A model generated the notes under the pieces. It made no database searches, was not told where the DNA came from, and saw only the letters and a program-made list of their open reading frames with translations. The translations under genes and the position numbers were made by a program. A stretch of 63,692 nucleotides of DNA, filler included, from Reticulomyxa filosa (lineage: Eukaryota; Protista; Foraminifera): assembly GCA_000512085.1 (NCBI GenBank). It is 14 parts of 14 records of this genome, joined end to end, with 100 filler letters (N's around TTAATTAATTAA, not from the genome) between each part and the next. Parts side by side here need not be neighbours in the genome. Positions count along the whole stretch, not along the records: positions 22,694 to 34,436 come from ASPP01009147.1; 13 more parts are not named here. One strand, 5' to 3'. Below are positions 1 through 63,692 of this stretch, piece after piece. Every line of letters begins with the position of its first letter. The stretch's first letter is position 1.

Positions 1-89
1 GAATAATAATATATGTTCATGTATACATATATGTATACATATATATTAATGATAACAAATCTGATACGACATATATACACATACACACA

Positions 90-2721
90 AATGATTGGAA
101 CAAGTACTGTCTATGCGTACTGCCATGCCAGTGATCCATTCGACCCAATGACTTGCAATGGCCGTTGGGTCATTGGCAACAGTTCTACCTTCTATCCAAG
201 CACAAAGATGAGAACTTACAACAGCACGTGCGCACTCGCCCCAACCCTGAAGCCGACCACATTTCCAACGCGTGAACCCACTCCTTTACCAACACCGCTC
301 CCCACTCGACAGCCATCTCCCCGACCAACCACAGCGGTGCCCACTCACTCAACCCATGCCATTCTCACTTCCACTGGAGGAACTTTACATCAAGACAATA
401 AAACCCGTTGCGAAAATCCCCTTTTTATTTCATTTTACTTTATTTTTGTTTTTGTGACGAATGACAATTATAAATACATATATGTATGCATGTAATATAT
501 GACGTATATCGCATGTGCACGTAATATATTTGAAAGCTGTTTTGTATTGTGATTGTGATAGTGAACCAGAGTTACATGCTGCTGATAATTTCGGTAATCG
601 TGTTGGGATGTCTGTTTGCCACGTGCGGTGGACTTTGTGTATGGTATTTGTGCGAGCGACGCAAACTAATGCGACACAAAAAAGAAGGCGGAACGGACGT
701 GATAGTAACGAAACTGGACGCGCTAATGGAAAAGCACCAGCAGTCGGCGAACCAAGAGCATGGCCCAATGGACCAAGACAAATCGCAATGGAGCAACCAA
801 CTCCCAGTCGACAATGTCAGCATCCCTTCCAACGAACACTTGCACCAACTTTTGGCGCAAAACGACCCCGCGGAAAAAATGGATTTGATCATGGAATACG
901 ACCCTTCGAGACCCGGCGTTCAACTTGGCTTGGAGCCTAAAAAGCCCGCGTCCGAGGACGGCTCCAACAATCACGAGAGCGACAACGACGTAGTAGTCAA
1001 ATACCATCCCGACACCTCCAATACTCCCCGTTCACTCGCCCAAAATGCATTTGCTTTTGGAGCCAATCCTCAGCAAAATGCAAGTTTCGTTGTTACATGA
1101 CTGGCACTGTTCAACTGTGCGTGCAAAGAGAAGACCAAAAAAAAAAGATCTACTTGGAAGGATATATTACAACATATACATATATGTATATATAATTTTT
1201 TTTTTTTTTTTTTTTTTTTGGAATAAAAGATGAAGGATATCGACGCTCCACCATAGACGAGCCAGAAGGGGGCTACGTAGAAACTGCAAACACTGAGGTG
1301 GCATTTCCATCTGTAGTTACTGCCACGGTGATATCTCGCGAAAATCAACAATCGCAAATCGATGTTGGTGTGTCACTTTTTATTGAAAGCAATTTATTTA
1401 TATTCTAAAAAAATAAAAAAAAATAAAAAAATAAGGATTAGTCATGTTTGTGTGTATATACATGGACTACTGTGAAACAAAGGCATGGAGGTCGAAATGG
1501 CAGAAAGACACTTGCCGGACACTCGTGGCGAAGGCGAACATAACGACGAGGATGAAGAAGCAAATCGCTTGCAAGATAGAAACAAAAATAGAGAAGAGAT
1601 GGAAGATGAACAAAAAGCGGTGATTCTCCCGGCCAAAGACAATTCGACGCCCATTACGGATGCGCTTACGCCAGCAAATTCGACCAATGAGAAAGACAAC
1701 TCTCCAGTGGAAAGTGGTTCCAGCGACACAACCAAAGTTGCGTCTGCAAATGATCACTATGTTTATTCCAACCCTTCCTCTTCCAAACGTGTGGAACATG
1801 CGCATGCAGCGAATAAGGGATACAATAGTGCGGTCCATGCCACGCCTTATCGCAATGACAAAGACGTGGTCAATCGTTATCACATTGCTCCGCCAAGGAA
1901 GGCCTCATCCCCACCGTCACCATTTTTAAATGATGAAAAGGATGAACCGGACGAACATGCCAATGGTAATGGTGGTGATAAAGATGATGACGACGACGAT
2001 GATGATAATGATGACAATAATGAACGGAAAGAAATGAAAGGGCAAATGTACCAACACCACTTTGGTGGCAATCTTGATGCAAAACTGAAACAAGAGACTG
2101 CAATGAAGTCAACAGCATCGGGACAATCTTTGGGAATTGCTTCTCCGTTTGGATTGAAACAACGTCCCGTTAATCAACTGGAGTTGCCAGCTACCATTCA
2201 TTTTGGACATGTGCGAACCGATTCTAACGGATCCAACTTGTCCGAAAAAATTTGGGGGGATAAAGATGCCAAGCATGATGAAAATGTATACGTCCCAAAT
2301 AAAGAGAGTGACAACATGTTCCTTGAGGTTATATTGTCGTTTCCTTTCTCTTTCCTTCTTTGGTTTGAAAAAAAACAACATTGTTTTTTGCATTTACTTT
2401 TAGGAACAAAACGATATGGTAGTTGGTACAGTCGGAGACGATAAAACAAAAACAAATCTTGGACAAACTCCTTCACGTCCACAAAAAAAGGCATATAATG
2501 TAATGATTGCAGACAGAATGATGAATTCAATCGATGTTGAAAATCCTTTTGAAAAAGATGAACCTTTGGATGCAAATGACGACAACGAAACCGTCATGTC
2601 ACAAGAATCGGCTTCTACCGAGACAAAGGCAACACAATCCATTGAAAAGAAACAACCAAGGCATCCCTGGTTATCCCCATCAAATGTTGATGCCAGCAAA
2701 ACTCATGAAAAATCGACATAA
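90..2721 (+). CDS. Single-pass membrane protein with Pro/Thr (PT-repeat, mucin-like) stalk and long acidic low-complexity cytoplasmic tail; multi-exon, 5' partial
   Basis: PTxxPT repeats (about 240-340) and TM segment LLIISVIVLGCLFATCGGLCVWYLC followed by RRK. ORFs 13-495, 549-1100, 1485-2444 and 2416-2721 join via phase-compatible GT-AG introns at 1084-1229, 1368-1482 and 2328-2403, plus one at about 407-560. An extra exon at 1230-1367 is missing from the ORF track. Confidence 0.7.
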
Positions 2722-3076
2722 AAAACTTAATATCACATTTTTTTTTTTTACTTTCCACCCTCGATAAATCAAAACAATTCATGCTTTTTTTGTATTTTAT
2801 TGCGACAGCGTGTTAATTGTTGAACAAGCGAGTGGTCCCTTTTTGTTTTTGTTTGTCTGCAAAAGGTATATCGTGAAACTGCTACTTGTTTTTGTTTTAC
2901 CGTTTGTGAATTTTTGTGTTTGAATTCGTGAATTCACAGGACAAGAAAAATCGCTGATTACAGATTTTAAAATTCTTTTAAAAAATAAAAAGATTTTGAA
3001 TAAAAGTCAACTCTCCAAATTAATCATAGCTATTTTTTTTCCACCAAGTATACATAAAAAAAAAAGCTTGCCATTT

Positions 3077-4063
3077 TCAATTTCTTTTCTTTGCGTACGT
3101 TTTATCAAAAAAGTTACCAAATAAAATCAAAAAGGAAGTATTCACAAACAAAGAGAAAGATACTATCAATGGACTACCACTGCACTGCTTTGGTGTGTTA
3201 ATATCACTAAGAAAAGAATCCCAGGACTGGCTGCTGCTCTTGCACAAATAATACCATAAAAATATCACAACAAAGATCGACAAAAACTGCAAAATTTGGA
3301 ATTGTGTGACATATTTTTTCCACCATGGAGCAGTGCAAGCAATAGTCGAAAAGTAATAATAATACTATATTTCGCAGTCACAATTTTGTGCATTATCGGA
3401 AAAAATAGAAGAAGATACACAAAAAAAACGAATGCTTATACCATTAAAACGTGAACACTGCTATTAACAAATACTGCGTACCTGTTAAAAAATTTTCAAT
3501 ATTATGCAAAAAAAAAAATAAATTGTAAATTCAATAAAATTCACGAAAATATGACACAAGGGGCATTAAGGGACATTATGTCGGTTTATGGAACCCACAT
3601 GCCCAACATTTTTTTTTAACACTTACCAAGTAAATGTCCATTGATATTTTAGCCACAGCCAGGGAACGAGGATCATGATAGCATGGTGGTACACATGGAG
3701 AAAAATTAACTTTTTCTTTTTAAGCACTAAAATGATTGTGTCAATTAACTCGTAATATTTGCTGACATACCAGATAAATAACCATTTACGAGCAAACTTT
3801 TCCCATTGCTTAGCATTGGAATCCAGCACAATTGCACGCCATCCGCTTTCTACGATTGAGTGGTATGCATTCCATGCGACGCCACTTGCCATTACCAAAG
3901 ACCAGATGCATAAAAAAAAATTGTGAAATGCAGAAAATGCTTTCAGTCCCATTTCAGGTCGAGACGCCATAACTTGCTGCAGGACTTGTAATATGACCAC
4001 GTAGCCAATCATTGTGCCAACGACACAAATTGGAGACATGAAAAACTCCTCAATGTTGTCCAT
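3077..4063 (-). CDS. Fatty acid elongase (ELO/GNS1/SUR4 family), 3 exons
   Basis: SKYYELIDT, FLHVYHH (HxxHH), NSSVHVLM-YYYF, WWKKYVTQFQILQF, and a C-terminal KKRN ER-retention-like motif. Canonical introns at about 3627-3482 and 3440-3365. Confidence 0.93.
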
Positions 4064-6076
4064 TTCTTATTTATCTGCTGGGTTAAGACAAACGGACTTT
4101 GTTAGCTTAACAAAAAAACTACTAAAGTAGTTCTGAAATTTAAAAATTACATTTGCGAAAATTTTCCATTTTTCCACAGAAAATACAATTTAAATTTCGA
4201 ATATATATTTGAAAAAAAAGAATAAAAGATAGTTTAAAAATTTCAAAAAAAAAGTGTTGTGCATATGCTATGACATTTATATTTATATTTGATTTACTTT
4301 AATATACTGTAAATTGAAAAAAATCGACAAAACATTATTGATTTGTGCAATAATATTTTCAAAACAAAACATAACATTTTTAATTTTGAAATATAAATAT
4401 ATATTTGTAGTACACTAAAATCAGCACATTAATCACACTTTTTATACAAATTCATTTTTAAAGATTATGATTTGCAGTTAAAAACTTATTAGTTTTGATA
4501 TTAATTTTAGCTAATTAATTATAATAAATCGGTAAATTGCATCATAAAAAAATTCATTGACAAAAGTAATGACTAAACAGGAAAAAAACGTAAACATTAA
4601 TGTGGAATTTATGATACTGATATTTGTTTAATACTTTTTCTTATATTATTCGAAGAACAGATCTTTACATACTTTGTACGTATACATTTTATTTGCCCAG
4701 ATTAATATACATTGATAATGGAGAAACTTTGACGCTTCAAACAGAGACTAAGTAAACTCGATCAACATTTTAGTGTATTTGTGGAAGAATTGGATTTAAA
4801 AATAACACATATAGAGTCTTCCAAGCACACAATTATATGAAAGTTTCTCAATCTATTGCCACTGTAGTACTCATGATGTCGTAATAAGTAATTCGCGCAC
4901 TACAAGTGAACTTTGGAACCCTTTATTCTAAAAACACACTACTCACTTTCACGACTTGTTGAATTTTGTTGTTTATTTTCTCTTTTATTTAAATCATTAA
5001 TCTTTTGTTTTAAATTGCTCAACAGAGCGAAAACCTTTCGTATTACAGTTTGCACACCTCTTTCAGCAGCAGGAAAACCCACACCACGAATAAACAAAAG
5101 GTATAATTTTTTTTAATTGGGCATTTGGATGACTGCCATGCTTCTTTAGTAAAATTCTTACAACCTTTTCAAAATTTTAAGCATAGGGGCAAACACAACG
5201 TCAATATTACAGTCTAATAGCTAATGCCCAGAATCAAACAGAAACTAACAACAGGCATATATTTCTGATTGGATACAAGAAAAAACGCTATTCTTAATTT
5301 TTAATAAATGACGTTTTTTATTATTTGTTTTTTTGTTTCATTTGCTCTTTGAAATGTTGTACATGTGAACTTTGCTTTTGATAGTACAATCTTGCTAAGC
5401 AAAAAAAATCAAGCACAAACGAATTGCTAAACAATTTAGCAGTAATATAAATGCAGCCGAATCATGACGTATGTTTTATGTGTTTCATTGTTTTAAAGCA
5501 ACTGGATCAATACTATCAGATTGAATGTTATGAGATAGAAAAGTGTCTTTTTCAGGGGACTGTTTCTAAGCCCAGTTCAAATGTCTATTATTTTTTTATA
5601 GCTATTTTCATTAGAGCATCCGACAAGAGGCGGTTCAGTTTAGCTTGAGCTTCAAGTACCTAATTTTGATCGGCCAAAAAAAGGACATGGCTTGTAAAGT
5701 TTCTGAATTGTTCAGAAGCTCATCGTTTATTTTGTTGGCGATTTTGATGGGTGTACTTGTCAGTTAGGAGGTTGCCAACAGTAGACGTCCCGAGCAAAAT
5801 TTCAACAAGAAGTGAAAATAATTTAAACAACAAACTGGCACAAACAAAAAAATAAAGGAAACAACAGAAGCTGATAAAAAGATCAAAAAGGAGTTTAGTG
5901 AAAAAGGGTTCAAAGCTCTCCTGGGACTTTGACACAGCAGTAGGGCATTGCTGTACAGGATCAAAATACTTGACCAGAATATTAATTTTTTAAAAGACAA
6001 GTATTAATCCATCTCAAAAGTGCTCTTTTTTTCATTTATTTGAACTTTATTACAATTTTTGGGACAGAAAAAAAGA

Positions 6077-7837
6077 TTATAAGTGTTGCAAACGACCGGC
6101 CAAACTTTTGAACATGACAGGAAAAAGTACATCAGTTGAATACGAGATTCCTTTTCTGACAATACGAACAAAAGACTGTGAGCTTTCCTTTTCATCTTCA
6201 ACAACAGTGATCAAAATGCCCTCGTTTTTCAATTGTGCCTTCAAGGTGAAAACGTCGTCACGAGTGACAGCAGCACCACAGTAAATAGCATCGAAAGGAC
6301 CTTTCTCCGCCCATCCAATATTAGCACGCCATTGATTTGGGTGACAATTCATGGTACCATATTCCACAAGTTGTGTTAATCCAATTGATGCGGCATTTTT
6401 TTGTGCCTGCGCGATTAATTCGGGATGAAATTCAATACCAAATGCTTTTGGTTCAATCTGTCTATTCTTATTCAATTGGTATGTCCATATCATTGCTGCC
6501 AAGCAACATAAATATCCAGTTCCACATCCAACTTCCAAAAAACGAATATTATTAGCATCTTTATCCTTTTCTTTTTCTTGTCCAGATGATATCAGCAACT
6601 TATCTTTCAATAAATTTAAAACATGACAATGAATATCTGGAGATGACAGATTGACACCCAACCCAATTGAACATGACTGATAGCGAGAATAAGGATCTTC
6701 TCGTTTATCGACAAATAATTGTCTATCTACACGTATCAATGCATGTTGAAATTCCGGGACATTCCAAGCTTGTTTCATGGATGGACGATCAGCGGCTTTG
6801 AAATACTCTTCGCATTTGCGAACGACTTGAAACTGTACCAACATACCCTGTTTTTCTTTGCTACTTTCCACTGGTATACGTTTTGCTAAAGTACTTTGCT
6901 GGTCTTCCCATCGCGTTGTCAAGTCCTGCACTTTTTTGCAAAGTCCAAATACCATTGATGTCAATTCTTCATTTTTTTTTTCCAGTGTTTCAAGTTTTTT
7001 TCCCATTTCCATTTCTATCTTTTCTATTCGTTCTTCCATTCTTAACGACCATTCCTCTGTTTTCTTTTTTTTTTTTTGAATAAACGTCTAAAAAATTGAC
7101 GACGATAAGAAAGCTTTTTATTTTTTTCCTTTTTTTGCATGTACCTCATCACTTGAAGATGCCTTTGAATTTTGCTTAAATTGTAAAAAATCATCTTTTA
7201 ACAATTGCAAATGTTTGGTGACAAAACATTGATTGTGCAAGTGCGTATTGGCTTGCACAATTGTATGCTCGCAACCAATGTCATGGAAATGACAGGAAAC
7301 GGATCGATAATCGCAATTAATCAAATGCTCTTCAAGACTTTTTAAAGTACCTGTCCATCGGCATGTTGTTTGGGAAGAGTCTTCTTTACTTTCTTTGGTG
7401 TCACTACTGTACCCTTCCATTGAAAAAGATACTGTAGATGAACCACTTTGTGATTGCACTTCACCTTGAATTGACTTGTTAAGATTGGACGATAGTGTAC
7501 CATTTGGACAGTACACTTTGGATTGTTCGATCTTTCTACGTACAAAGACACAAGGATCAAAATTTACGCTCTTGTGACTGCTGTTCAATGGACATTTATT
7601 TCCGTTGGTCGAAAGATACGTCGATATACATGGTTCGCAAAATGTGGACACATCGTCCCCGTTATGGTCTTCGTTACAATTCAGTACAACCGCTGAACGA
7701 CATACAAAACTACACAAGGAGCACGTAAAATCTTGCAAAGTTGCAGGATTGACAAAGAGTTGGGTCGGATAACCTTTTTTATTGTCCAAAGTTAAAGGCT
7801 CAAAAATGTCCTCTGGAACATAATATGGAACAGACAT
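6077..7837 (-). CDS. RING/TRAF-type zinc finger + coiled coil + protein-L-isoaspartate O-methyltransferase (PCMT) fusion
   Basis: Exon 1 has CSLC..CNEDH..FCEPC..CP (RING-like), VYCPN..CRWTGTLKSLEEHLINC and CHFHDIGC..HN..KHL (TRAF Zn fingers). A phase-0 intron at 7144-7055 joins it to a coiled coil and the PCMT motifs VDRQLFV, NLSSPDIH, FLEVGCGTGY, GIEFHPELIAQA, GPFDAIYCGAA, QLKNEGILI and VMFKSL. Confidence 0.8.
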
Positions 7838-8184
7838 AATGGTTGAAGGCCTGGAAGGGATCACTGCTGTAAAATTTTTTTTAGACTATAACAGAAAAAT
7901 CATTTACTTTATTATTATTTTATTTGATCACAAGTTTTGGCACCAAGTTAGTTGTTTTCTGATATATTACTGCTTTTTACTTTCATTCATGATAAAATTA
8001 ATAGTTGGATTTGTTGGATCTTTTCTATTCTAGTTTATGTATTGTTTGTTACACATATCAACTGAACCAAAGAAGAGTAAATCTAATAATCAAACACAAA
8101 AAATGTATATAATTGATAACGATAAAAATCAAAAACGAAATATTACATAAATTTGAATTAGCTTGTTTTTGACTAACAGTAATA

Positions 8185-9393
8185 CAGTATATTGCAAAAA
8201 AAACTGCAATATATAAATGGCATCATATGAAGATAATCAATTTTCTACATGAAAAATAAAGATTTAAACCTAATTTTTTTTTTAAAGAAATATATACTAA
8301 TCTTGTAGTTTTTAAATATTTAATTCCTTTTTTTTTTGCTAATTTTCTTTATTGTCGATATTTTTAATTGATATTTCAAAATTTTGATATTTAAAATGGT
8401 GAAACATTTGATTGATTTTAAGAAAGGAGTTGCTGTTGGTATGCTGATTAGTGGAGCTGGAATTCGATATGTAGCAAAGAAATTTAATGTAAGTATAGAT
8501 TCGCTTCGATTTTGGCTGGCGTCATATAAGTGCAATGGAACTTTAAAAAAAAAAGTTGTTCAGAGAAAATTCATTATATCACAAAGCTAAAGAAATAATA
8601 GGTTGTTTAAAAAAAATAATATATAACTGATAAATTTTCATCAAAATTCACAACCTAAATCCAATTTGGAACATTTGGTGGATAATTAAAGTAAAATTAT
8701 CCACCAAGGCAAAAAAATTAACAACAAACAGAACTTTGTGAAAAATTTGAAAAAATATGAAAAAACTTATATTAAATTATGTCAAGCTCTAGTTGGATCA
8801 ATGCAAAGTAGAATTGAAGTTATAATCAATGTACAAGGAAAACAAACAAAATGGTAAAAACATGTAGAGAGATGCAAGAAAGAGAGCTCAGCTAAACTAA
8901 ACGTATAAGAAAATTGAGAATAAAGAGAATTGAATGTTTTATGAGTTGAGTTATTACAACTCTGGAGTCAGTTATGACTCATGTATCACTACAAACATTA
9001 CAAAAAAACAAGTTTTTAACAAATTTTGAATTTTTTTTTGATTATTTGAAATTTTTTTATTAAAAATTACGAAAGATACAAGGCTAATCTTTTTTTAAAG
9101 TATCTACTTGACTTAAAGATTTCTAAAATGAAAACAAAAAGTTAAAAAATTTCTTATTTGCAATACATGTTCAATTTATATGAACTCCTTCGAAATTTTT
9201 AAAAACTATTTAAAAAATCATATTTTTGATAAACCTGAAAAACTTATTATAAAACCAATTTCATATTTAAAAACTACAAGATTAACAGATATTTTTTAAA
9301 AAATTATGTTTAAATCTTTATTTTTCATGGAGAAAATCGATTATCTTCATATAATGCCATTTATGTATTGCAGTTTTTTTTTGCAATTTACTG
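8185..9393 (+). mobile_element. Internally deleted Tc1/mariner-family DNA transposon (non-autonomous)
   Basis: Ends read TA|CAGT...ACTG|TA with about 135-bp imperfect TIRs (8185-~8319 and ~9263-9393). It contains a transposase N-terminal HTH (MVKHLIDFKKGVAVGMLISGAGIRYVAKKFNVS) and a C-terminal remnant (LNPIWNIW..LVGSMQSRIEVIINVQGKQTKW). Most of the DDE core is missing. Confidence 0.9.
8397..8837 (+). pseudogene. Tc1 transposase remnant
   Basis: An HTH region, then stops and frameshifts. The SPDLNPIE motif has decayed to LNPIW, and the C-terminal SM..RI..I...G..TK motif is retained. Confidence 0.8.
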
Positions 9394-10039
9394 TACTAGA
9401 GCGACATTCATAATGCAACGCTAGCAGTAAAAAAAAATAGTAAAATAGAATTTCCTGCACAACAAATATATAAAATTTGAACAACATATGAAAGCGCTTA
9501 GTGCAGCAAACGATACACAAGTTTTAAATTTCAAATTTTGCAAAGTTCTAAACACACTTAAAAAGCAAATGCACAAACATAAAAGTGTAAAAATTTATTG
9601 ATCAGTAACTAAAAAATAAAAATGTTAAATAAGTTCAAATAAAAATACAACACATTTGCTTTAAATTAAAAAAGTGCAACAACAGCGTAAGTTTATTTTT
9701 CATTTAAAAAAAAAAAGTCAAAAAAATGAAAAAGTAATAGTTTATATCTGACGCCGGGTACAAACTAATACTTTTGCTTTTTTGTCTTTTTTTGATCCAG
9801 GACAAAAATCTAGCGATATCAATATAAAAATGGTTCTTAAGAATTTTCTTAAGGAATATATTTACAGTGTAAATAAACAACGTTATATTACGAAAATGTA
9901 AGTAGAAGTAGTATATCCATTAAAATTTCGTTATTCTCACTTGATCCAGATTTTATTTAAAAAATGTTGCAAAATTTGCATATTTGATTTTTCATAATTT
10001 GTTTGATCGTGCAATAGCAACATTAACTTGCTTAAAAAA

Positions 10040-13000
10040 AAATTATGGCTGTGCTCAACAAACACAAAGAATTGATAACACCAAGTTTTAAAGCAAATAA
10101 ATTTCATTGCTTTGGCCTACTCGTGAGGCAATGATGCAAATTAATTGTTTTAGATCATCCAACAAAATAAGAAGTTGGACAAAGTACTCTTTCATTTCAC
10201 GCCAATTGCAATCAAATGTTGCATTGGGAAAAAAAACATCTTTGCTGGAACATTGACGTCCTGTTTATTATTTCAAGTTGCTATCTTGCGTGAATTTATG
10301 CGAAAAAAAAGATAGTGTAACTTGTCGCAATTGATCTACTGGAAACGATTGAACAGAAAAACGATATCGATTAAGATTGTAAATGCCGGGGGCATCAAAT
10401 ACTGCTTGCAGTTCAATATTTATATATCCCCCTGGATAAAGATGTTCATGTTGAAAAGAAGTATTTCCAAACCAATGATAACGCGAACGAATAGAAGGTT
10501 CTTTATGGGTTACAAACGTTCGTAAGCTGTTCATCATAATATTGTCACAAGAAGATTAAAAAGAGCAATTAAACGCAAAAGAGATGAATTATTCAGCTCA
10601 ACTTGTTGTCAAATTCTTCATTTTGTGCAAGTGTCTCAAACGTAAATGAAACGCACTCTTTTCTGGAAATATTCAAAACCATCAACTGGACATCACAAGA
10701 TACTTTTTCGTTCCTGTATCAAGTCATGAAGGAGACCAGAGATAGTTTTTAAATCGCAGTGGATAGAAAAACAACAAACAAGCCCACATCTCAGACCAAA
10801 ACTGAAGAAGCGGCTTTACACGTAACTTGGATGTCATTGGCAATGTTTTTGGGTATTTGATGGCCACTCGTAAAGGACAGCCAGTGTGGCCTTCAACTTG
10901 AGAAAACACAAAAGGTTCGTTCGAGAAATGGAATCCGTATCTTTTTTGCCGAAGAATTTTTGGCAAATGAGCCAAATCTTCATTAATTTTGACGTCCATC
11001 TGTTCTTTGGAAAATTGGTTGATCCTTTGAACGTCAGCATTGTCATCGTTTGAATGCCCTATTTTCCCGGCTGGCCTCAATGGAGGGGGTAATGTTATCA
11101 ACGGAGGCTGTCCAGTTGCAGTACTAGTGCTATTCGCTTCACCGTCACTGACCTTCGATGGCAAAGTTTCTGTCGTATCTGTGTATGGCTTTGAGGCCAT
11201 GTCCAGAGGATGATCTTCGAGAACATTATCGCCTTTATTATTGATGTTGGTGCTAACGCTGACAGTAGTAGTTTGACTCACCAATGGGGATTCTAGGCTG
11301 GAACTGCTCGACAAAGACTGCTGACTCGTCAAAGTGTCCAAATAGTTGGATATTCTTGGGGACTCAGTGATTTCAAATGCAATCACGATTTCTAATTCAT
11401 TATCGTGCCTTTGTGGTGTCCTTCCACAAGCTATTAGTCAATCAAATCGGCAAATTAAAAAAAAAAGACAAAAATGAACTAAAACAAAACTAAAAAAAAT
11501 TATCTGATTTAACAAAGTACAACACAGCATACCTTTGCTGATCTGTTGTATTCTTTCCAACCATCGCAGAAACTTTTTTTTGACAAACTCATGGACTATC
11601 CCTTTCGATGAGCCCAACACTTTTTTTACAACTTCATTTTCTTTTTCGTTTCCGTGCAATTTTGCTCGTTGCTGTGCTACCAGCGGGGTCAAGTGTGAAA
11701 AGGCAATCTCCTCCTCTTTTTGGACATCCTTTTTTTTTTTTAAAAAAAAAAAAAAAAAGGAGGAATGTACAAATAAATAAAATTAAAAAAACTCCTCTCC
11801 TTTCGGGAAAAAATAGAGTCAGACAGCAAAAAACGAAACAAAGTCTTGCAAGCTAATTGTGTACTCCTTATCCAACGTGAATGTCTGATGTTCGAAATCT
11901 GAGTCTTTTTCCACTGGCAAGAGTTTCAAGAAGACAACGGAGTTACTCAGACCTTTCACAGGTTTGAGTTTCCTATAAAACGAAGCCGTTAGAAAAAGAA
12001 TTATCTATATATATACAATATATATATATATATATATATATAAACACAGAGGTCAAAACTCATGTTCAATTAAGGTTTGTATACGCCAATGTGCAGCAAG
12101 ACAAGTAATATGTTTGATAACAATCCAAGGCGATTTTTCCGACTCGGACAAAGTGCGCAAGGCATTTCGCTTTTCTTCGTTCGCAACTTCGGAGTCGATG
12201 GCGTTGGAGAGAATGGATAAATAGCGATGGTGACGCACAAGAGCAAGAGATGAAGTTGACGCAGAAGCAGAATCGGAAAAGAGAAAAGTTTGCAACTGCT
12301 CATTGCCGGCTTCGTCGATGCCCCTGCGAGACGTGCCACCAGAGGATTCGTGTTCAAGTGTATCGAGCAAATCAAAGCCCGTCAAATCATTGGCTTTTCC
12401 AGGGAACTTGAGCACGTCATTGCAAATATTTTCAATCTCAACGCCCAATATATACTGTCCAACATCACCAAAGTGATTTCTGGTGAATAACGACATATTC
12501 AACAATGGCTCTACCAACAATTGACGTGACAAGCATAAGACACGATCTGGAGCCTGGTGCGCGTTGTATTGAGTCTTTTATTTATTTTATTATTATTATT
12601 ATTATTTGTTTGTTTGTTATTGTCGATAGTATCAATTGTTTAGTAAAAGTTTTCACATTTCACGAAACTTTCATCAAGTTTTGTGAATTTGAAGAATGTT
12701 CCAAAACGAACAACTAACTTGATGGGCATGATCATTTCCGGCAGTGAAGTGATGAAGGGTGTTATAACCAATAACGAGCTGCAATAAAAAGTCGCCGATC
12801 ATATCTCCTTGCAACCATAGTACCAAACAAGTCATTTCTCCGGGTTTCAGGATTTGATTCAGCGCAATAATCTCTTCTTCGTACGACTTGTTGTTTTTGT
12901 TTGCGTCGCTTCGACTGCTACTTGGGGTCTCACTTGTCATTGTTTCTTCCACCTTAATAGGGTCGAGTATTTTCACGTCGTCCAGCCATTTCATGATCAG

Positions 13001-14030
13001 GTCGTAACTATTGCCTGTCTCCTTGGAAAAGCCCGACAAACGCCGTATTTGCTCTCCGTTCAATGTGCTCACACACATCAATTGTGGCAGGTTTAATCGC
13101 AAGGCAATATTGCTTGCCGGAAGCGAGCCAGTGTTGCTTAGTCCAAAGATAACAGGAACGAGCTCTCCATGGTATATCGAGTGCGGAAACCCAAAGTCTT
13201 CGTGAATGTGGCAATGCACACATGCTTGTGGAGGCTTCATTTGGAATTTGAAATTTGGACTTCGATCCTCATCGTTTCTGGATAATTCCATTTCAATTGG
13301 TTTGTATGTGTGTGTGTGTGTTTAGCATTATCGTTATTGTTATTATTTATTATTTATTATTTATTATTTTTTTTATTTTCCCTTCTCCTCGTTTTTCCAA
13401 ACAATAAACGAAGTAATACATAATAACGTAACAAAAAGTGATGAATGGATTTGTGATCGGATTCAAAGTTGGCAACGGCCTTTGCACCTGCGCTTAAGAA
13501 AGCGTGAGGAGACACAGAGGACGTGGATTTGACAGCGATAAGCGCACGATCAAATCTGTGGAACCCTTGCATGCAATTGAACACTTGCCAACGGATGCCA
13601 ACGATTTCCATTTCCAACCCATCCATTGCTGCGTGTTGAACGGACACACTTAATGATACCTTAAATAACCATAGTTGTTTTGTTTTGCATTTGCTTGTAC
13701 ATTATTTCTCTCTTTTTGCACATATACATATGTACATGCATCTTATTTCTTTTTCCCCTCCCTTCTCTCTCTCTCTCTCCCCTGTCAATGTACTACAATC
13801 GAAATGAATAAAAAAATAACTGGTTTGCTTTCTTCAGGCTGCAGCGTTAAGAACACAGGGTTGTAAGCAAATAGATCGTCATAACCCAACAGCATGCGAT
13901 CATTGTTGCTCGACAATGAGTTCTTCACGACACAATGCAAACACAAATGGTTTACAATCAATTCTCGTTTCAGAGGGTTGGTCACTTGTACGTTTACAGT
14001 CACTTTTTCTAAATTCGTGTTGTTTTGTAT
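10040..14030 (-). CDS. TRAPP complex subunit TRAPPC8/Trs85-like, C-terminal part; multi-exon, 5' truncated by contig end
   Basis: VQVTNPL..LIVNHLCL, LTLQPEESKP, EIVGIRWQV, PHSIYHGELVPV..LSNTG, LVEPLLNMS..QYILGVEIEN and YHWFGNTS..IELQAVFDAPGIYNLNRY resemble Trs85 Ig-like repeats. Boundaries are approximate. Confidence 0.65.
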
Positions 14031-14105
14031 GTACAAAGACATGTGATAACAAATTAAAAGTAAAAAAAAAAAAAAAAAAAGCATAATTAAAAAGCCACTT
14101 CAAAC

Positions 14106-14205
14106 NNNNNNNNNNNNNNNNNNNNNNNNNNNNNNNNNNNNNNNNNNNNTTAATTAATTAANNNNNNNNNNNNNNNNNNNNNNNNNNNNNNNNNNNNNNN
14201 NNNNN
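14106..14205. other. Artificial contig-joining spacer (44N-TTAATTAATTAA-44N); first of 13
   Basis: Identical 100-bp spacers also start at 19051, 22594, 34437, 37768, 39537, 42553, 49187, 51384, 52855, 55662, 60902 and 62374. The core contains stops in all six frames. Confidence 0.98.
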
Positions 14206-14929
14206 TTTCAAATTGAAATGTGCAATTATCCTCATCATATTCAATGGATAATCCCACGTTATTACAAAATAATACCATTTCATTCTTAATTTTATTTGTT
14301 GTAATCGTTTGTAATCCATTTGCTGCCTTTGATACAAAACAATGATATCCAATTGAATCATGTGTTGGCAGAGTGTCATGTTTGACAAATTGAAATGTTA
14401 TCAAATTAAATACGTCAAGATTTTTTGGATAATAAGAGATAAATAACAAATGATTATTGCTTCCTCCAATCACTGCACGCATCCCAATGTAAATATCTTC
14501 ATCTCTTCCAATTGAAATTGATTCATTTGCATTGTTTGTGAAAGGATACCATTTATTGCAATGTATTGCAATGTCATCTTGTTCATCCTCCCAAACGCTT
14601 CTATATCTCATCATTAATGTATGCTTATGTAATCCGCCAAACGATAACAACACGATTTCTCTTGATTTTTCGTTGTCCACACGCTTTACCACACTGTGCC
14701 CGCGTAATCGAACGTCATTCGGATAAGAACAGATACGCTTGTATTGATCTTTGCTAATATCGTACGAATAGCAGTCGTTATTTTCATAACCTCCGCAAAT
14801 TATTATTTCGTTTTTGTGGACTATACATTGGATACAAGAAAGTGGAACAGGTAAAGAGGCCAGTTTTTTAAAGGGGAGTGAAAGAGCTGTAATTGGAGGC
14901 TGTTCTAGGTTGGCATTAATTGTATCCAT
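14206..14929 (-). CDS. Kelch-repeat beta-propeller protein of a lineage-expanded family (3' truncated)
   Basis: LPVPL..QCIVHKNEIIICGG..CYSY, LLSFGG..KHTLMMRYRSVW, RAVIGGSNNHLLFI, YHCFV. Confidence 0.8.
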
Positions 14930-15614
14930 TTTATTGGATAAGCCTTGCGAACTTTGTAGCAGTGCTCAAAAACGCTACTAAATACAATTAATAGTGAGAT
15001 TTTTTGCTCTGGAAGTGCTGAACTTTAGGGAGAGGAAAACAACGCTGTGTGTGCTAAACAGAAACACGTTGCCCGTACAATAGAAAAAAAATACTGTGTC
15101 GCTATCGTTAACAACTTTTTAGTTTTTTTATTCAATCATAATCAACATATTTGTTGTTATTCATGATTTAACATAGACAACTTATTACTGTTTGACAAGT
15201 TTTGCATTGATATATTTTGTTAGTTTAATGTTAATTTAACTTCCAATAATAATTTCATTTAAAATTGAAATTATATTTTCAGAAAGTGGCCAGTAACACT
15301 GTACAAAATTTTTTTACTTTTTGTTTTCAACATTGAAATTGTTAATTAGGATCTTAACTATATAGAATTCTGCAGATTCAATGCTCCATAGCATTTGAGG
15401 CTATTAACAATCTCTTATATCAACTGAACAACTAAACATGTGGTGCTTGACATTCTTTGTAAACTGTTTATCAAATGTTTTTGTGGAGTTCGTTTTGTCT
15501 AGGTCTGCACACTCAGTTTTGAGACTAGTCACTCAACTGAACTTTTTTGGCAAGTTCGAAGAGATTGATCAGGGAGCAATAATATTTTTATAGAATACAA
15601 GTTGTTGAAAGCAA

Positions 15615-17519
15615 ATGCTTCGTTGGTTTGGAGTTACGGGTTTTTAAAAAAAATAGAAACAGCTGCTTGTACGTTTTCCAAAAAAAAAACGAAATTTAAT
15701 AAACCAAAATAAAAAGAAAAAAGAGCAATCGAATACCGAAGGCAATGAAGAAAAATACAACAAGCAGATTCAAGACGGGCTACGAAAAGAAGGGATAACT
15801 TCTGACCGAATGGTTCGTTTGCTTCTATTAGGATCAGGTGACAGTGGAAAAAGTACAATAATGAAAACAAATGAAAAGAATTTATCTGGAGGAAAACGAG
15901 ACAGAAAGAGATCAAGCGATATACAAAAAATTATATCCAATGGGTAAAAAGTACACTATTTTAGTCTTTTTTAATTAAAAAAAAGTTTAAAGATAGGGGG
16001 GGGGGGTTTGACACAAACTACGTATACAGAGCTTAGTGATTTACATGAGAGCCCTATGCCAAGCAGTAAAAGATTTAGAACATTTGTCGACCGAAGAAAA
16101 AACATCACTCGACAAATCTAACCTGCAATTGGTCAAGAGAATATTCGACAGTTCTTTGATTGATCAAACAACACCACTCCCTAAAGATTTGTTCACTGAT
16201 ATTAAGACTCTGTGGAAAGATGTTGCGTAATTTTTTTCTGGATTTTTTTTGGCCTAAATTTTTTGTGCTTTCCTTTTTTTTATTTTTTTTCTCCTTTCTT
16301 TTGTAACTTTCGTTGATAACACAGGAGAGTTTAAAAATTTGATTGATGGAATTAGGCAGGAATTCAACGAATCTTTACGCTAAGGGATCGCTATCAATTG
16401 CCAGACAATTGCGACTATTTCATGTCGCGAATAGATGATATTAGCAAAGATGATTATATCCCCACTTTTGATGACTATGTATGTATAGATGTGTGTTTCT
16501 CTTTCCCCTTTTTTTTTTTTTTTTTTTGTGAAACTATATAATGTGGAAATAAACCTAATTTGTGGGATGTCATGATCAAAGCTTCGGGTACGACAACGGT
16601 CAACTGGGATCAATGTCTGTAGGTTCCCCACGAAAACGCAATCTGAAAAAGAAACTATTTTTGAGTTTACTGATGTCGGTGGTCAAAAGAGGTATATGCT
16701 ATACACACAAAAAGAGTAACGTATGTATGTATATGTAATGTACATTATTATTTACGTCAATCCAATGCTTGGCTCACAAAAATGACACAACAAAGTGAAC
16801 GTCGCAAATGGTTGGAACTGATCAAACAATCAATCAATTGCGTCATATTTGTTGTGGGTGTGTCCGAATATAACCAAGTAAACTTGTAATAGAAATTACA
16901 TGCAGAGAGTTTTTTTAGTTTGAGTTTTGAGGTTTTTGTTAGTTGAGAAAAATGGATTATTTATAACATACACATATATACATATGTGCATATGCGTGTG
17001 TGCGTGTTGTAGTATTGCTTTGAAGACAGTGAGACACTACGTCTCCACGACTCTCTTCAGGCATTTGAATCCCTGGCCAAAGATAAATTTTTTGATGAAA
17101 AAACAGTGATCTTATTCTTCAATAAATATGGTTTGCCCTTTATTTATTTTTTTTAATGACGACAAGAGGGAAAAGTATGCAATAAATACCTAATATACAT
17201 ACATATACGTACATATACATACATATACATATTACGTATGCATATAAAAGATTTGTTCACTGAAAAATTACCAAAAAATCCTGTTAACAAGTATTTTAAT
17301 GATTGGCCGGAAAAAAAGGACCCCTCTAACGAAGGTGAGGTCCTTAACTTCTTTTATGAGAAGTATAACGAGAAATTGAAGCAATATAAAGCTGATTTGT
17401 TGGCACCACTTTATAGACATACTGTAGTTGCCTTAAATACTAAACTAGTTAATGATATTTTTGTCTCAATTTCCAATGATCTGGTTAATGGAAATCTTAG
17501 AGATTTGGGAGTTCTGTAA
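15615..17519 (+). CDS. Heterotrimeric G-protein alpha subunit, multi-exon (apparent homopolymer frameshifts near the N-terminus)
   Basis: RLLLLGSGDSGKST (about 15825-15856), switch I LRVRQRSTGI (about 16582-16611), FTDVGGQK-SERRKW, IFVVGVSEYNQ, ILFFNKY-D, HTVVALNT and C-terminal NLRDLGVL. Confidence 0.9.
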
Positions 17520-18008
17520 ATTTTATTTTATTTCACTTAAAAATCATTATGTTTTGGAAAAAATGCGTAATAAGTATCGTTATTTTTTTCCTCTTATTGG
17601 TCGTTGTTCTTTTGTTCGCATATTTACCCTTTTGGTCTTCAAATATTTCTTGATTGTTCGTTTTTTATTGAAAAGTTTTAACTCTAGTTTGTGCTGTTTT
17701 TCATTTAGTTTTTTCTGCGAGACTTTGTGCCATTGTAACAAAGTATGATTTTTGCAAACGGATCAATTGAGTAATTTGAAATGTTGAAAAAACTTTAAAA
17801 TAAATTCACAAAAAATATAAGTAGAAACAAAAATAGCTTACTTGCAAGACATTTTGGGTAACTTTGACCGAACTGCCAGAACAATCCAAACAGCGTAGTG
17901 ACCTTTTGTTCTCGTAAAGTTCTTTTAGTTTTTGTTTTCGTAAAAGGTACTACAGAAACCAAGCCAAAAAAAATAGTTCCTTTAAGATAAACAAAGCAAA
18001 GGCAAATA

Positions 18009-19021
18009 ATGTCTCTTTCAACTAAGGAGTTTTTGAGTGAATATTCGCGAAGAGCAAAACTTGGTGAAGGTACTTATGGGATTGTGTACAAGTGCTGGCA
18101 CGAACCCGCCAAGCGTTTTGTGGCTTTGAAAAAAATCAAAATTGACAATCATGAAGAAGGTATTCCTGCAACAACTTTACGTGAAGTTCTCTGGTCAACA
18201 TCAAACAAAGTCTTTTTTATTTGTTTATACATATATTTGTTTTACAAAGTTGGAGGCCCGACATTTTTTTATCTTTTTCCATAACACTTTTTTTGCCGTT
18301 TTAATCAAATTTTTGCCCATGTTTCGGACTAAATTTGCAATTGAAAAATGGATCTTCCTAAGGAAGGAGGGAAAACACGTTTTTCGAATTTATTGCTCAG
18401 CGAAATTTGAAAATCTAAACAAAACAAAAAAGTGCATATATGTATATGAGTTGATCGCAAATTTTGATATTGTGTAATGTTTTGTTCTCCCTTTCGTCTC
18501 CTCTCTTTCCATTTCCAGGTGAGCCTATTGAAAGAATTGCGACATCCATGCATAATCGAATTGGAGAAAAGTTTGTATGTTGATGGAGATTTGTTTTTGG
18601 TGTTTCCGTATGTGGACAACGATTTGAAGCAATATTTGGAGAAGTGCGGAACAAACTTAGAACTGCCGTTACTGAAATCGTATTCGTTTATGTTAGTGGA
18701 AGGACTTCGACATTGCCATTCATGTCGAGTGTTGCATCGAGATTTGAAGCCGCAAAATATTTTGATAAGCGAAGCCGGGGATTTAAAAATTGCCGACTTT
18801 GGCTTGGGACGAGAGCATGGATTGCCAATATGTAAACTGACTCACGAAGTTGTGACATTGTGGTACAGGCCACCGGAGATATTGTTGGGTCAAGAAACCT
18901 ACAGTGGCGCGGCAGACATTTGGGGTATTGGCTGCATTATTGCTGAATTAGCCACGCGCAAAGCACTGTTTCCTGGGGATTCTGAGATTGATCAATTGTT
19001 TCAAATTTTCAAAATCTTAGG
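18009..19021 (+). CDS. Cyclin-dependent kinase, CDK1/2 (cdc2)-like, 3' truncated
   Basis: GEGTYG, VALKK, EGIPATTLRE (PSTAIRE variant), HRDLKPQN, DFG, THEVVTLWYRPPE, GDSEIDQLF; intron 18186-18518. Confidence 0.93.
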
Positions 19022-19150
19022 TTTATTTTTATTTGTTTATTTATTTATTTNNNNNNNNNNNNNNNNNNNNNNNNNNNNNNNNNNNNNNNNNNNNTTAATT
19101 AATTAANNNNNNNNNNNNNNNNNNNNNNNNNNNNNNNNNNNNNNNNNNNN

Positions 19151-20710
19151 GGAAGAGGAAGAGGCGGAGAAGACGAAGGGTTCACTGGCAACGACCGAGA
19201 GTGGATCAACTGCACTTGATGATGCTCATCTGACATGATAGCGATATGCGGTCCGAGGCTGGGCGACACTGGTATCTTTTGCAGCTGCGACGAACTTGCG
19301 TTGGCCACGTCATTGTCCTGCAATTCAAACTTTTTTTTTGAGGCGTTTGATCTGCTGCTCCATAAAAAATTCCACCAATGCTTTGGGCTTGGACTGGACT
19401 CGTCGACATCTTTGTTGGATGAATGCAACTCCATTGAAATTGGAATTGGAATTGCCATTGCTGCTGTGGTAGTAGTCGCAGTGGTGGTCGCTATCGTGGC
19501 ACTCTCCTCGCCAATCAGCAAATGTGTGGGCTTGCTCTGCCGTTTCAATCTCGTGAGAATACGGTTCTTCTCGTACAAGTCCACAAAGCGCACCACGCGG
19601 TGCATCGAAATGTAACACAGACACACCATCGCCGTTGATGCCATGTAGCACGTCCATACCTCTGCCACGTTTGCAAAAGGTGTCCAATAATAATTAAACA
19701 TCCACACTCCTACGCCGTATGTTAGCATCAACGTCACCGTAGATATCAGTAACCATCGAATTTCCCCTTTTTTTTTTTTAAAAAAAAAAAAAATACATTA
19801 TATACAGATATATTACTCAAATGCCAACAAAAATGTCACATTGTTTTTTTTTTAAAAAAGGTACCTTTGACTTCCATCACATCTCGCACTTGTTGTATCT
19901 GAAAAACAGGATACATTCCTGCTGTTGCAAGGATTATTCCGGTCGCGGTGATCACGTACATCCATGCCGTGGTCTTCAGCATATCGGTTAGGGCTCTTTT
20001 TTGGTTTGCAAAAAAGAGTACTTTCATAAAAAACATTATTGATAGTACACATAATATATACTTATATGTGTACATATATGTATATATTATATATTATATA
20101 TGTACATATAATTAAATTTTTTTTTTTTTTTTTTTTTAAACGCACATGACAATGCCTTCAATCACAAGGAAAACAAGAAACGACAAGGCAAACAAAATGT
20201 TGAAATTGCCTAAAAATTCGTACTTCATTGTCCATGGAACGTAGTTGACACTGATGATATGTCTTTGCCAACGGATATCCAATTGGTGGATGTCACGTGT
20301 AAAGTCATAGTACAACAGCCATATACGAATGAGTACCCACTCCATCACTATTGTTCCGCCGCCACTGCATACATTTACTATGTACCTTTCCACTTTTCCT
20401 TCTTTCTTTAGCCATGGATACATTACCATCATTGCCGACAGTGTTCGGATTACTTTTTTTTTTTTTTTTTTAATTGTTTGTTCCAAATATGTCTCATTAT
20501 ATGGATGTATTTTTTTTTTTTTGTAATACCAATCAAGTAAATCAGTGACGATATTGTAATTAACACTACCAACATTGGACGTCGTTTATGGATAAATGAA
20601 TGGCGCTTCCTTTTCTTGTAGGCTATAATGCACCATATCACGTAGGGTAGCACGCCCCCTGCCGTAATAACCAACCAAACAAAGTACAACCAAGCTGCTA
20701 AGGTAACCAT
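19151..20710 (-). CDS. 7TM receptor-like protein, probably 7TM-RGS type (RGS part beyond the contig end)
   Basis: Seven hydrophobic segments over 4 exons. FIHKRRP follows TM1 and DVMEVKG-EIRWL precedes TM6, matching the D.F.I+.E loop of the 7TM-RGS at 61161. Confidence 0.65.
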
Positions 20711-21489
20711 TTTGTTTGTTTCTATTCAACCTCTTGTACTTTTTTTCAGAGCTCTCCTCACAGCACAAATGTAATGATTATATTGAAAAGATTGGAAATG
20801 GTTAAAAATGAATTGCATTAAAAGATTCACCTTGGGGAAGAAGAGCTTCTAGTTTCTGTTTCTTGCGCTTTTGTTGGACCAGTTGCGGCAAAAACATAAA
20901 CAGTGAGTATAAAAGTAAGTTTGTTTTTATTTGTTTTATCTTTTTCTTTTTTAGTTTATCCAAAAAAACAAAATTAACGAGAGACATTTTAAGTGCAGAT
21001 ACACAGCGCAACTTTTTAAATGTAACAACTAAATCCACTCTGTTTTAAATCAATATTGCTTTATTTATGGATGTGTTCAACAATTTTGAGTTTAAAAAGC
21101 TGAAAACTCTTTCATTTTGGTTTTTCTTTAGCAGCTCAACACAAAATGTTAAAAAGGGAACACGTATTCTCAGTATCTAGCTTCTCTTCTAGATATTCCT
21201 CATTTTCTGTTTATTTTCATTGTATTGTTGCCGTTACTTTGTGAGATAATCAGTACATTCTGACTTTCTATGCTAACTTGTTAGAACAGCGAGCCCTTTT
21301 GGCTTGGTTTACAAGAAAAAAACATATTAATGTCCGATATTGAAATATTGACTGAAGAAAAAAAGCACGAATGGAGAATTTTTTGTAAATGATCAAACCC
21401 GTTTTATTTTACACAGCTTTACAGAAAACTACTTTTGAAAAAAAAGTTAAAATTTATTTAGTTTCGTCAGAGATACAGTGAAAATGTTT

Positions 21490-22593
21490 TTAGTCGTGCC
21501 AGTTTTCATTTGAACCGTGTTGATCACCATCAACATTGTTTGATTTTGCCTTTTTGTTTCCGGCATTTTCTTCATCATCTGATTCTTGCAAATCAATCTC
21601 TCGACTTCTGTTTTTACCATCAAAAAAAAAAAAAAGGGATGAAGAAGCGACAACTAAGATAAAAATTACAGTCAAACAAAAAAAAAAAAAAAAAACCTGT
21701 GGCAATCCCATAGGAGTTTCCGTTTGTGCATCAAGAACATCCATTTTTTCATCCCCCGAATCCTTGGAGCCAGAACTACTTTCGTTGTCTTTGGACAAGC
21801 GAACTTCAGACTTTTTCTTGGAGGGCGGAGCCAAAGGTTTGTTGCGAGACGTGGTATTACTGGCGTTATTCGTCGCGGGAGTGGTATTGGCGGGTGTGGT
21901 AGTCGATTCAGCTTGTTTATTGTTCGTCGCTGCGGTGGCGATGGTGGTGATGGACACAGAAGCGGCAGCAGGAGCAGCAGAAGAGTTATTTCGATTTTCC
22001 ATTGCAATGGTGATCTCTTGTTTCAATTTTTTTTCGTGTTTATTGTTGTATCGATAGATAAAGCAGCCTCCGAGTAAAACGACCACAATCCCAGCACATA
22101 TCCCTCCCACTATTGCAGGACTATTGGACACTATTGTTCGTTACAATGATTGGGACACAACACACACACACACACACACAAGTGTAGAGTGGGATTGGAT
22201 TCGTACCTGGCTGATTGGACGACTTGTCGCTGCCATTGGACTGTTTTCCTCCTGTAGCAAAGGTGGTAGGCGCTTGCGTGGGACGTGACGTCGGCGAGGT
22301 TACCGCGTTTGTACTCGCAACAGTCGGACTTTTTGTCATTGGGGGTTTTGTCGTTGGGGACTTTGTCGTTGGAGCTTTCGACGTTGGAGTCTCTGTGGTA
22401 ATGATGGTGGTGGTGGGAGGTAATACCGGAGATTGCGTTGGCAAAAGCGTAGGCGATAGCGTGGTGACTTTGGTGGGTGCCAATGTATGCGGTTTGGGTG
22501 TTCTTTTGATTGGCGGTGAGGTGGGTTGTGTGGTGGGAGCCTTTGTGGTTGTTGGCGCTTTGCTCGGATTGGTCGTAGGTGTCTTTGTTGTTG
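21490..22593 (-). CDS. PT-repeat mucin-like single-pass membrane protein (5' truncated)
   Basis: PTT/SPT repeats, TM AIVGGICAGIVVVLLGGCFIY and a basic stop-transfer segment; introns at about 22204-22136 and 21698-21623. Confidence 0.7.
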
Positions 22594-22693
22594 NNNNNNN
22601 NNNNNNNNNNNNNNNNNNNNNNNNNNNNNNNNNNNNNTTAATTAATTAANNNNNNNNNNNNNNNNNNNNNNNNNNNNNNNNNNNNNNNNNNNN

Positions 22694-23256
22694 AAAAAAA
22701 AAAAGAGATATTCGACGAATCAAAAAAATAGTGGCCGGCGTGGATGACGCACTTATAATAGACGCACGTTCTCCGGAACGGTTTTCGGGGCAAATTAAAG
22801 AGGCAAATCAGGCGTTGCGAAGTGGCCATATTCCAGGTAGCGTGTCGCTATACTATCAATTGCTGTTGGACGACAGTCGACAGTGCTACCGCTCTCTGCA
22901 GGAACTCAAGTCGCTGTTCCTTTCCTTTGGGATTGACGTTCATAAACGACCTATTGTTACCACCTGCGGTAGTGGAGTCACGGCTGCTATTGTCTCATGT
23001 TTCGTCGCCTTTTTTTTTTTTTTTTTTGTGTGTTTGTTGGTAATGTGACATTGCATATACAACTCGTAAACATATATATGTATATACGTATATATTTATG
23101 TATACGTATATGTTAATAGTTGCTATTCATTTGATACAATGGGCAGACAGTAAAAAAACATCGCAGTTTTATCCGCCGTTGAGTTTATATAATGGCAGTT
23201 GGAATGAATGGGGCTCACGTGAAGACTGCCCTGTTGCTTGTGAAGTCAAAGAATAA
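22694..23256 (+). CDS. 3-mercaptopyruvate/thiosulfate sulfurtransferase (rhodanese), C-terminal domain, 5' truncated
   Basis: IIDARS..RF.G, RSGHIPGS, active-site loop TCGSGVTA, final exon LYNGSWNEW. Confidence 0.9.
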
Positions 23257-23788
23257 ACTTGCTACATTATATACACTCGAATGAACAGTTTTACCAAAAC
23301 TACACACAACACACAAATCATTATTCTTCACCATTTTGGGATTTTTTTACATCTTAACTTTTTTTGATTATACAACAATGTCACTACATCTTCCTAAATT
23401 ATACTCCAGTCTTTAAAAAAGTATATGTAAGCAGCAGTGAAACTGAGTTGGAAAACAAAGCTGGTGTGATGTCTAAATTGATTAGTAACTTCAACGCACA
23501 ATTATCTCTATTTTTCTACATCTGCTTCTATGTTTTAAAACTATACCAGCATTTATGTCTTTTGATTGTCTTTGCATGTTGTTTCTAGCTACCTCAGACT
23601 AATGTTTAAATCTGTGTACGATTTTTGAAACTAATTAATATGCTTTGCAGAAAGTAAAATTAGACACAAAGCAATACAAAAGTTCTTGTAAGCAAATTTC
23701 GAAAAAAAGGGGCAACCAAAAAAGAAAAAAGGTCCAAAGCCTCTTGGAAAAAGAAATACCAAGCGTCACACAACAAAAATTTAACACG

Positions 23789-25886
23789 TCAAACTCCAAC
23801 CAATACTTCCACCTTTGTTTTTGCTTGCAATGTTCGCTCGTCAGATGTTCCGAAAACTTGACTGAAGATTTGGTGCGCTTCTTTATAATATTCCAAAGCT
23901 TGTTGTTTTTCGGATTTTGATTCGAAGGCGAATCCCAGTTTCCAAATTAAATCAGCAACTCTTGTGTTTGTATCTCCGAATATCTCTTTGCTTGTTGTCA
24001 ATCCTTTTTTATAATATTCTATCGCTTTATCATATTGCTTACTCGCGTAGTACGAATTTCCCAAATTACTATATGAGCGAGCAATATTAATGTGTATTAA
24101 TCTGCTTTTATCTGTTTCATTATTTTTCAATACTATTTCGAGGCATTCAATCGCTTTGATATAGTATTCAATTGCTTTGTCAAGTAGTCCTTTCCTACGA
24201 TAAGAAACTCCTAAATCATTGTAAGAATTACCAACAAGAACGTGATAAGTTCCAAAATGTTTAATCTTATTTTTAACGCCTTTTCACAGAAATCAATTGT
24301 GTTATCATACTGCTTAATTTTGCTGTATGATTTTCCTAAATAATGATAGGATGTAGCAACGTCTTCGTGGTTTGTTCCAAAAAGATCTAATCTTATTTCC
24401 AACGCTTTGGTATGACATTTAATTGCGTCATCATATCGTCCAGTATTGTAGTTCAGCATTCCTAACTTATAATAAGATAAAGCAACATCCGAGTGATTTG
24501 TTCCAAAAATATTTAACCTTATTTGCAAAGACTTTTCATAATATTCTATGGCTTTGAGATATTCTCTTTTGTGAGAATATGATGTTCCTAAATTATCATA
24601 CGACAGTGCAACAAAAGAGTAGTTGCTCCCAAAAGTGTTCGATATAATTTCCAACGCATTTTCGTAAGAAAAGTAATAGCACACTGCCGCAATTAGGACT
24701 AAAATCGAAAATAGCAATTGAAAAGTCCAAGTTTTTTTTTTTCTTTGCATCAGTCATTTCTTATTTTCGCGACTTTCGGTGTCGTCTTCATAGATTGGTA
24801 ATTCATCTGATGCTTGAACCAAATAAATGTCATAAAGGACACTTGAAACAACTTGAATAATCTCTCTTCTCAAAGTTATATCATTAACATTTTTGATGGT
24901 TTTTTTGATGATAGAATCAAAAGCTTCATTACTATTCTTTTCAATGATTTGACAAAATACTTCGATGAAACAGCTTCCTTTTTTAACAATATCACTTTCA
25001 CTTCCTGCATTATCTAAACTTACTTTTTCTGGAATGTTTGCAAAAATTGTGATAACATCAATTTCGATATTGTTCCATAATGTCCTTTGTTCACATCTGG
25101 CCTTTGTTTGGTTTGGTTCTTTTTCTTCTTCTTCTCCTCTATACCCTATCTTTATAAACATTTTTGGTTTTCCTGCAAAATACTCTGCTGCTTTCATTAG
25201 ATCATGTTGGACGTCTTTAAAATCTTTTGCCTTTTCATCACTCGTAATTAACGTATATCCATTTATTTCGGAGCCTCCATGCCCACACCATACAAATATT
25301 AATGCATCATAACAACTCACTCTATTGTCATCTTTAAAATCGTTAACTAAACGTTCATTGTGATCCAAAAGAAAATTATCCAATTGCTCTGCAGTAAGCG
25401 TTTCAGTAGTTGGATCTTTTGGATCATACGTACTGAATACTTGATACTTGAGTTTTGATTCAAATAATCTTTGTAGCAATAAGAGATCTTGCTTAACACC
25501 TTCCAAATATGTGTGTTGTTCATATTTCGCTGCTCCAGTTAATAGTATTAATGGATTCTTTACTTCGTATGCTGATTGTTTTTTTTTTTCAATTTATTGC
25601 TACGACGTATTTTGGAGAATTTTGATAATGAAACAAGAAAGAGAACAAAACATGAGTGAAATTGTAAATTAAAAAATACGGGATGACTCTCAAATGCAGC
25701 AACTACATTTTCATCAGTTTGGACATTACGACCGCTTCCATCAGTAATTGTAATCGATACGTTGTTTTTTGGAGTGGATGAAATAACTTGAGTAATTTTT
25801 TGCTCCAGTTCTTTGAACGTCAATTCTGACAACATTATCATATGTGCTTTTGTACCGTCATTTACGTGCGCTTTGTAGGAAGACAT
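23789..25886 (-). CDS. PB1-like domain + caspase-like (peptidase C14 fold, catalytic Cys replaced) + 42-aa TPR repeats; frameshifted in the TPR region
   Basis: The N-terminus YKAHVND..TFKELEQKI..ITITDGSGRNVQTDENV is PB1-like. The caspase-like part has NPLILLTGAAKY..LEGVKQD, DALIFVWCGHG and GKPKMFIKIGYRG (compare KPKLFFIQACRG), and GSCFIEVF. The TPR units read EKSLQIRLNIFGTNHSDVALSY. Confidence 0.75.
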
Positions 25887-26965
25887 TTTGTTAAGATACT
25901 TTGTGTGGCGTTTTAAACGCAACAAAAGTCTTGTGCCACTCCAAAAAAAATTGTGGAGTGGAACACCCTTTACGCCAGTTACTCCAAATATTCTTTTTAG
26001 CGTATAATTGTCAATAACAATTTCAGCCAACTTTAATTAATCTAATCCGTTCAAGCAACACTTTCTTTTTTTCTTGCTCTGAAGAGGCTCCAATTTTTGT
26101 AAGTAAATTCTTTTGTTAATATAATTGTTATTCTCTACAAAAAAAAAACAAGTGATGCAACAGACAGTTTGATGTTAAACAAAGGTACATGAAATAATCC
26201 CTTATAAGAAGTGCTGGATTGTTGCATTAGTGGAATTTCATTTTGATGTGTATTTTCTTTTTTATTACAGTTGCAAAGAAACCTTCATCATTAAATCAAA
26301 ATTTTTTTGGACTACTTTGTAACCCATATCATCATTTTTTTAAATGCTTTCAAGATGTTCATGTGAAATCTTGTAAGAACTAGGGATTTACAACTTGTTA
26401 ATGTGTATCCCTCTCTTCTCTTGACTTTCTACCTAGAAGTGACACATGGTTTATATTTCATCGCTCTAAAATGTGTTGCTTTCTTGTTAAGTAAAGTAAG
26501 TTGGGTTGCAAAGGGGTCTTTTAACTTTTTTTAAAATTCAATTTGAACAGTGTTATTCAAGATGCAATCTCGTAATGCAACTTTTTTTTTCATCTTTTTT
26601 TCTTGAAATAATGAAAATATATAAAAGAACTAGTATCTATTTGTTTAGGAAAGGAAATTGCTGACAGTAAAAAGACCAAGACGGAACGGCTTGAGGTTAG
26701 CCATCCTTCCACTTTATTTCTTTGTATAATAGAAAATAAACAAACTATGCTTATACTTATCTGTTTGGTGGATCAAAAAGACAGCAGTCCGTTATGCCTA
26801 CCCTTTAGAAATGGGTAATGAGTGTAGCGGAAGATCGCTTGAAGAATTGTATATGCGCTTGCAAAATTGCAGTTAAGATTTCAACAACAGCTGTACATTG
26901 CTCATGTGAGCAGTGGAGATTGGTATAACTGTATGTTTGCAGACAATTTGAAGTGTAATGGAGGA

Positions 26966-29900
26966 ATGCAAGACATCAATCACAATCACAATGTCACAAA
27001 TGAAGGAAATCTGAAATACGTAAAGGAAATGAAAACATTGACGCGCTTATTTGGAGATTCAATTAATAAAGAAGAACTGCAGCAAAAAATAGAACATTAT
27101 AATGGAAATATTGAACTGGTGATCAAATATCTTGTGCAACAATCGCTTGAAACCGAGGTAAAAGTGACATATCTTATTCTCTAAGATTGATTACTTTGTT
27201 GTTTTGTCATATAAAAAAATAGAACAAGTTAGAAGCAGAGATTAAAACAAATGAATTGGAGGATACAGATAATGTAAACAAAAAAAAGTTATGTTTGTCA
27301 ATGGTGTATATTTTACCCTTTTTTTTTTGCTTGTTTGAACGAATAAATAGAAACAAGGACAAGAAAACAAAATGAATGAAATCAATGATAATAATAACAG
27401 TGTACAAAAAGAGATGCACAAAACAGAAATTGGAGAAACAAAACCAGGAATTAACTTACAAGGATATTGCACAAATGAAACTTGTCTAGCATCGAAAGCA
27501 CGATTGCCTGTTTGGATTAACATTGAATATGTTGATATTATATTTATTTCAGATAAGACATCTTTTTGTTGTCCTGATTGTAAAAAATCAACTGTTACGT
27601 CCATTGTAAAAGCAATGTTTTATAATTCTGAACATTCTATTTGTGCAAGTGGTGATTTAGTGGCTGTGGAAGATAACAACTATCAATGCTCATATTCGAT
27701 TAAACCTGGATTGTCTTACGAATTAAAAGCAAATAGAATAAAACAACATGCAAAGAGCATCGAAGATTTAAGAGAAAGGAGTGAAAATGCAATGAATAGC
27801 ATTGAAATTAAAAATTTAGTGACAGAGCTACAAAAATATGAGATTACAGTTGTGAGACCACCTAGTTTAAAAGGAAATGAAAGATTATTGGAAAAGATTC
27901 AATCAGATTATTGTGGTGACTTTAATCAAGCATTTGATATTGGAAGAGTTACTATTTTATGCGATAGTCCAACCAAATTACAAACAGCAGTAGCAGTAAT
28001 GAAAAAAGCAGAACAATTTAATTTAATTGTATCAGAAGATAGAAATTTCTTTGATGAACAGTCAAAGACACATCATCGAGTTCATAATATTAAATTGTAT
28101 GTTCCAAAACATGATGTATATATTGAAATGCAAGCAACATTAAAACAATTTACAACATTGGAAGGATATACTATAATCGAAAATCCAAAATTAAGTCATC
28201 TATTTTATGAATTGATTAGGTCATGGAGACCAAATAGTTTATCAGAAGAAGAATTAAAACAAGAAAGTAATGAAACATTAGCAAAAATTAATGATGTAAT
28301 TTGTGAATGGATTGATACAAAAGAAATTAAAAAAATATCCAATCGTTATAAACCACATTCCGAAATTCAAGTATTGAAACCGCCACAATTAAAAGAAATA
28401 AGCGAAGAACAAATTAATTCTAAAAAAGACACTTCATTAAAATTAACTCAATTTGTATACGATCAACTTTGTACATTCAATCCAAAACAAATGAAAGGAC
28501 AAGCTATTTATGTAATTTTATTTGAATTTTTTAAAAAATATATTATGGGCGAAATGAATCCGACAACTTGTGCTGATGTCGCGTCAATATTATGTGAATC
28601 AAAAAAACAAGAATTAGAAGAAGATACAGCCATGTTACAAGCTCTTGAAACATATATTCCATTGCAAGCAAATAATTATCCATGTAATGACGATAATGCC
28701 AATGAAAAAAATGATTCTTATGATTGTCATCAACATATACTTGATTTGTTAACAGAGAAAAAAGAAGAGAAAAAAAATGAACAACAAATAGTGATATTAC
28801 AAGGAAAATCAGGTTCTGGGAAAAGTCTATTTTGCCGTCATTTAGAGGAAACTCTATGGGAAGCATATGAAAATGATTTTACAGCATCTATTCCAGTTTA
28901 TATTTCATTACCAAAATGTTATAATGAATTAAATGAAAAACAAATTATTTCACAAGCTTTACAAATGAAGCAACTTAATAAAGAGATAGTTAATGTGATC
29001 CGTGAAAGTACTTCATTTGTATTTATTTTGGATGGATTTGATGAAATATTTGATAAATATAATAAAAATAAAAATAACGATAATGAAAAATATTTTTATA
29101 ATCGATTTAACTTAAATGAATGGAATGCAAAAATTATAATCAATTGTCGAAGTAATGTTTTAAGTGATGATGATATCAATCAAGTTTTAATTAGCTCAAA
29201 TAATTGGATGACATCAATGATATATTTATGGCCCTTTTCAAAAGAACAAATGAATGGATATATTGACAAATTTGTAAAAATGAACAAAAAAAATAAAATG
29301 AATGATAATTTAGATTGGACGACACAACAATATGAAGAAACATTACAAAGCTATCCGAATTTACATAAAATGATGGAAGAGCCATTTTTACTTCGGTTGA
29401 TATTAACTGTATTACCATCATTGATAAAACAACATCCAATCAAAACCGACATATCTAAATCACAAATTTATGAAGCATTTAATGAACAATGGATTGATAT
29501 TCATGTTAAAAATATTTCTAATAAATTATCAGAATTAAGAATGCAAACCAATTTTAAAAGAATTAAATCATCATTTCAACAATATTGTCAAAATTTAGGA
29601 TTTGAAATGTTTCTTCAAGGTAATACAATCGCAACAGAAAATTGTGATAATGATACAAATAATGAAATTTTGAGTAAATTAGATCCAACAATGGAAACAG
29701 AGATCAAAAATATTGATGAAAACATGCAAACGAAGGAAATGGATAAAAATGATGATTCGATTGTAAAAAAAAAATTTTGGAACAAATATTTTAGTAGTAA
29801 TAATATAACTAGACATGTGCCGAGAAGAAAGGAAGATGATAACAATCAAACTGTAAATGAAGATCTGGAAAAAAAAACAAATGAAATCAACATCTCTGGT

Positions 29901-32660
29901 GTAAAGACACAAGATGTTTGGGAAAAGTATTTCAATGCTGACAGTATTGCGAAATATATATTAAGAAGAATTGGTGATAATAAATATCAATTTTTACACA
30001 AATCTTGCCAAGAATATTATGCAGCACAAAAAATTATATTTGATATTATTTCATGGAAGCCCAATATTATTGGCATTGTTGACATTGATAATAAACGATT
30101 TCAACAACAATTTGAAACTCATGTTCAAAAATTATCTATTAATTGTAGGTTATTGAATGAAGAGTTAGGAATTATTCAATTTATTGCTGAAAGAATTCAC
30201 GAAATAAATCCAATATTTGTAAATTTAAAATCAAGGTTATTTCGAATCATTGAAGCATCAAAGAATAATGAAAATGTTAGTATTGCAGCAGCAAATGCAG
30301 TTACTATTCTTAATTCTGCAAATGTAAATATGCATTACAGAAATTGGGATAATATCAAAATACCCCATGCAATTTTAGATCGTGCATTTCTTGAAGGAAC
30401 CGATTTTACTAATGCCAACTTAGATCATGTTCGTTTTTATCAAGCTTTTTTAAGCAAGGTTAATTTTACAAATGCATCAATGAATCGAATTTATTTTGGA
30501 GAATATGCTTATTTGGAAGGACATTCGGATAATGTAATTGGAGTTCAATTTTCACCAGACGGATCAAAAATTTTATCTTATTCACGAGATAAAAGTATTA
30601 GAATATGGAATACCCAATCAGGAAAGCAACTCCATTTGTTGCAAGGACATTCTAATTGGATTAATTCGGCACAGTTTTCGCCTGATGGTTCTAAAATCGT
30701 GTCATGTTCAAGAGATAAAACAGTTCGGGTATGGGATGTACTATCAGGACAACAAATTCAAATCTTTGAACATTCAAAACAAGTAAATGCAGTACAGTTC
30801 TCACCTGACGGTCTTAAGATTGTATCAGGTTTAGATGATGATACTATTCCAATATGGGATGCATTATCAGGAAAACAGCTTCAATTATTAAATGGACATT
30901 TAGGAATTATTTCCGGTATACAATTTTCACCAGATGGCTCTAAACTTGTTTCATGTTCCAATGATAAGACCATTCATATATGGGACGTATTTTCTGGAAA
31001 GTCATTACAAATATTAAGAGGACATTTACGTACTATAAACGGAATACAATTTACGTCAGATGGATCAAAAGTTATATCATGTTCAATTGATAGAACTATT
31101 CGAATATGGGATGTATTTTCAGGACAGCAAATACAAGCATTTGAAGGACATTCAGATGCAATAAATGGAATACAGTTATCATCAGATAATTCGAAAATTT
31201 TATCATATTCAAATGATAAAACAATTCGAATATGGGATATATTATCTGGAAAACAAATTCAAATATTGGAAGGACATTCAGAAAAAATAACTTCAGCACG
31301 ATTTTCATTAGATAGTTCTAAAATTGTATCGGCTTCATCAGATAAAACAGTTCGAATATGGGATATATCATCTAAAAAACAACTTCAAGTATTAGAAGGG
31401 CATTTAGGTGGAGTATGTGGAATAGATTTTTTTCCAAAAGATCATAAAATTCTATCATGTTCAAATGATGGAACAATTCGAATATGGGATATGGCACTAG
31501 AAAGAAAAATTCAATTAATTGAAGAATATTTAGATGATGTAACTGATGTGCAATTTTCACCAGATGGCTCTAAAATTGTATCATGCTCACAAGATAAAAC
31601 AGTTCGATTATGGGATGTACGATCAGGAAATCAGATTTATGCATTCGAAGGTCATTCAGGTGGTGTTCGTGGAGTATTATTTTCATTAAATGGCTCTAAG
31701 ATTATATCATGTTCTTCTGATAATACAATTCGGATATGGGATGTATTATCTAATAAACAATTGCATGTTTTAGAAGGCCATTCTGATTATATAACAGCAA
31801 TTCAAATCTCATCAGATGACTCTAAAATTGTATCATGTTCAATAGATAATACAGTCCGAATATGGGATATATTATCAGGAAAACAACTTCAATTAAATAC
31901 ACATGCAGAAGGTGTAACTTGTGCACAATTTTTTCCAGATGGATCTAAAGTTGTATCTTGTTCTTATGATAAAACAATTCGAATATGGAATGTATTATCT
32001 GGAAGACAAATTTTAATTTTAGAAGGACATTTAAAATCTGTAAGTGGTATACAAATTTCACCAGATTGTTCTAAAGTTATATCATGGTCATGGGATAAGA
32101 CATTTCGACTATGGGATTTATCTTCCGGAAATCAACTTTTATCATTTGAAGATCCAGATTGGATAATTAAAGCATGTTTTTCTCCAGATGGAAAGAAAAT
32201 TATATCATGTTCATTAGATAAAATGATTCGATTATGGGATGTATCTTCTGGAAAACAACTTCAAGTGTTCGAAGGGCATTCTGCATACATAAGAGAAGCA
32301 CAATTTTTTTCAGACGGTTCAAAAATTATTTCATATGCAGACGATAAAACTATACGAATATGGGATATATTATCAGGAAAACAAATTCAATTATTAGAAG
32401 GACATAATAGATTTATTAATGGAATAAAAGTATCACCAGATGATTCAAAATTGATATCATGTTCAAATGATAAAACGATTCGATTATGGGGTAGTGGTAA
32501 CAATAAAATATTTGATGTAACAGAGAATAGTCTAATTAAATGTATTTGGAGAAGAGGCGTTCAAAGTGGTTTATCAATGAAATATAGTATTTGGAAGGAT
32601 GCAAAAGGTTTGACAGTTCAACAGAAATTACTTGTGGAACAACGTGGTGGGATATTTTAA
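26966..32660 (+). CDS. NLR/STAND protein: UBA/CUE-like + Cys-rich Zn module + RelA/SpoT-like nucleotidyltransferase + NACHT + pentapeptide repeats + 16 WD40 repeats
   Basis: Main 1762-aa ORF at 27372-32660, plus two upstream exons (26966-27157, 27223-~27273). Walker A GKSGSGKS at about 28803, Walker B FILDGFDE at about 29020, PFLL, WHD FLHKSCQEYYAA at about 29990, pentapeptide repeats at about 30350-30490, and 16 GH..FSPDG.KI.S.S.D.TIRIWD repeats at about 30510-32490. Confidence 0.92.
30510..32490 (+). repeat. 16 highly similar ~126-bp (42-aa) WD40 coding repeats
   Basis: Recurrent GAAGGACATT...CCAGATGG...CGAATATGGGAT units. Confidence 0.9.
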
Positions 32661-33372
32661 TTCGTTTGTTTGTTGAACTGACCGCAGTTTTTTTATTGAC
32701 CTTTTAGTGAAAATATTCCTTTTGAGTAGCAAATATACATTGCATAATACGTTTGCTTTTCAAAGTTTATCTTTCCAGTTTTGATCACTCAATGTGTAAA
32801 TACTACACTCAAGAATATCACTTTTTTTTCATACAATTAAAAATTAATGCATGAACAATATACAATTGACTACAAACAAAACTGATCCCCTAAAATCAAT
32901 CTCTACAAATACTTGAATTTTATTCACGAAAAAGCACCTTTTTGAAATTTTTTGTCCAATTATCTGTAAATGGGAAGTCCAACGTATGTTTGGCTTTTAA
33001 TAAATGTTGAAGAGTACAAAAATTTTATTATTTTAAAATTTAAAAAAATTAAAAAATTACTTAAAAAGTAATTTTTGTTATAGATTTTTAGTCTATATTT
33101 TAGAACAACGCGTCCTTTTGCTGTTTTATCGCTGAACTTCTTATTTCGTTAACTAAGATAAGGACAATGTATAAAAAAGATTTGCAATTTTATTGGATAT
33201 TCGAATGTTATTATTTGTTTCAATTACCTACAAAAAAAAGAGCTAGTAAAAGATATATTTTGTTAACACTCAATTTCTTCTAGGCACGTTTGATTTGTAA
33301 AAAAAAGATAGAAAGAAGAGATTTTGCAAGAGTTAAGTAAGAGTAGGATAGATTTTTTTAAAAAAGAGGATA

Positions 33373-34320
33373 TTAAGACTCTTTGTCGTCCAGAGAAGAA
33401 GAAATAGGGGTAAGAGTAGTGGGAGAAGTGGAAACTTGTTGGAAGTTTTGAACAAAGTCGTTTCGCAACGTGTGGTTAGGAATGGTATTGACAATCCAAT
33501 TGAGGGCATCTTCCAAAGACTTCCAATCTAAGCACGACACTCCCATCAATCGCATTGGTCGATTGTGGCCAATATTTGCGTGTTGCTGTGCAGTATCCAA
33601 AGCCGAAGGGCTTTCTTTGCCTTTGCTTTTGTGTTTATTCACAGACGACACATCCGTTTTGTCTGAGCTCACATGTTCATTATTTTTATTTTGGATTTGG
33701 CTATCATTTTCTGTTGATTTGACCTCCGTGCCAGAGTCATCCATTTCCTTTGTCTTGACGTCACTCACAGCTTTGCTATCTGCATGTGCGTGCACATGTG
33801 CATGCGCGTGCGCACATGCATCCGGATTGGTGCCAGTAAGGCCATGAAAATGATTATTGCTAACGTCATTAGTTTGCTTGGTATTGGAAGAAGAGTCAAA
33901 AGCAGAAGCAGAAGCAGAAGGAGAAGGAGGAGGAGGAGGAAGAGGAAGAGAAGAGGGAGTACCATTGTGAATTGGACTTTTATAGCTGCGAAAGTAGCTA
34001 AACAAGAAATGGGTATTTATGTGAGGAGAAGAAATGTTCAAATATGGTGACAGCGTTTTCGATTTATCTTCCTCTTGCTCCTTCTTTTCCTCTTTTTCTT
34101 CCTCTTGTTTCCTCTCTTTGCCAGTGGTGTCATCGGCATGTGCATTCTCCTTGCAACAATCTTCAAATATGGCCGACATGTGTTCCACTTGAATAGCTTG
34201 CTTTAAGTCTTGTTTATTACAAAGAATCAACAAAGGAGCATATCGCAAGTCCCGATCATTTATTATGTGACGCAATTCTTTTTGTGCTTCCTCAAACCTT
34301 GCATATGTGTCCAAGTATTA
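33373..34320 (-). CDS. Arf/Arl small GTPase C-terminal half with a large low-complexity insertion (5' truncated)
   Basis: RFEEAQKEL..LRYAPLLILCNKQDL (G4), then about 200 aa of insert, then MRLMGVSCLDWKSLEDALNWI (G5 and terminal helix). Confidence 0.75.
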
Positions 34321-34536
34321 TCGGATTTGTTTATAACATACACATAATATTATGTATACATATGTATTTGTATATGTATATTATTACCATATTAATGATT
34401 GATTTACAATCAATATTAAACACACACACACACACANNNNNNNNNNNNNNNNNNNNNNNNNNNNNNNNNNNNNNNNNNNNTTAATTAATTAANNNNNNNN
34501 NNNNNNNNNNNNNNNNNNNNNNNNNNNNNNNNNNNN

Positions 34537-35410
34537 AAAAAAAACTATATCGCTATGTTTGTCAATATCCCGAAGATATTTCTATCAAATGTCCTCATGT
34601 ATTATTGAGATGTGATTTACTTTTTCAAAAATATAATGATATTACTCTTAATGATCAAGAGATGATTGTGTTATCTTTTGGGGGAAAACATAATGGCAGT
34701 AATAGTCACACATTAATGATGAAATATCATAGCGTATGGGATGATCAAACCCAATTGCAAAATAATGAATGGAAGGCATTAATTCATCCTGAGACAAAAG
34801 AAAAATTGCAATTGAATGATTATGGATTAAGTACACGTGCGTACATTGGTGGCACAAATAATAATTTGTTATTTATCAGTTCCAATAATAGTATAAACGT
34901 TATCGACATTACGACTTGTCAATACTTGCCAGTAGACGGAAAAATACCAATGGAAGACTCATATCAATGTATTATTCCATTTGCACCACAAAATGAAATT
35001 GCAGTGAATGAATTTGTTTTGATTGGCACAAAAAATTGTATGCGAATGAAATATGATGAAAAAAAGTTGAATTTTTCTCGTTACCAATCATTACAAGTTT
35101 ATTATTGGGATATTATGGATATGGTTATATTTTTGTAAATGGTTATATCATATTTTTTGGTGGATTCAACGATTGCAATGACCAGATTGTGCTTTGATGT
35201 TGTCCAAATATTGTCGTGCATGGAGAAGATATGAATAAGATCAAATTGCCCATAAACTGTGTGGAAGTTGCGCCGTATTGTCATCGGATGGTTTGACTAT
35301 TTATATCTTTGGTGGGAATGTCGGCACTCGTTATCAGTCATCTCATTACGTTGCAAGAATCACAGATTTGATTGGCACAGATGAAAAGCACATTTTTGAA
35401 GTTAAATAGA
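34537..35410 (+). pseudogene. Kelch-repeat family gene fragment (frameshifted)
   Basis: VLSFGG..HTLMMKYHSVW, RAYIGGTNNNLLFI; later GYGY..IIFFGG motifs appear in shifted frames. Confidence 0.65.
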
Positions 35411-35639
35411 TGGACTTCAATGTTAAAAAAATAAATGTAAGCAATTGTTTTCGATGCACTTTATGTGAAAAGGAAACAAAAGATAATGATGAATATAAAA
35501 TTGAAAGCTTAAAAATGGAGGAATCAGTTCAAGAAGCGAAGGTAAAGAGAAAAAAAAAAAAAAAGATTTATTTTATTTGGATTCAACATATGATAGATGT
35601 TAGAATCAGGTTTCATAAATAAAATACAACCTCATTTAA

Positions 35640-36480
35640 TGAAAGGCGTCAGTTTTTCTCAATGGAGATGAAATATTGATATTAGGTGGAAATGATAGAG
35701 GTTCTTGTTATTCTTATCATACAATCAAGAAAGGATACAGATTTATTACTCTTTATCCTGAACGTGCGGCTACACAGGGACATATTGTTGTTAGATACGA
35801 CAAAATATTGCACAATCAATTGAATCCCGAATCCGAAAATGGATTAGAAATGGTCTTATTGTCTATCGGTGGAAAACGCGAAATAAGACCGAGTCATACA
35901 TTAGTGATGAAATATCACAGTGTCTGGGATGATACCAATACAAAGATCAATGCAAAGACCAATGAATGGGTTTCACTGACGGAAGAAAAGACCAATGAAT
36001 TAATAAAATTTAAAGAATATCTAGACAGTGCTCGTGGATGTCTGAGTGGAAAAAATGGAAACTTATTGATTGTTTCTGTTAACAAAACCATCGATGTAAT
36101 CAATCTTGACACATGCCAATATTTATCCACGATATCAAATTTACCAAGGTATTTTTTCTGGCATTGCATGATCCCATTGCCACATGACAATGATATTAAT
36201 ATTAATCAGTTTTTTTTTATCAGTGAAATATGATGAAAGTAATAACATTGTCAAACATGAAGAATTATCTGTTATTACATCTTTGTCTACATTTCTTGGA
36301 TATGGCTATGTTGAATTGTATTAGTTGGAGGGACTACTTCGCTTTCGGATATTCGAGGTAATGATGTCTACATTTTTTCTTTGAAAGATCGTACTTGGAT
36401 GAAATCAGAATATCCTTTATCATTGGAATTGGCTGGATGTTGTCTGGTTTCAACGAACAATTCTACTATCAGAACAATAT
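35640..36480 (+). pseudogene. Second Kelch-repeat unit or gene fragment (stops and frameshifts)
   Basis: EILILGG..CYSYH, LLSIGG..HTLVMKYHSVW, FWHC; in-frame stop at 36233. Confidence 0.6.
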
Positions 36481-36821
36481 AAATCGTTGGAAAATCAACT
36501 TGTCCATTATACAATAGACACTGACTTGTTGTTGTCCCAAGAAATAATTGATCTAAGGACAAATATTTTAGTTTTATTACTTTAATAATTTTGAGCGTAA
36601 TCAAATTTTTGCACGTTTTTTTTAAATTTGATCAACAATATTTCGTGTAAAGATATTTTTTATATGTAATATTAGTTACTAAGCAATTCTATTGTCAAGA
36701 TAATGCTGTAAATCTATCCAAAATCTTTTTATTTACAACAACAGATATGTTGTAATTAGCACACATATATTGGAACTAGTTGTGTTAAAAAAAAAAATTG
36801 TAGTAATTTTTTTTAACATTG

Positions 36822-37767
36822 AATGATAGATAATGTCTTCGATTTTTGAGAATATTGCGTGAAGATTGCCAAAGACCGAGCTTCATTTGCACTTAGTTTG
36901 TACTTAATTTCCTGTTTGACTTCCCTCCTTTCATTGATTTTTTTTTTTGACGACACAAGTAGGATGGGTCTTTGTTGCCTGGTTTTATTTTGTCACGTGC
37001 AAAAGCAAGAAATTTGGTGGTTCCATTTAAAAATGAAAATGAAGTGAGACTATTTTTGATGGATTTGATATTCAAAGGTACGGATTCACAGAACATAACT
37101 AGTACAAAGTTAAATTGGCCAGTATTTGACTTTTGCAATCAGTTTTTACAGACACAACAAGAGCTATATGATGCCACTCGTGACTTGGTGACATACCTAT
37201 GTATCAATCACAATGTACGTGTTATCGAAATTCGATTTTGTCCAGAATTGCACACGTTGGAAGGACTTACGCATGACGATATTGTTCAAGCTGGACAACA
37301 GAATATGGCTACAAACTTTAAAAAAAAATCAGGGCGGTACGTAACTCTGCTATATAAAATACTTGACTAAGCAATGCACTCAAGTATAAAATAAAAAAAA
37401 ATAAAAAAAAGGGATAATTATATGTGCATTGCGATCATATCCTGAATCCCATTCACTGCAAATGGTGGAATTGTGTAAAAAGTACTTAGGAAAAGGGGGG
37501 ATTATTGGATTTGATATTGCCGAATATGAAAGTGATTATCCTTTATCAATCCATAAAAAAAGTATTGGAATTAGCAAATGATTTGGATATTCCTATCACT
37601 GTTCATATTGGTGAATTTCCACAAACATTGAATAATTTTCCATTTTTGTTGCAAAATTGGAAAACTTGCAAGGTGCAAAGAATGTCACATTGAATTGAAC
37701 TGGGAAAAGATCATCAAGTATTAACTGAATGCAGTAAGACAATTGGAAAACATGTTGCAATTGAATA
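36822..37767 (+). pseudogene. Adenosine deaminase family (ADA/ADAL) gene, disrupted
   Basis: KTELHLHL, IEIRFCP, IICALRS, IGFDIAEYE, PITVHIGE, RMSH; several frameshifts and in-frame stops. Confidence 0.75.
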
Positions 37768-38799
37768 NNNNNNNNNNNNNNNNNNNNNNNNNNNNNNNNN
37801 NNNNNNNNNNNTTAATTAATTAANNNNNNNNNNNNNNNNNNNNNNNNNNNNNNNNNNNNNNNNNNNNTAATATCAATCACTTTATTCAAATAGTTGACAG
37901 TGATGTGAGTGTGCTGAATGGTCATTCGAAAATAAAAGCAAATGAATGCATTTGCTAGAATCCGTCCAGTCTAAGTTTATCTGAAGATGTTTTTTGTTTT
38001 GTATTTTGGAATCATTTCATTACTATTCTTATTATCATTATTATTGTCATTATCATTATTATATTTATTGTCATTGTTACAGTCATAGCCATAATCGTTG
38101 CTACTGCCATTTCGATGAGAAATCTCCTTTTTCATTTGCTCTTCATTTTGTTGTTCTTCCTTTTGTTTTTTCGCTTCGTCGACTCCTTTGCAAAACATTT
38201 TGGAAAAGTACGATGTGACACGGTCTTGCAGTTCATTCAAGAAATGCGAGTCTTTTTTGCAATAATCAAACGCCAAGTATTCGATGGCTCGAAGCACTTG
38301 TTCGCCGCTGAACAACGTGTTCATCGACTTGACCCATGTGCTTTACTATCGGTAGTAAGTGCACTTTCATCGACGACACATGTTTAGTGAATGAAATGAC
38401 TCGGACTAGCGTGTGTCGTGCGTTCACAGGTATTGGTTCATATGTTTTTGGGGTCGGCTCGCCCATCATTCCTTTCGGCTCCGTTTCGTCCTCTTCCAAA
38501 CGGAACGTGTGCTGTACCTCGTTGCTCACGTGCTCCTGATTCGACGAGCCCCGATATCACATTGAAGTAATGGTCCAATATCTGCGCGAATTCTACATGC
38601 CAAGAAGCAACATGCAAGCACCCTGATTCCGAGCTGCCTTGATTGCAGTGTTGGAACTTGAATTTTTTTAAAATTTGCTATTTGCTTTGTCAATATCATT
38701 GAATCGAGAATCCAAACGTGAGCCCCGATGTAACGACAAATTATTGATCTCTTTCAAATCATATAAACATATGTACATATATATACATTTATATTATTT

Positions 38800-39536
38800 A
38801 TATTTGATCTGCTGTTCAACAGATAACATGACCAACATGTGCTAGCGCGAAGAGAGTATCCAATGCATGTTTAGCAACGACACGATTGCCAATGGCTTTT
38901 TGTAGCAACTTATCAAAATCTTGGGTCGACGTGATTGATATCTTGCTCAAGTTTTCCACTTGTGTTGTATCTGTCTGAAAGTTTTGTCTTATTATTAATT
39001 TTCTGTTTTCGCGTCTAGTAAATCCATTAAATCCTTTTTTTTATATTTATATAAAGTGCGTATACGTCTCATGTTTACAAACTTGAAGTGTTTGACTAAT
39101 GAGCCCCTTTCATTACCCCTTTTTTTTTTAAAAAAAAAAATTTATTTATTAACTTTTATAAATTTGGATAAATTCCACGTAGACTTTCCATTCTTTGATA
39201 ATGGACGGGGCCTTGCCATCCTCCTGTTCATCTTCACCATCGTCATCATCTGTCGCACTAAATGTCCTCGATATCATATTCGTTCGTTCCGTCAAACACT
39301 GCAGTAAGTACTCGATACATCGAGGCAAGATTCCATCCAGCTCTTTGTCAACTGCTCTTTCTTTGTCAAATGTTTCCGGTCCAAACATCTTTTTGTGTGT
39401 ATATGTATATTGATTGAGACTATTTGTAGCTCTTATTGTCGAAACTGTAAGTGATTTGCCTGCCCCACTTTGGCCATAGCAAAAAATCGTTACATTGTAC
39501 CCTTCCAAAGCTGCGTCTACCATTGGTTTGCCAATT
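38800..39536 (-). pseudogene. Kinesin motor-domain fragment, degenerate
   Basis: PMVDAALEGYNVTIFCYGQSGAGKS, TMFG..GILPRC and VEFIQIY. Switch I reads SSR*H with a frameshift, and no DLAGSE was found downstream. Confidence 0.7.
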
Positions 39537-39673
39537 NNNNNNNNNNNNNNNNNNNNNNNNNNNNNNNNNNNNNNNNNNNNTTAATTAATTAANNNNNNNN
39601 NNNNNNNNNNNNNNNNNNNNNNNNNNNNNNNNNNNNTTATTATTATTATTATTATTTGGCTTAAAATAAACAG

Positions 39674-40300
39674 GTGAAATACATCTTGGAATGCTATGGC
39701 GACTATGACTCGCGAAAGCGGAAGGATGCTGTAAATGGAAAGTATGATTGGCGACAAAAAGTGATTGGACCATTGATAGGTACAACAAGTAATCCAATTG
39801 GCGAAGCGTGTTGCTCACACTTGTCTCGTCGATTTCTTTCTGTGTTTCAAATGCACAAGTCTTGTGGCTGGCATGGACACTTTGTAATTGCGTTTGCTGT
39901 CGCTTTGTGTCACCGTGGGTCATTTCGAAATATGTGTCGTTCAAATATTTGCGAATGTCAAAAGGGGGCGTCGTTGTAAAAATGGACGTGCGTTTCGTTG
40001 GTTTCTGCTTGACTGATTCCTGCTGTCGTCTTCGTCGTCTTTGTTGTCGTCATTCCAAATCCCATTGTCTTTTTTTTTTTTACTGTTTGCACTTTTAATG
40101 GTCTTATCACATTCGGTCTGCTTTTTTTGTCACTGTCATCTTCAGTCGACACGCTTTCGAACGTGCCCAGCTTTGCTGTCATTTCAAACGATATTATTAG
40201 CACACTCAACGATAGTGACACCAGTGCTATCATGCAATACAAATATATCCATTTCTTATGCACTCTCAATTGCGTTGCGAGCTTCTGTTTATTTGTCACA
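39674..40300 (-). CDS. Hypothetical membrane protein fragment
   Basis: Hydrophobic segments WIYLYCMIALVSLSLSVLII and LDYLLYLSMVQSLFV lie in two ORFs offset by one frameshift at about 39960. Confidence 0.35.
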
Positions 40301-40713
40301 ATTCGAATTCTATCAACTTTTTTTTTTTTTTTTTGGTTTTGCTTTGCATGTTCCTCCTCTGATCTATTAGTCCTGTTTATTTCTTAACGCAAAAAACGCA
40401 GGAAAGCAAATGGAATTGCATCAAATACTTTTGGACAAAAGTCTATTGAAGACGCCCGAAATTGCCACGAACATTTATTAAAAAAAACATACATGCAAAA
40501 TCTTGGAGCACAACCCCTTTTTTCCTCTTCGAGTTGGCCTCGTTATACAGTTGAGTAGTTATGTGATGAGCGCATCCAAGAGATCGGCTCATTTCTTGAT
40601 TTATATATCTGCCGCCTCTATTTATTAACTTGAAGAGCCTTACAAAAGGGACAAGAAAAATTCAGGATTTTTTTGCTGATGAACCAATGTTTTGACATCA
40701 TTTAAATAAAAAA

Positions 40714-41325
40714 ATGTCGAAATTTTCACATAACACAACTTCTGATCTGGGCAGTCCAGAGCTATATCAATTGGTCTCGCGAGACAAAACAACAACAGAA
40801 GATCAAAAAAAGGCAATTAAACTGATAGGATTTGATTTTGATTTGACACTAACATCGTTCCGAATTTTTGGAGAAAAAAAAGACTTTGAAAATGGGGAAG
40901 AGTTGATGGGTGGAAAATATCGTGTTGAGGCGTTGAAAAAGTTGTTGAAATATTTGAAATTTAAAAAAAATTGTTGGCTAATAGCAATATCTTGGAATCA
41001 TGCCAGTGTGATGAAACAATTCTTGACACAACCATCGATCCAAATGCTTGACTTATTTGACAAAATTTACGATCGCAAATTTGTTCAAGCTTTTGGAGGA
41101 TATGTCGAAGGAAAGGGAAAGTTGTTACAATACATGTGCAATGTCAATAAATTAGCTCTTTCTCAAGTTTTGTTCATTGACGACAGTCAAGAAATTTTGC
41201 AAAAAATACATCCTGATATTTCCACAAAATGGATCAAAGGTGAACATGGAATACAAAAAAAAGATATTGATGATATTTTGCATGTCTGGTTTAATGATGC
41301 ACAAACCGAAAAATTGTCCAAATGA
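40714..41325 (+). CDS. HAD-superfamily phosphatase-like protein (single exon)
   Basis: Motif I GFDFDLTLT, motif II IAISWN, Lys in GKG, motif IV LFIDDS. Confidence 0.8.
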   Translation: MSKFSHNTTSDLGSPELYQLVSRDKTTTEDQKKAIKLIGFDFDLTLTSFRIFGEKKDFENGEELMGGKYRVEALKKLLKYLKFKKNCWLIAISWNHASVMKQFLTQPSIQMLDLFDKIYDRKFVQAFGGYVEGKGKLLQYMCNVNKLALSQVLFIDDSQEILQKIHPDISTKWIKGEHGIQKKDIDDILHVWFNDAQTEKLSK

Positions 41326-42507
41326 GAATAAAATTTCTTTTTCGCATATATTTCATTTGTAATTTTTTTTTAAGAATGTCATTGTATCTTCCGATTGGAT
41401 GCTCCTCCAACTCGGCAGGAAAAAAATATCGCTTCAAAGAAATTTAGTTTTCCACAAAACAGGAAAAATTCAAAAGGACTTTCAATCAACATCATTTCAA
41501 TACTAGTACTAAAAAGTAGATAGGAAAAAAAGATTATCTTTTTTCACTCTGAATTATAACGTATATAATAAATTATATCAATCATGTTATTAAAAAAAAT
41601 TAATAATACTTTTGCTTACTTATGCCAGATTTTACAAATGGTTATCTGATAAATTTCAATAAAAAATAATAAGTTTAAAGCAAAACACTTAAATTTTGTC
41701 TCAAGCAAATTTACAGCGGAAAAAATACATTGCTTTGTCAAAAGTAAAACAAACTGAAAAACTGTTAGAATCGAGCTTTCAAAAGATGATATCAGAAAAA
41801 ATACAGTACTTTATAAATATTCTCAATGTTTTCATTAAAATATTGTAATACATAATAAATCTAATGGCTTATATATTAATTAGTAACATGCCACACAACA
41901 AAATAAATACAATAGATCACATAAATAACAAAGAATATATTTATTACGTGCTTTTATTGAAGTTTAATATCCAAAATAAGAACAATACATTGTTGTGTTA
42001 CAATACAAAGCACATTGCTTGTAAATGCTATGCAAAAAAGATATATGCTAAATTCTGTTTTTCAATGAAACTCGTTAAAAAAATGGCAGAATTATGTCAG
42101 CTTTGTGACCGTATTCGCACTGGCTGAGAAAAGATTAAAAAATGAAAACAGTACTTTTTTTTTGGTCAAGTTAGAGGGATATACATTAAAGGACACTAAT
42201 TTTATAATGACAATCCGCAATGGAAATAGAAAGAAAGTGAAAAAAAAAAGAGTGTTGTTTGTTAAGACCAAGGGATATATCCAATCCAATTGAATGAACT
42301 TTTTTTTTTTCCAATGCAATAGAAATGTTGTCAAAAGTATGAGTGAAAAAAGAGGAAATGATAAAATGACTGATACTTATTAACAATATAGCAAAAGCAC
42401 AGATCGCAATCATGGACAACAATGTTTGTTCTGCTTTCCTCCTCAATTTTTAATGAGCACAACGACAGTGGAAAAAAAGAAGAGGAAAGATGAACAAGAT
42501 AAGACAG

Positions 42508-42546
<39 letters not shown>

Positions 42547-42664
42547 ATAAAANNNNNNNNNNNNNNNNNNNNNNNNNNNNNNNNNNNNNNNNNNNNTTAA
42601 TTAATTAANNNNNNNNNNNNNNNNNNNNNNNNNNNNNNNNNNNNNNNNNNNNATGCAATAAAGG

Positions 42665-42697
<33 letters not shown>

Positions 42698-42702
42698 GTG
42701 TC

Positions 42703-42734
<32 letters not shown>

Positions 42735-42767
42735 TTTAAATTATAGTTAATAACAAAAATAAATTAG

Positions 42768-44987
42768 ATAAAAGCAGCACTAGAGGGACTGAATGAAAAT
42801 GACACGACACCGAAGGCGACAGGAACGACGAATGGGCCCGAAACAGTAGAAAATAACCAAGACAAAGCGATGGAAGTGACGTCATCCACAAACGATGGCA
42901 ACAGCGGTGGAGACGTGCTATCATCCGATCCGCAAGCTTGTTTGTCCGATGATGAAAACAAAGATTGGAATCAATGGATTAAAAAGCACTCCGTTGACAT
43001 TCCCAAACTACAATACTTGCCCAAGTTTATTGCATATACTGCTATACTTACATATCTATCAAATATATACAAATGTGCATATATGTATGTTATGTGTGTG
43101 TATAATGCAGAAAAACAGTAACAATCGAACGTGAATTACGAGCGACACAAGAGCAGTTACGACAAGAAAGACAAAAGACGAGTGAGCATATGCTGCAATG
43201 GAAATCACGCATTGAGCAGCAAAACAGCGCGGTGAAAAACCTGCACGACCGCGCCAAAGAGTTAGAAACGATGTTGAATCAGTTCAGCAATGAAAACGAC
43301 GAACTGAAACAAGACATCAAAAAATTGCAAATTGAAAATGTCAAATTAAAGAAAGCAGACAGTGCACATCAAATTTTTCTGCAAATGAAAGCCGAAGAAG
43401 AAAAGAAGAAGACGCAAGAGTTGCAGACTTATATTCTCGTAAATAGTACATACATATATACATATATGCATATATGCATATACATGTATGTGTGTGTAGA
43501 TATGCACGTGTGTATTTTCTAATTTGAATCATTCACTATGAAAATATCCCATCCAACCATCATCGTCATGTTTAAAAAATAATAATAATAATAATAAATG
43601 ACGTGGTTAGACGTTACAAACAGCTTTGTCGGCAACACAACAAAGAGAAGAAGAGCTGCGACTGTACGCGCAAAGTGTGGAGGAAAAAATAGAGGAAGAA
43701 CGAAACGAACACCAAAGGGAAATGAGTATGCTGAAGGATAAAATCTCCTCTCTCACCACTTTGTCACAAGAAGAAATCCAGCAAGCTTTTCAGTTTCTTT
43801 GTCTCTTTGTGCACGTTTGTAATCACAGAACCAAAAAAAAAAGAAATGGTAGTAATAATAATAATGGACTGGGGGGAAATCGAATAGAGTGACAATAGTG
43901 GAATTAGAAGACATGTTAAATACGACAACAAATGCAAAAGAGCGAAGAGAAACCAATGCATCATCACTCCCCTCACGAACATTGAATTCCGATCCGAAAA
44001 ACACTCCACACAATACCAACACGACAGCGTCGAATTCTAATATTCACAAAATATCGTCACATAAACTTGTTCAAGATTTGTTGCAATCTTTAGAAGAAGT
44101 ATATATACATATATGCACATATATGTATATATATGTATATATATATATATTTGTATTTATACATATCCCTCTTCCTCTTTTTTATTCCTCTCTAAAAACA
44201 AAAACAGGAAAAAGTGCATGGTCGAGCCTTGGAAGAAGAGCTGCAAACGCATCGACAACAGTGCCGACAGAAAACGCAACAGAAATTAGATTTATTGAAT
44301 GAATTGGAGAACAGAGACATTGATCACTTGTTGTCTCAGTCGCAGATATTTGATGAGACATTAGCTCGACATCCTCTTCCTCTCCCTCCTGTTGTCCGAA
44401 CAAAGTCGTCGTCGCACGCATTTAGACGCTCGAACTCACGTGATCGGAACGCATCCTCTTATCAAGCACGAACCCCTCCTCCCTCCAAACGTGGGTCCAA
44501 TAGCTTGCTCTCGGTCACCAATGAGCGTGTGCGATCGCAAACACCTTCTTTGCCGTTCAAGCGCACCGACACGGGCCTTTCGGAACCTGTCTCGAATCCT
44601 TCCAATACAAAAGAATCAAAGCCAATGCACTCTTGGACGTTGTTGACAACCAATCCACAAAACTGGTTTATTGATGACTGTGGTGATGTTATTGTGTTGA
44701 ACAAAGAGTCGATACACACAGACAACAAAGCACCCTTGTCATCCAAGTCATTGCCCACAGATAACAGTGTCTCACACAAATCTGCGTCCAATATCCTCAA
44801 CAAACCCAATTCCCACAACTCCGCTGCACTTTATCAAGCTAATTCACAGTCTGCAAAAAATGGAGCTTCTAAAGACAGTCCTCCTGCCAAATCGCATTCG
44901 GACTCAACTCATTCCGCCAAAGATGTCTCTGTCAAATCACAAGAAGAAAACAACACATCTTATTTTGGTTGGTTCAAGTATTTTTAA
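42768..44987 (+). CDS. Coiled-coil protein with Ser-rich C-terminus; multi-exon, 5' truncated
   Basis: Heptad-rich exons (43190-43430, 43626-43780, 44214-44330) separated by (TA)-rich introns; ends in YFGWFKYF. Confidence 0.6.
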
Positions 44988-45474
44988 CTTTACTTTTTTT
45001 CAATTTTTTCTTCTCCAAATCTTTTTTTCAAAAAAAAGAAAAAATTGAAAAATCATTGATAATAAAAAAGTTAGTGGAAGTGGATTTAATAATCTTATAA
45101 CTAAAAATATAATATATCTTATATTGACAAAATTAACAATTTTACCACCAAATTTATAACTTTTTCTAAAGGAAAATAAATTCCAAAACAATTCAAATGT
45201 TCAAATTTGCAAAATTTTTTAGTGCGACTGTAGACCAGAAAATTTATTTGTTACTGGAGGTGCACTAGTTTTTTACAGAATAGTAAAAAAATTGAGCTAT
45301 TGCACGTATAAAAAGAAAAAAAAAAGCGAAAGATCTTTGCAAGTTAAAACAGAAATTTAAAGAGAACATATACAAAGAGGAGAGAAAAAAAAGAGCAAAA
45401 GAAAAAAATAACATTTTGGCTTAATTTGGTGATCAATGACAAAGAAAAAAGCGATGGGATTAAAGAAAGACGTG

Positions 45475-45975
45475 TCAAAAATCATCGTCCGAATCATCTT
45501 TTGATCCAGTGAGTTTCAAATGATATTTTCTCTCTTGAGTTCGAATTGTCCGCACAATTTGTCGATATTGTAAACTAATCATTTCATCTGACTCTTGAGA
45601 CCATGAACAGCCATTACTGATACGAATGTGTCCTATTAACCTGTCAATTTCTTCGATCTGTTTGTGATAAAATTCAATTGCATCCTGGTAAAATTTTGCC
45701 AATGCTGGCTCTGTTTCTTGTTTCAGTTTTGTCCAGTAATATTCTATTTTACGTTGACTTTTGGCACGCAGCATCCACAGTTGGTCTAACTTTGCATTCC
45801 AACCCAACCCTTTTGATTGAATCGCTGTCACAGACACATTACCACTGTTGTCATTGTCACTTGCTCGGGATAGTGATCGAAAATTTTGTGGGACTAGTCT
45901 TCTTGTTGACAGATTTTCACTTTTTTCATTAGTTTCAGGTGGTATACCTTTACAACTCACACATCCTGAGCCCAT
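45475..45975 (-). CDS. Small helical protein with a predicted N-myristoylation/palmitoylation motif
   Basis: Starts MGSGCVSC; helical hairpin core; acidic C-terminus. Confidence 0.6.
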   Translation of the reverse strand: MGSGCVSCKGIPPETNEKSENLSTRRLVPQNFRSLSRASDNDNSGNVSVTAIQSKGLGWNAKLDQLWMLRAKSQRKIEYYWTKLKQETEPALAKFYQDAIEFYHKQIEEIDRLIGHIRISNGCSWSQESDEMISLQYRQIVRTIRTQERKYHLKLTGSKDDSDDDF

Positions 45976-46446
45976 TCTTGTTTTTTTTAATTTTATTTTC
46001 AATGCAGGCTGAACAAAAAATGAAAAAAGACACACAAAAATCCTCTACACTCAATCTCTTTTGAAGAGAAGCAAACTGTAGAAATTGTAAAAAATTGGTA
46101 AAATCAAAAACTTAATAAAGTAAGTGAGTTTGGTTGATATGTTGCTTTCTTTGGAAGTACAACTGACAATTGTAAAAAAACGTATAGTACATAATATAAG
46201 CAAGTGTTATGATTTTTTTTATCTTTGCATATTGAAAACTACTTAGCAATATCATTTACCACTTTAATTTAGTGCGTCTTTCATTTTGTGATTACAACAT
46301 ATTTGTATGTCTTAAGAAACTCTTTACGATTGGCAACAAATACTCTTGATGATTAGGCTAAACGTGTGAAACGCCAGTGGCAACAAAAAAAGGGTCGTTT
46401 GGAAAAGAAATAAACTAATTATTGTTTTTATCAGAATAGTTAAGGA

Positions 46447-47707
46447 ATGGGCGCAAAATGTTTTAATGCGGTACAGCCAGAAGCCGAGGACAAGAGGAAT
46501 GCACCCTCTGGCAAAGAACAGCCAGAGGATGACGAAGACGTGAACCGCGCCCTAAAATCAGACAACGATTCTCAAAAAGCACCAGGTGCATAAACATAGA
46601 TCTATATTTTTGCAGTCATCGTCACCAAAAAAAAAAAAAAGTGACACAAATGAAAAAAGATTTTATGGGGGGATACAAAACAAAGCAATAGTAAAGAGGG
46701 CAAGCTCAAATGAATCGACGAGTGGCGGCAGTGAAGTCACAATGAATTATCAAGTAAGCGCAAGTGACGAAAGACAAAAAGGACGAGGAAAGCAACCTTC
46801 TCCTTGCACTGGCGCCAGTGACGTAGCAGGAGCAGAAAGCAGCGACGGTCAATGGAATAGTGATCAACGATCGAAGCCATCCGAACAAAACGAGGCTGGT
46901 CACAACGACGTTCCACAAGAACGATACTACCGTACGTGTACCATGCTAATGGAAGAGGCGATACTGGGCGATGATGACACTGCGGATATTCCATTAGTTT
47001 ATTATTCATTCTTTTTCTTATTTATTTTTTTTTTGATAATTTCGAATTTTAAAGAAAAGGTCGAGATGAGAAAAGAAAAAAAAAAATGTATGTACGTGTA
47101 CGTATTGGGCTTTTTCTTTCCAAAATAATAGGGCAATTCGCAGGACACCACAAGAAACAACCGATCGATAGTGCAACACACTCAGGACAGTAACGTAATT
47201 TAAACCTTAATCGTTATGACTACAATGGTAGTCAACGAGTGGGCAAATTCGGCCACGTTGGACCAAGCGCAAATAAGAATAGTAGATACAGTGCACAAAG
47301 CACTGGCGATGATCCTGTGAATTATGAAAGATGTGGCTCATTTGCTGTTCCTGGTATAAATTTACTTGTTCATTTTTTTGTAAAAAAAAAAAAAAAGGAA
47401 CTTGGAAAAAAAAAGAGACATGGGCAAATATTTCACGTTTTTTTTTATATTGTTGTACCTTGTGACTTACGAAGAGGGACAGGAGTATAAATACAATCAA
47501 GCATGGTTGGACCCAGGCACTATGCACACTGCCCATGGCCGAGCCTTATTGGGGTCTTTTGACCATAACCCAGAAATGCTCATGGAATCAAGAAGTGACT
47601 CAAAGTGGGAACAAAATCAACACTACGATGAAAAAAATATTGCTTCATTTAAGCCGTCTTCTACCAATGTTTTGTCTGAAATTGTCATGGACTTTGATCA
47701 CTCTTGA
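46447..47707 (+). CDS. Low-complexity hydrophilic protein with an N-terminal acylation motif; multi-exon
   Basis: Starts MGAKCFN; GC-richer exons alternate with A/T-run introns; ends MDFDHS. Confidence 0.5.
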
Positions 47708-48230
47708 GCCTGTCATTGCGGATAATAAGGAAATTTTCATTTATTTTTCCATCTGACTTTTTTTAAATACTCATTGTACTTTGTTATTGGGAATGTTTAT
47801 GATTTTTGTAATTTATTTTTTCTGTTCGCCCTCTTTTTATTTTTATATATACACTAAAAAAATCTTCATAAAACTGCATAATTTTCAATGTAGAGCAGCT
47901 TGTCAAATTTAAAAGGACAAAAAAGTTTGGGTTAAATGAACTACATAAAAAAAATTCTTAAAAATATACATTGACAAAACTCAAATCAACTATTCACTTT
48001 AAAACTGTAAAATATTTTCATTGGATGTAAATGAATATGTAAAAAAATTTGAAAAGCTTTTCTTTCAGCTTTGCGAAAAATAACAAAAAAATCTTTTCCT
48101 TCCATGCACACTACCGCTTTAAAGTCCATGAAAAATTTGACAAACACAAAATTTTAAGAAAGAGGAGTCGTGCACGTGCAAGGAAAGAAAAAATAAAGAT
48201 AACAATAGAAAATAATTTTTTAATTCCAAT

Positions 48231-49148
48231 TTATGCATAGTTGTACAATCTCATGACTGCTGGGGAAGCTTGGTTACCAAACGATTGGGTTATTGCAACA
48301 ACGTGCGCACGGTCACACAGAAATGCTGCAAAAACAAATCCACCGTCTTTTTCTTTGCAAGAAAATTTATGCAGTTCCTTCCCAGAGCTTAAATCAAAGA
48401 TTTTGCAACGTGGAATTTGCTTGCGTGTTACCACAACCAAACCGTTTCGGCAATCAACCGATTTGATATGTTCAGCATCAGTATCAATGAATCTTGTTGG
48501 TTCTGATAATTGGCCTCCTTCTTCTGGAGACTTTGCTACAAACACACGTAATTTGCGATTGCCAGTGACAACATAGGCACCATCACTACTTACAGATAAA
48601 CACCAAAATGGATATTGTGAGTCTTCTGCAACACTTTGGCCCTTGTATTGCGGCAACGCATCACTGTGACAGATACATGTGCATATATATTTTTCAAACA
48701 CACACAAATGTACTTATCTGACCATCTTTTCAGCAAATAGATGTGAACATGTAAAACAAAACAAAAAAATATATATATATGTGCATATATGTACATGTAT
48801 ACGCGCATATACAACTATATTTAAACCGAACTCATTTTCGTCTTTTTTGACATCATCCCTTTCATCTTTTGATTTTGCACGTTTGTGTCCCAATTTTTTT
48901 CCTGTTGACGTTGGTTTAGGTGTCTCGCGCATGGAGGCACGTCGGGATGGTAGACGGGCCAGTTTGCCTCTGTTCTGCGATTTGTTATTACTGATAATGT
49001 CTCGCATTACTTCGTTGGTTGGAATGACCGCATCAAACAAGAATTGAATGTCACAATCGATGGTCGACATATCGAAAGCAAACAAGTGTTGATCATGAGA
49101 CACAGAATAAAGCCTATCAACAACAATTACAAAAATCGGGGTCATTAC

Positions 49149-49151
<3 letters not shown>
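48231..49151 (-). CDS. WD40/beta-propeller protein, C-terminal fragment
   Basis: RLYSVSHDQHLFAFDM, FWCLSVSSDGAYVVTG, CKIFDLSSGKELHKF. Confidence 0.65.
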
Positions 49152-49186
<35 letters not shown>

Positions 49187-49286
49187 NNNNNNNNNNNNNN
49201 NNNNNNNNNNNNNNNNNNNNNNNNNNNNNNTTAATTAATTAANNNNNNNNNNNNNNNNNNNNNNNNNNNNNNNNNNNNNNNNNNNN

Positions 49287-49680
49287 TTACTTTGCAAATA
49301 AATTATCTGAATTAAGAATTCAAACAAATCTCAAAAGAAATTAAATTGGCATTTCATCAATATTGTCAAAATCTAGGATTTGAAATGTTTATTTGTGGAA
49401 ATCAAATTGAAACAGAAAATGATTGTAAAGAAAATGAAAATTATAACATTTGGAGTAAATTAGATTCAGTAATGGGAATAGAAACTAAACATATGGATGA
49501 AAAATTAGAACTAAAACTGAATGATATAAGATATCTGTTGAAATAATACAAAATGACTGGGAACAATACTTCAATGGTGACAGTATTGCAAATATGTATT
49601 AAGAAAAGTTGGTGACAATAAATATCAATTTTTACATAAATCATGTCAAGGATATTATACTGCACAAAAAATTATATACA
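49287..49680 (+). pseudogene. Degraded paralog fragment of the NACHT-WD40 NLR at 26966-32660
   Basis: Closely similar DNA to about 29520-30040: ANKLSELRIQTN, FHQYCQNLGFEMF, WEQYFNGDSIA, GDNKYQFLHKSCQ.YY.AQKII; contains stops and frameshifts. Confidence 0.88.
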
Positions 49681-51484
49681 ATACCAAAAAATCCTAAAGA
49701 AAGCTAGCTTTTAAAAGCTTGTAATGAAGCTTACCAATGAGAGTTGCGTTGGAGTTTCTTTTTTTTTTTGTTAAGTGTGGCCATTCTTCAACACCTTTTG
49801 CTCTATTTCTGAGATTGTTTTAGATGATGTACGATGAAAAAATATTTGAATTTTTTTTTAAGATCAACAAAGGGAGCGTCCAAAGTATTGACGATACAAT
49901 CAAATTGAACATTTATCAAGCAAAATAAGTTCAAAGAAGAATTATTCCTCTTACTGAAATAAAGATCTTAAGGCAATCTCCGTTTCATTTTAACTTTTTT
50001 GAAATTTTGTTTTCTTTAGTTATTATTGTATGCAATTTGTAGTTGAATCAATTAGAAGAAAAAGAATTCAAATCATAATATGATTTTTTAAAAAAAACAT
50101 CTTGAGTGATTTAATTTTCTTTTGAATAATTAAATGAAATAAGTACTTCCACCTAACGAATTAACACACGTATTTAATTTTTTTCTTCTTTCATAGACAT
50201 TTTGTTTTTAAATTGCATGCACTCAATTACGTTCACTTTGCACATTTCAGAATTATACAAGCAGCATTCAATAATAGGTATACTTGTTATCAAATGTTCA
50301 GATTTTTTTATAATATCATCACATGTAATACACTTTCGCTTCTTGTTTCAAACACCGCATAACTGGATATTCTTGTCTTGCTCCAATCGTAGTTAAATCT
50401 CCCACTTCTTTATCTTCAGTACTTCTTTTTTGGGGATTTGTAATCTTCTTTCCCATCTACTTAATCTTAATAGGTTTAAATTTGACATCGGGTACAATTC
50501 ATTTTGGAGAATATCCAAAATTGATGATGAAATGATAATTTTTCTATTTCATTTTCATCTAACGCTTCCATTATTTTCAGATGACTTACACTTTTGAATA
50601 ATATTATATTATTTACAAAAAGGAAAGTAAAAGAGTAATAGATTATCATCAAATTATACAATATCTTTTCTAATTGTTAAAAGATGTAAGCTCAAAAAGT
50701 CAAGCGTATTGTATTAGTATTGAACGTTATATGATTGCTAATGAACAGAAATAGTCTATTTTTTATTAATTTCTGACAATAGGGATAACTGATAGAAAAA
50801 TAAAGGAACAAACATGTTTATGATGTAATTACATACTTTTATGAAAATTAACAATATTCCTCTTCGAAAGTAAGATTCTGTTATTTGACAGATAAATTCA
50901 ATATAATCAGCCTTGTAAAAAATATTTGTTCTACGTCAAATACTTTTTCAAAAAAAATTACACTGTACCACATCAAGCTTTTTTTACCAGAATTTCACCC
51001 TAGTGTTTGCAATTCATTTATCTAACGTCCCAGAGTGGTTTTGTAATTTCGAATTTTTCAAATTTGTATTCATTTTTTTTTATAAACCCTTAAATCTTGA
51101 GTCATTGTTCATTATGGTAATACAAAACAAAACATCATATAATCCAACCAAGTGATATTTTGGAAAGAGGAACACTTGGACAACTCAAATATACTTTTTA
51201 GTTTTTATAAATTTTAATACAATTTCATAAGTCAATTTTCAGTTATACTCACTTAAGGTATCATAACATAGTTAAAACTGATTGCAGTCTAACTTTTTAC
51301 CACACCGAGATTTTTTCATCGGAATTCACAAATGTGTTTGCAATATATTGGTCTATCGTCCCAAATTGGTTTGGCCATTTTATNNNNNNNNNNNNNNNNN
51401 NNNNNNNNNNNNNNNNNNNNNNNNNNNTTAATTAATTAANNNNNNNNNNNNNNNNNNNNNNNNNNNNNNNNNNNNNNNNNNNNT

Positions 51485-52141
51485 ACAGACGATCGCGCCT
51501 CTTGCTGCCCGGTAGCACGCTGGCGCCGCCGCAAGGAAGTCCGCCCCGCCGAAATCCTGGACGCGGCACTGGCGCTGTTCGTGGAAAAGGGCTTCAAGAC
51601 CACCAAGATGGAAGACATCGCCAAGGCGGCCGGTGTCACCAAGGGCACGCCCTACCTGTACTTTGAAAACAAGGAAGACATTTTCAAAGCGGTAGTCCGC
51701 GAAAACCTGGTTACCCGGCTGGCCAGTTTTGCCGAGCTGGTACAGCAGTTTGACGGCAGCAGCACCGACCTGCTGCGCCTGATGATGCGGCGCTGGTGGG
51801 TGGAAGTGGGCGAGTCGCCACTGGGTGGCATCTGCAAACTGATGTTTGCGGAGGCCACCAACTTTCCCGATCTGGCGCGCTTCTACCACGACGAAGTGAT
51901 CGAGCCCAGCCACCAGATGCTGATGCATGTGCTACGTCGCGGCATCGAACGCGGCGAATTCGAGTGCAGTAACCCGGATGCCGTTGCCGATACGCTGACC
52001 GCGCCGATGTTGCTGACGATGACCTGGCGTTGCTCGTTCGGACGGGTCATAACGGAGACGACACATCGCTCGCTGCCACCGCTGGAGTATCTGGAACTGT
52101 CACTCGACCTGATGCTGAACGGCCTGAAAACACGCAAATGA
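51485..52141 (+). CDS. Bacterial TetR/AcrR-family transcriptional regulator (5' partial)
   Basis: GC-rich contig; RWRRRKEVRPAEILDAALALFVEKGF..TKMEDIAKAAGVTKGTPYLYFENKEDIF HTH. The reading frame is open upstream of the ORF-track start. Confidence 0.93.
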   Translation, partial: TDDRASCCPVARWRRRKEVRPAEILDAALALFVEKGFKTTKMEDIAKAAGVTKGTPYLYFENKEDIFKAVVRENLVTRLASFAELVQQFDGSSTDLLRLMMRRWWVEVGESPLGGICKLMFAEATNFPDLARFYHDEVIEPSHQMLMHVLRRGIERGEFECSNPDAVADTLTAPMLLTMTWRCSFGRVITETTHRSLPPLEYLELSLDLMLNGLKTRK

Positions 52142-52170
52142 TAAAAGTACTTCACACGAGGAATGTTCTC

Positions 52171-52854
52171 ATGACACCACGCCTGCCCCGTGCAGCCCTG
52201 GCTGTAGCTTTGCTGCTGGCACTCAGTGCCTGCAAGGAAGAAGTGAAACCGGCAGAAGATATCCGCCCCGTCCGCTATGCCACCGTTGGCCAGGCACAAG
52301 CCGGTAGCACCTACCACTTCAGCGGCGAAGTCCGGGCACGGCAGGAAAGCCGCCTGGCCTTCCGCGTCGGCGGCAAGGTGATAGAAAAGCGGGTTAACAA
52401 CGGTGACAGCGTGCAGAAGGGGCAAGTACTGGCCGTGCTGGACGGCAACGACTACCAGCTGGACAGTCAGGCCAAGCAAGCACAAGTCGCGGCCGCACAG
52501 GCCAACCTGGTGCAGCAAGAGGCCGACCTCAAACGCTACCGCGAGCTGCTGACGCAGAACTTCATCAGCGCTGCCCAGGTAGAGCGCCAGCAAACCGCAG
52601 TGCAAAGCGCCCGCGCCAGCCTGCAGCAAGCGCAGGCAGCGCTGTCTGCCAGCCGTAACCAGGCCGCTTACACCAGCCTGGTAGCCGACAGCAGCGGGAT
52701 TGTCAGCGATATCGCGCTGGAACCCGGCCAGGTGGTCGCCGCCGGCCAGGTGGTTGCCCGCCTGGCAGCGGCCGGCGAGCGCGAAGTGCTGGTACAGGTA
52801 CCGGAAAACGCGGTCGCCGCAGTACGCAGTGCTACCGCTTCAAGGTCAGCCTGT
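52171..52854 (+). CDS. Bacterial RND efflux periplasmic adaptor (membrane fusion protein), lipoprotein, 3' truncated
   Basis: GAGG RBS, lipobox LSAC, GEVRAR.ES.LAFRVGGKV..R.V..GD.V.KGQVLA.LD, helical hairpin, GQVVAAGQ. Confidence 0.92.
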
Positions 52855-52954
52855 NNNNNNNNNNNNNNNNNNNNNNNNNNNNNNNNNNNNNNNNNNNNTT
52901 AATTAATTAANNNNNNNNNNNNNNNNNNNNNNNNNNNNNNNNNNNNNNNNNNNN

Positions 52955-53077
52955 GCTCAAGCTCAAGCCCAAGCCCAAGCTCAAGCTCAAGCTCAAGCTC
53001 AAGCTCAAGCCCAAGCTCAAGCTCAAGCCCAAGCCCAAGCTCAAGCTCAAGCTCAAGCCCAAGCTCAAGCCCAAGCC
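52955..53077 (+). repeat. Hexamer tandem repeat (GCYCAA)n, about 20 units, encoding (Ala-Gln)n
   Basis: Direct reading; in frame with the downstream Nup62-like ORF. Confidence 0.9.
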
Positions 53078-54148
53078 CGAGAACAAAGTAAGGCCAACGA
53101 AGCCGCTCTAAAAGCAGCAAAAGAAAAACAACCGAAAGAGCAAGACAAACAAAAGGAAAAACCTGATCCTAAAAAAGCAAGTTCGGATGGCGCGGCTGCT
53201 AATTTCGGAGCCTCAGAGCTGGGCATGGGCTCATGGGCTGCGGACACCGGAGCAGGGGGGTTCGAATTTGGAGGCAGTTGGAGTGGAGCGGACAGTAGTG
53301 GCGATGCTGCCGCCAGCAAAGAGAGCAAAGAAAAAGACAAAGACAAGGACAAAGCCAAAGACAAGGCAAAAGAGCAAGCAAGTGGCGGTGAAAAATTATC
53401 ACAAAAAGAACTCCCAAAAGCAAAGGAAAAAGACCCAGCAAAAGACAAGGAAAAGGAAAAGGAAAGGAAAGAAAAAAAACCAGAGAGCACTGAAACTCGA
53501 AAGATTGCGGATTGGACAATTGATACTATATTGCATACATGGAGAGATGAGTTAGAACAACATGTCAAAACTTTTATGCATCAAGCCACTCAAGTCAAAC
53601 AATGGGATCTGAAGTTGATGGAAAAGTCTTCACATGTCATTCGATTGCAAAAAGAGGTTTCCAAAGTATTTGAAGCCCAAAAGACAATGGATATGACTCT
53701 AGAAAAAATCAAAGTTATTTCTTTGTTTTTGTTTTTTTTTTTGCTGAATAATCTTGAATGAACATATCCACGCAACCTTTAAACCAAACATTAGATTCAA
53801 CAACAAGCGATGGCTACGACATTAACTCAAGTAGAAGGCAGTGTAAATCAAGCTATTCAGACACTTGGGCCAAATGTACCTCAATCAGAAGTTGAACCTC
53901 GAGTTGAGTTGTACAAGATGGCCGAATCCGTTAACGACAACTTAAATATTCTGCACGAGAGACTGCAAACTAAGATCAAACAACTAAATGAGGAAAACGC
54001 CATTGATGAAGATAATCCCTTCGGACAAATTGTCAAAATCTTAAATAATCACATGCAATCCCTGCAATGGATTGAAAACAGATCCAAAGAATTATCGGAA
54101 AATGTCGATCGACTGGAAAGTGACTTGAAAAACTTGCCGTCACAATAG
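52955..54148 (+). CDS. Nucleoporin Nup62/Nsp1 (C-terminal coiled coil), 5' truncated
   Basis: TIDTILHTWRDELEQHVKTFMHQATQVKQWD, R.ELYKMAESV, and NPFGQIVKILNNHMQSLQWIE are Nsp1_C signatures; intron at about 53714-53795. Confidence 0.88.
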
Positions 54149-54585
54149 CTAACAATGTAGTTTTGTTTGTTGTTTGGAAAGGAAGATGCGCTTGCTTTGA
54201 TCACAACTCTAAATTAAATTAAAGAGAAAAAGGTGCGTTTTCTCGTAATAAAACTTTATTTTTTATTTTGCAAACTGACTTTTATTTAACTCTCTTGTTT
54301 TTTCTGCATGTGTTTAATCACTAAATTTTATTAGTATTTTTGAACGAAACTGAGAAAATGTATTCACATATCAAATAGTGATAATGCACATTATCTTGTT
54401 CACATTGGAATTTTTTTAAAAAACACTTTGCAATCGCAAAGTTTATGAGAAAAAAGATCTGATTAATCATTTCTAAAAAAAAAGAAATTACATACAGCGT
54501 GATTAATCTCCCACCTAAGGCTGAAAAAACATTTATGATTACCAAATGTCTAAAGATTGACAAAACCAAAGTAATTTTTTAGATA

Positions 54586-55661
54586 TTAGATTTTGATATT
54601 TGTTGGCTCTGGTAATTTAATAACACTTCGTCTTGACAGTGGAGTCTTGGAATAATTTTGTGCAAATACTTTGAATTTTGGAGTGGAATAAAACCGAGTA
54701 AAGCTGGCACTCATAAGCGCCCACAATTCCTTGCGAACATCATGACATAACTCTTCATATAATGTCTTGAGTTCCGAAGACGACTTATCCGCGCTCTTTC
54801 CTTTGAATTTGTTGGTAGCCATAATTTGGGCACGTAATCCTCCTGGAATGTTTATCTACCCAGGGTACATCAAGCAAAAACTGTTACTAAAGGATGGATA
54901 TAAGAAGAGTATTATTTTGTTCTAAAGGAGAAAAAAGAAAAAGAAAAATAGGAGGAGAGAGTCTATTACTTGAAGACTTGCCGAAGGAAAGAAATATTTG
55001 TACATCAAATACTGCCAGTATTCATGAATATTATACTGTTTGACAGCCTGTGGAACTCGAACCCATTTGAAATCTTCTAATCTCGAGGAAATAAAGGAGG
55101 AACTCTTTTCTATAGTGTTATTGTTTCCTGGAGATAAGCGTAATTGAGAAAGGCCGACCATAGAATCCAATAGTTTCTTTCCAAATCTTTCTGGTTCCTC
55201 GGAAGCATTAACATTCGGTTGTTCATTTCCTTTGGATGTAACAGGTTGATCCAAGACAGCCGGATGATGATAACTCGTTTCTTCGAACAATGGGACAGGA
55301 GTCAGTTGAACTGCAGCACTTTCGTCTTTTTTGGTTTTGCTCACACTTTTTTCAGATCTTTCGACTACAGGTGCACCGAGGTCAATCTGTAATGTTACTG
55401 GCACTTTGTGATCCAATGTAATGTCCTCATTAGCTGGAGTATCACTAAGAAGTGGAGAGGTATTATTGCTTTTCAAAACAACTGAAATTTCAGGTTGAAC
55501 AAGTTCCCAGCGTTGCATAAACTGCGTTACCTCCACGTAGCACAATAAATTTTCTATTGCACCAATTTCCAAAAAAAAAAAAGGGGGCGGGGGAGGAGAG
55601 GGGTGGCATACAGTTTGCAAATAACGAAATACCTCCCTTTGAGCCTTGCAAAAGGGGATTA
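54586..55661 (-). CDS. RGS-domain protein C-terminal part (probably 7TM-RGS), with a split RGS domain
   Basis: AIENLLCYVEV, then about 170 aa of insert, then LMYKYFFPSASLQ-INIPG..ELWALMSASFTRF. Confidence 0.78.
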
Positions 55662-55761
55662 NNNNNNNNNNNNNNNNNNNNNNNNNNNNNNNNNNNNNNN
55701 NNNNNTTAATTAATTAANNNNNNNNNNNNNNNNNNNNNNNNNNNNNNNNNNNNNNNNNNNN

Positions 55762-58700
55762 CATAACAGCTCTATATTGTTTTGCTCATACATTCAACAA
55801 TACATACACGATACATAAAACAAAGAAAAGTGAAGGAAATAAAAAAAAAAGTGAAAAGGAAAGTTTAACAAGCCATATATTAAGCTTACTCTTAAAAGAT
55901 AAAGAAAGACGTGCCTATTGGATTGAACTATTGGCAAATTCAAGTATAATAAGTAATGATAAACTCTTCTCGAAATTACTTCAAGATTCACTCCAAGACT
56001 GGCTATGTGGCACGGCGAAAAAGAAGAAAGATGCTAAAAATGTATCATTTCACTCCAAAGTAATTGAGCTGATGTCTTCTGATACATTTACAAAGGCCAA
56101 ATCGTTTCATCAATATCTGATAGAAAGTGTGAATGAAAGGTATCAAGAATTATGGCTAAATAACAAGAAATGGACCCCGGAGGAAATTAAAGAAGTCAAT
56201 TGGGAATTATGGCAACAGATATTGGATCAAATTAACAATATTCCGAGAGTGGAAGTTTTAGATGAAAAGAATGTGGAGTCAACAAGTGAAAACCTTTGTT
56301 TAAGTTTGGACTATTGCTTTGAATGTCGATTGTGGTTTGAACAAGAAAGCTCAATACAAACACAATTATTCATCTTTTTGAATCAAGTGTTGGCACAGTT
56401 GGTCACAAAGGACAATCTTCTCCCTGTTCATGTTTATGAATATTTGATGCAACATTGGAAAGACATTAAGGATATTTTTTCTCATTGTTCAATGGATTCA
56501 AAGTCGTCATTACAAAATTTAGAGAAAATCGTGAACGAGTGCCGACAATTTTTCGAATTACTTCGCACGTTCAAGCGTATACACAGTAATTATTTATTTG
56601 AACATGATTTGTCAGACCGATTGAAAGAACTTAGACAACAGAATGAGAGTTTGCGAAAGCAAGGATTTTTAAAAGTGAAAGAGGATTATAAAGATGAACT
56701 CCAACTATTGGAATCGTATGAACAAAAAATGAAAATCACATTGGAACGGAGTCAAAGTTTGATGTTTAATAAAATTTGGGAAAAGTACAATACAAAATTT
56801 AAATCGACCAAAGGTCAAATACCTCTTTTTATTTTTAACAAGGTATTTGATGATGTGAACGGCACATGGGAAGATTTTAAGCAGGTGTGCAATAACTTTT
56901 TTTTTATTGAAAAGAAAGAATGGGAAATATTCATTATTCAATCTATTTTGATTGGTATATGTAAACTTATCTGAATGGATATAGGGTTTCCAAAATGGAT
57001 CACTCAAATATCGAGATTTGGGGTGGATATTCATTAAACATCCCGGAATTGAAAAATGTTTGACAAATGAAATGAAGTATCTATTTCCAGAGTATAAAGA
57101 TGAACAACGACAAGAGATTGCAAATGATGCAGCAAAAAAATTGAAAAAAGAGACTGATTTGAAAGAGCAGCTCCAGTTTTGGATCAAATTGAAGAAAGTG
57201 ACAGAACAAATGAAAGAATATTATCCTTACAAAGATAAAATAAAAGAAGATGAGAAATGGAAAGAATTTGTAAAAGTATTAACACAAATGGAAGAAGTAA
57301 CAAAAGCAAATGAAGATATTTCGATTGAGCAAACATTGCAACATTACAATGCTTGTATCGAATGTGTAGGTGAAAGTGACAAATCCTGCATGATCATTGG
57401 TCTTTTTGATGTTCTGGTTCGTTTTAAAGATAACATAAAAATATTGGCAGAAAATCAAAATTTTAATGATGAAACGCACTTTGACAACACATTGGATGTG
57501 TTGAGCAAAAGTAAACATCATGAAATTCAAGATTTGCTCACTTCCTTGAGACGTGTAAATTCCACAATGCGAGAGGCATTGTGGAAATGTCCATTGGAAG
57601 ATATGGCTAGCTTGGCCAAAGCAATATTGAAATTACATTCCAATGGTCAAGAGTTTATCGAAATGTTAAAAAAATGTTGTGATATTGACTTGGATGCTAT
57701 TTCTACTTTGGTCAACGAGGCAGACAAAATTCGAACTGAAAAAAGTTTGAAACAATTGAAAGATGCAATGGCCTTTGGGGAATGGCAATTTGCAAGTTGT
57801 GAGGATATATTGAAAGGAAAGAAAGGAAAACAACTGAATTTGAAAATTAATGATACCGTTTGGTTCTATGAGGAAATTGGAGAAAATATTGATCGTGTAT
57901 TGCTTGGAGTGGAAAAAAAAGAGTTGAAAAAGATCGAATCTGTCATCCAACAATTTGAAGAATGCAAGGATATTAGTTCATATCAAATTGAATTTTGGGA
58001 AAAAGGAGGGCGAATTGATATTGAAGATAACAAGCCATTGAAATTACCTGTGCGTTCGCAAATAGATGAGTTTGAAGATTGCAAAAAACTTTGGAAACAA
58101 AGATTAATGGAATGGAAAAAACAATGTTTCGAATTACGAGAAAGATTTCCAGCACTCAATTATTTCTGTTTCAATCAAGTGCACTTTTTAATCAAAAAAA
58201 TCAATCAATTAAATATGCCCAACTGTCCTGATCGTGCCATTAAAGCATCCAAATATATCAAACCCTTTCTTCAAAAAATTAAATATAATGTAACTGATCG
58301 TGATGTCAATGATGTATTGAAAGATTGGATAGATTTTGATTTCAAAGATCTTGATCAACACAATGTTAATGATAACAATAATAATTTTAGACAACGCAGA
58401 GATTCAATTGCAAAGTTTGGACAAATCCTTCATCGTGTATGGATTTCATCTCAACATAATTGTGTGGATGAAAAACCATTTTCCATTGGATTGCATGCAG
58501 GCAAACCCAATTTGATAATTGGTTCCAAAAATTTGTTTAAATTGCTTGGCTTATTTGAATCCCAACATTTTATCCCACGAGCAGAACATGTTTTGATTTG
58601 CAATGAAACAACAACCGAAGAAGATATTGCCTGTTTGATATTCCGGGCCATCACCAATCACAAAAGAATGCCATTAACAACAAAAATAGCAAAGACAACT

Positions 58701-60901
58701 GATTTAATAACAATAACCGAAACAAATCACAAATCAGCGAAACCATTGTATTGTTTGGTGTATCCTGAAAAGTTAACACCCATGACATTGAATCAAATTT
58801 GTCAGGATATCCATGAATTATTGTTGAGTGACATTCGATTGGAACAATTAAAAAATAATTTTTATACGTTTGTAGTTCTGTCCTCTAACCAAGAAAACTC
58901 TTTGTGCAAAACTCTTGCCCCATTCAAAGTCAAACTTCACAATCTATCATTTGAAACGCTTTCCAATCAAATGTTGTCTGGACTTTATCGTAATCAATGG
59001 GCTAATAGTTGGGTACATTATATTAGTACAGAGCCACCATGGATACAGTTGTATACATCGGAAAAAGTTGCAATGGGAAAAAGTACACTTATTCAAAGAG
59101 ATATTCAAAGAATTCGGGAAATACACAAAACCAAGACAGTCCATGAAATTTGTGTTGCATTTAACGGTAAAGATATCGATTGGATGAAAATAATGGATAG
59201 ACTTTGGAGTTATCATCCTTGTTCCAATGATGTGAAAGATGCAGATATTGACGAAGAAAACACATTGATCATTTATCATTTGAACATTTCATCTTGTGTT
59301 TCAAAACTTATCAATGATTTTCTATTTGAATTGTTGTTTTTGCAACATATCAATTCCAATTCTCAAATATCCCAGTGTTTCCACGTCAATCCCAATATGA
59401 TCTTTTTAATTGAGATTCCTTCCACTTTGAATCGTCCAGATTTCACTGTATCACCTAAAAAATGTTTTTATTTATTCTTTTCCACTGTCAAATTTCCAAC
59501 TGTTGAAGTATCTCCTCAGAATAACAAATTTGAATTTGGAAAAGAGGCACAATATGTTATCAAATGGATGCAAGAATTTTTCAATGGAAATTTTAAGTTC
59601 TTTCAATCTATTTTTGCTTTACATTTTCCCTTCAAAAAAACAAAAGATGTTTGTATGTGTATTTTCGAGACAATCTGAAAAAAGACAAAAAGATATTAAT
59701 CCTGATACCATGCCTGATCTTGAAAAGGATAGAATGAGAAGATTTATGGAAAAATATTTCAATGAAATAGCGAATTCGAGTCCTGCACATCAGCGTTCTT
59801 TTTTCAAATATTTGTATCAACAATTTTTATCCTTAGCACAATCAACATTTTTGAATCAATCCTTGAAAGCTGATAAAAAGTCAATACAATGGAAACACGA
59901 AATTACCAAATCAGTAATTAAGGTAGCCACAATATCGTGCTGCCGTCAATATGATCACATAAAACTGAATGCGGAAGAAAAAGATCAAAAAATTGAAAGT
60001 ACTGGAGAAGAGGAGTTTTATTTGTGTAAGAAATGGCATAAATCCAAAGAATGTTGTTACTTGGTCAATCAAGATAGAGGTTAATTATGTGCGATAAGTA
60101 TTTTTTTGTGTTATTTATTCATTTGTTTTTTTTCCACAGAAAGTATTTCGGTATTGATTAGCAACAAAAAAAAAGTGAGTCAAAAACAATTGGATGAATT
60201 CCAAAATTTGGGATTTCATTTAGTCGATTGGCAAAAAGATTTGAAAGAAAGAGAATTGGCTTTGCAAGTTTTGAATATTATTTGTTTTATTTCGAATGTT
60301 ATGTTTTCACACTTTTGATGACAAAAAAAAATAATTCAAGATGAAAGAACCAGATTCACAAACTGAAAAAGAAGAACGATTGAGATTATTGTTTCGCATT
60401 TTGGGGATTCCAAATCAAGGAATAATGAAGGAATGTGAAGAGAAAAAAGTGGAAACAATAGAAAATCTTCATGACCAAACTGTGAACAAATTATGCAATA
60501 ATAAAGAATGGTCGAATTATGTGTTGACATTTGACAATATTCTGAAAATGATTGCCATTTTTATGAAAATTCAAACGAGTACTCCTGTGATTTTGATGGG
60601 TGAGACTGGATGTGGAAAAACATCTTTGATCAAATTTTTGGGACATGTTGTGAATGTGCAGTTGATTGCAGTGGATGTTCATGCAGGATTTGGAAGATAT
60701 GAAATACGTCAAGTAATGGAGAATTGCAATGAACGATTATCCAAAGACAATGGAGCAGAGATATGGATATTTTTAGATGAAGTGAATACATCTCCTGATA
60801 TTGGATGGTTCAAAGAACTCATTTGTGATCATAGATTGGATGGTGTGAAAATCAGTAATCAAATCAAGATTATTGCAGCATGCAATCCTTATCGACCACG
60901 A
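55762..60901 (+). CDS. RNF213/mysterin-like giant AAA+ ATPase, internal fragment; multi-exon
   Basis: LRERFPALNYF, VLICNETTTEEDI..RA, LYCLV, YTSEKVAMGKS, IYHLNIS, FLFELLFL, YVLTFDNILKMIAI..PVILMGETGCGKTSLIKF, VHAG, FLDEVNT and IIAACNPYR appear in RNF213 order. Confidence 0.88.
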
Positions 60902-61001
60902 NNNNNNNNNNNNNNNNNNNNNNNNNNNNNNNNNNNNNNNNNNNNTTAATTAATTAANNNNNNNNNNNNNNNNNNNNNNNNNNNNNNNNNNNNNNNNNNN
61001 N

Positions 61002-61041
<40 letters not shown>

Positions 61042-61131
61042 GATTGTTTTCACGTAACAATTAATACATATGTTTGTGTGTGTGTATACGTGTGTGTGTA
61101 TACGTGTGTGTATAATCAATCTATGAATTAG

Positions 61132-61934
61132 CATTCAAAAATAACGAATGGATAAAATATTTGAGACCAAATGACCAAGATAAGAACAAAGGACTGTTAT
61201 TATCAGAAGATGACAGAGACAACGAAAGGAAAGAGGACGAAGACCACCAAGACAAGCTCAAAGAAAACGAAGAAACGACAACGTATACAAGCAGTGACAA
61301 TGAATGGATCTTTCGAAACAAAAAGACATTGGGCAATCAATGGTGGGTATTTCGTCGATTGGCAGTGTGGTGGTTGTTGGAGTCAACAGTGACGTGGTTT
61401 TTTTATTGCTTCTCCACACCCAACCTGTATTGGAATGGTCCGTGGACTCTTGCACAAGTGTACTATTGGGACTACGCCTTGGTTGTGTTTCGGATGATGG
61501 TGATGTGGGTCTTTTGGTTGAAGACGCCAGCATTTTATGATGGATTCAAGATCCGAAATGAAATCCGTTCCATGATGATTGTCCAAACCATTGGCATGCT
61601 GTTCTATTGGACCTGGTTCCTCAACCTCGAATTGCCACCCAATGTGTTTGACACGGTGAATGTCATAGTATTGTACTCGCAATACTTTGGACTGGTTATG
61701 GCCACTGTCGCCTACAGCGTCATTGTCGGAAAGCGTCTCGGCTATTTGACCATCCATAAAAAGGGATACTCTTTGTTCACAGACCATTTGCCCCTATTGC
61801 ATACGTCATCGCTAGATGATGATCATTCACGTACCAATTCCATTCCAAATGTCTCTCTTTCCATCGTTGACGTCGTCGCATCTACCTCCGTCTTGGAGTC
61901 TACTTGGTCGTCTTCTCGAGATAAAAAGAGCCAC

Positions 61935-61980
<46 letters not shown>

Positions 61981-62325
61981 TCGACCTATCTCAAGTGTTG
62001 CAACATCACAAAACTTTGAATTGGTTTGCACAATATTTGGCCTCGGAATTCTCCATTGAATGCTTGTTGGCGGTCATTGAGTTTTCACAATTTCAAATGC
62101 TTGTCGCCGAGTCCCATCCACTTCAACTCCAAGTCTCTCCCATCGTTGCTTTGCCCTTTGCTACGTTGCCTCGTTCCCATATCGTCCACGGACAACTGCA
62201 CTTTCGTCCCGAGTGGAAACGCTGTGACGATTCGAAATTGGATGACTTCAAGGCTCGTGCTTTCTGTCTGTTCCAAAGATATATTGATCCATCTTGTGCT
62301 GACTTGGAAATCAATATTGGATATG
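61132..62325 (+). CDS. 7TM-RGS protein, internal/C-terminal fragment
   Basis: TM segments, FYDGFKIRNEIR loop, poly-Asn, then RGS motifs LSQVL..FAQYLASEFSIECLLAVIEF and LFQRYI..LEINI. Confidence 0.85.
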
Positions 62326-62333
62326 GTTTGTAA

Positions 62334-62373
<40 letters not shown>

Positions 62374-62473
62374 NNNNNNNNNNNNNNNNNNNNNNNNNNN
62401 NNNNNNNNNNNNNNNNNTTAATTAATTAANNNNNNNNNNNNNNNNNNNNNNNNNNNNNNNNNNNNNNNNNNNN

Positions 62474-62971
62474 ACGGCCTTGAAGGGCATGGTGGACGCC
62501 TTCCGCGATTATGCGCGGGCGCCGCGGACCAAACTGGTGCCGCTGGAGCTGAACGAGCTGATCCGCGAGGTATTGACCCTGTACGAGGGTAACCCTGCCC
62601 TGAGAGTGGATTTGAGTCCGGAAGCCTTGCGTTTCATGGGCGATGCGGCCTTGCTGCGCCAGGTTTTGCACAATCTGCTGCAGAACGCCCAAGATGCAGT
62701 CCTTGACGCTAGCATCCCGATGATTCAAATTAGCAGCCGACTAGAAGGAAGGAACGCGCTCGTCTGTGTACAGGACAACGGCGCCGGGTTCAGTGCAGAC
62801 ATTCTGCCTCGAGCTTTCGAGCCTTACGTAACCAGTAAGGCGAAAGGAACTGGCCTGGGCCTTGCTGTGGTGAAGAAAATAGTGGAGGAACACCACGGCC
62901 AGATTCATCTGGCCAATGCAGACAGTGGCGGTGCGCGGATCCATCTCACCCTGCCATTGCTGGAGGCTTAA
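62474..62971 (+). CDS. Bacterial sensor histidine kinase (NtrY-like), HATPase_c domain, 5' partial
   Basis: MVDAFRDYAR, QVLHNLLQNA (N box), DNGAG (G1), FEPYVTSK (F), GTGLGL (G2). Confidence 0.92.
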   Translation, partial: TALKGMVDAFRDYARAPRTKLVPLELNELIREVLTLYEGNPALRVDLSPEALRFMGDAALLRQVLHNLLQNAQDAVLDASIPMIQISSRLEGRNALVCVQDNGAGFSADILPRAFEPYVTSKAKGTGLGLAVVKKIVEEHHGQIHLANADSGGARIHLTLPLLEA

Positions 62972-63692
62972 TGCGAAGCAGCGATATTCTGATTGTTGAT
63001 GACGAGATCGGTATCCGGGAGTTGCTCTCGGAAATCTTGCAGGACGAGGGTTTTACCGTCGCACTGGCCGAGAATGCCGAAGTTGCCCGCCAATTGCGGA
63101 ACCAGACCCGACCGGCCCTTGTGCTGCTCGATATCTGGATGCCCGATTGCGATGGCGTAACCTTGCTGAAGGAGTGGGCCAAATCCGGCCAGCTCAATAT
63201 GCCGGTAGTAATGATGTCTGGCCATGCCAGCATCGATACCGCCGTTGAAGCCACCCGTATCGGGGCGTTCGATTTCCTCGAAAAACCGATTGCACTGCAA
63301 AAACTGCTGACCACCGTCCAGCGTGCCCTCAAGTACGGGGACATGCAGGCCAATACCTCGCTGAACCTGGACAAGCTGGGCAAGAGCCTGCCGGTGCAGG
63401 AGCTGAAGCGACAGCTGGAACGCGTGTCCAAGGTGAAGTCGCCGGTGCTGCTAACCGGTGAACCGGGCGTCGGCTTCGAGCTGGTCGCCCGCTTTTTTCA
63501 TCACGGCAATACGCCGTGGGTAACGCCAGCCAAGCTGGAGCAACTGGCCGACGCACCGTTGGAGCTGCTGCAGAAGGCCAATAACGGCGTGCTGTTCCTG
63601 CCCGAGATCGGCCAGTACAACCGTCGTACGCAGCAGGGTTTGCTGTTCCTGCTGTCCAAGCTGGACCGCTTCAACGTGCGTTTGGTGTGTTC
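62971..63692 (+). CDS. Bacterial NtrX-like response regulator (REC + degenerate AAA+), 3' partial; missed by the ORF track
   Basis: The ATG overlaps the kinase stop (TAATG). MRSSDILIVDDEIGIRELL..LLDIWMPD..MMSGH..DFLEKP, then PVLLTGEPGVGFELVAR and GVLFLPEIG. Confidence 0.9.
   Translation, partial: MRSSDILIVDDEIGIRELLSEILQDEGFTVALAENAEVARQLRNQTRPALVLLDIWMPDCDGVTLLKEWAKSGQLNMPVVMMSGHASIDTAVEATRIGAFDFLEKPIALQKLLTTVQRALKYGDMQANTSLNLDKLGKSLPVQELKRQLERVSKVKSPVLLTGEPGVGFELVARFFHHGNTPWVTPAKLEQLADAPLELLQKANNGVLFLPEIGQYNRRTQQGLLFLLSKLDRFNVRLVC

Follow-up and report, generated by a model that had tools for sequence, protein, structure and literature searches.

Gene structure and domain layout

Analysis of the window, the whole stretch of 63,692 nucleotides of Reticulomyxa filosa DNA, revealed an uninterrupted open reading frame (ORF) of 1762 aa plus stop at positions 27372-32660 on the + strand, which was 100% identical to R. 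filosa protein P0002. This ORF is the last exon (exon 4, start 27351) of an annotated 1905-aa "WD-40 repeat protein" of Reticulomyxa filosa. The three introns of 19, 59 and 47 nt are all bounded by GT..AG, and a scripted check indicated that the joined exons translate exactly into the 1905 aa of P0002. The exon-intron structure is an annotation-based prediction, and the queries of the homology searches were single exons or the protein called up by its database id. A search of sequencing runs for the locus returned no RNA run and two runs of DNA type (type guessed; one "synthetic metagenome" study), with 6% of words each. The coordinates of all features are given in Table 1, and residue numbers refer to the ORF.

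Table 1. Features of the NLR gene in the window
Feature	Position	Strand	Remarks
Annotated exons 1-3	26818-26871, 26891-27163, 27223-27303 (span with introns 26818..27350)	+	143 aa ahead of the long ORF
Tentatively UBA-like helical module of ~45 aa, exon 2	27023..27142	+	kept in at least 20 paralogues
All-beta Cys-rich module	27444..27734	+	aa 25-121; putative C4 zinc site C33, C38, C67, C70
RelA/SpoT-homologue (RSH) synthetase-fold domain, Tas1/Apk1-like type	27753..28313	+	aa 128-314
Syn1 equivalent, donor-triphosphate residues K167, R171, K175 (L-K-G-N-E-R-L-L-E-K)	27870..27896	+	alignment to Tas1 residues 278-329
Syn2 equivalent, D189-I-G-R192	27936..27947	+	D189 predicted Mg2+-binding catalytic Asp
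G-loop (Syn3) equivalent, T233-H234-H235-R236-V-H238	28068..28085	+	hhalign and MAFFT
Syn4 equivalent, E252-M-Q254-A-T256	28125..28139	+	alignment
Helical linker, RSH core to NACHT	28314..28766	+	aa 315-465
NACHT NTPase domain	28788..29276	+	aa 473-635; Pfam PF05729, E 3.1e-11
Walker A, GKSGSGKS	28803-28826	+	aa 478, NACHT
Walker B, FILDGFDE	29022-29045	+	aa 551, NACHT
Pentapeptide-repeat segment	30321..30497	+	aa 984-1042; Pfam PF00805, E 8.6e-7
16 WD40 repeats	30498..32546	+	aa 1043-1725; Pfam WD40 E 1.6e-155, 16 stretches

The deduced protein carries, in this order, a UBA-like module, a C4 zinc β-module, an RSH domain, a NACHT domain, pentapeptide repeats and 16 WD40 repeats. It thus has the tripartite layout of an NLR, with the RSH domain at the N-terminal effector position, a central NACHT and C-terminal WD40 repeats. 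The gene product is an NLR-type STAND protein of R. filosa, and its immune role is assumed from other NLRs. The NACHT and pentapeptide matches scored 43.8 and 28.9 bits, against gathering scores of 26.7 and 20.2, respectively. The WD40 part contains 16 [IVLF]-x-[ILV]-W-[DNG] motifs spaced 41-42 aa apart, a number sufficient for two propellers, and its DNA is a 126-bp tandem array (TRF: period 126, 13.3 copies, 67% matches). The initial annotation had placed a Cys-rich module upstream and a NACHT domain downstream of an alarmone synthetase-type domain in a protist protein with WD40 propellers, and the AF2 models, the Pfam matches and the conserved Cys residues agree with this layout.

The module encoded by exon 2 shows the consensus K-Y-x-x-E-M-K-x-L-x-R-L-x-G-D ... 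N-G-N-V-E-L-V-I. The label UBA-like is a weak one, since the top PDB profile match, the UBA-like domain of USP25, had an E of only 0.11. The linker between the RSH core and NACHT matched no Pfam family and starts with helices predicted at lower pLDDT in the AF2 models, which end at residue 345.

Sequence and fold of the RSH domain

The interval 27780-28230, to which the initial annotation had assigned a RelA/SpoT synthetase-type domain, corresponds to residues 137-286 and lies within the predicted RSH fold (aa 128-314); the peptides quoted there are all present in the translation of the ORF. The untrimmed 473-aa N-terminal fragment gave no Pfam match and NCBIfam returned nothing useful; the RelA_SpoT match emerged only when the trimmed 246-aa domain and its paralogues were used as queries. 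Pfam RelA_SpoT (PF04607) then matched 40 of 41 paralogue copies at E<=1 (best E 4.3e-7), from K68 to A156 of the domain and over profile positions 4-89 of 113. The window copy reached 18.1 bits (E 0.0033), short of the 27 bits that Pfam sets as gathering score, and a precomputed PF04607 match exists for paralogue P0001. NCBIfam on the paralogue set and PADLOC gave no meaningful match.

In a PDB search with the single sequence, the type VI toxin Tas1 was second (E 0.17) behind an unrelated SET-domain chain (E 0.049), while in a profile search with the family Tas1 was the top match (E 0.0054). Comparison of the foraminiferan family with bacterial RelA_SpoT-bearing toxin domains by hhalign gave 99.6% probability and an E of 7.7e-24, and an exhaustive phmmer search recovered bacterial proteins carrying RelA_SpoT together with eCIS_core or VgrG. 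AF2 models of the RSH region had pLDDT 83-88. All of the top 50 Foldseek matches to the model were RSH enzymes, with Tas1 first (E 2e-7). VIA-align Z scores were 10.7-13.9 for Tas1, SAS1/2, RelP, EAS and CapRel, against at most 8.8 for other Pol-beta nucleotidyltransferases; Tas1 headed both searches, with Z 12.8 in one and 13.9 in the other, and Z was 12-13 for small alarmone synthetases.

Residues ~128-314 are therefore a genuine RSH synthetase-fold (Pol-beta-like) domain and not a chance match to motifs, because Pfam (40/41), hhalign (99.6%) and Foldseek (top 50 all RSH) concur. The initial assignment is borne out by these searches and by VIA-align, and the outcome that would have spoken against it, absence of a nucleotidyltransferase fold, did not occur, since profile and structure searches both gave the RSH fold. 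The domain is closest to Tas1/Apk1-like toxins, with a Z margin over SAS1/2 of less than 1, so that fold alone is without power to separate the two.

Two other proteins came up in these searches. P0080 (E 4e-23) was rejected as a false positive produced by the summing of 25 weak repeat matches. P0122 from Guillardia theta showed two weak RSH-like stretches without a supporting Pfam match.

Paralogue family, selection and genomic setting

At least 53 R. filosa proteins share the N-terminal region, and 40 of these hold 41 full-length RSH copies. P0001 carries tandem RSH copies, and one non-NLR protein bears the same unit of zinc β-module and RSH domain.

Analysis of paralogue pairs revealed dN of 0.055-0.31 and dN/dS of 0.04-0.28 in the RSH core, compared with dN/dS of 0.09-0.52 in the linker, dS being saturated among old paralogues. 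In most pairs no other part of the N-terminal half had a dN as low as that of the core; this did not hold for the pairs with L002 and one L004 pair, in which the NACHT or the linker part was lower or equal. As judged from these substitution rates, the RSH domain is under strong purifying selection across the family of more than 50 paralogues.

The GC content is 25-32% over the gene and its flanks. The more than 50 paralogues are spread over separate R. filosa contigs, where eukaryotic-type genes, such as those for clathrin light chain and POPDC, are their neighbours. The contig of the NLR gene also carries an Arf fragment, and no immunity-like gene was recognised there. A reading frame encoding a caspase-like domain and TPR adjoins the NLR gene head-to-head; at the four paralogue loci examined no neighbour with a caspase domain (Peptidase_C14) was found.

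Catalytic motifs and the zinc β-module

The four synthetase motifs that had been proposed from the sequence, equivalent to Syn1-Syn4, hold in the profile and structure comparisons. Residue roles were transferred from the FaRel2 and RelP structures (PMC11782079). K167 is present in all 41 paralogue copies, and R171 and K175 are each kept in 40; among bacterial relatives the three residues occur in 19-20 of 20. The canonical Arg of the Syn1 RxK is absent from the foraminiferan domain and, in the alignments, apparently also from Tas1 and the bacterial relatives. D189 and R192, like E252 and Q254, are invariant (41/41 paralogue copies, 20/20 bacterial relatives), which removes the objection that the putative catalytic D, E and Q might vary among paralogues. 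By analogy to D90 of FaRel2 (PMC11782079), D189 is the predicted Mg2+-binding catalytic Asp. The predicted ATP-donor and catalytic residues of the domain are thus intact.

The canonical Gly-Tyr of the G-loop of RSH synthetases is not present, the site being occupied by H234-H235. Alignments with hhalign and MAFFT alike placed H234-H235-R236 against bacterial G-Y-R, with R236 conserved. Position 235 is His in 37, Tyr in three and Asp in one of the 41 copies, the last being one of the tandem copies of P0001, while it is Tyr in all 20 bacterial relatives. The reading of the Syn3 Tyr as His in the initial annotation was right as to the substitution; it is the second His, H235, that stands opposite the Tyr in the alignments, and the Tyr is retained in three copies. 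The Tyr that stacks on the acceptor base has been described as conserved in alarmone synthetases (PMC11782079), and His at this site could lower or redirect activity.

The zinc β-module was modelled with pLDDT 91-96, and its four Cys are kept in 34-35 of 35 foraminiferan copies, the non-NLR protein P0062 included. It matched no Pfam family and no known fold was recognised; the structural matches were weak (Z 6.0, a fucosidase C-terminal β-domain and PpnP), and a protein-atlas feature search with the module returned rotifer clusters only. The constancy of this module, together with the His in place of the acceptor-stacking Tyr, suggests a change of acceptor or a control element that is part of the unit.

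The domain might instead be a catalytically dead pseudoenzyme whose surface serves for oligomerisation or as an adaptor, or which acts as an integrated decoy for pathogen factors that target RSH-like proteins. Such a role would fit the loss, in 37/41 copies, of a Tyr invariant in the bacterial relatives and the score of the window copy under the Pfam gathering score, and the Asp at position 235 of one P0001 copy indicates that some copies may be degenerate. We consider this unlikely, however: a scaffold role would hardly account for the (near-)invariance of K167, R171, K175, D189, R192, E252 and Q254 across old, dS-saturated paralogues, base stacking is also possible with His, and the Tyr persists in three paralogues.

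Comparison with known systems

Bacteria are well known to use RSH "alarmone synthetase" toxins in warfare and against phages. To our knowledge, no eukaryotic NLR-linked RSH domain has yet been demonstrated to act.

Among RSH proteins, Tas1/Apk1 of Pseudomonas aeruginosa (PDB 6OX6) was the closest match in sequence, and in fold it ranked ahead of all other matches. Apk1-like exported (p)ppApp synthetase toxins are carried on T6SS, T7SS, T3SS and eCIS effectors, and the closest metagenomic relatives of the foraminiferan domain have eCIS_core or VgrG modules attached. Tas1 and the foraminiferan domain share the block L-K-G-x-E-R-x-x-E-K-I-x-x-D-Y-x-G-D...D-x-x-R-x-[TS]-I, the E-x-Q motif and a small helical domain after the core. 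They differ in that identity is about 15-25%, the G-loop has H-H for G-Y and a C4 zinc β-module precedes the foraminiferan domain. The latter is also not part of a secreted effector with an immunity protein, and none of the delivery modules of Tas1-like toxins (VgrG, LXG, eCIS, signal peptide) was found, the domain being internal to a NACHT-WD40 protein.

The initial annotation had implied that the architecture was novel, which overstated the case: RelA_SpoT-NACHT-WD40 proteins were catalogued as fungal NLRs by Dyrka et al. 2014 (PMC4986451), and fungal RelA_SpoT NLRs were listed again in 2022 and 2024 (bioRxiv 10.1101/2022.03.16.484565, 10.1101/2024.11.26.625400). These have the same order of RelA_SpoT effector, NACHT and WD40, and their function is likewise predicted from sequence. 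The foraminiferan proteins differ in lineage (Rhizaria), in the additional UBA-like, zinc β and pentapeptide parts and in family size: their RSH-bearing paralogues number at least 40, compared with a total of 17 RelA_SpoT NLRs in all Sordariales surveyed. The foraminiferan RSH-NACHT fusion is probably independent of the fungal one, because no fungal NLR occurred among the labelled proteins of the 87 exhaustive-search matches to the RSH domain. New here are the occurrence in Rhizaria, the assignment of the domain to the Tas1/Apk1-like toxin type, the zinc β-module and the His for Tyr. Literature searches that combined Reticulomyxa with either NACHT or alarmone yielded no paper.

CapRel(SJ46) is a fused sensor-toxSAS anti-phage protein that is released when an invader is detected (PMC11782079). 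It joins in a single chain an RSH toxin domain and a sensing/inhibitory part with a (pseudo-)zinc-finger element (PDB 7ZTB, 9ERV), and its fold matched the foraminiferan domain with Z 10.7-11.3. In CapRel the C-terminal pZFD is itself the sensor, and tRNA is what becomes pyrophosphorylated, whereas sensing in the foraminiferan protein would be by WD40/NACHT; the foraminiferan zinc module is an all-beta module on the N-terminal side and has no sequence relationship to the pZFD.

The HET-E/NWD-type NACHT-WD40 allorecognition receptors of fungi likewise have NACHT followed by highly similar tandem WD40 repeats, and both they and the foraminiferan proteins form large paralogous families in syncytial hosts. 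The effector is HET in HET-E but RSH in the foraminiferan proteins, and the pentapeptide segment is not typical of these fungal proteins.

Proposed mechanism and significance

With moderate confidence we propose that the gene encodes an R. filosa NLR with an RSH pyrophosphokinase effector that is switched on by oligomerisation. The WD40 propellers would bind a non-self or danger ligand, and NACHT-driven oligomerisation, assumed from other NLRs, would gather or un-inhibit the N-terminal RSH domains. These would then move pyrophosphate from ATP onto the 3'-OH of an acceptor, most likely an adenine or guanine nucleotide, yielding (p)ppApp-like products and ATP depletion; the tRNA 3' end is a less likely acceptor. 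The affected part of the syncytial cell would thereby be shut down, for defence or allorecognition.

The fold and the catalytic residues would suit any RSH synthetase, and the domain could be a signal generator and not a toxin, making a diffusible pyrophosphorylated nucleotide that activates a separate effector, as in cyclic-nucleotide defence systems. The head-to-head caspase-like and TPR neighbour could then be a downstream executioner, which is a speculative link, but no Peptidase_C14 neighbour occurs at the four paralogue loci examined, no receptor is known, and the nearest relatives are delivered toxins (eCIS, VgrG, Tas1) and not signalling SAS enzymes, so we regard a signalling role as quite unlikely. 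That the gene or contig is bacterial contamination or an assembly chimera is highly improbable: bacteria commonly have NACHT-pentapeptide-WD40 architectures and Tas1-like domains, and the nearest outside relatives of the RSH domain are bacterial, yet GC is 25-32% throughout, the annotated introns are GT..AG, the upstream exon recurs in at least 20 paralogues, and an Arf fragment on the same contig and clathrin light chain and POPDC genes near paralogues, of which more than 50 lie on separate contigs, place the family in R. filosa.

For the proposed effector NLR, transfer of a polymorphic-toxin domain from a bacterium to a protist, into innate-immune-like receptors, is the probable origin. A further and more doubtful step, offered tentatively, is that Foraminifera captured a bacterial Tas1/Apk1-type toxin domain with a dedicated C4 zinc β-module independently, replaced Tyr by His where the acceptor binds and, as the family grew, equipped more than 50 NACHT-WD40 receptors with it as an effector of death or dormancy. 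The enzyme would then have a new acceptor specificity or form a new pyrophosphorylated nucleotide, and would act in defence or allorecognition within a giant syncytial cell. If true, fungal heterokaryon incompatibility and CapRel-type abortive infection in bacteria would have a convergent counterpart in Foraminifera.

The finding raises the question of whether eukaryotic NLRs bring about cell death or arrest through ATP-consuming pyrophosphorylation of nucleotides or tRNA. The foraminiferan family offers a large and strongly constrained natural series for testing NLR-linked RSH action, with at least 40 intact copies, a minority that retains the Tyr, one tandem-duplicated copy and one non-NLR carrier of the zinc β-module and RSH unit. 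A shared effector toolkit would reach Rhizaria, by way of a probable transfer of a toxin domain from bacterium to protist.

Gene model and neighbouring frames

Window 22694-34436, an 11,743-bp contig from Reticulomyxa filosa, a freshwater foraminiferan, holds a long ORF. Its translation matches, with 100% identity, the last 1762 residues of the 1905-aa GenBank protein P0002, "WD-40 repeat protein [Reticulomyxa filosa]". Residues are numbered along this ORF. The four annotated exons are separated by introns of 19, 59 and 47 nt, all with GT..AG borders, and a script showed that their join translates exactly to P0002. Homology searches were run with single-exon sequences or the database protein, the exon join being compared only with P0002. 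The first annotated intron (26872-26890, GT..AG) is only 19 nt long, and the assignment of exon 1 is uncertain, as is that of the true start codon. The GC content is 25-32% across the gene and its upstream flank and climbs to 0.40 at the contig 3' end. The caspase-like/TPR frame lies head-to-head with the NLR gene and carries an in-frame stop (24754-24756) between Peptidase_C14 and the TPR_12 repeats; it could be a broken gene or two genes, or a small intron could hide the stop.

Features of the contig and of the NLR gene
Feature	Position	Strand	Remarks
Rhodanese-like ORF	22731-23048	+	E 7.8e-8; contig 5' end
Caspase-like domain and TPR reading frame	24208-25506	-	Peptidase_C14 E 7e-11; three TPR_12 repeats E 5e-41
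Upstream exons 1-3	26818-26871, 26891-27163, 27223-27303	+	P0002 annotation; supply the remaining 143 N-terminal residues
UBA-like helical module, ~45 aa	27023-27142 (exon 2)	+	..L-x-R-L-x-G-D..N-G-N-V-E-L-V-I..; conserved in at least 20 paralogues
Exon 4 start	27351	+	P0002 annotation
Long ORF	27372-32660	+	1762 stop-free codons
All-beta module	ORF aa 25-121	+	AF2 pLDDT 91-96
ORF with short Arf-family match	33373-34314	-	E 2.7e-11, 45 residues; in GC-richer (0.40) contig 3' end

NLR architecture

The initial annotation had placed a RelA/SpoT-like segment within an NLR, and this context was borne out. Downstream of the RelA/SpoT homologue (RSH) domain lies a NACHT domain (PF05729, E 3.1e-11, 43.8 bits against a Pfam gathering score of 26.7), its Walker A motif GKSGSGKS located at aa 478 and its Walker B motif FILDGFDE at aa 551. 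Next come a pentapeptide-repeat segment and, after it, sixteen WD40 repeats, whose DNA is a tandem array with a 126-bp period and 67% matches. At the paralogue locus L004 (12538-15026, minus strand) a different NACHT protein of 1905 aa with HEAT/ARM-type repeats adjoins the RSH-NACHT-WD40 paralogue P0043, which suggests that NLRs cluster in R. filosa.

Identity of the RSH domain

All peptides on which the RelA/SpoT assignment had been based were found in the ORF translation, 27780-28230 corresponding to residues 137-286. A 473-aa N-terminal fragment gave no Pfam match, while the trimmed 246-aa domain (aa 100-345) matched RelA_SpoT (PF04607) over profile positions 4-89 of 113 at E 0.0033; the 18.1 bits of this match fall short of the gathering score, 27. 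The same family was matched by 40 of the 41 paralogue copies (best E 4.3e-7), and for the paralogue P0001 the match was already precomputed. In a single-sequence search of the PDB, Tas1 (6OX6), the (p)ppApp synthetase toxin of the P. aeruginosa T6SS, ranked second (E 0.17) after an unrelated SET-domain chain (E 0.049); with the paralogue profile Tas1 was the top match (E 0.0054). The aligned blocks, P-S-L-K-G-N-E-R-L-L-E-K-I-Q-S-D-Y-C-G-D...D-I-G-R-V-T-I in the ORF and A-P-I-K-S-R-E-R-A-M-Q-K-I-N-N-D-Y-K-G-D...D-L-A-R-N-T-I in Tas1, are strikingly alike.

An exhaustive phmmer search of 1.84 billion representatives returned 87 matches at E<=1e-3. Every labelled close match was an R. filosa protein (the near-identical ones were labelled in part), and the distant matches (20-32% identity) were metagenomic or bacterial proteins that themselves match RelA_SpoT, from sources including Polyangiaceae, Myxococcota and Kofleriaceae MAGs. 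Many of these distant proteins bear polymorphic-toxin delivery modules (eCIS_core, VgrG/Phage_GPD, DUF4781). Alignment of the foraminiferan family with 20 of these bacterial domains by hhalign gave 99.6% probability (E 7.7e-24, 166 columns). P0122 of the cryptophyte Guillardia theta (XP_005840511.1) showed two weak Syn1-Syn2 matches (residues ~449-516 and ~1151-1218, E 3e-4 overall), for which Pfam gave no support.

AF2 models were obtained for the domain alone (pLDDT 83.4) and for aa 20-345 (pLDDT 87.9, pTM 0.81). The top 50 Foldseek matches in the PDB were all RSH enzymes, with Tas1 first (E 2.2e-7; VIA-align Z 12.8, 166 residues, 3.1 Å). An exhaustive VIA-align search, independent of Foldseek, gave Tas1 a Z of 13.9 (169 residues, 3.0 Å), followed by SAS2, SAS1, RelP, Rel, an exported Streptomyces synthetase and CapRel (Z 10.8-13.1), while unrelated Pol-beta-type nucleotidyltransferases scored 8.8 or less. 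The ESM-Atlas neighbours were likewise RSH clusters. Pfam, PDB sequence matches, phmmer, hhalign and fold thus independently identify the segment as an RSH domain, and the nucleotidyltransferase fold that the initial annotation called for was found in profile and structure searches alike. Since ESM-Atlas clusters resembling the domain include Nucleocytoviricota hypothetical proteins and fusions to Phage_Mu_F (phage minor-capsid) or Peptidase_S78_2, RSH-like toxin folds are carried on viral particles too.

Active site and selection

The family has expanded in R. filosa, and its 41 copies show a mean column identity of 79%. K167, R171, K175, D189, G191, R192, T194, T233, H234, R236, H238, E252, M253, Q254 and T256 are invariant, or absent from one gapped copy only; the putative catalytic D189, E252 and Q254 are among them, as the proposed enzyme required. 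The 20 bacterial relatives keep the equivalent K, R, K, D, R, E and Q without exception or nearly so. Structures of FaRel2 and RelP (PMC11782079) have the triphosphate of the donor ATP bound by the basic residues, Mg2+ bound by the Asp, and the acceptor base stacked against a Tyr of the β3-β4 "G-loop"; by analogy, the basic residues and Asp of the R. filosa domain would have the same donor-ATP and Mg2+ roles. The G-loop Tyr is kept in all 20 bacterial relatives. Its replacement by His had been read correctly, the aligned residue being the second His, H235 (37 copies have His there, 3 have Tyr and 1 has Asp), and the preceding Gly aligns with H234. The surroundings are strongly basic (K232, H234, H235, R236, H238, K241). 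A nucleotide is weakly favoured as acceptor.

Comparison of the window copy with four paralogue loci of assembly GCA_000512085.1 gave, for the RSH core (aa 128-290), dN 0.055-0.31, dS 0.6-2.2 and dN/dS 0.04-0.28. The dN of the core was the lowest of the N-terminal parts in most pairs, below that of the NACHT start, the exceptions being the pairs with paralogue locus L002 and one L004 pair. Purifying selection has held the domain under strong constraint in old duplicates.

Modules accompanying the RSH domain

The all-beta module ahead of the RSH domain contains C33-x4-C38 and C67-P-x-C70, conserved in 34-35 of 35 copies and presumably forming a C4 zinc site; Pfam, structure and protein-atlas feature searches gave no family or clear fold match. 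The two domains always occur together. P0001 (RFI_08856) has two tandem units of zinc β-module and RSH domain (residues 20-345 and 402-727) ahead of one NACHT; the first of these copies, with Asp in place of the G-loop Tyr/His, may be degenerate. In P0062 (ETO26992.1, 'vcbs repeat-containing protein', 1017 aa) the unit stands at the C-terminus (residues 608-933) without NACHT; this layout, similar to that of a bacterial polymorphic toxin, may be a trace left from the acquisition of the unit. Since (pseudo-)zinc-finger domains regulate the toxSAS enzymes of bacteria by blocking the donor site (PMC11782079), a control role for the zinc β-module is an attractive hypothesis. The best PDB profile match of the UBA-like module was the USP25 UBA-like domain (E 0.11), a weak basis for the label.

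Proposed mechanism

Activation of the RSH domain through the NLR is plausible. The WD40 propellers would bind a ligand, NACHT would oligomerise, and the RSH domain, once switched on in this way, would move pyrophosphate from ATP to a nucleotide, making (p)ppApp as Tas1 does and depleting ATP; tRNA would be a less likely acceptor. The affected region of the syncytium would be arrested or killed. Allorecognition between fusing reticulopodial networks is plausible purely by analogy with fungi.

We consider it reasonably probable that the domain is an active, NLR-triggered pyrophosphokinase effector. It is unlikely to be a pseudoenzyme or decoy, and a signalling role appears rather more doubtful. 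Contamination is very unlikely: introns interrupt the gene, paralogues conserve its upstream exon, and eukaryotic genes lie on the contigs of the paralogues.

Known counterparts and origin

The novelty implied in the initial annotation was overstated, as RelA_SpoT-NACHT-WD40 proteins had been described among fungal NLRs by Dyrka et al. (PMC4986451). Later surveys list RelA_SpoT as a canonical domain at the N terminus of NLRs in fungi, with T-NACHT in 14 of 17 Sordariales RelA_SpoT NLRs (10.1101/2022.03.16.484565, 10.1101/2024.11.26.625400). Our literature search found no function for any fungal RelA_SpoT NLR and no paper on Reticulomyxa with NACHT or alarmones. Many secretion systems of bacteria are known to carry Apk1-like domains (PMC12691689), and capture of the RSH domain by horizontal transfer would fit this. 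The R. filosa family thus belongs to a kind known already but experimentally untouched, to which it adds the Rhizaria lineage and the family size, an explicit affinity to Tas1/Apk1-type toxins, the zinc β-module, and the His-for-Tyr acceptor site.
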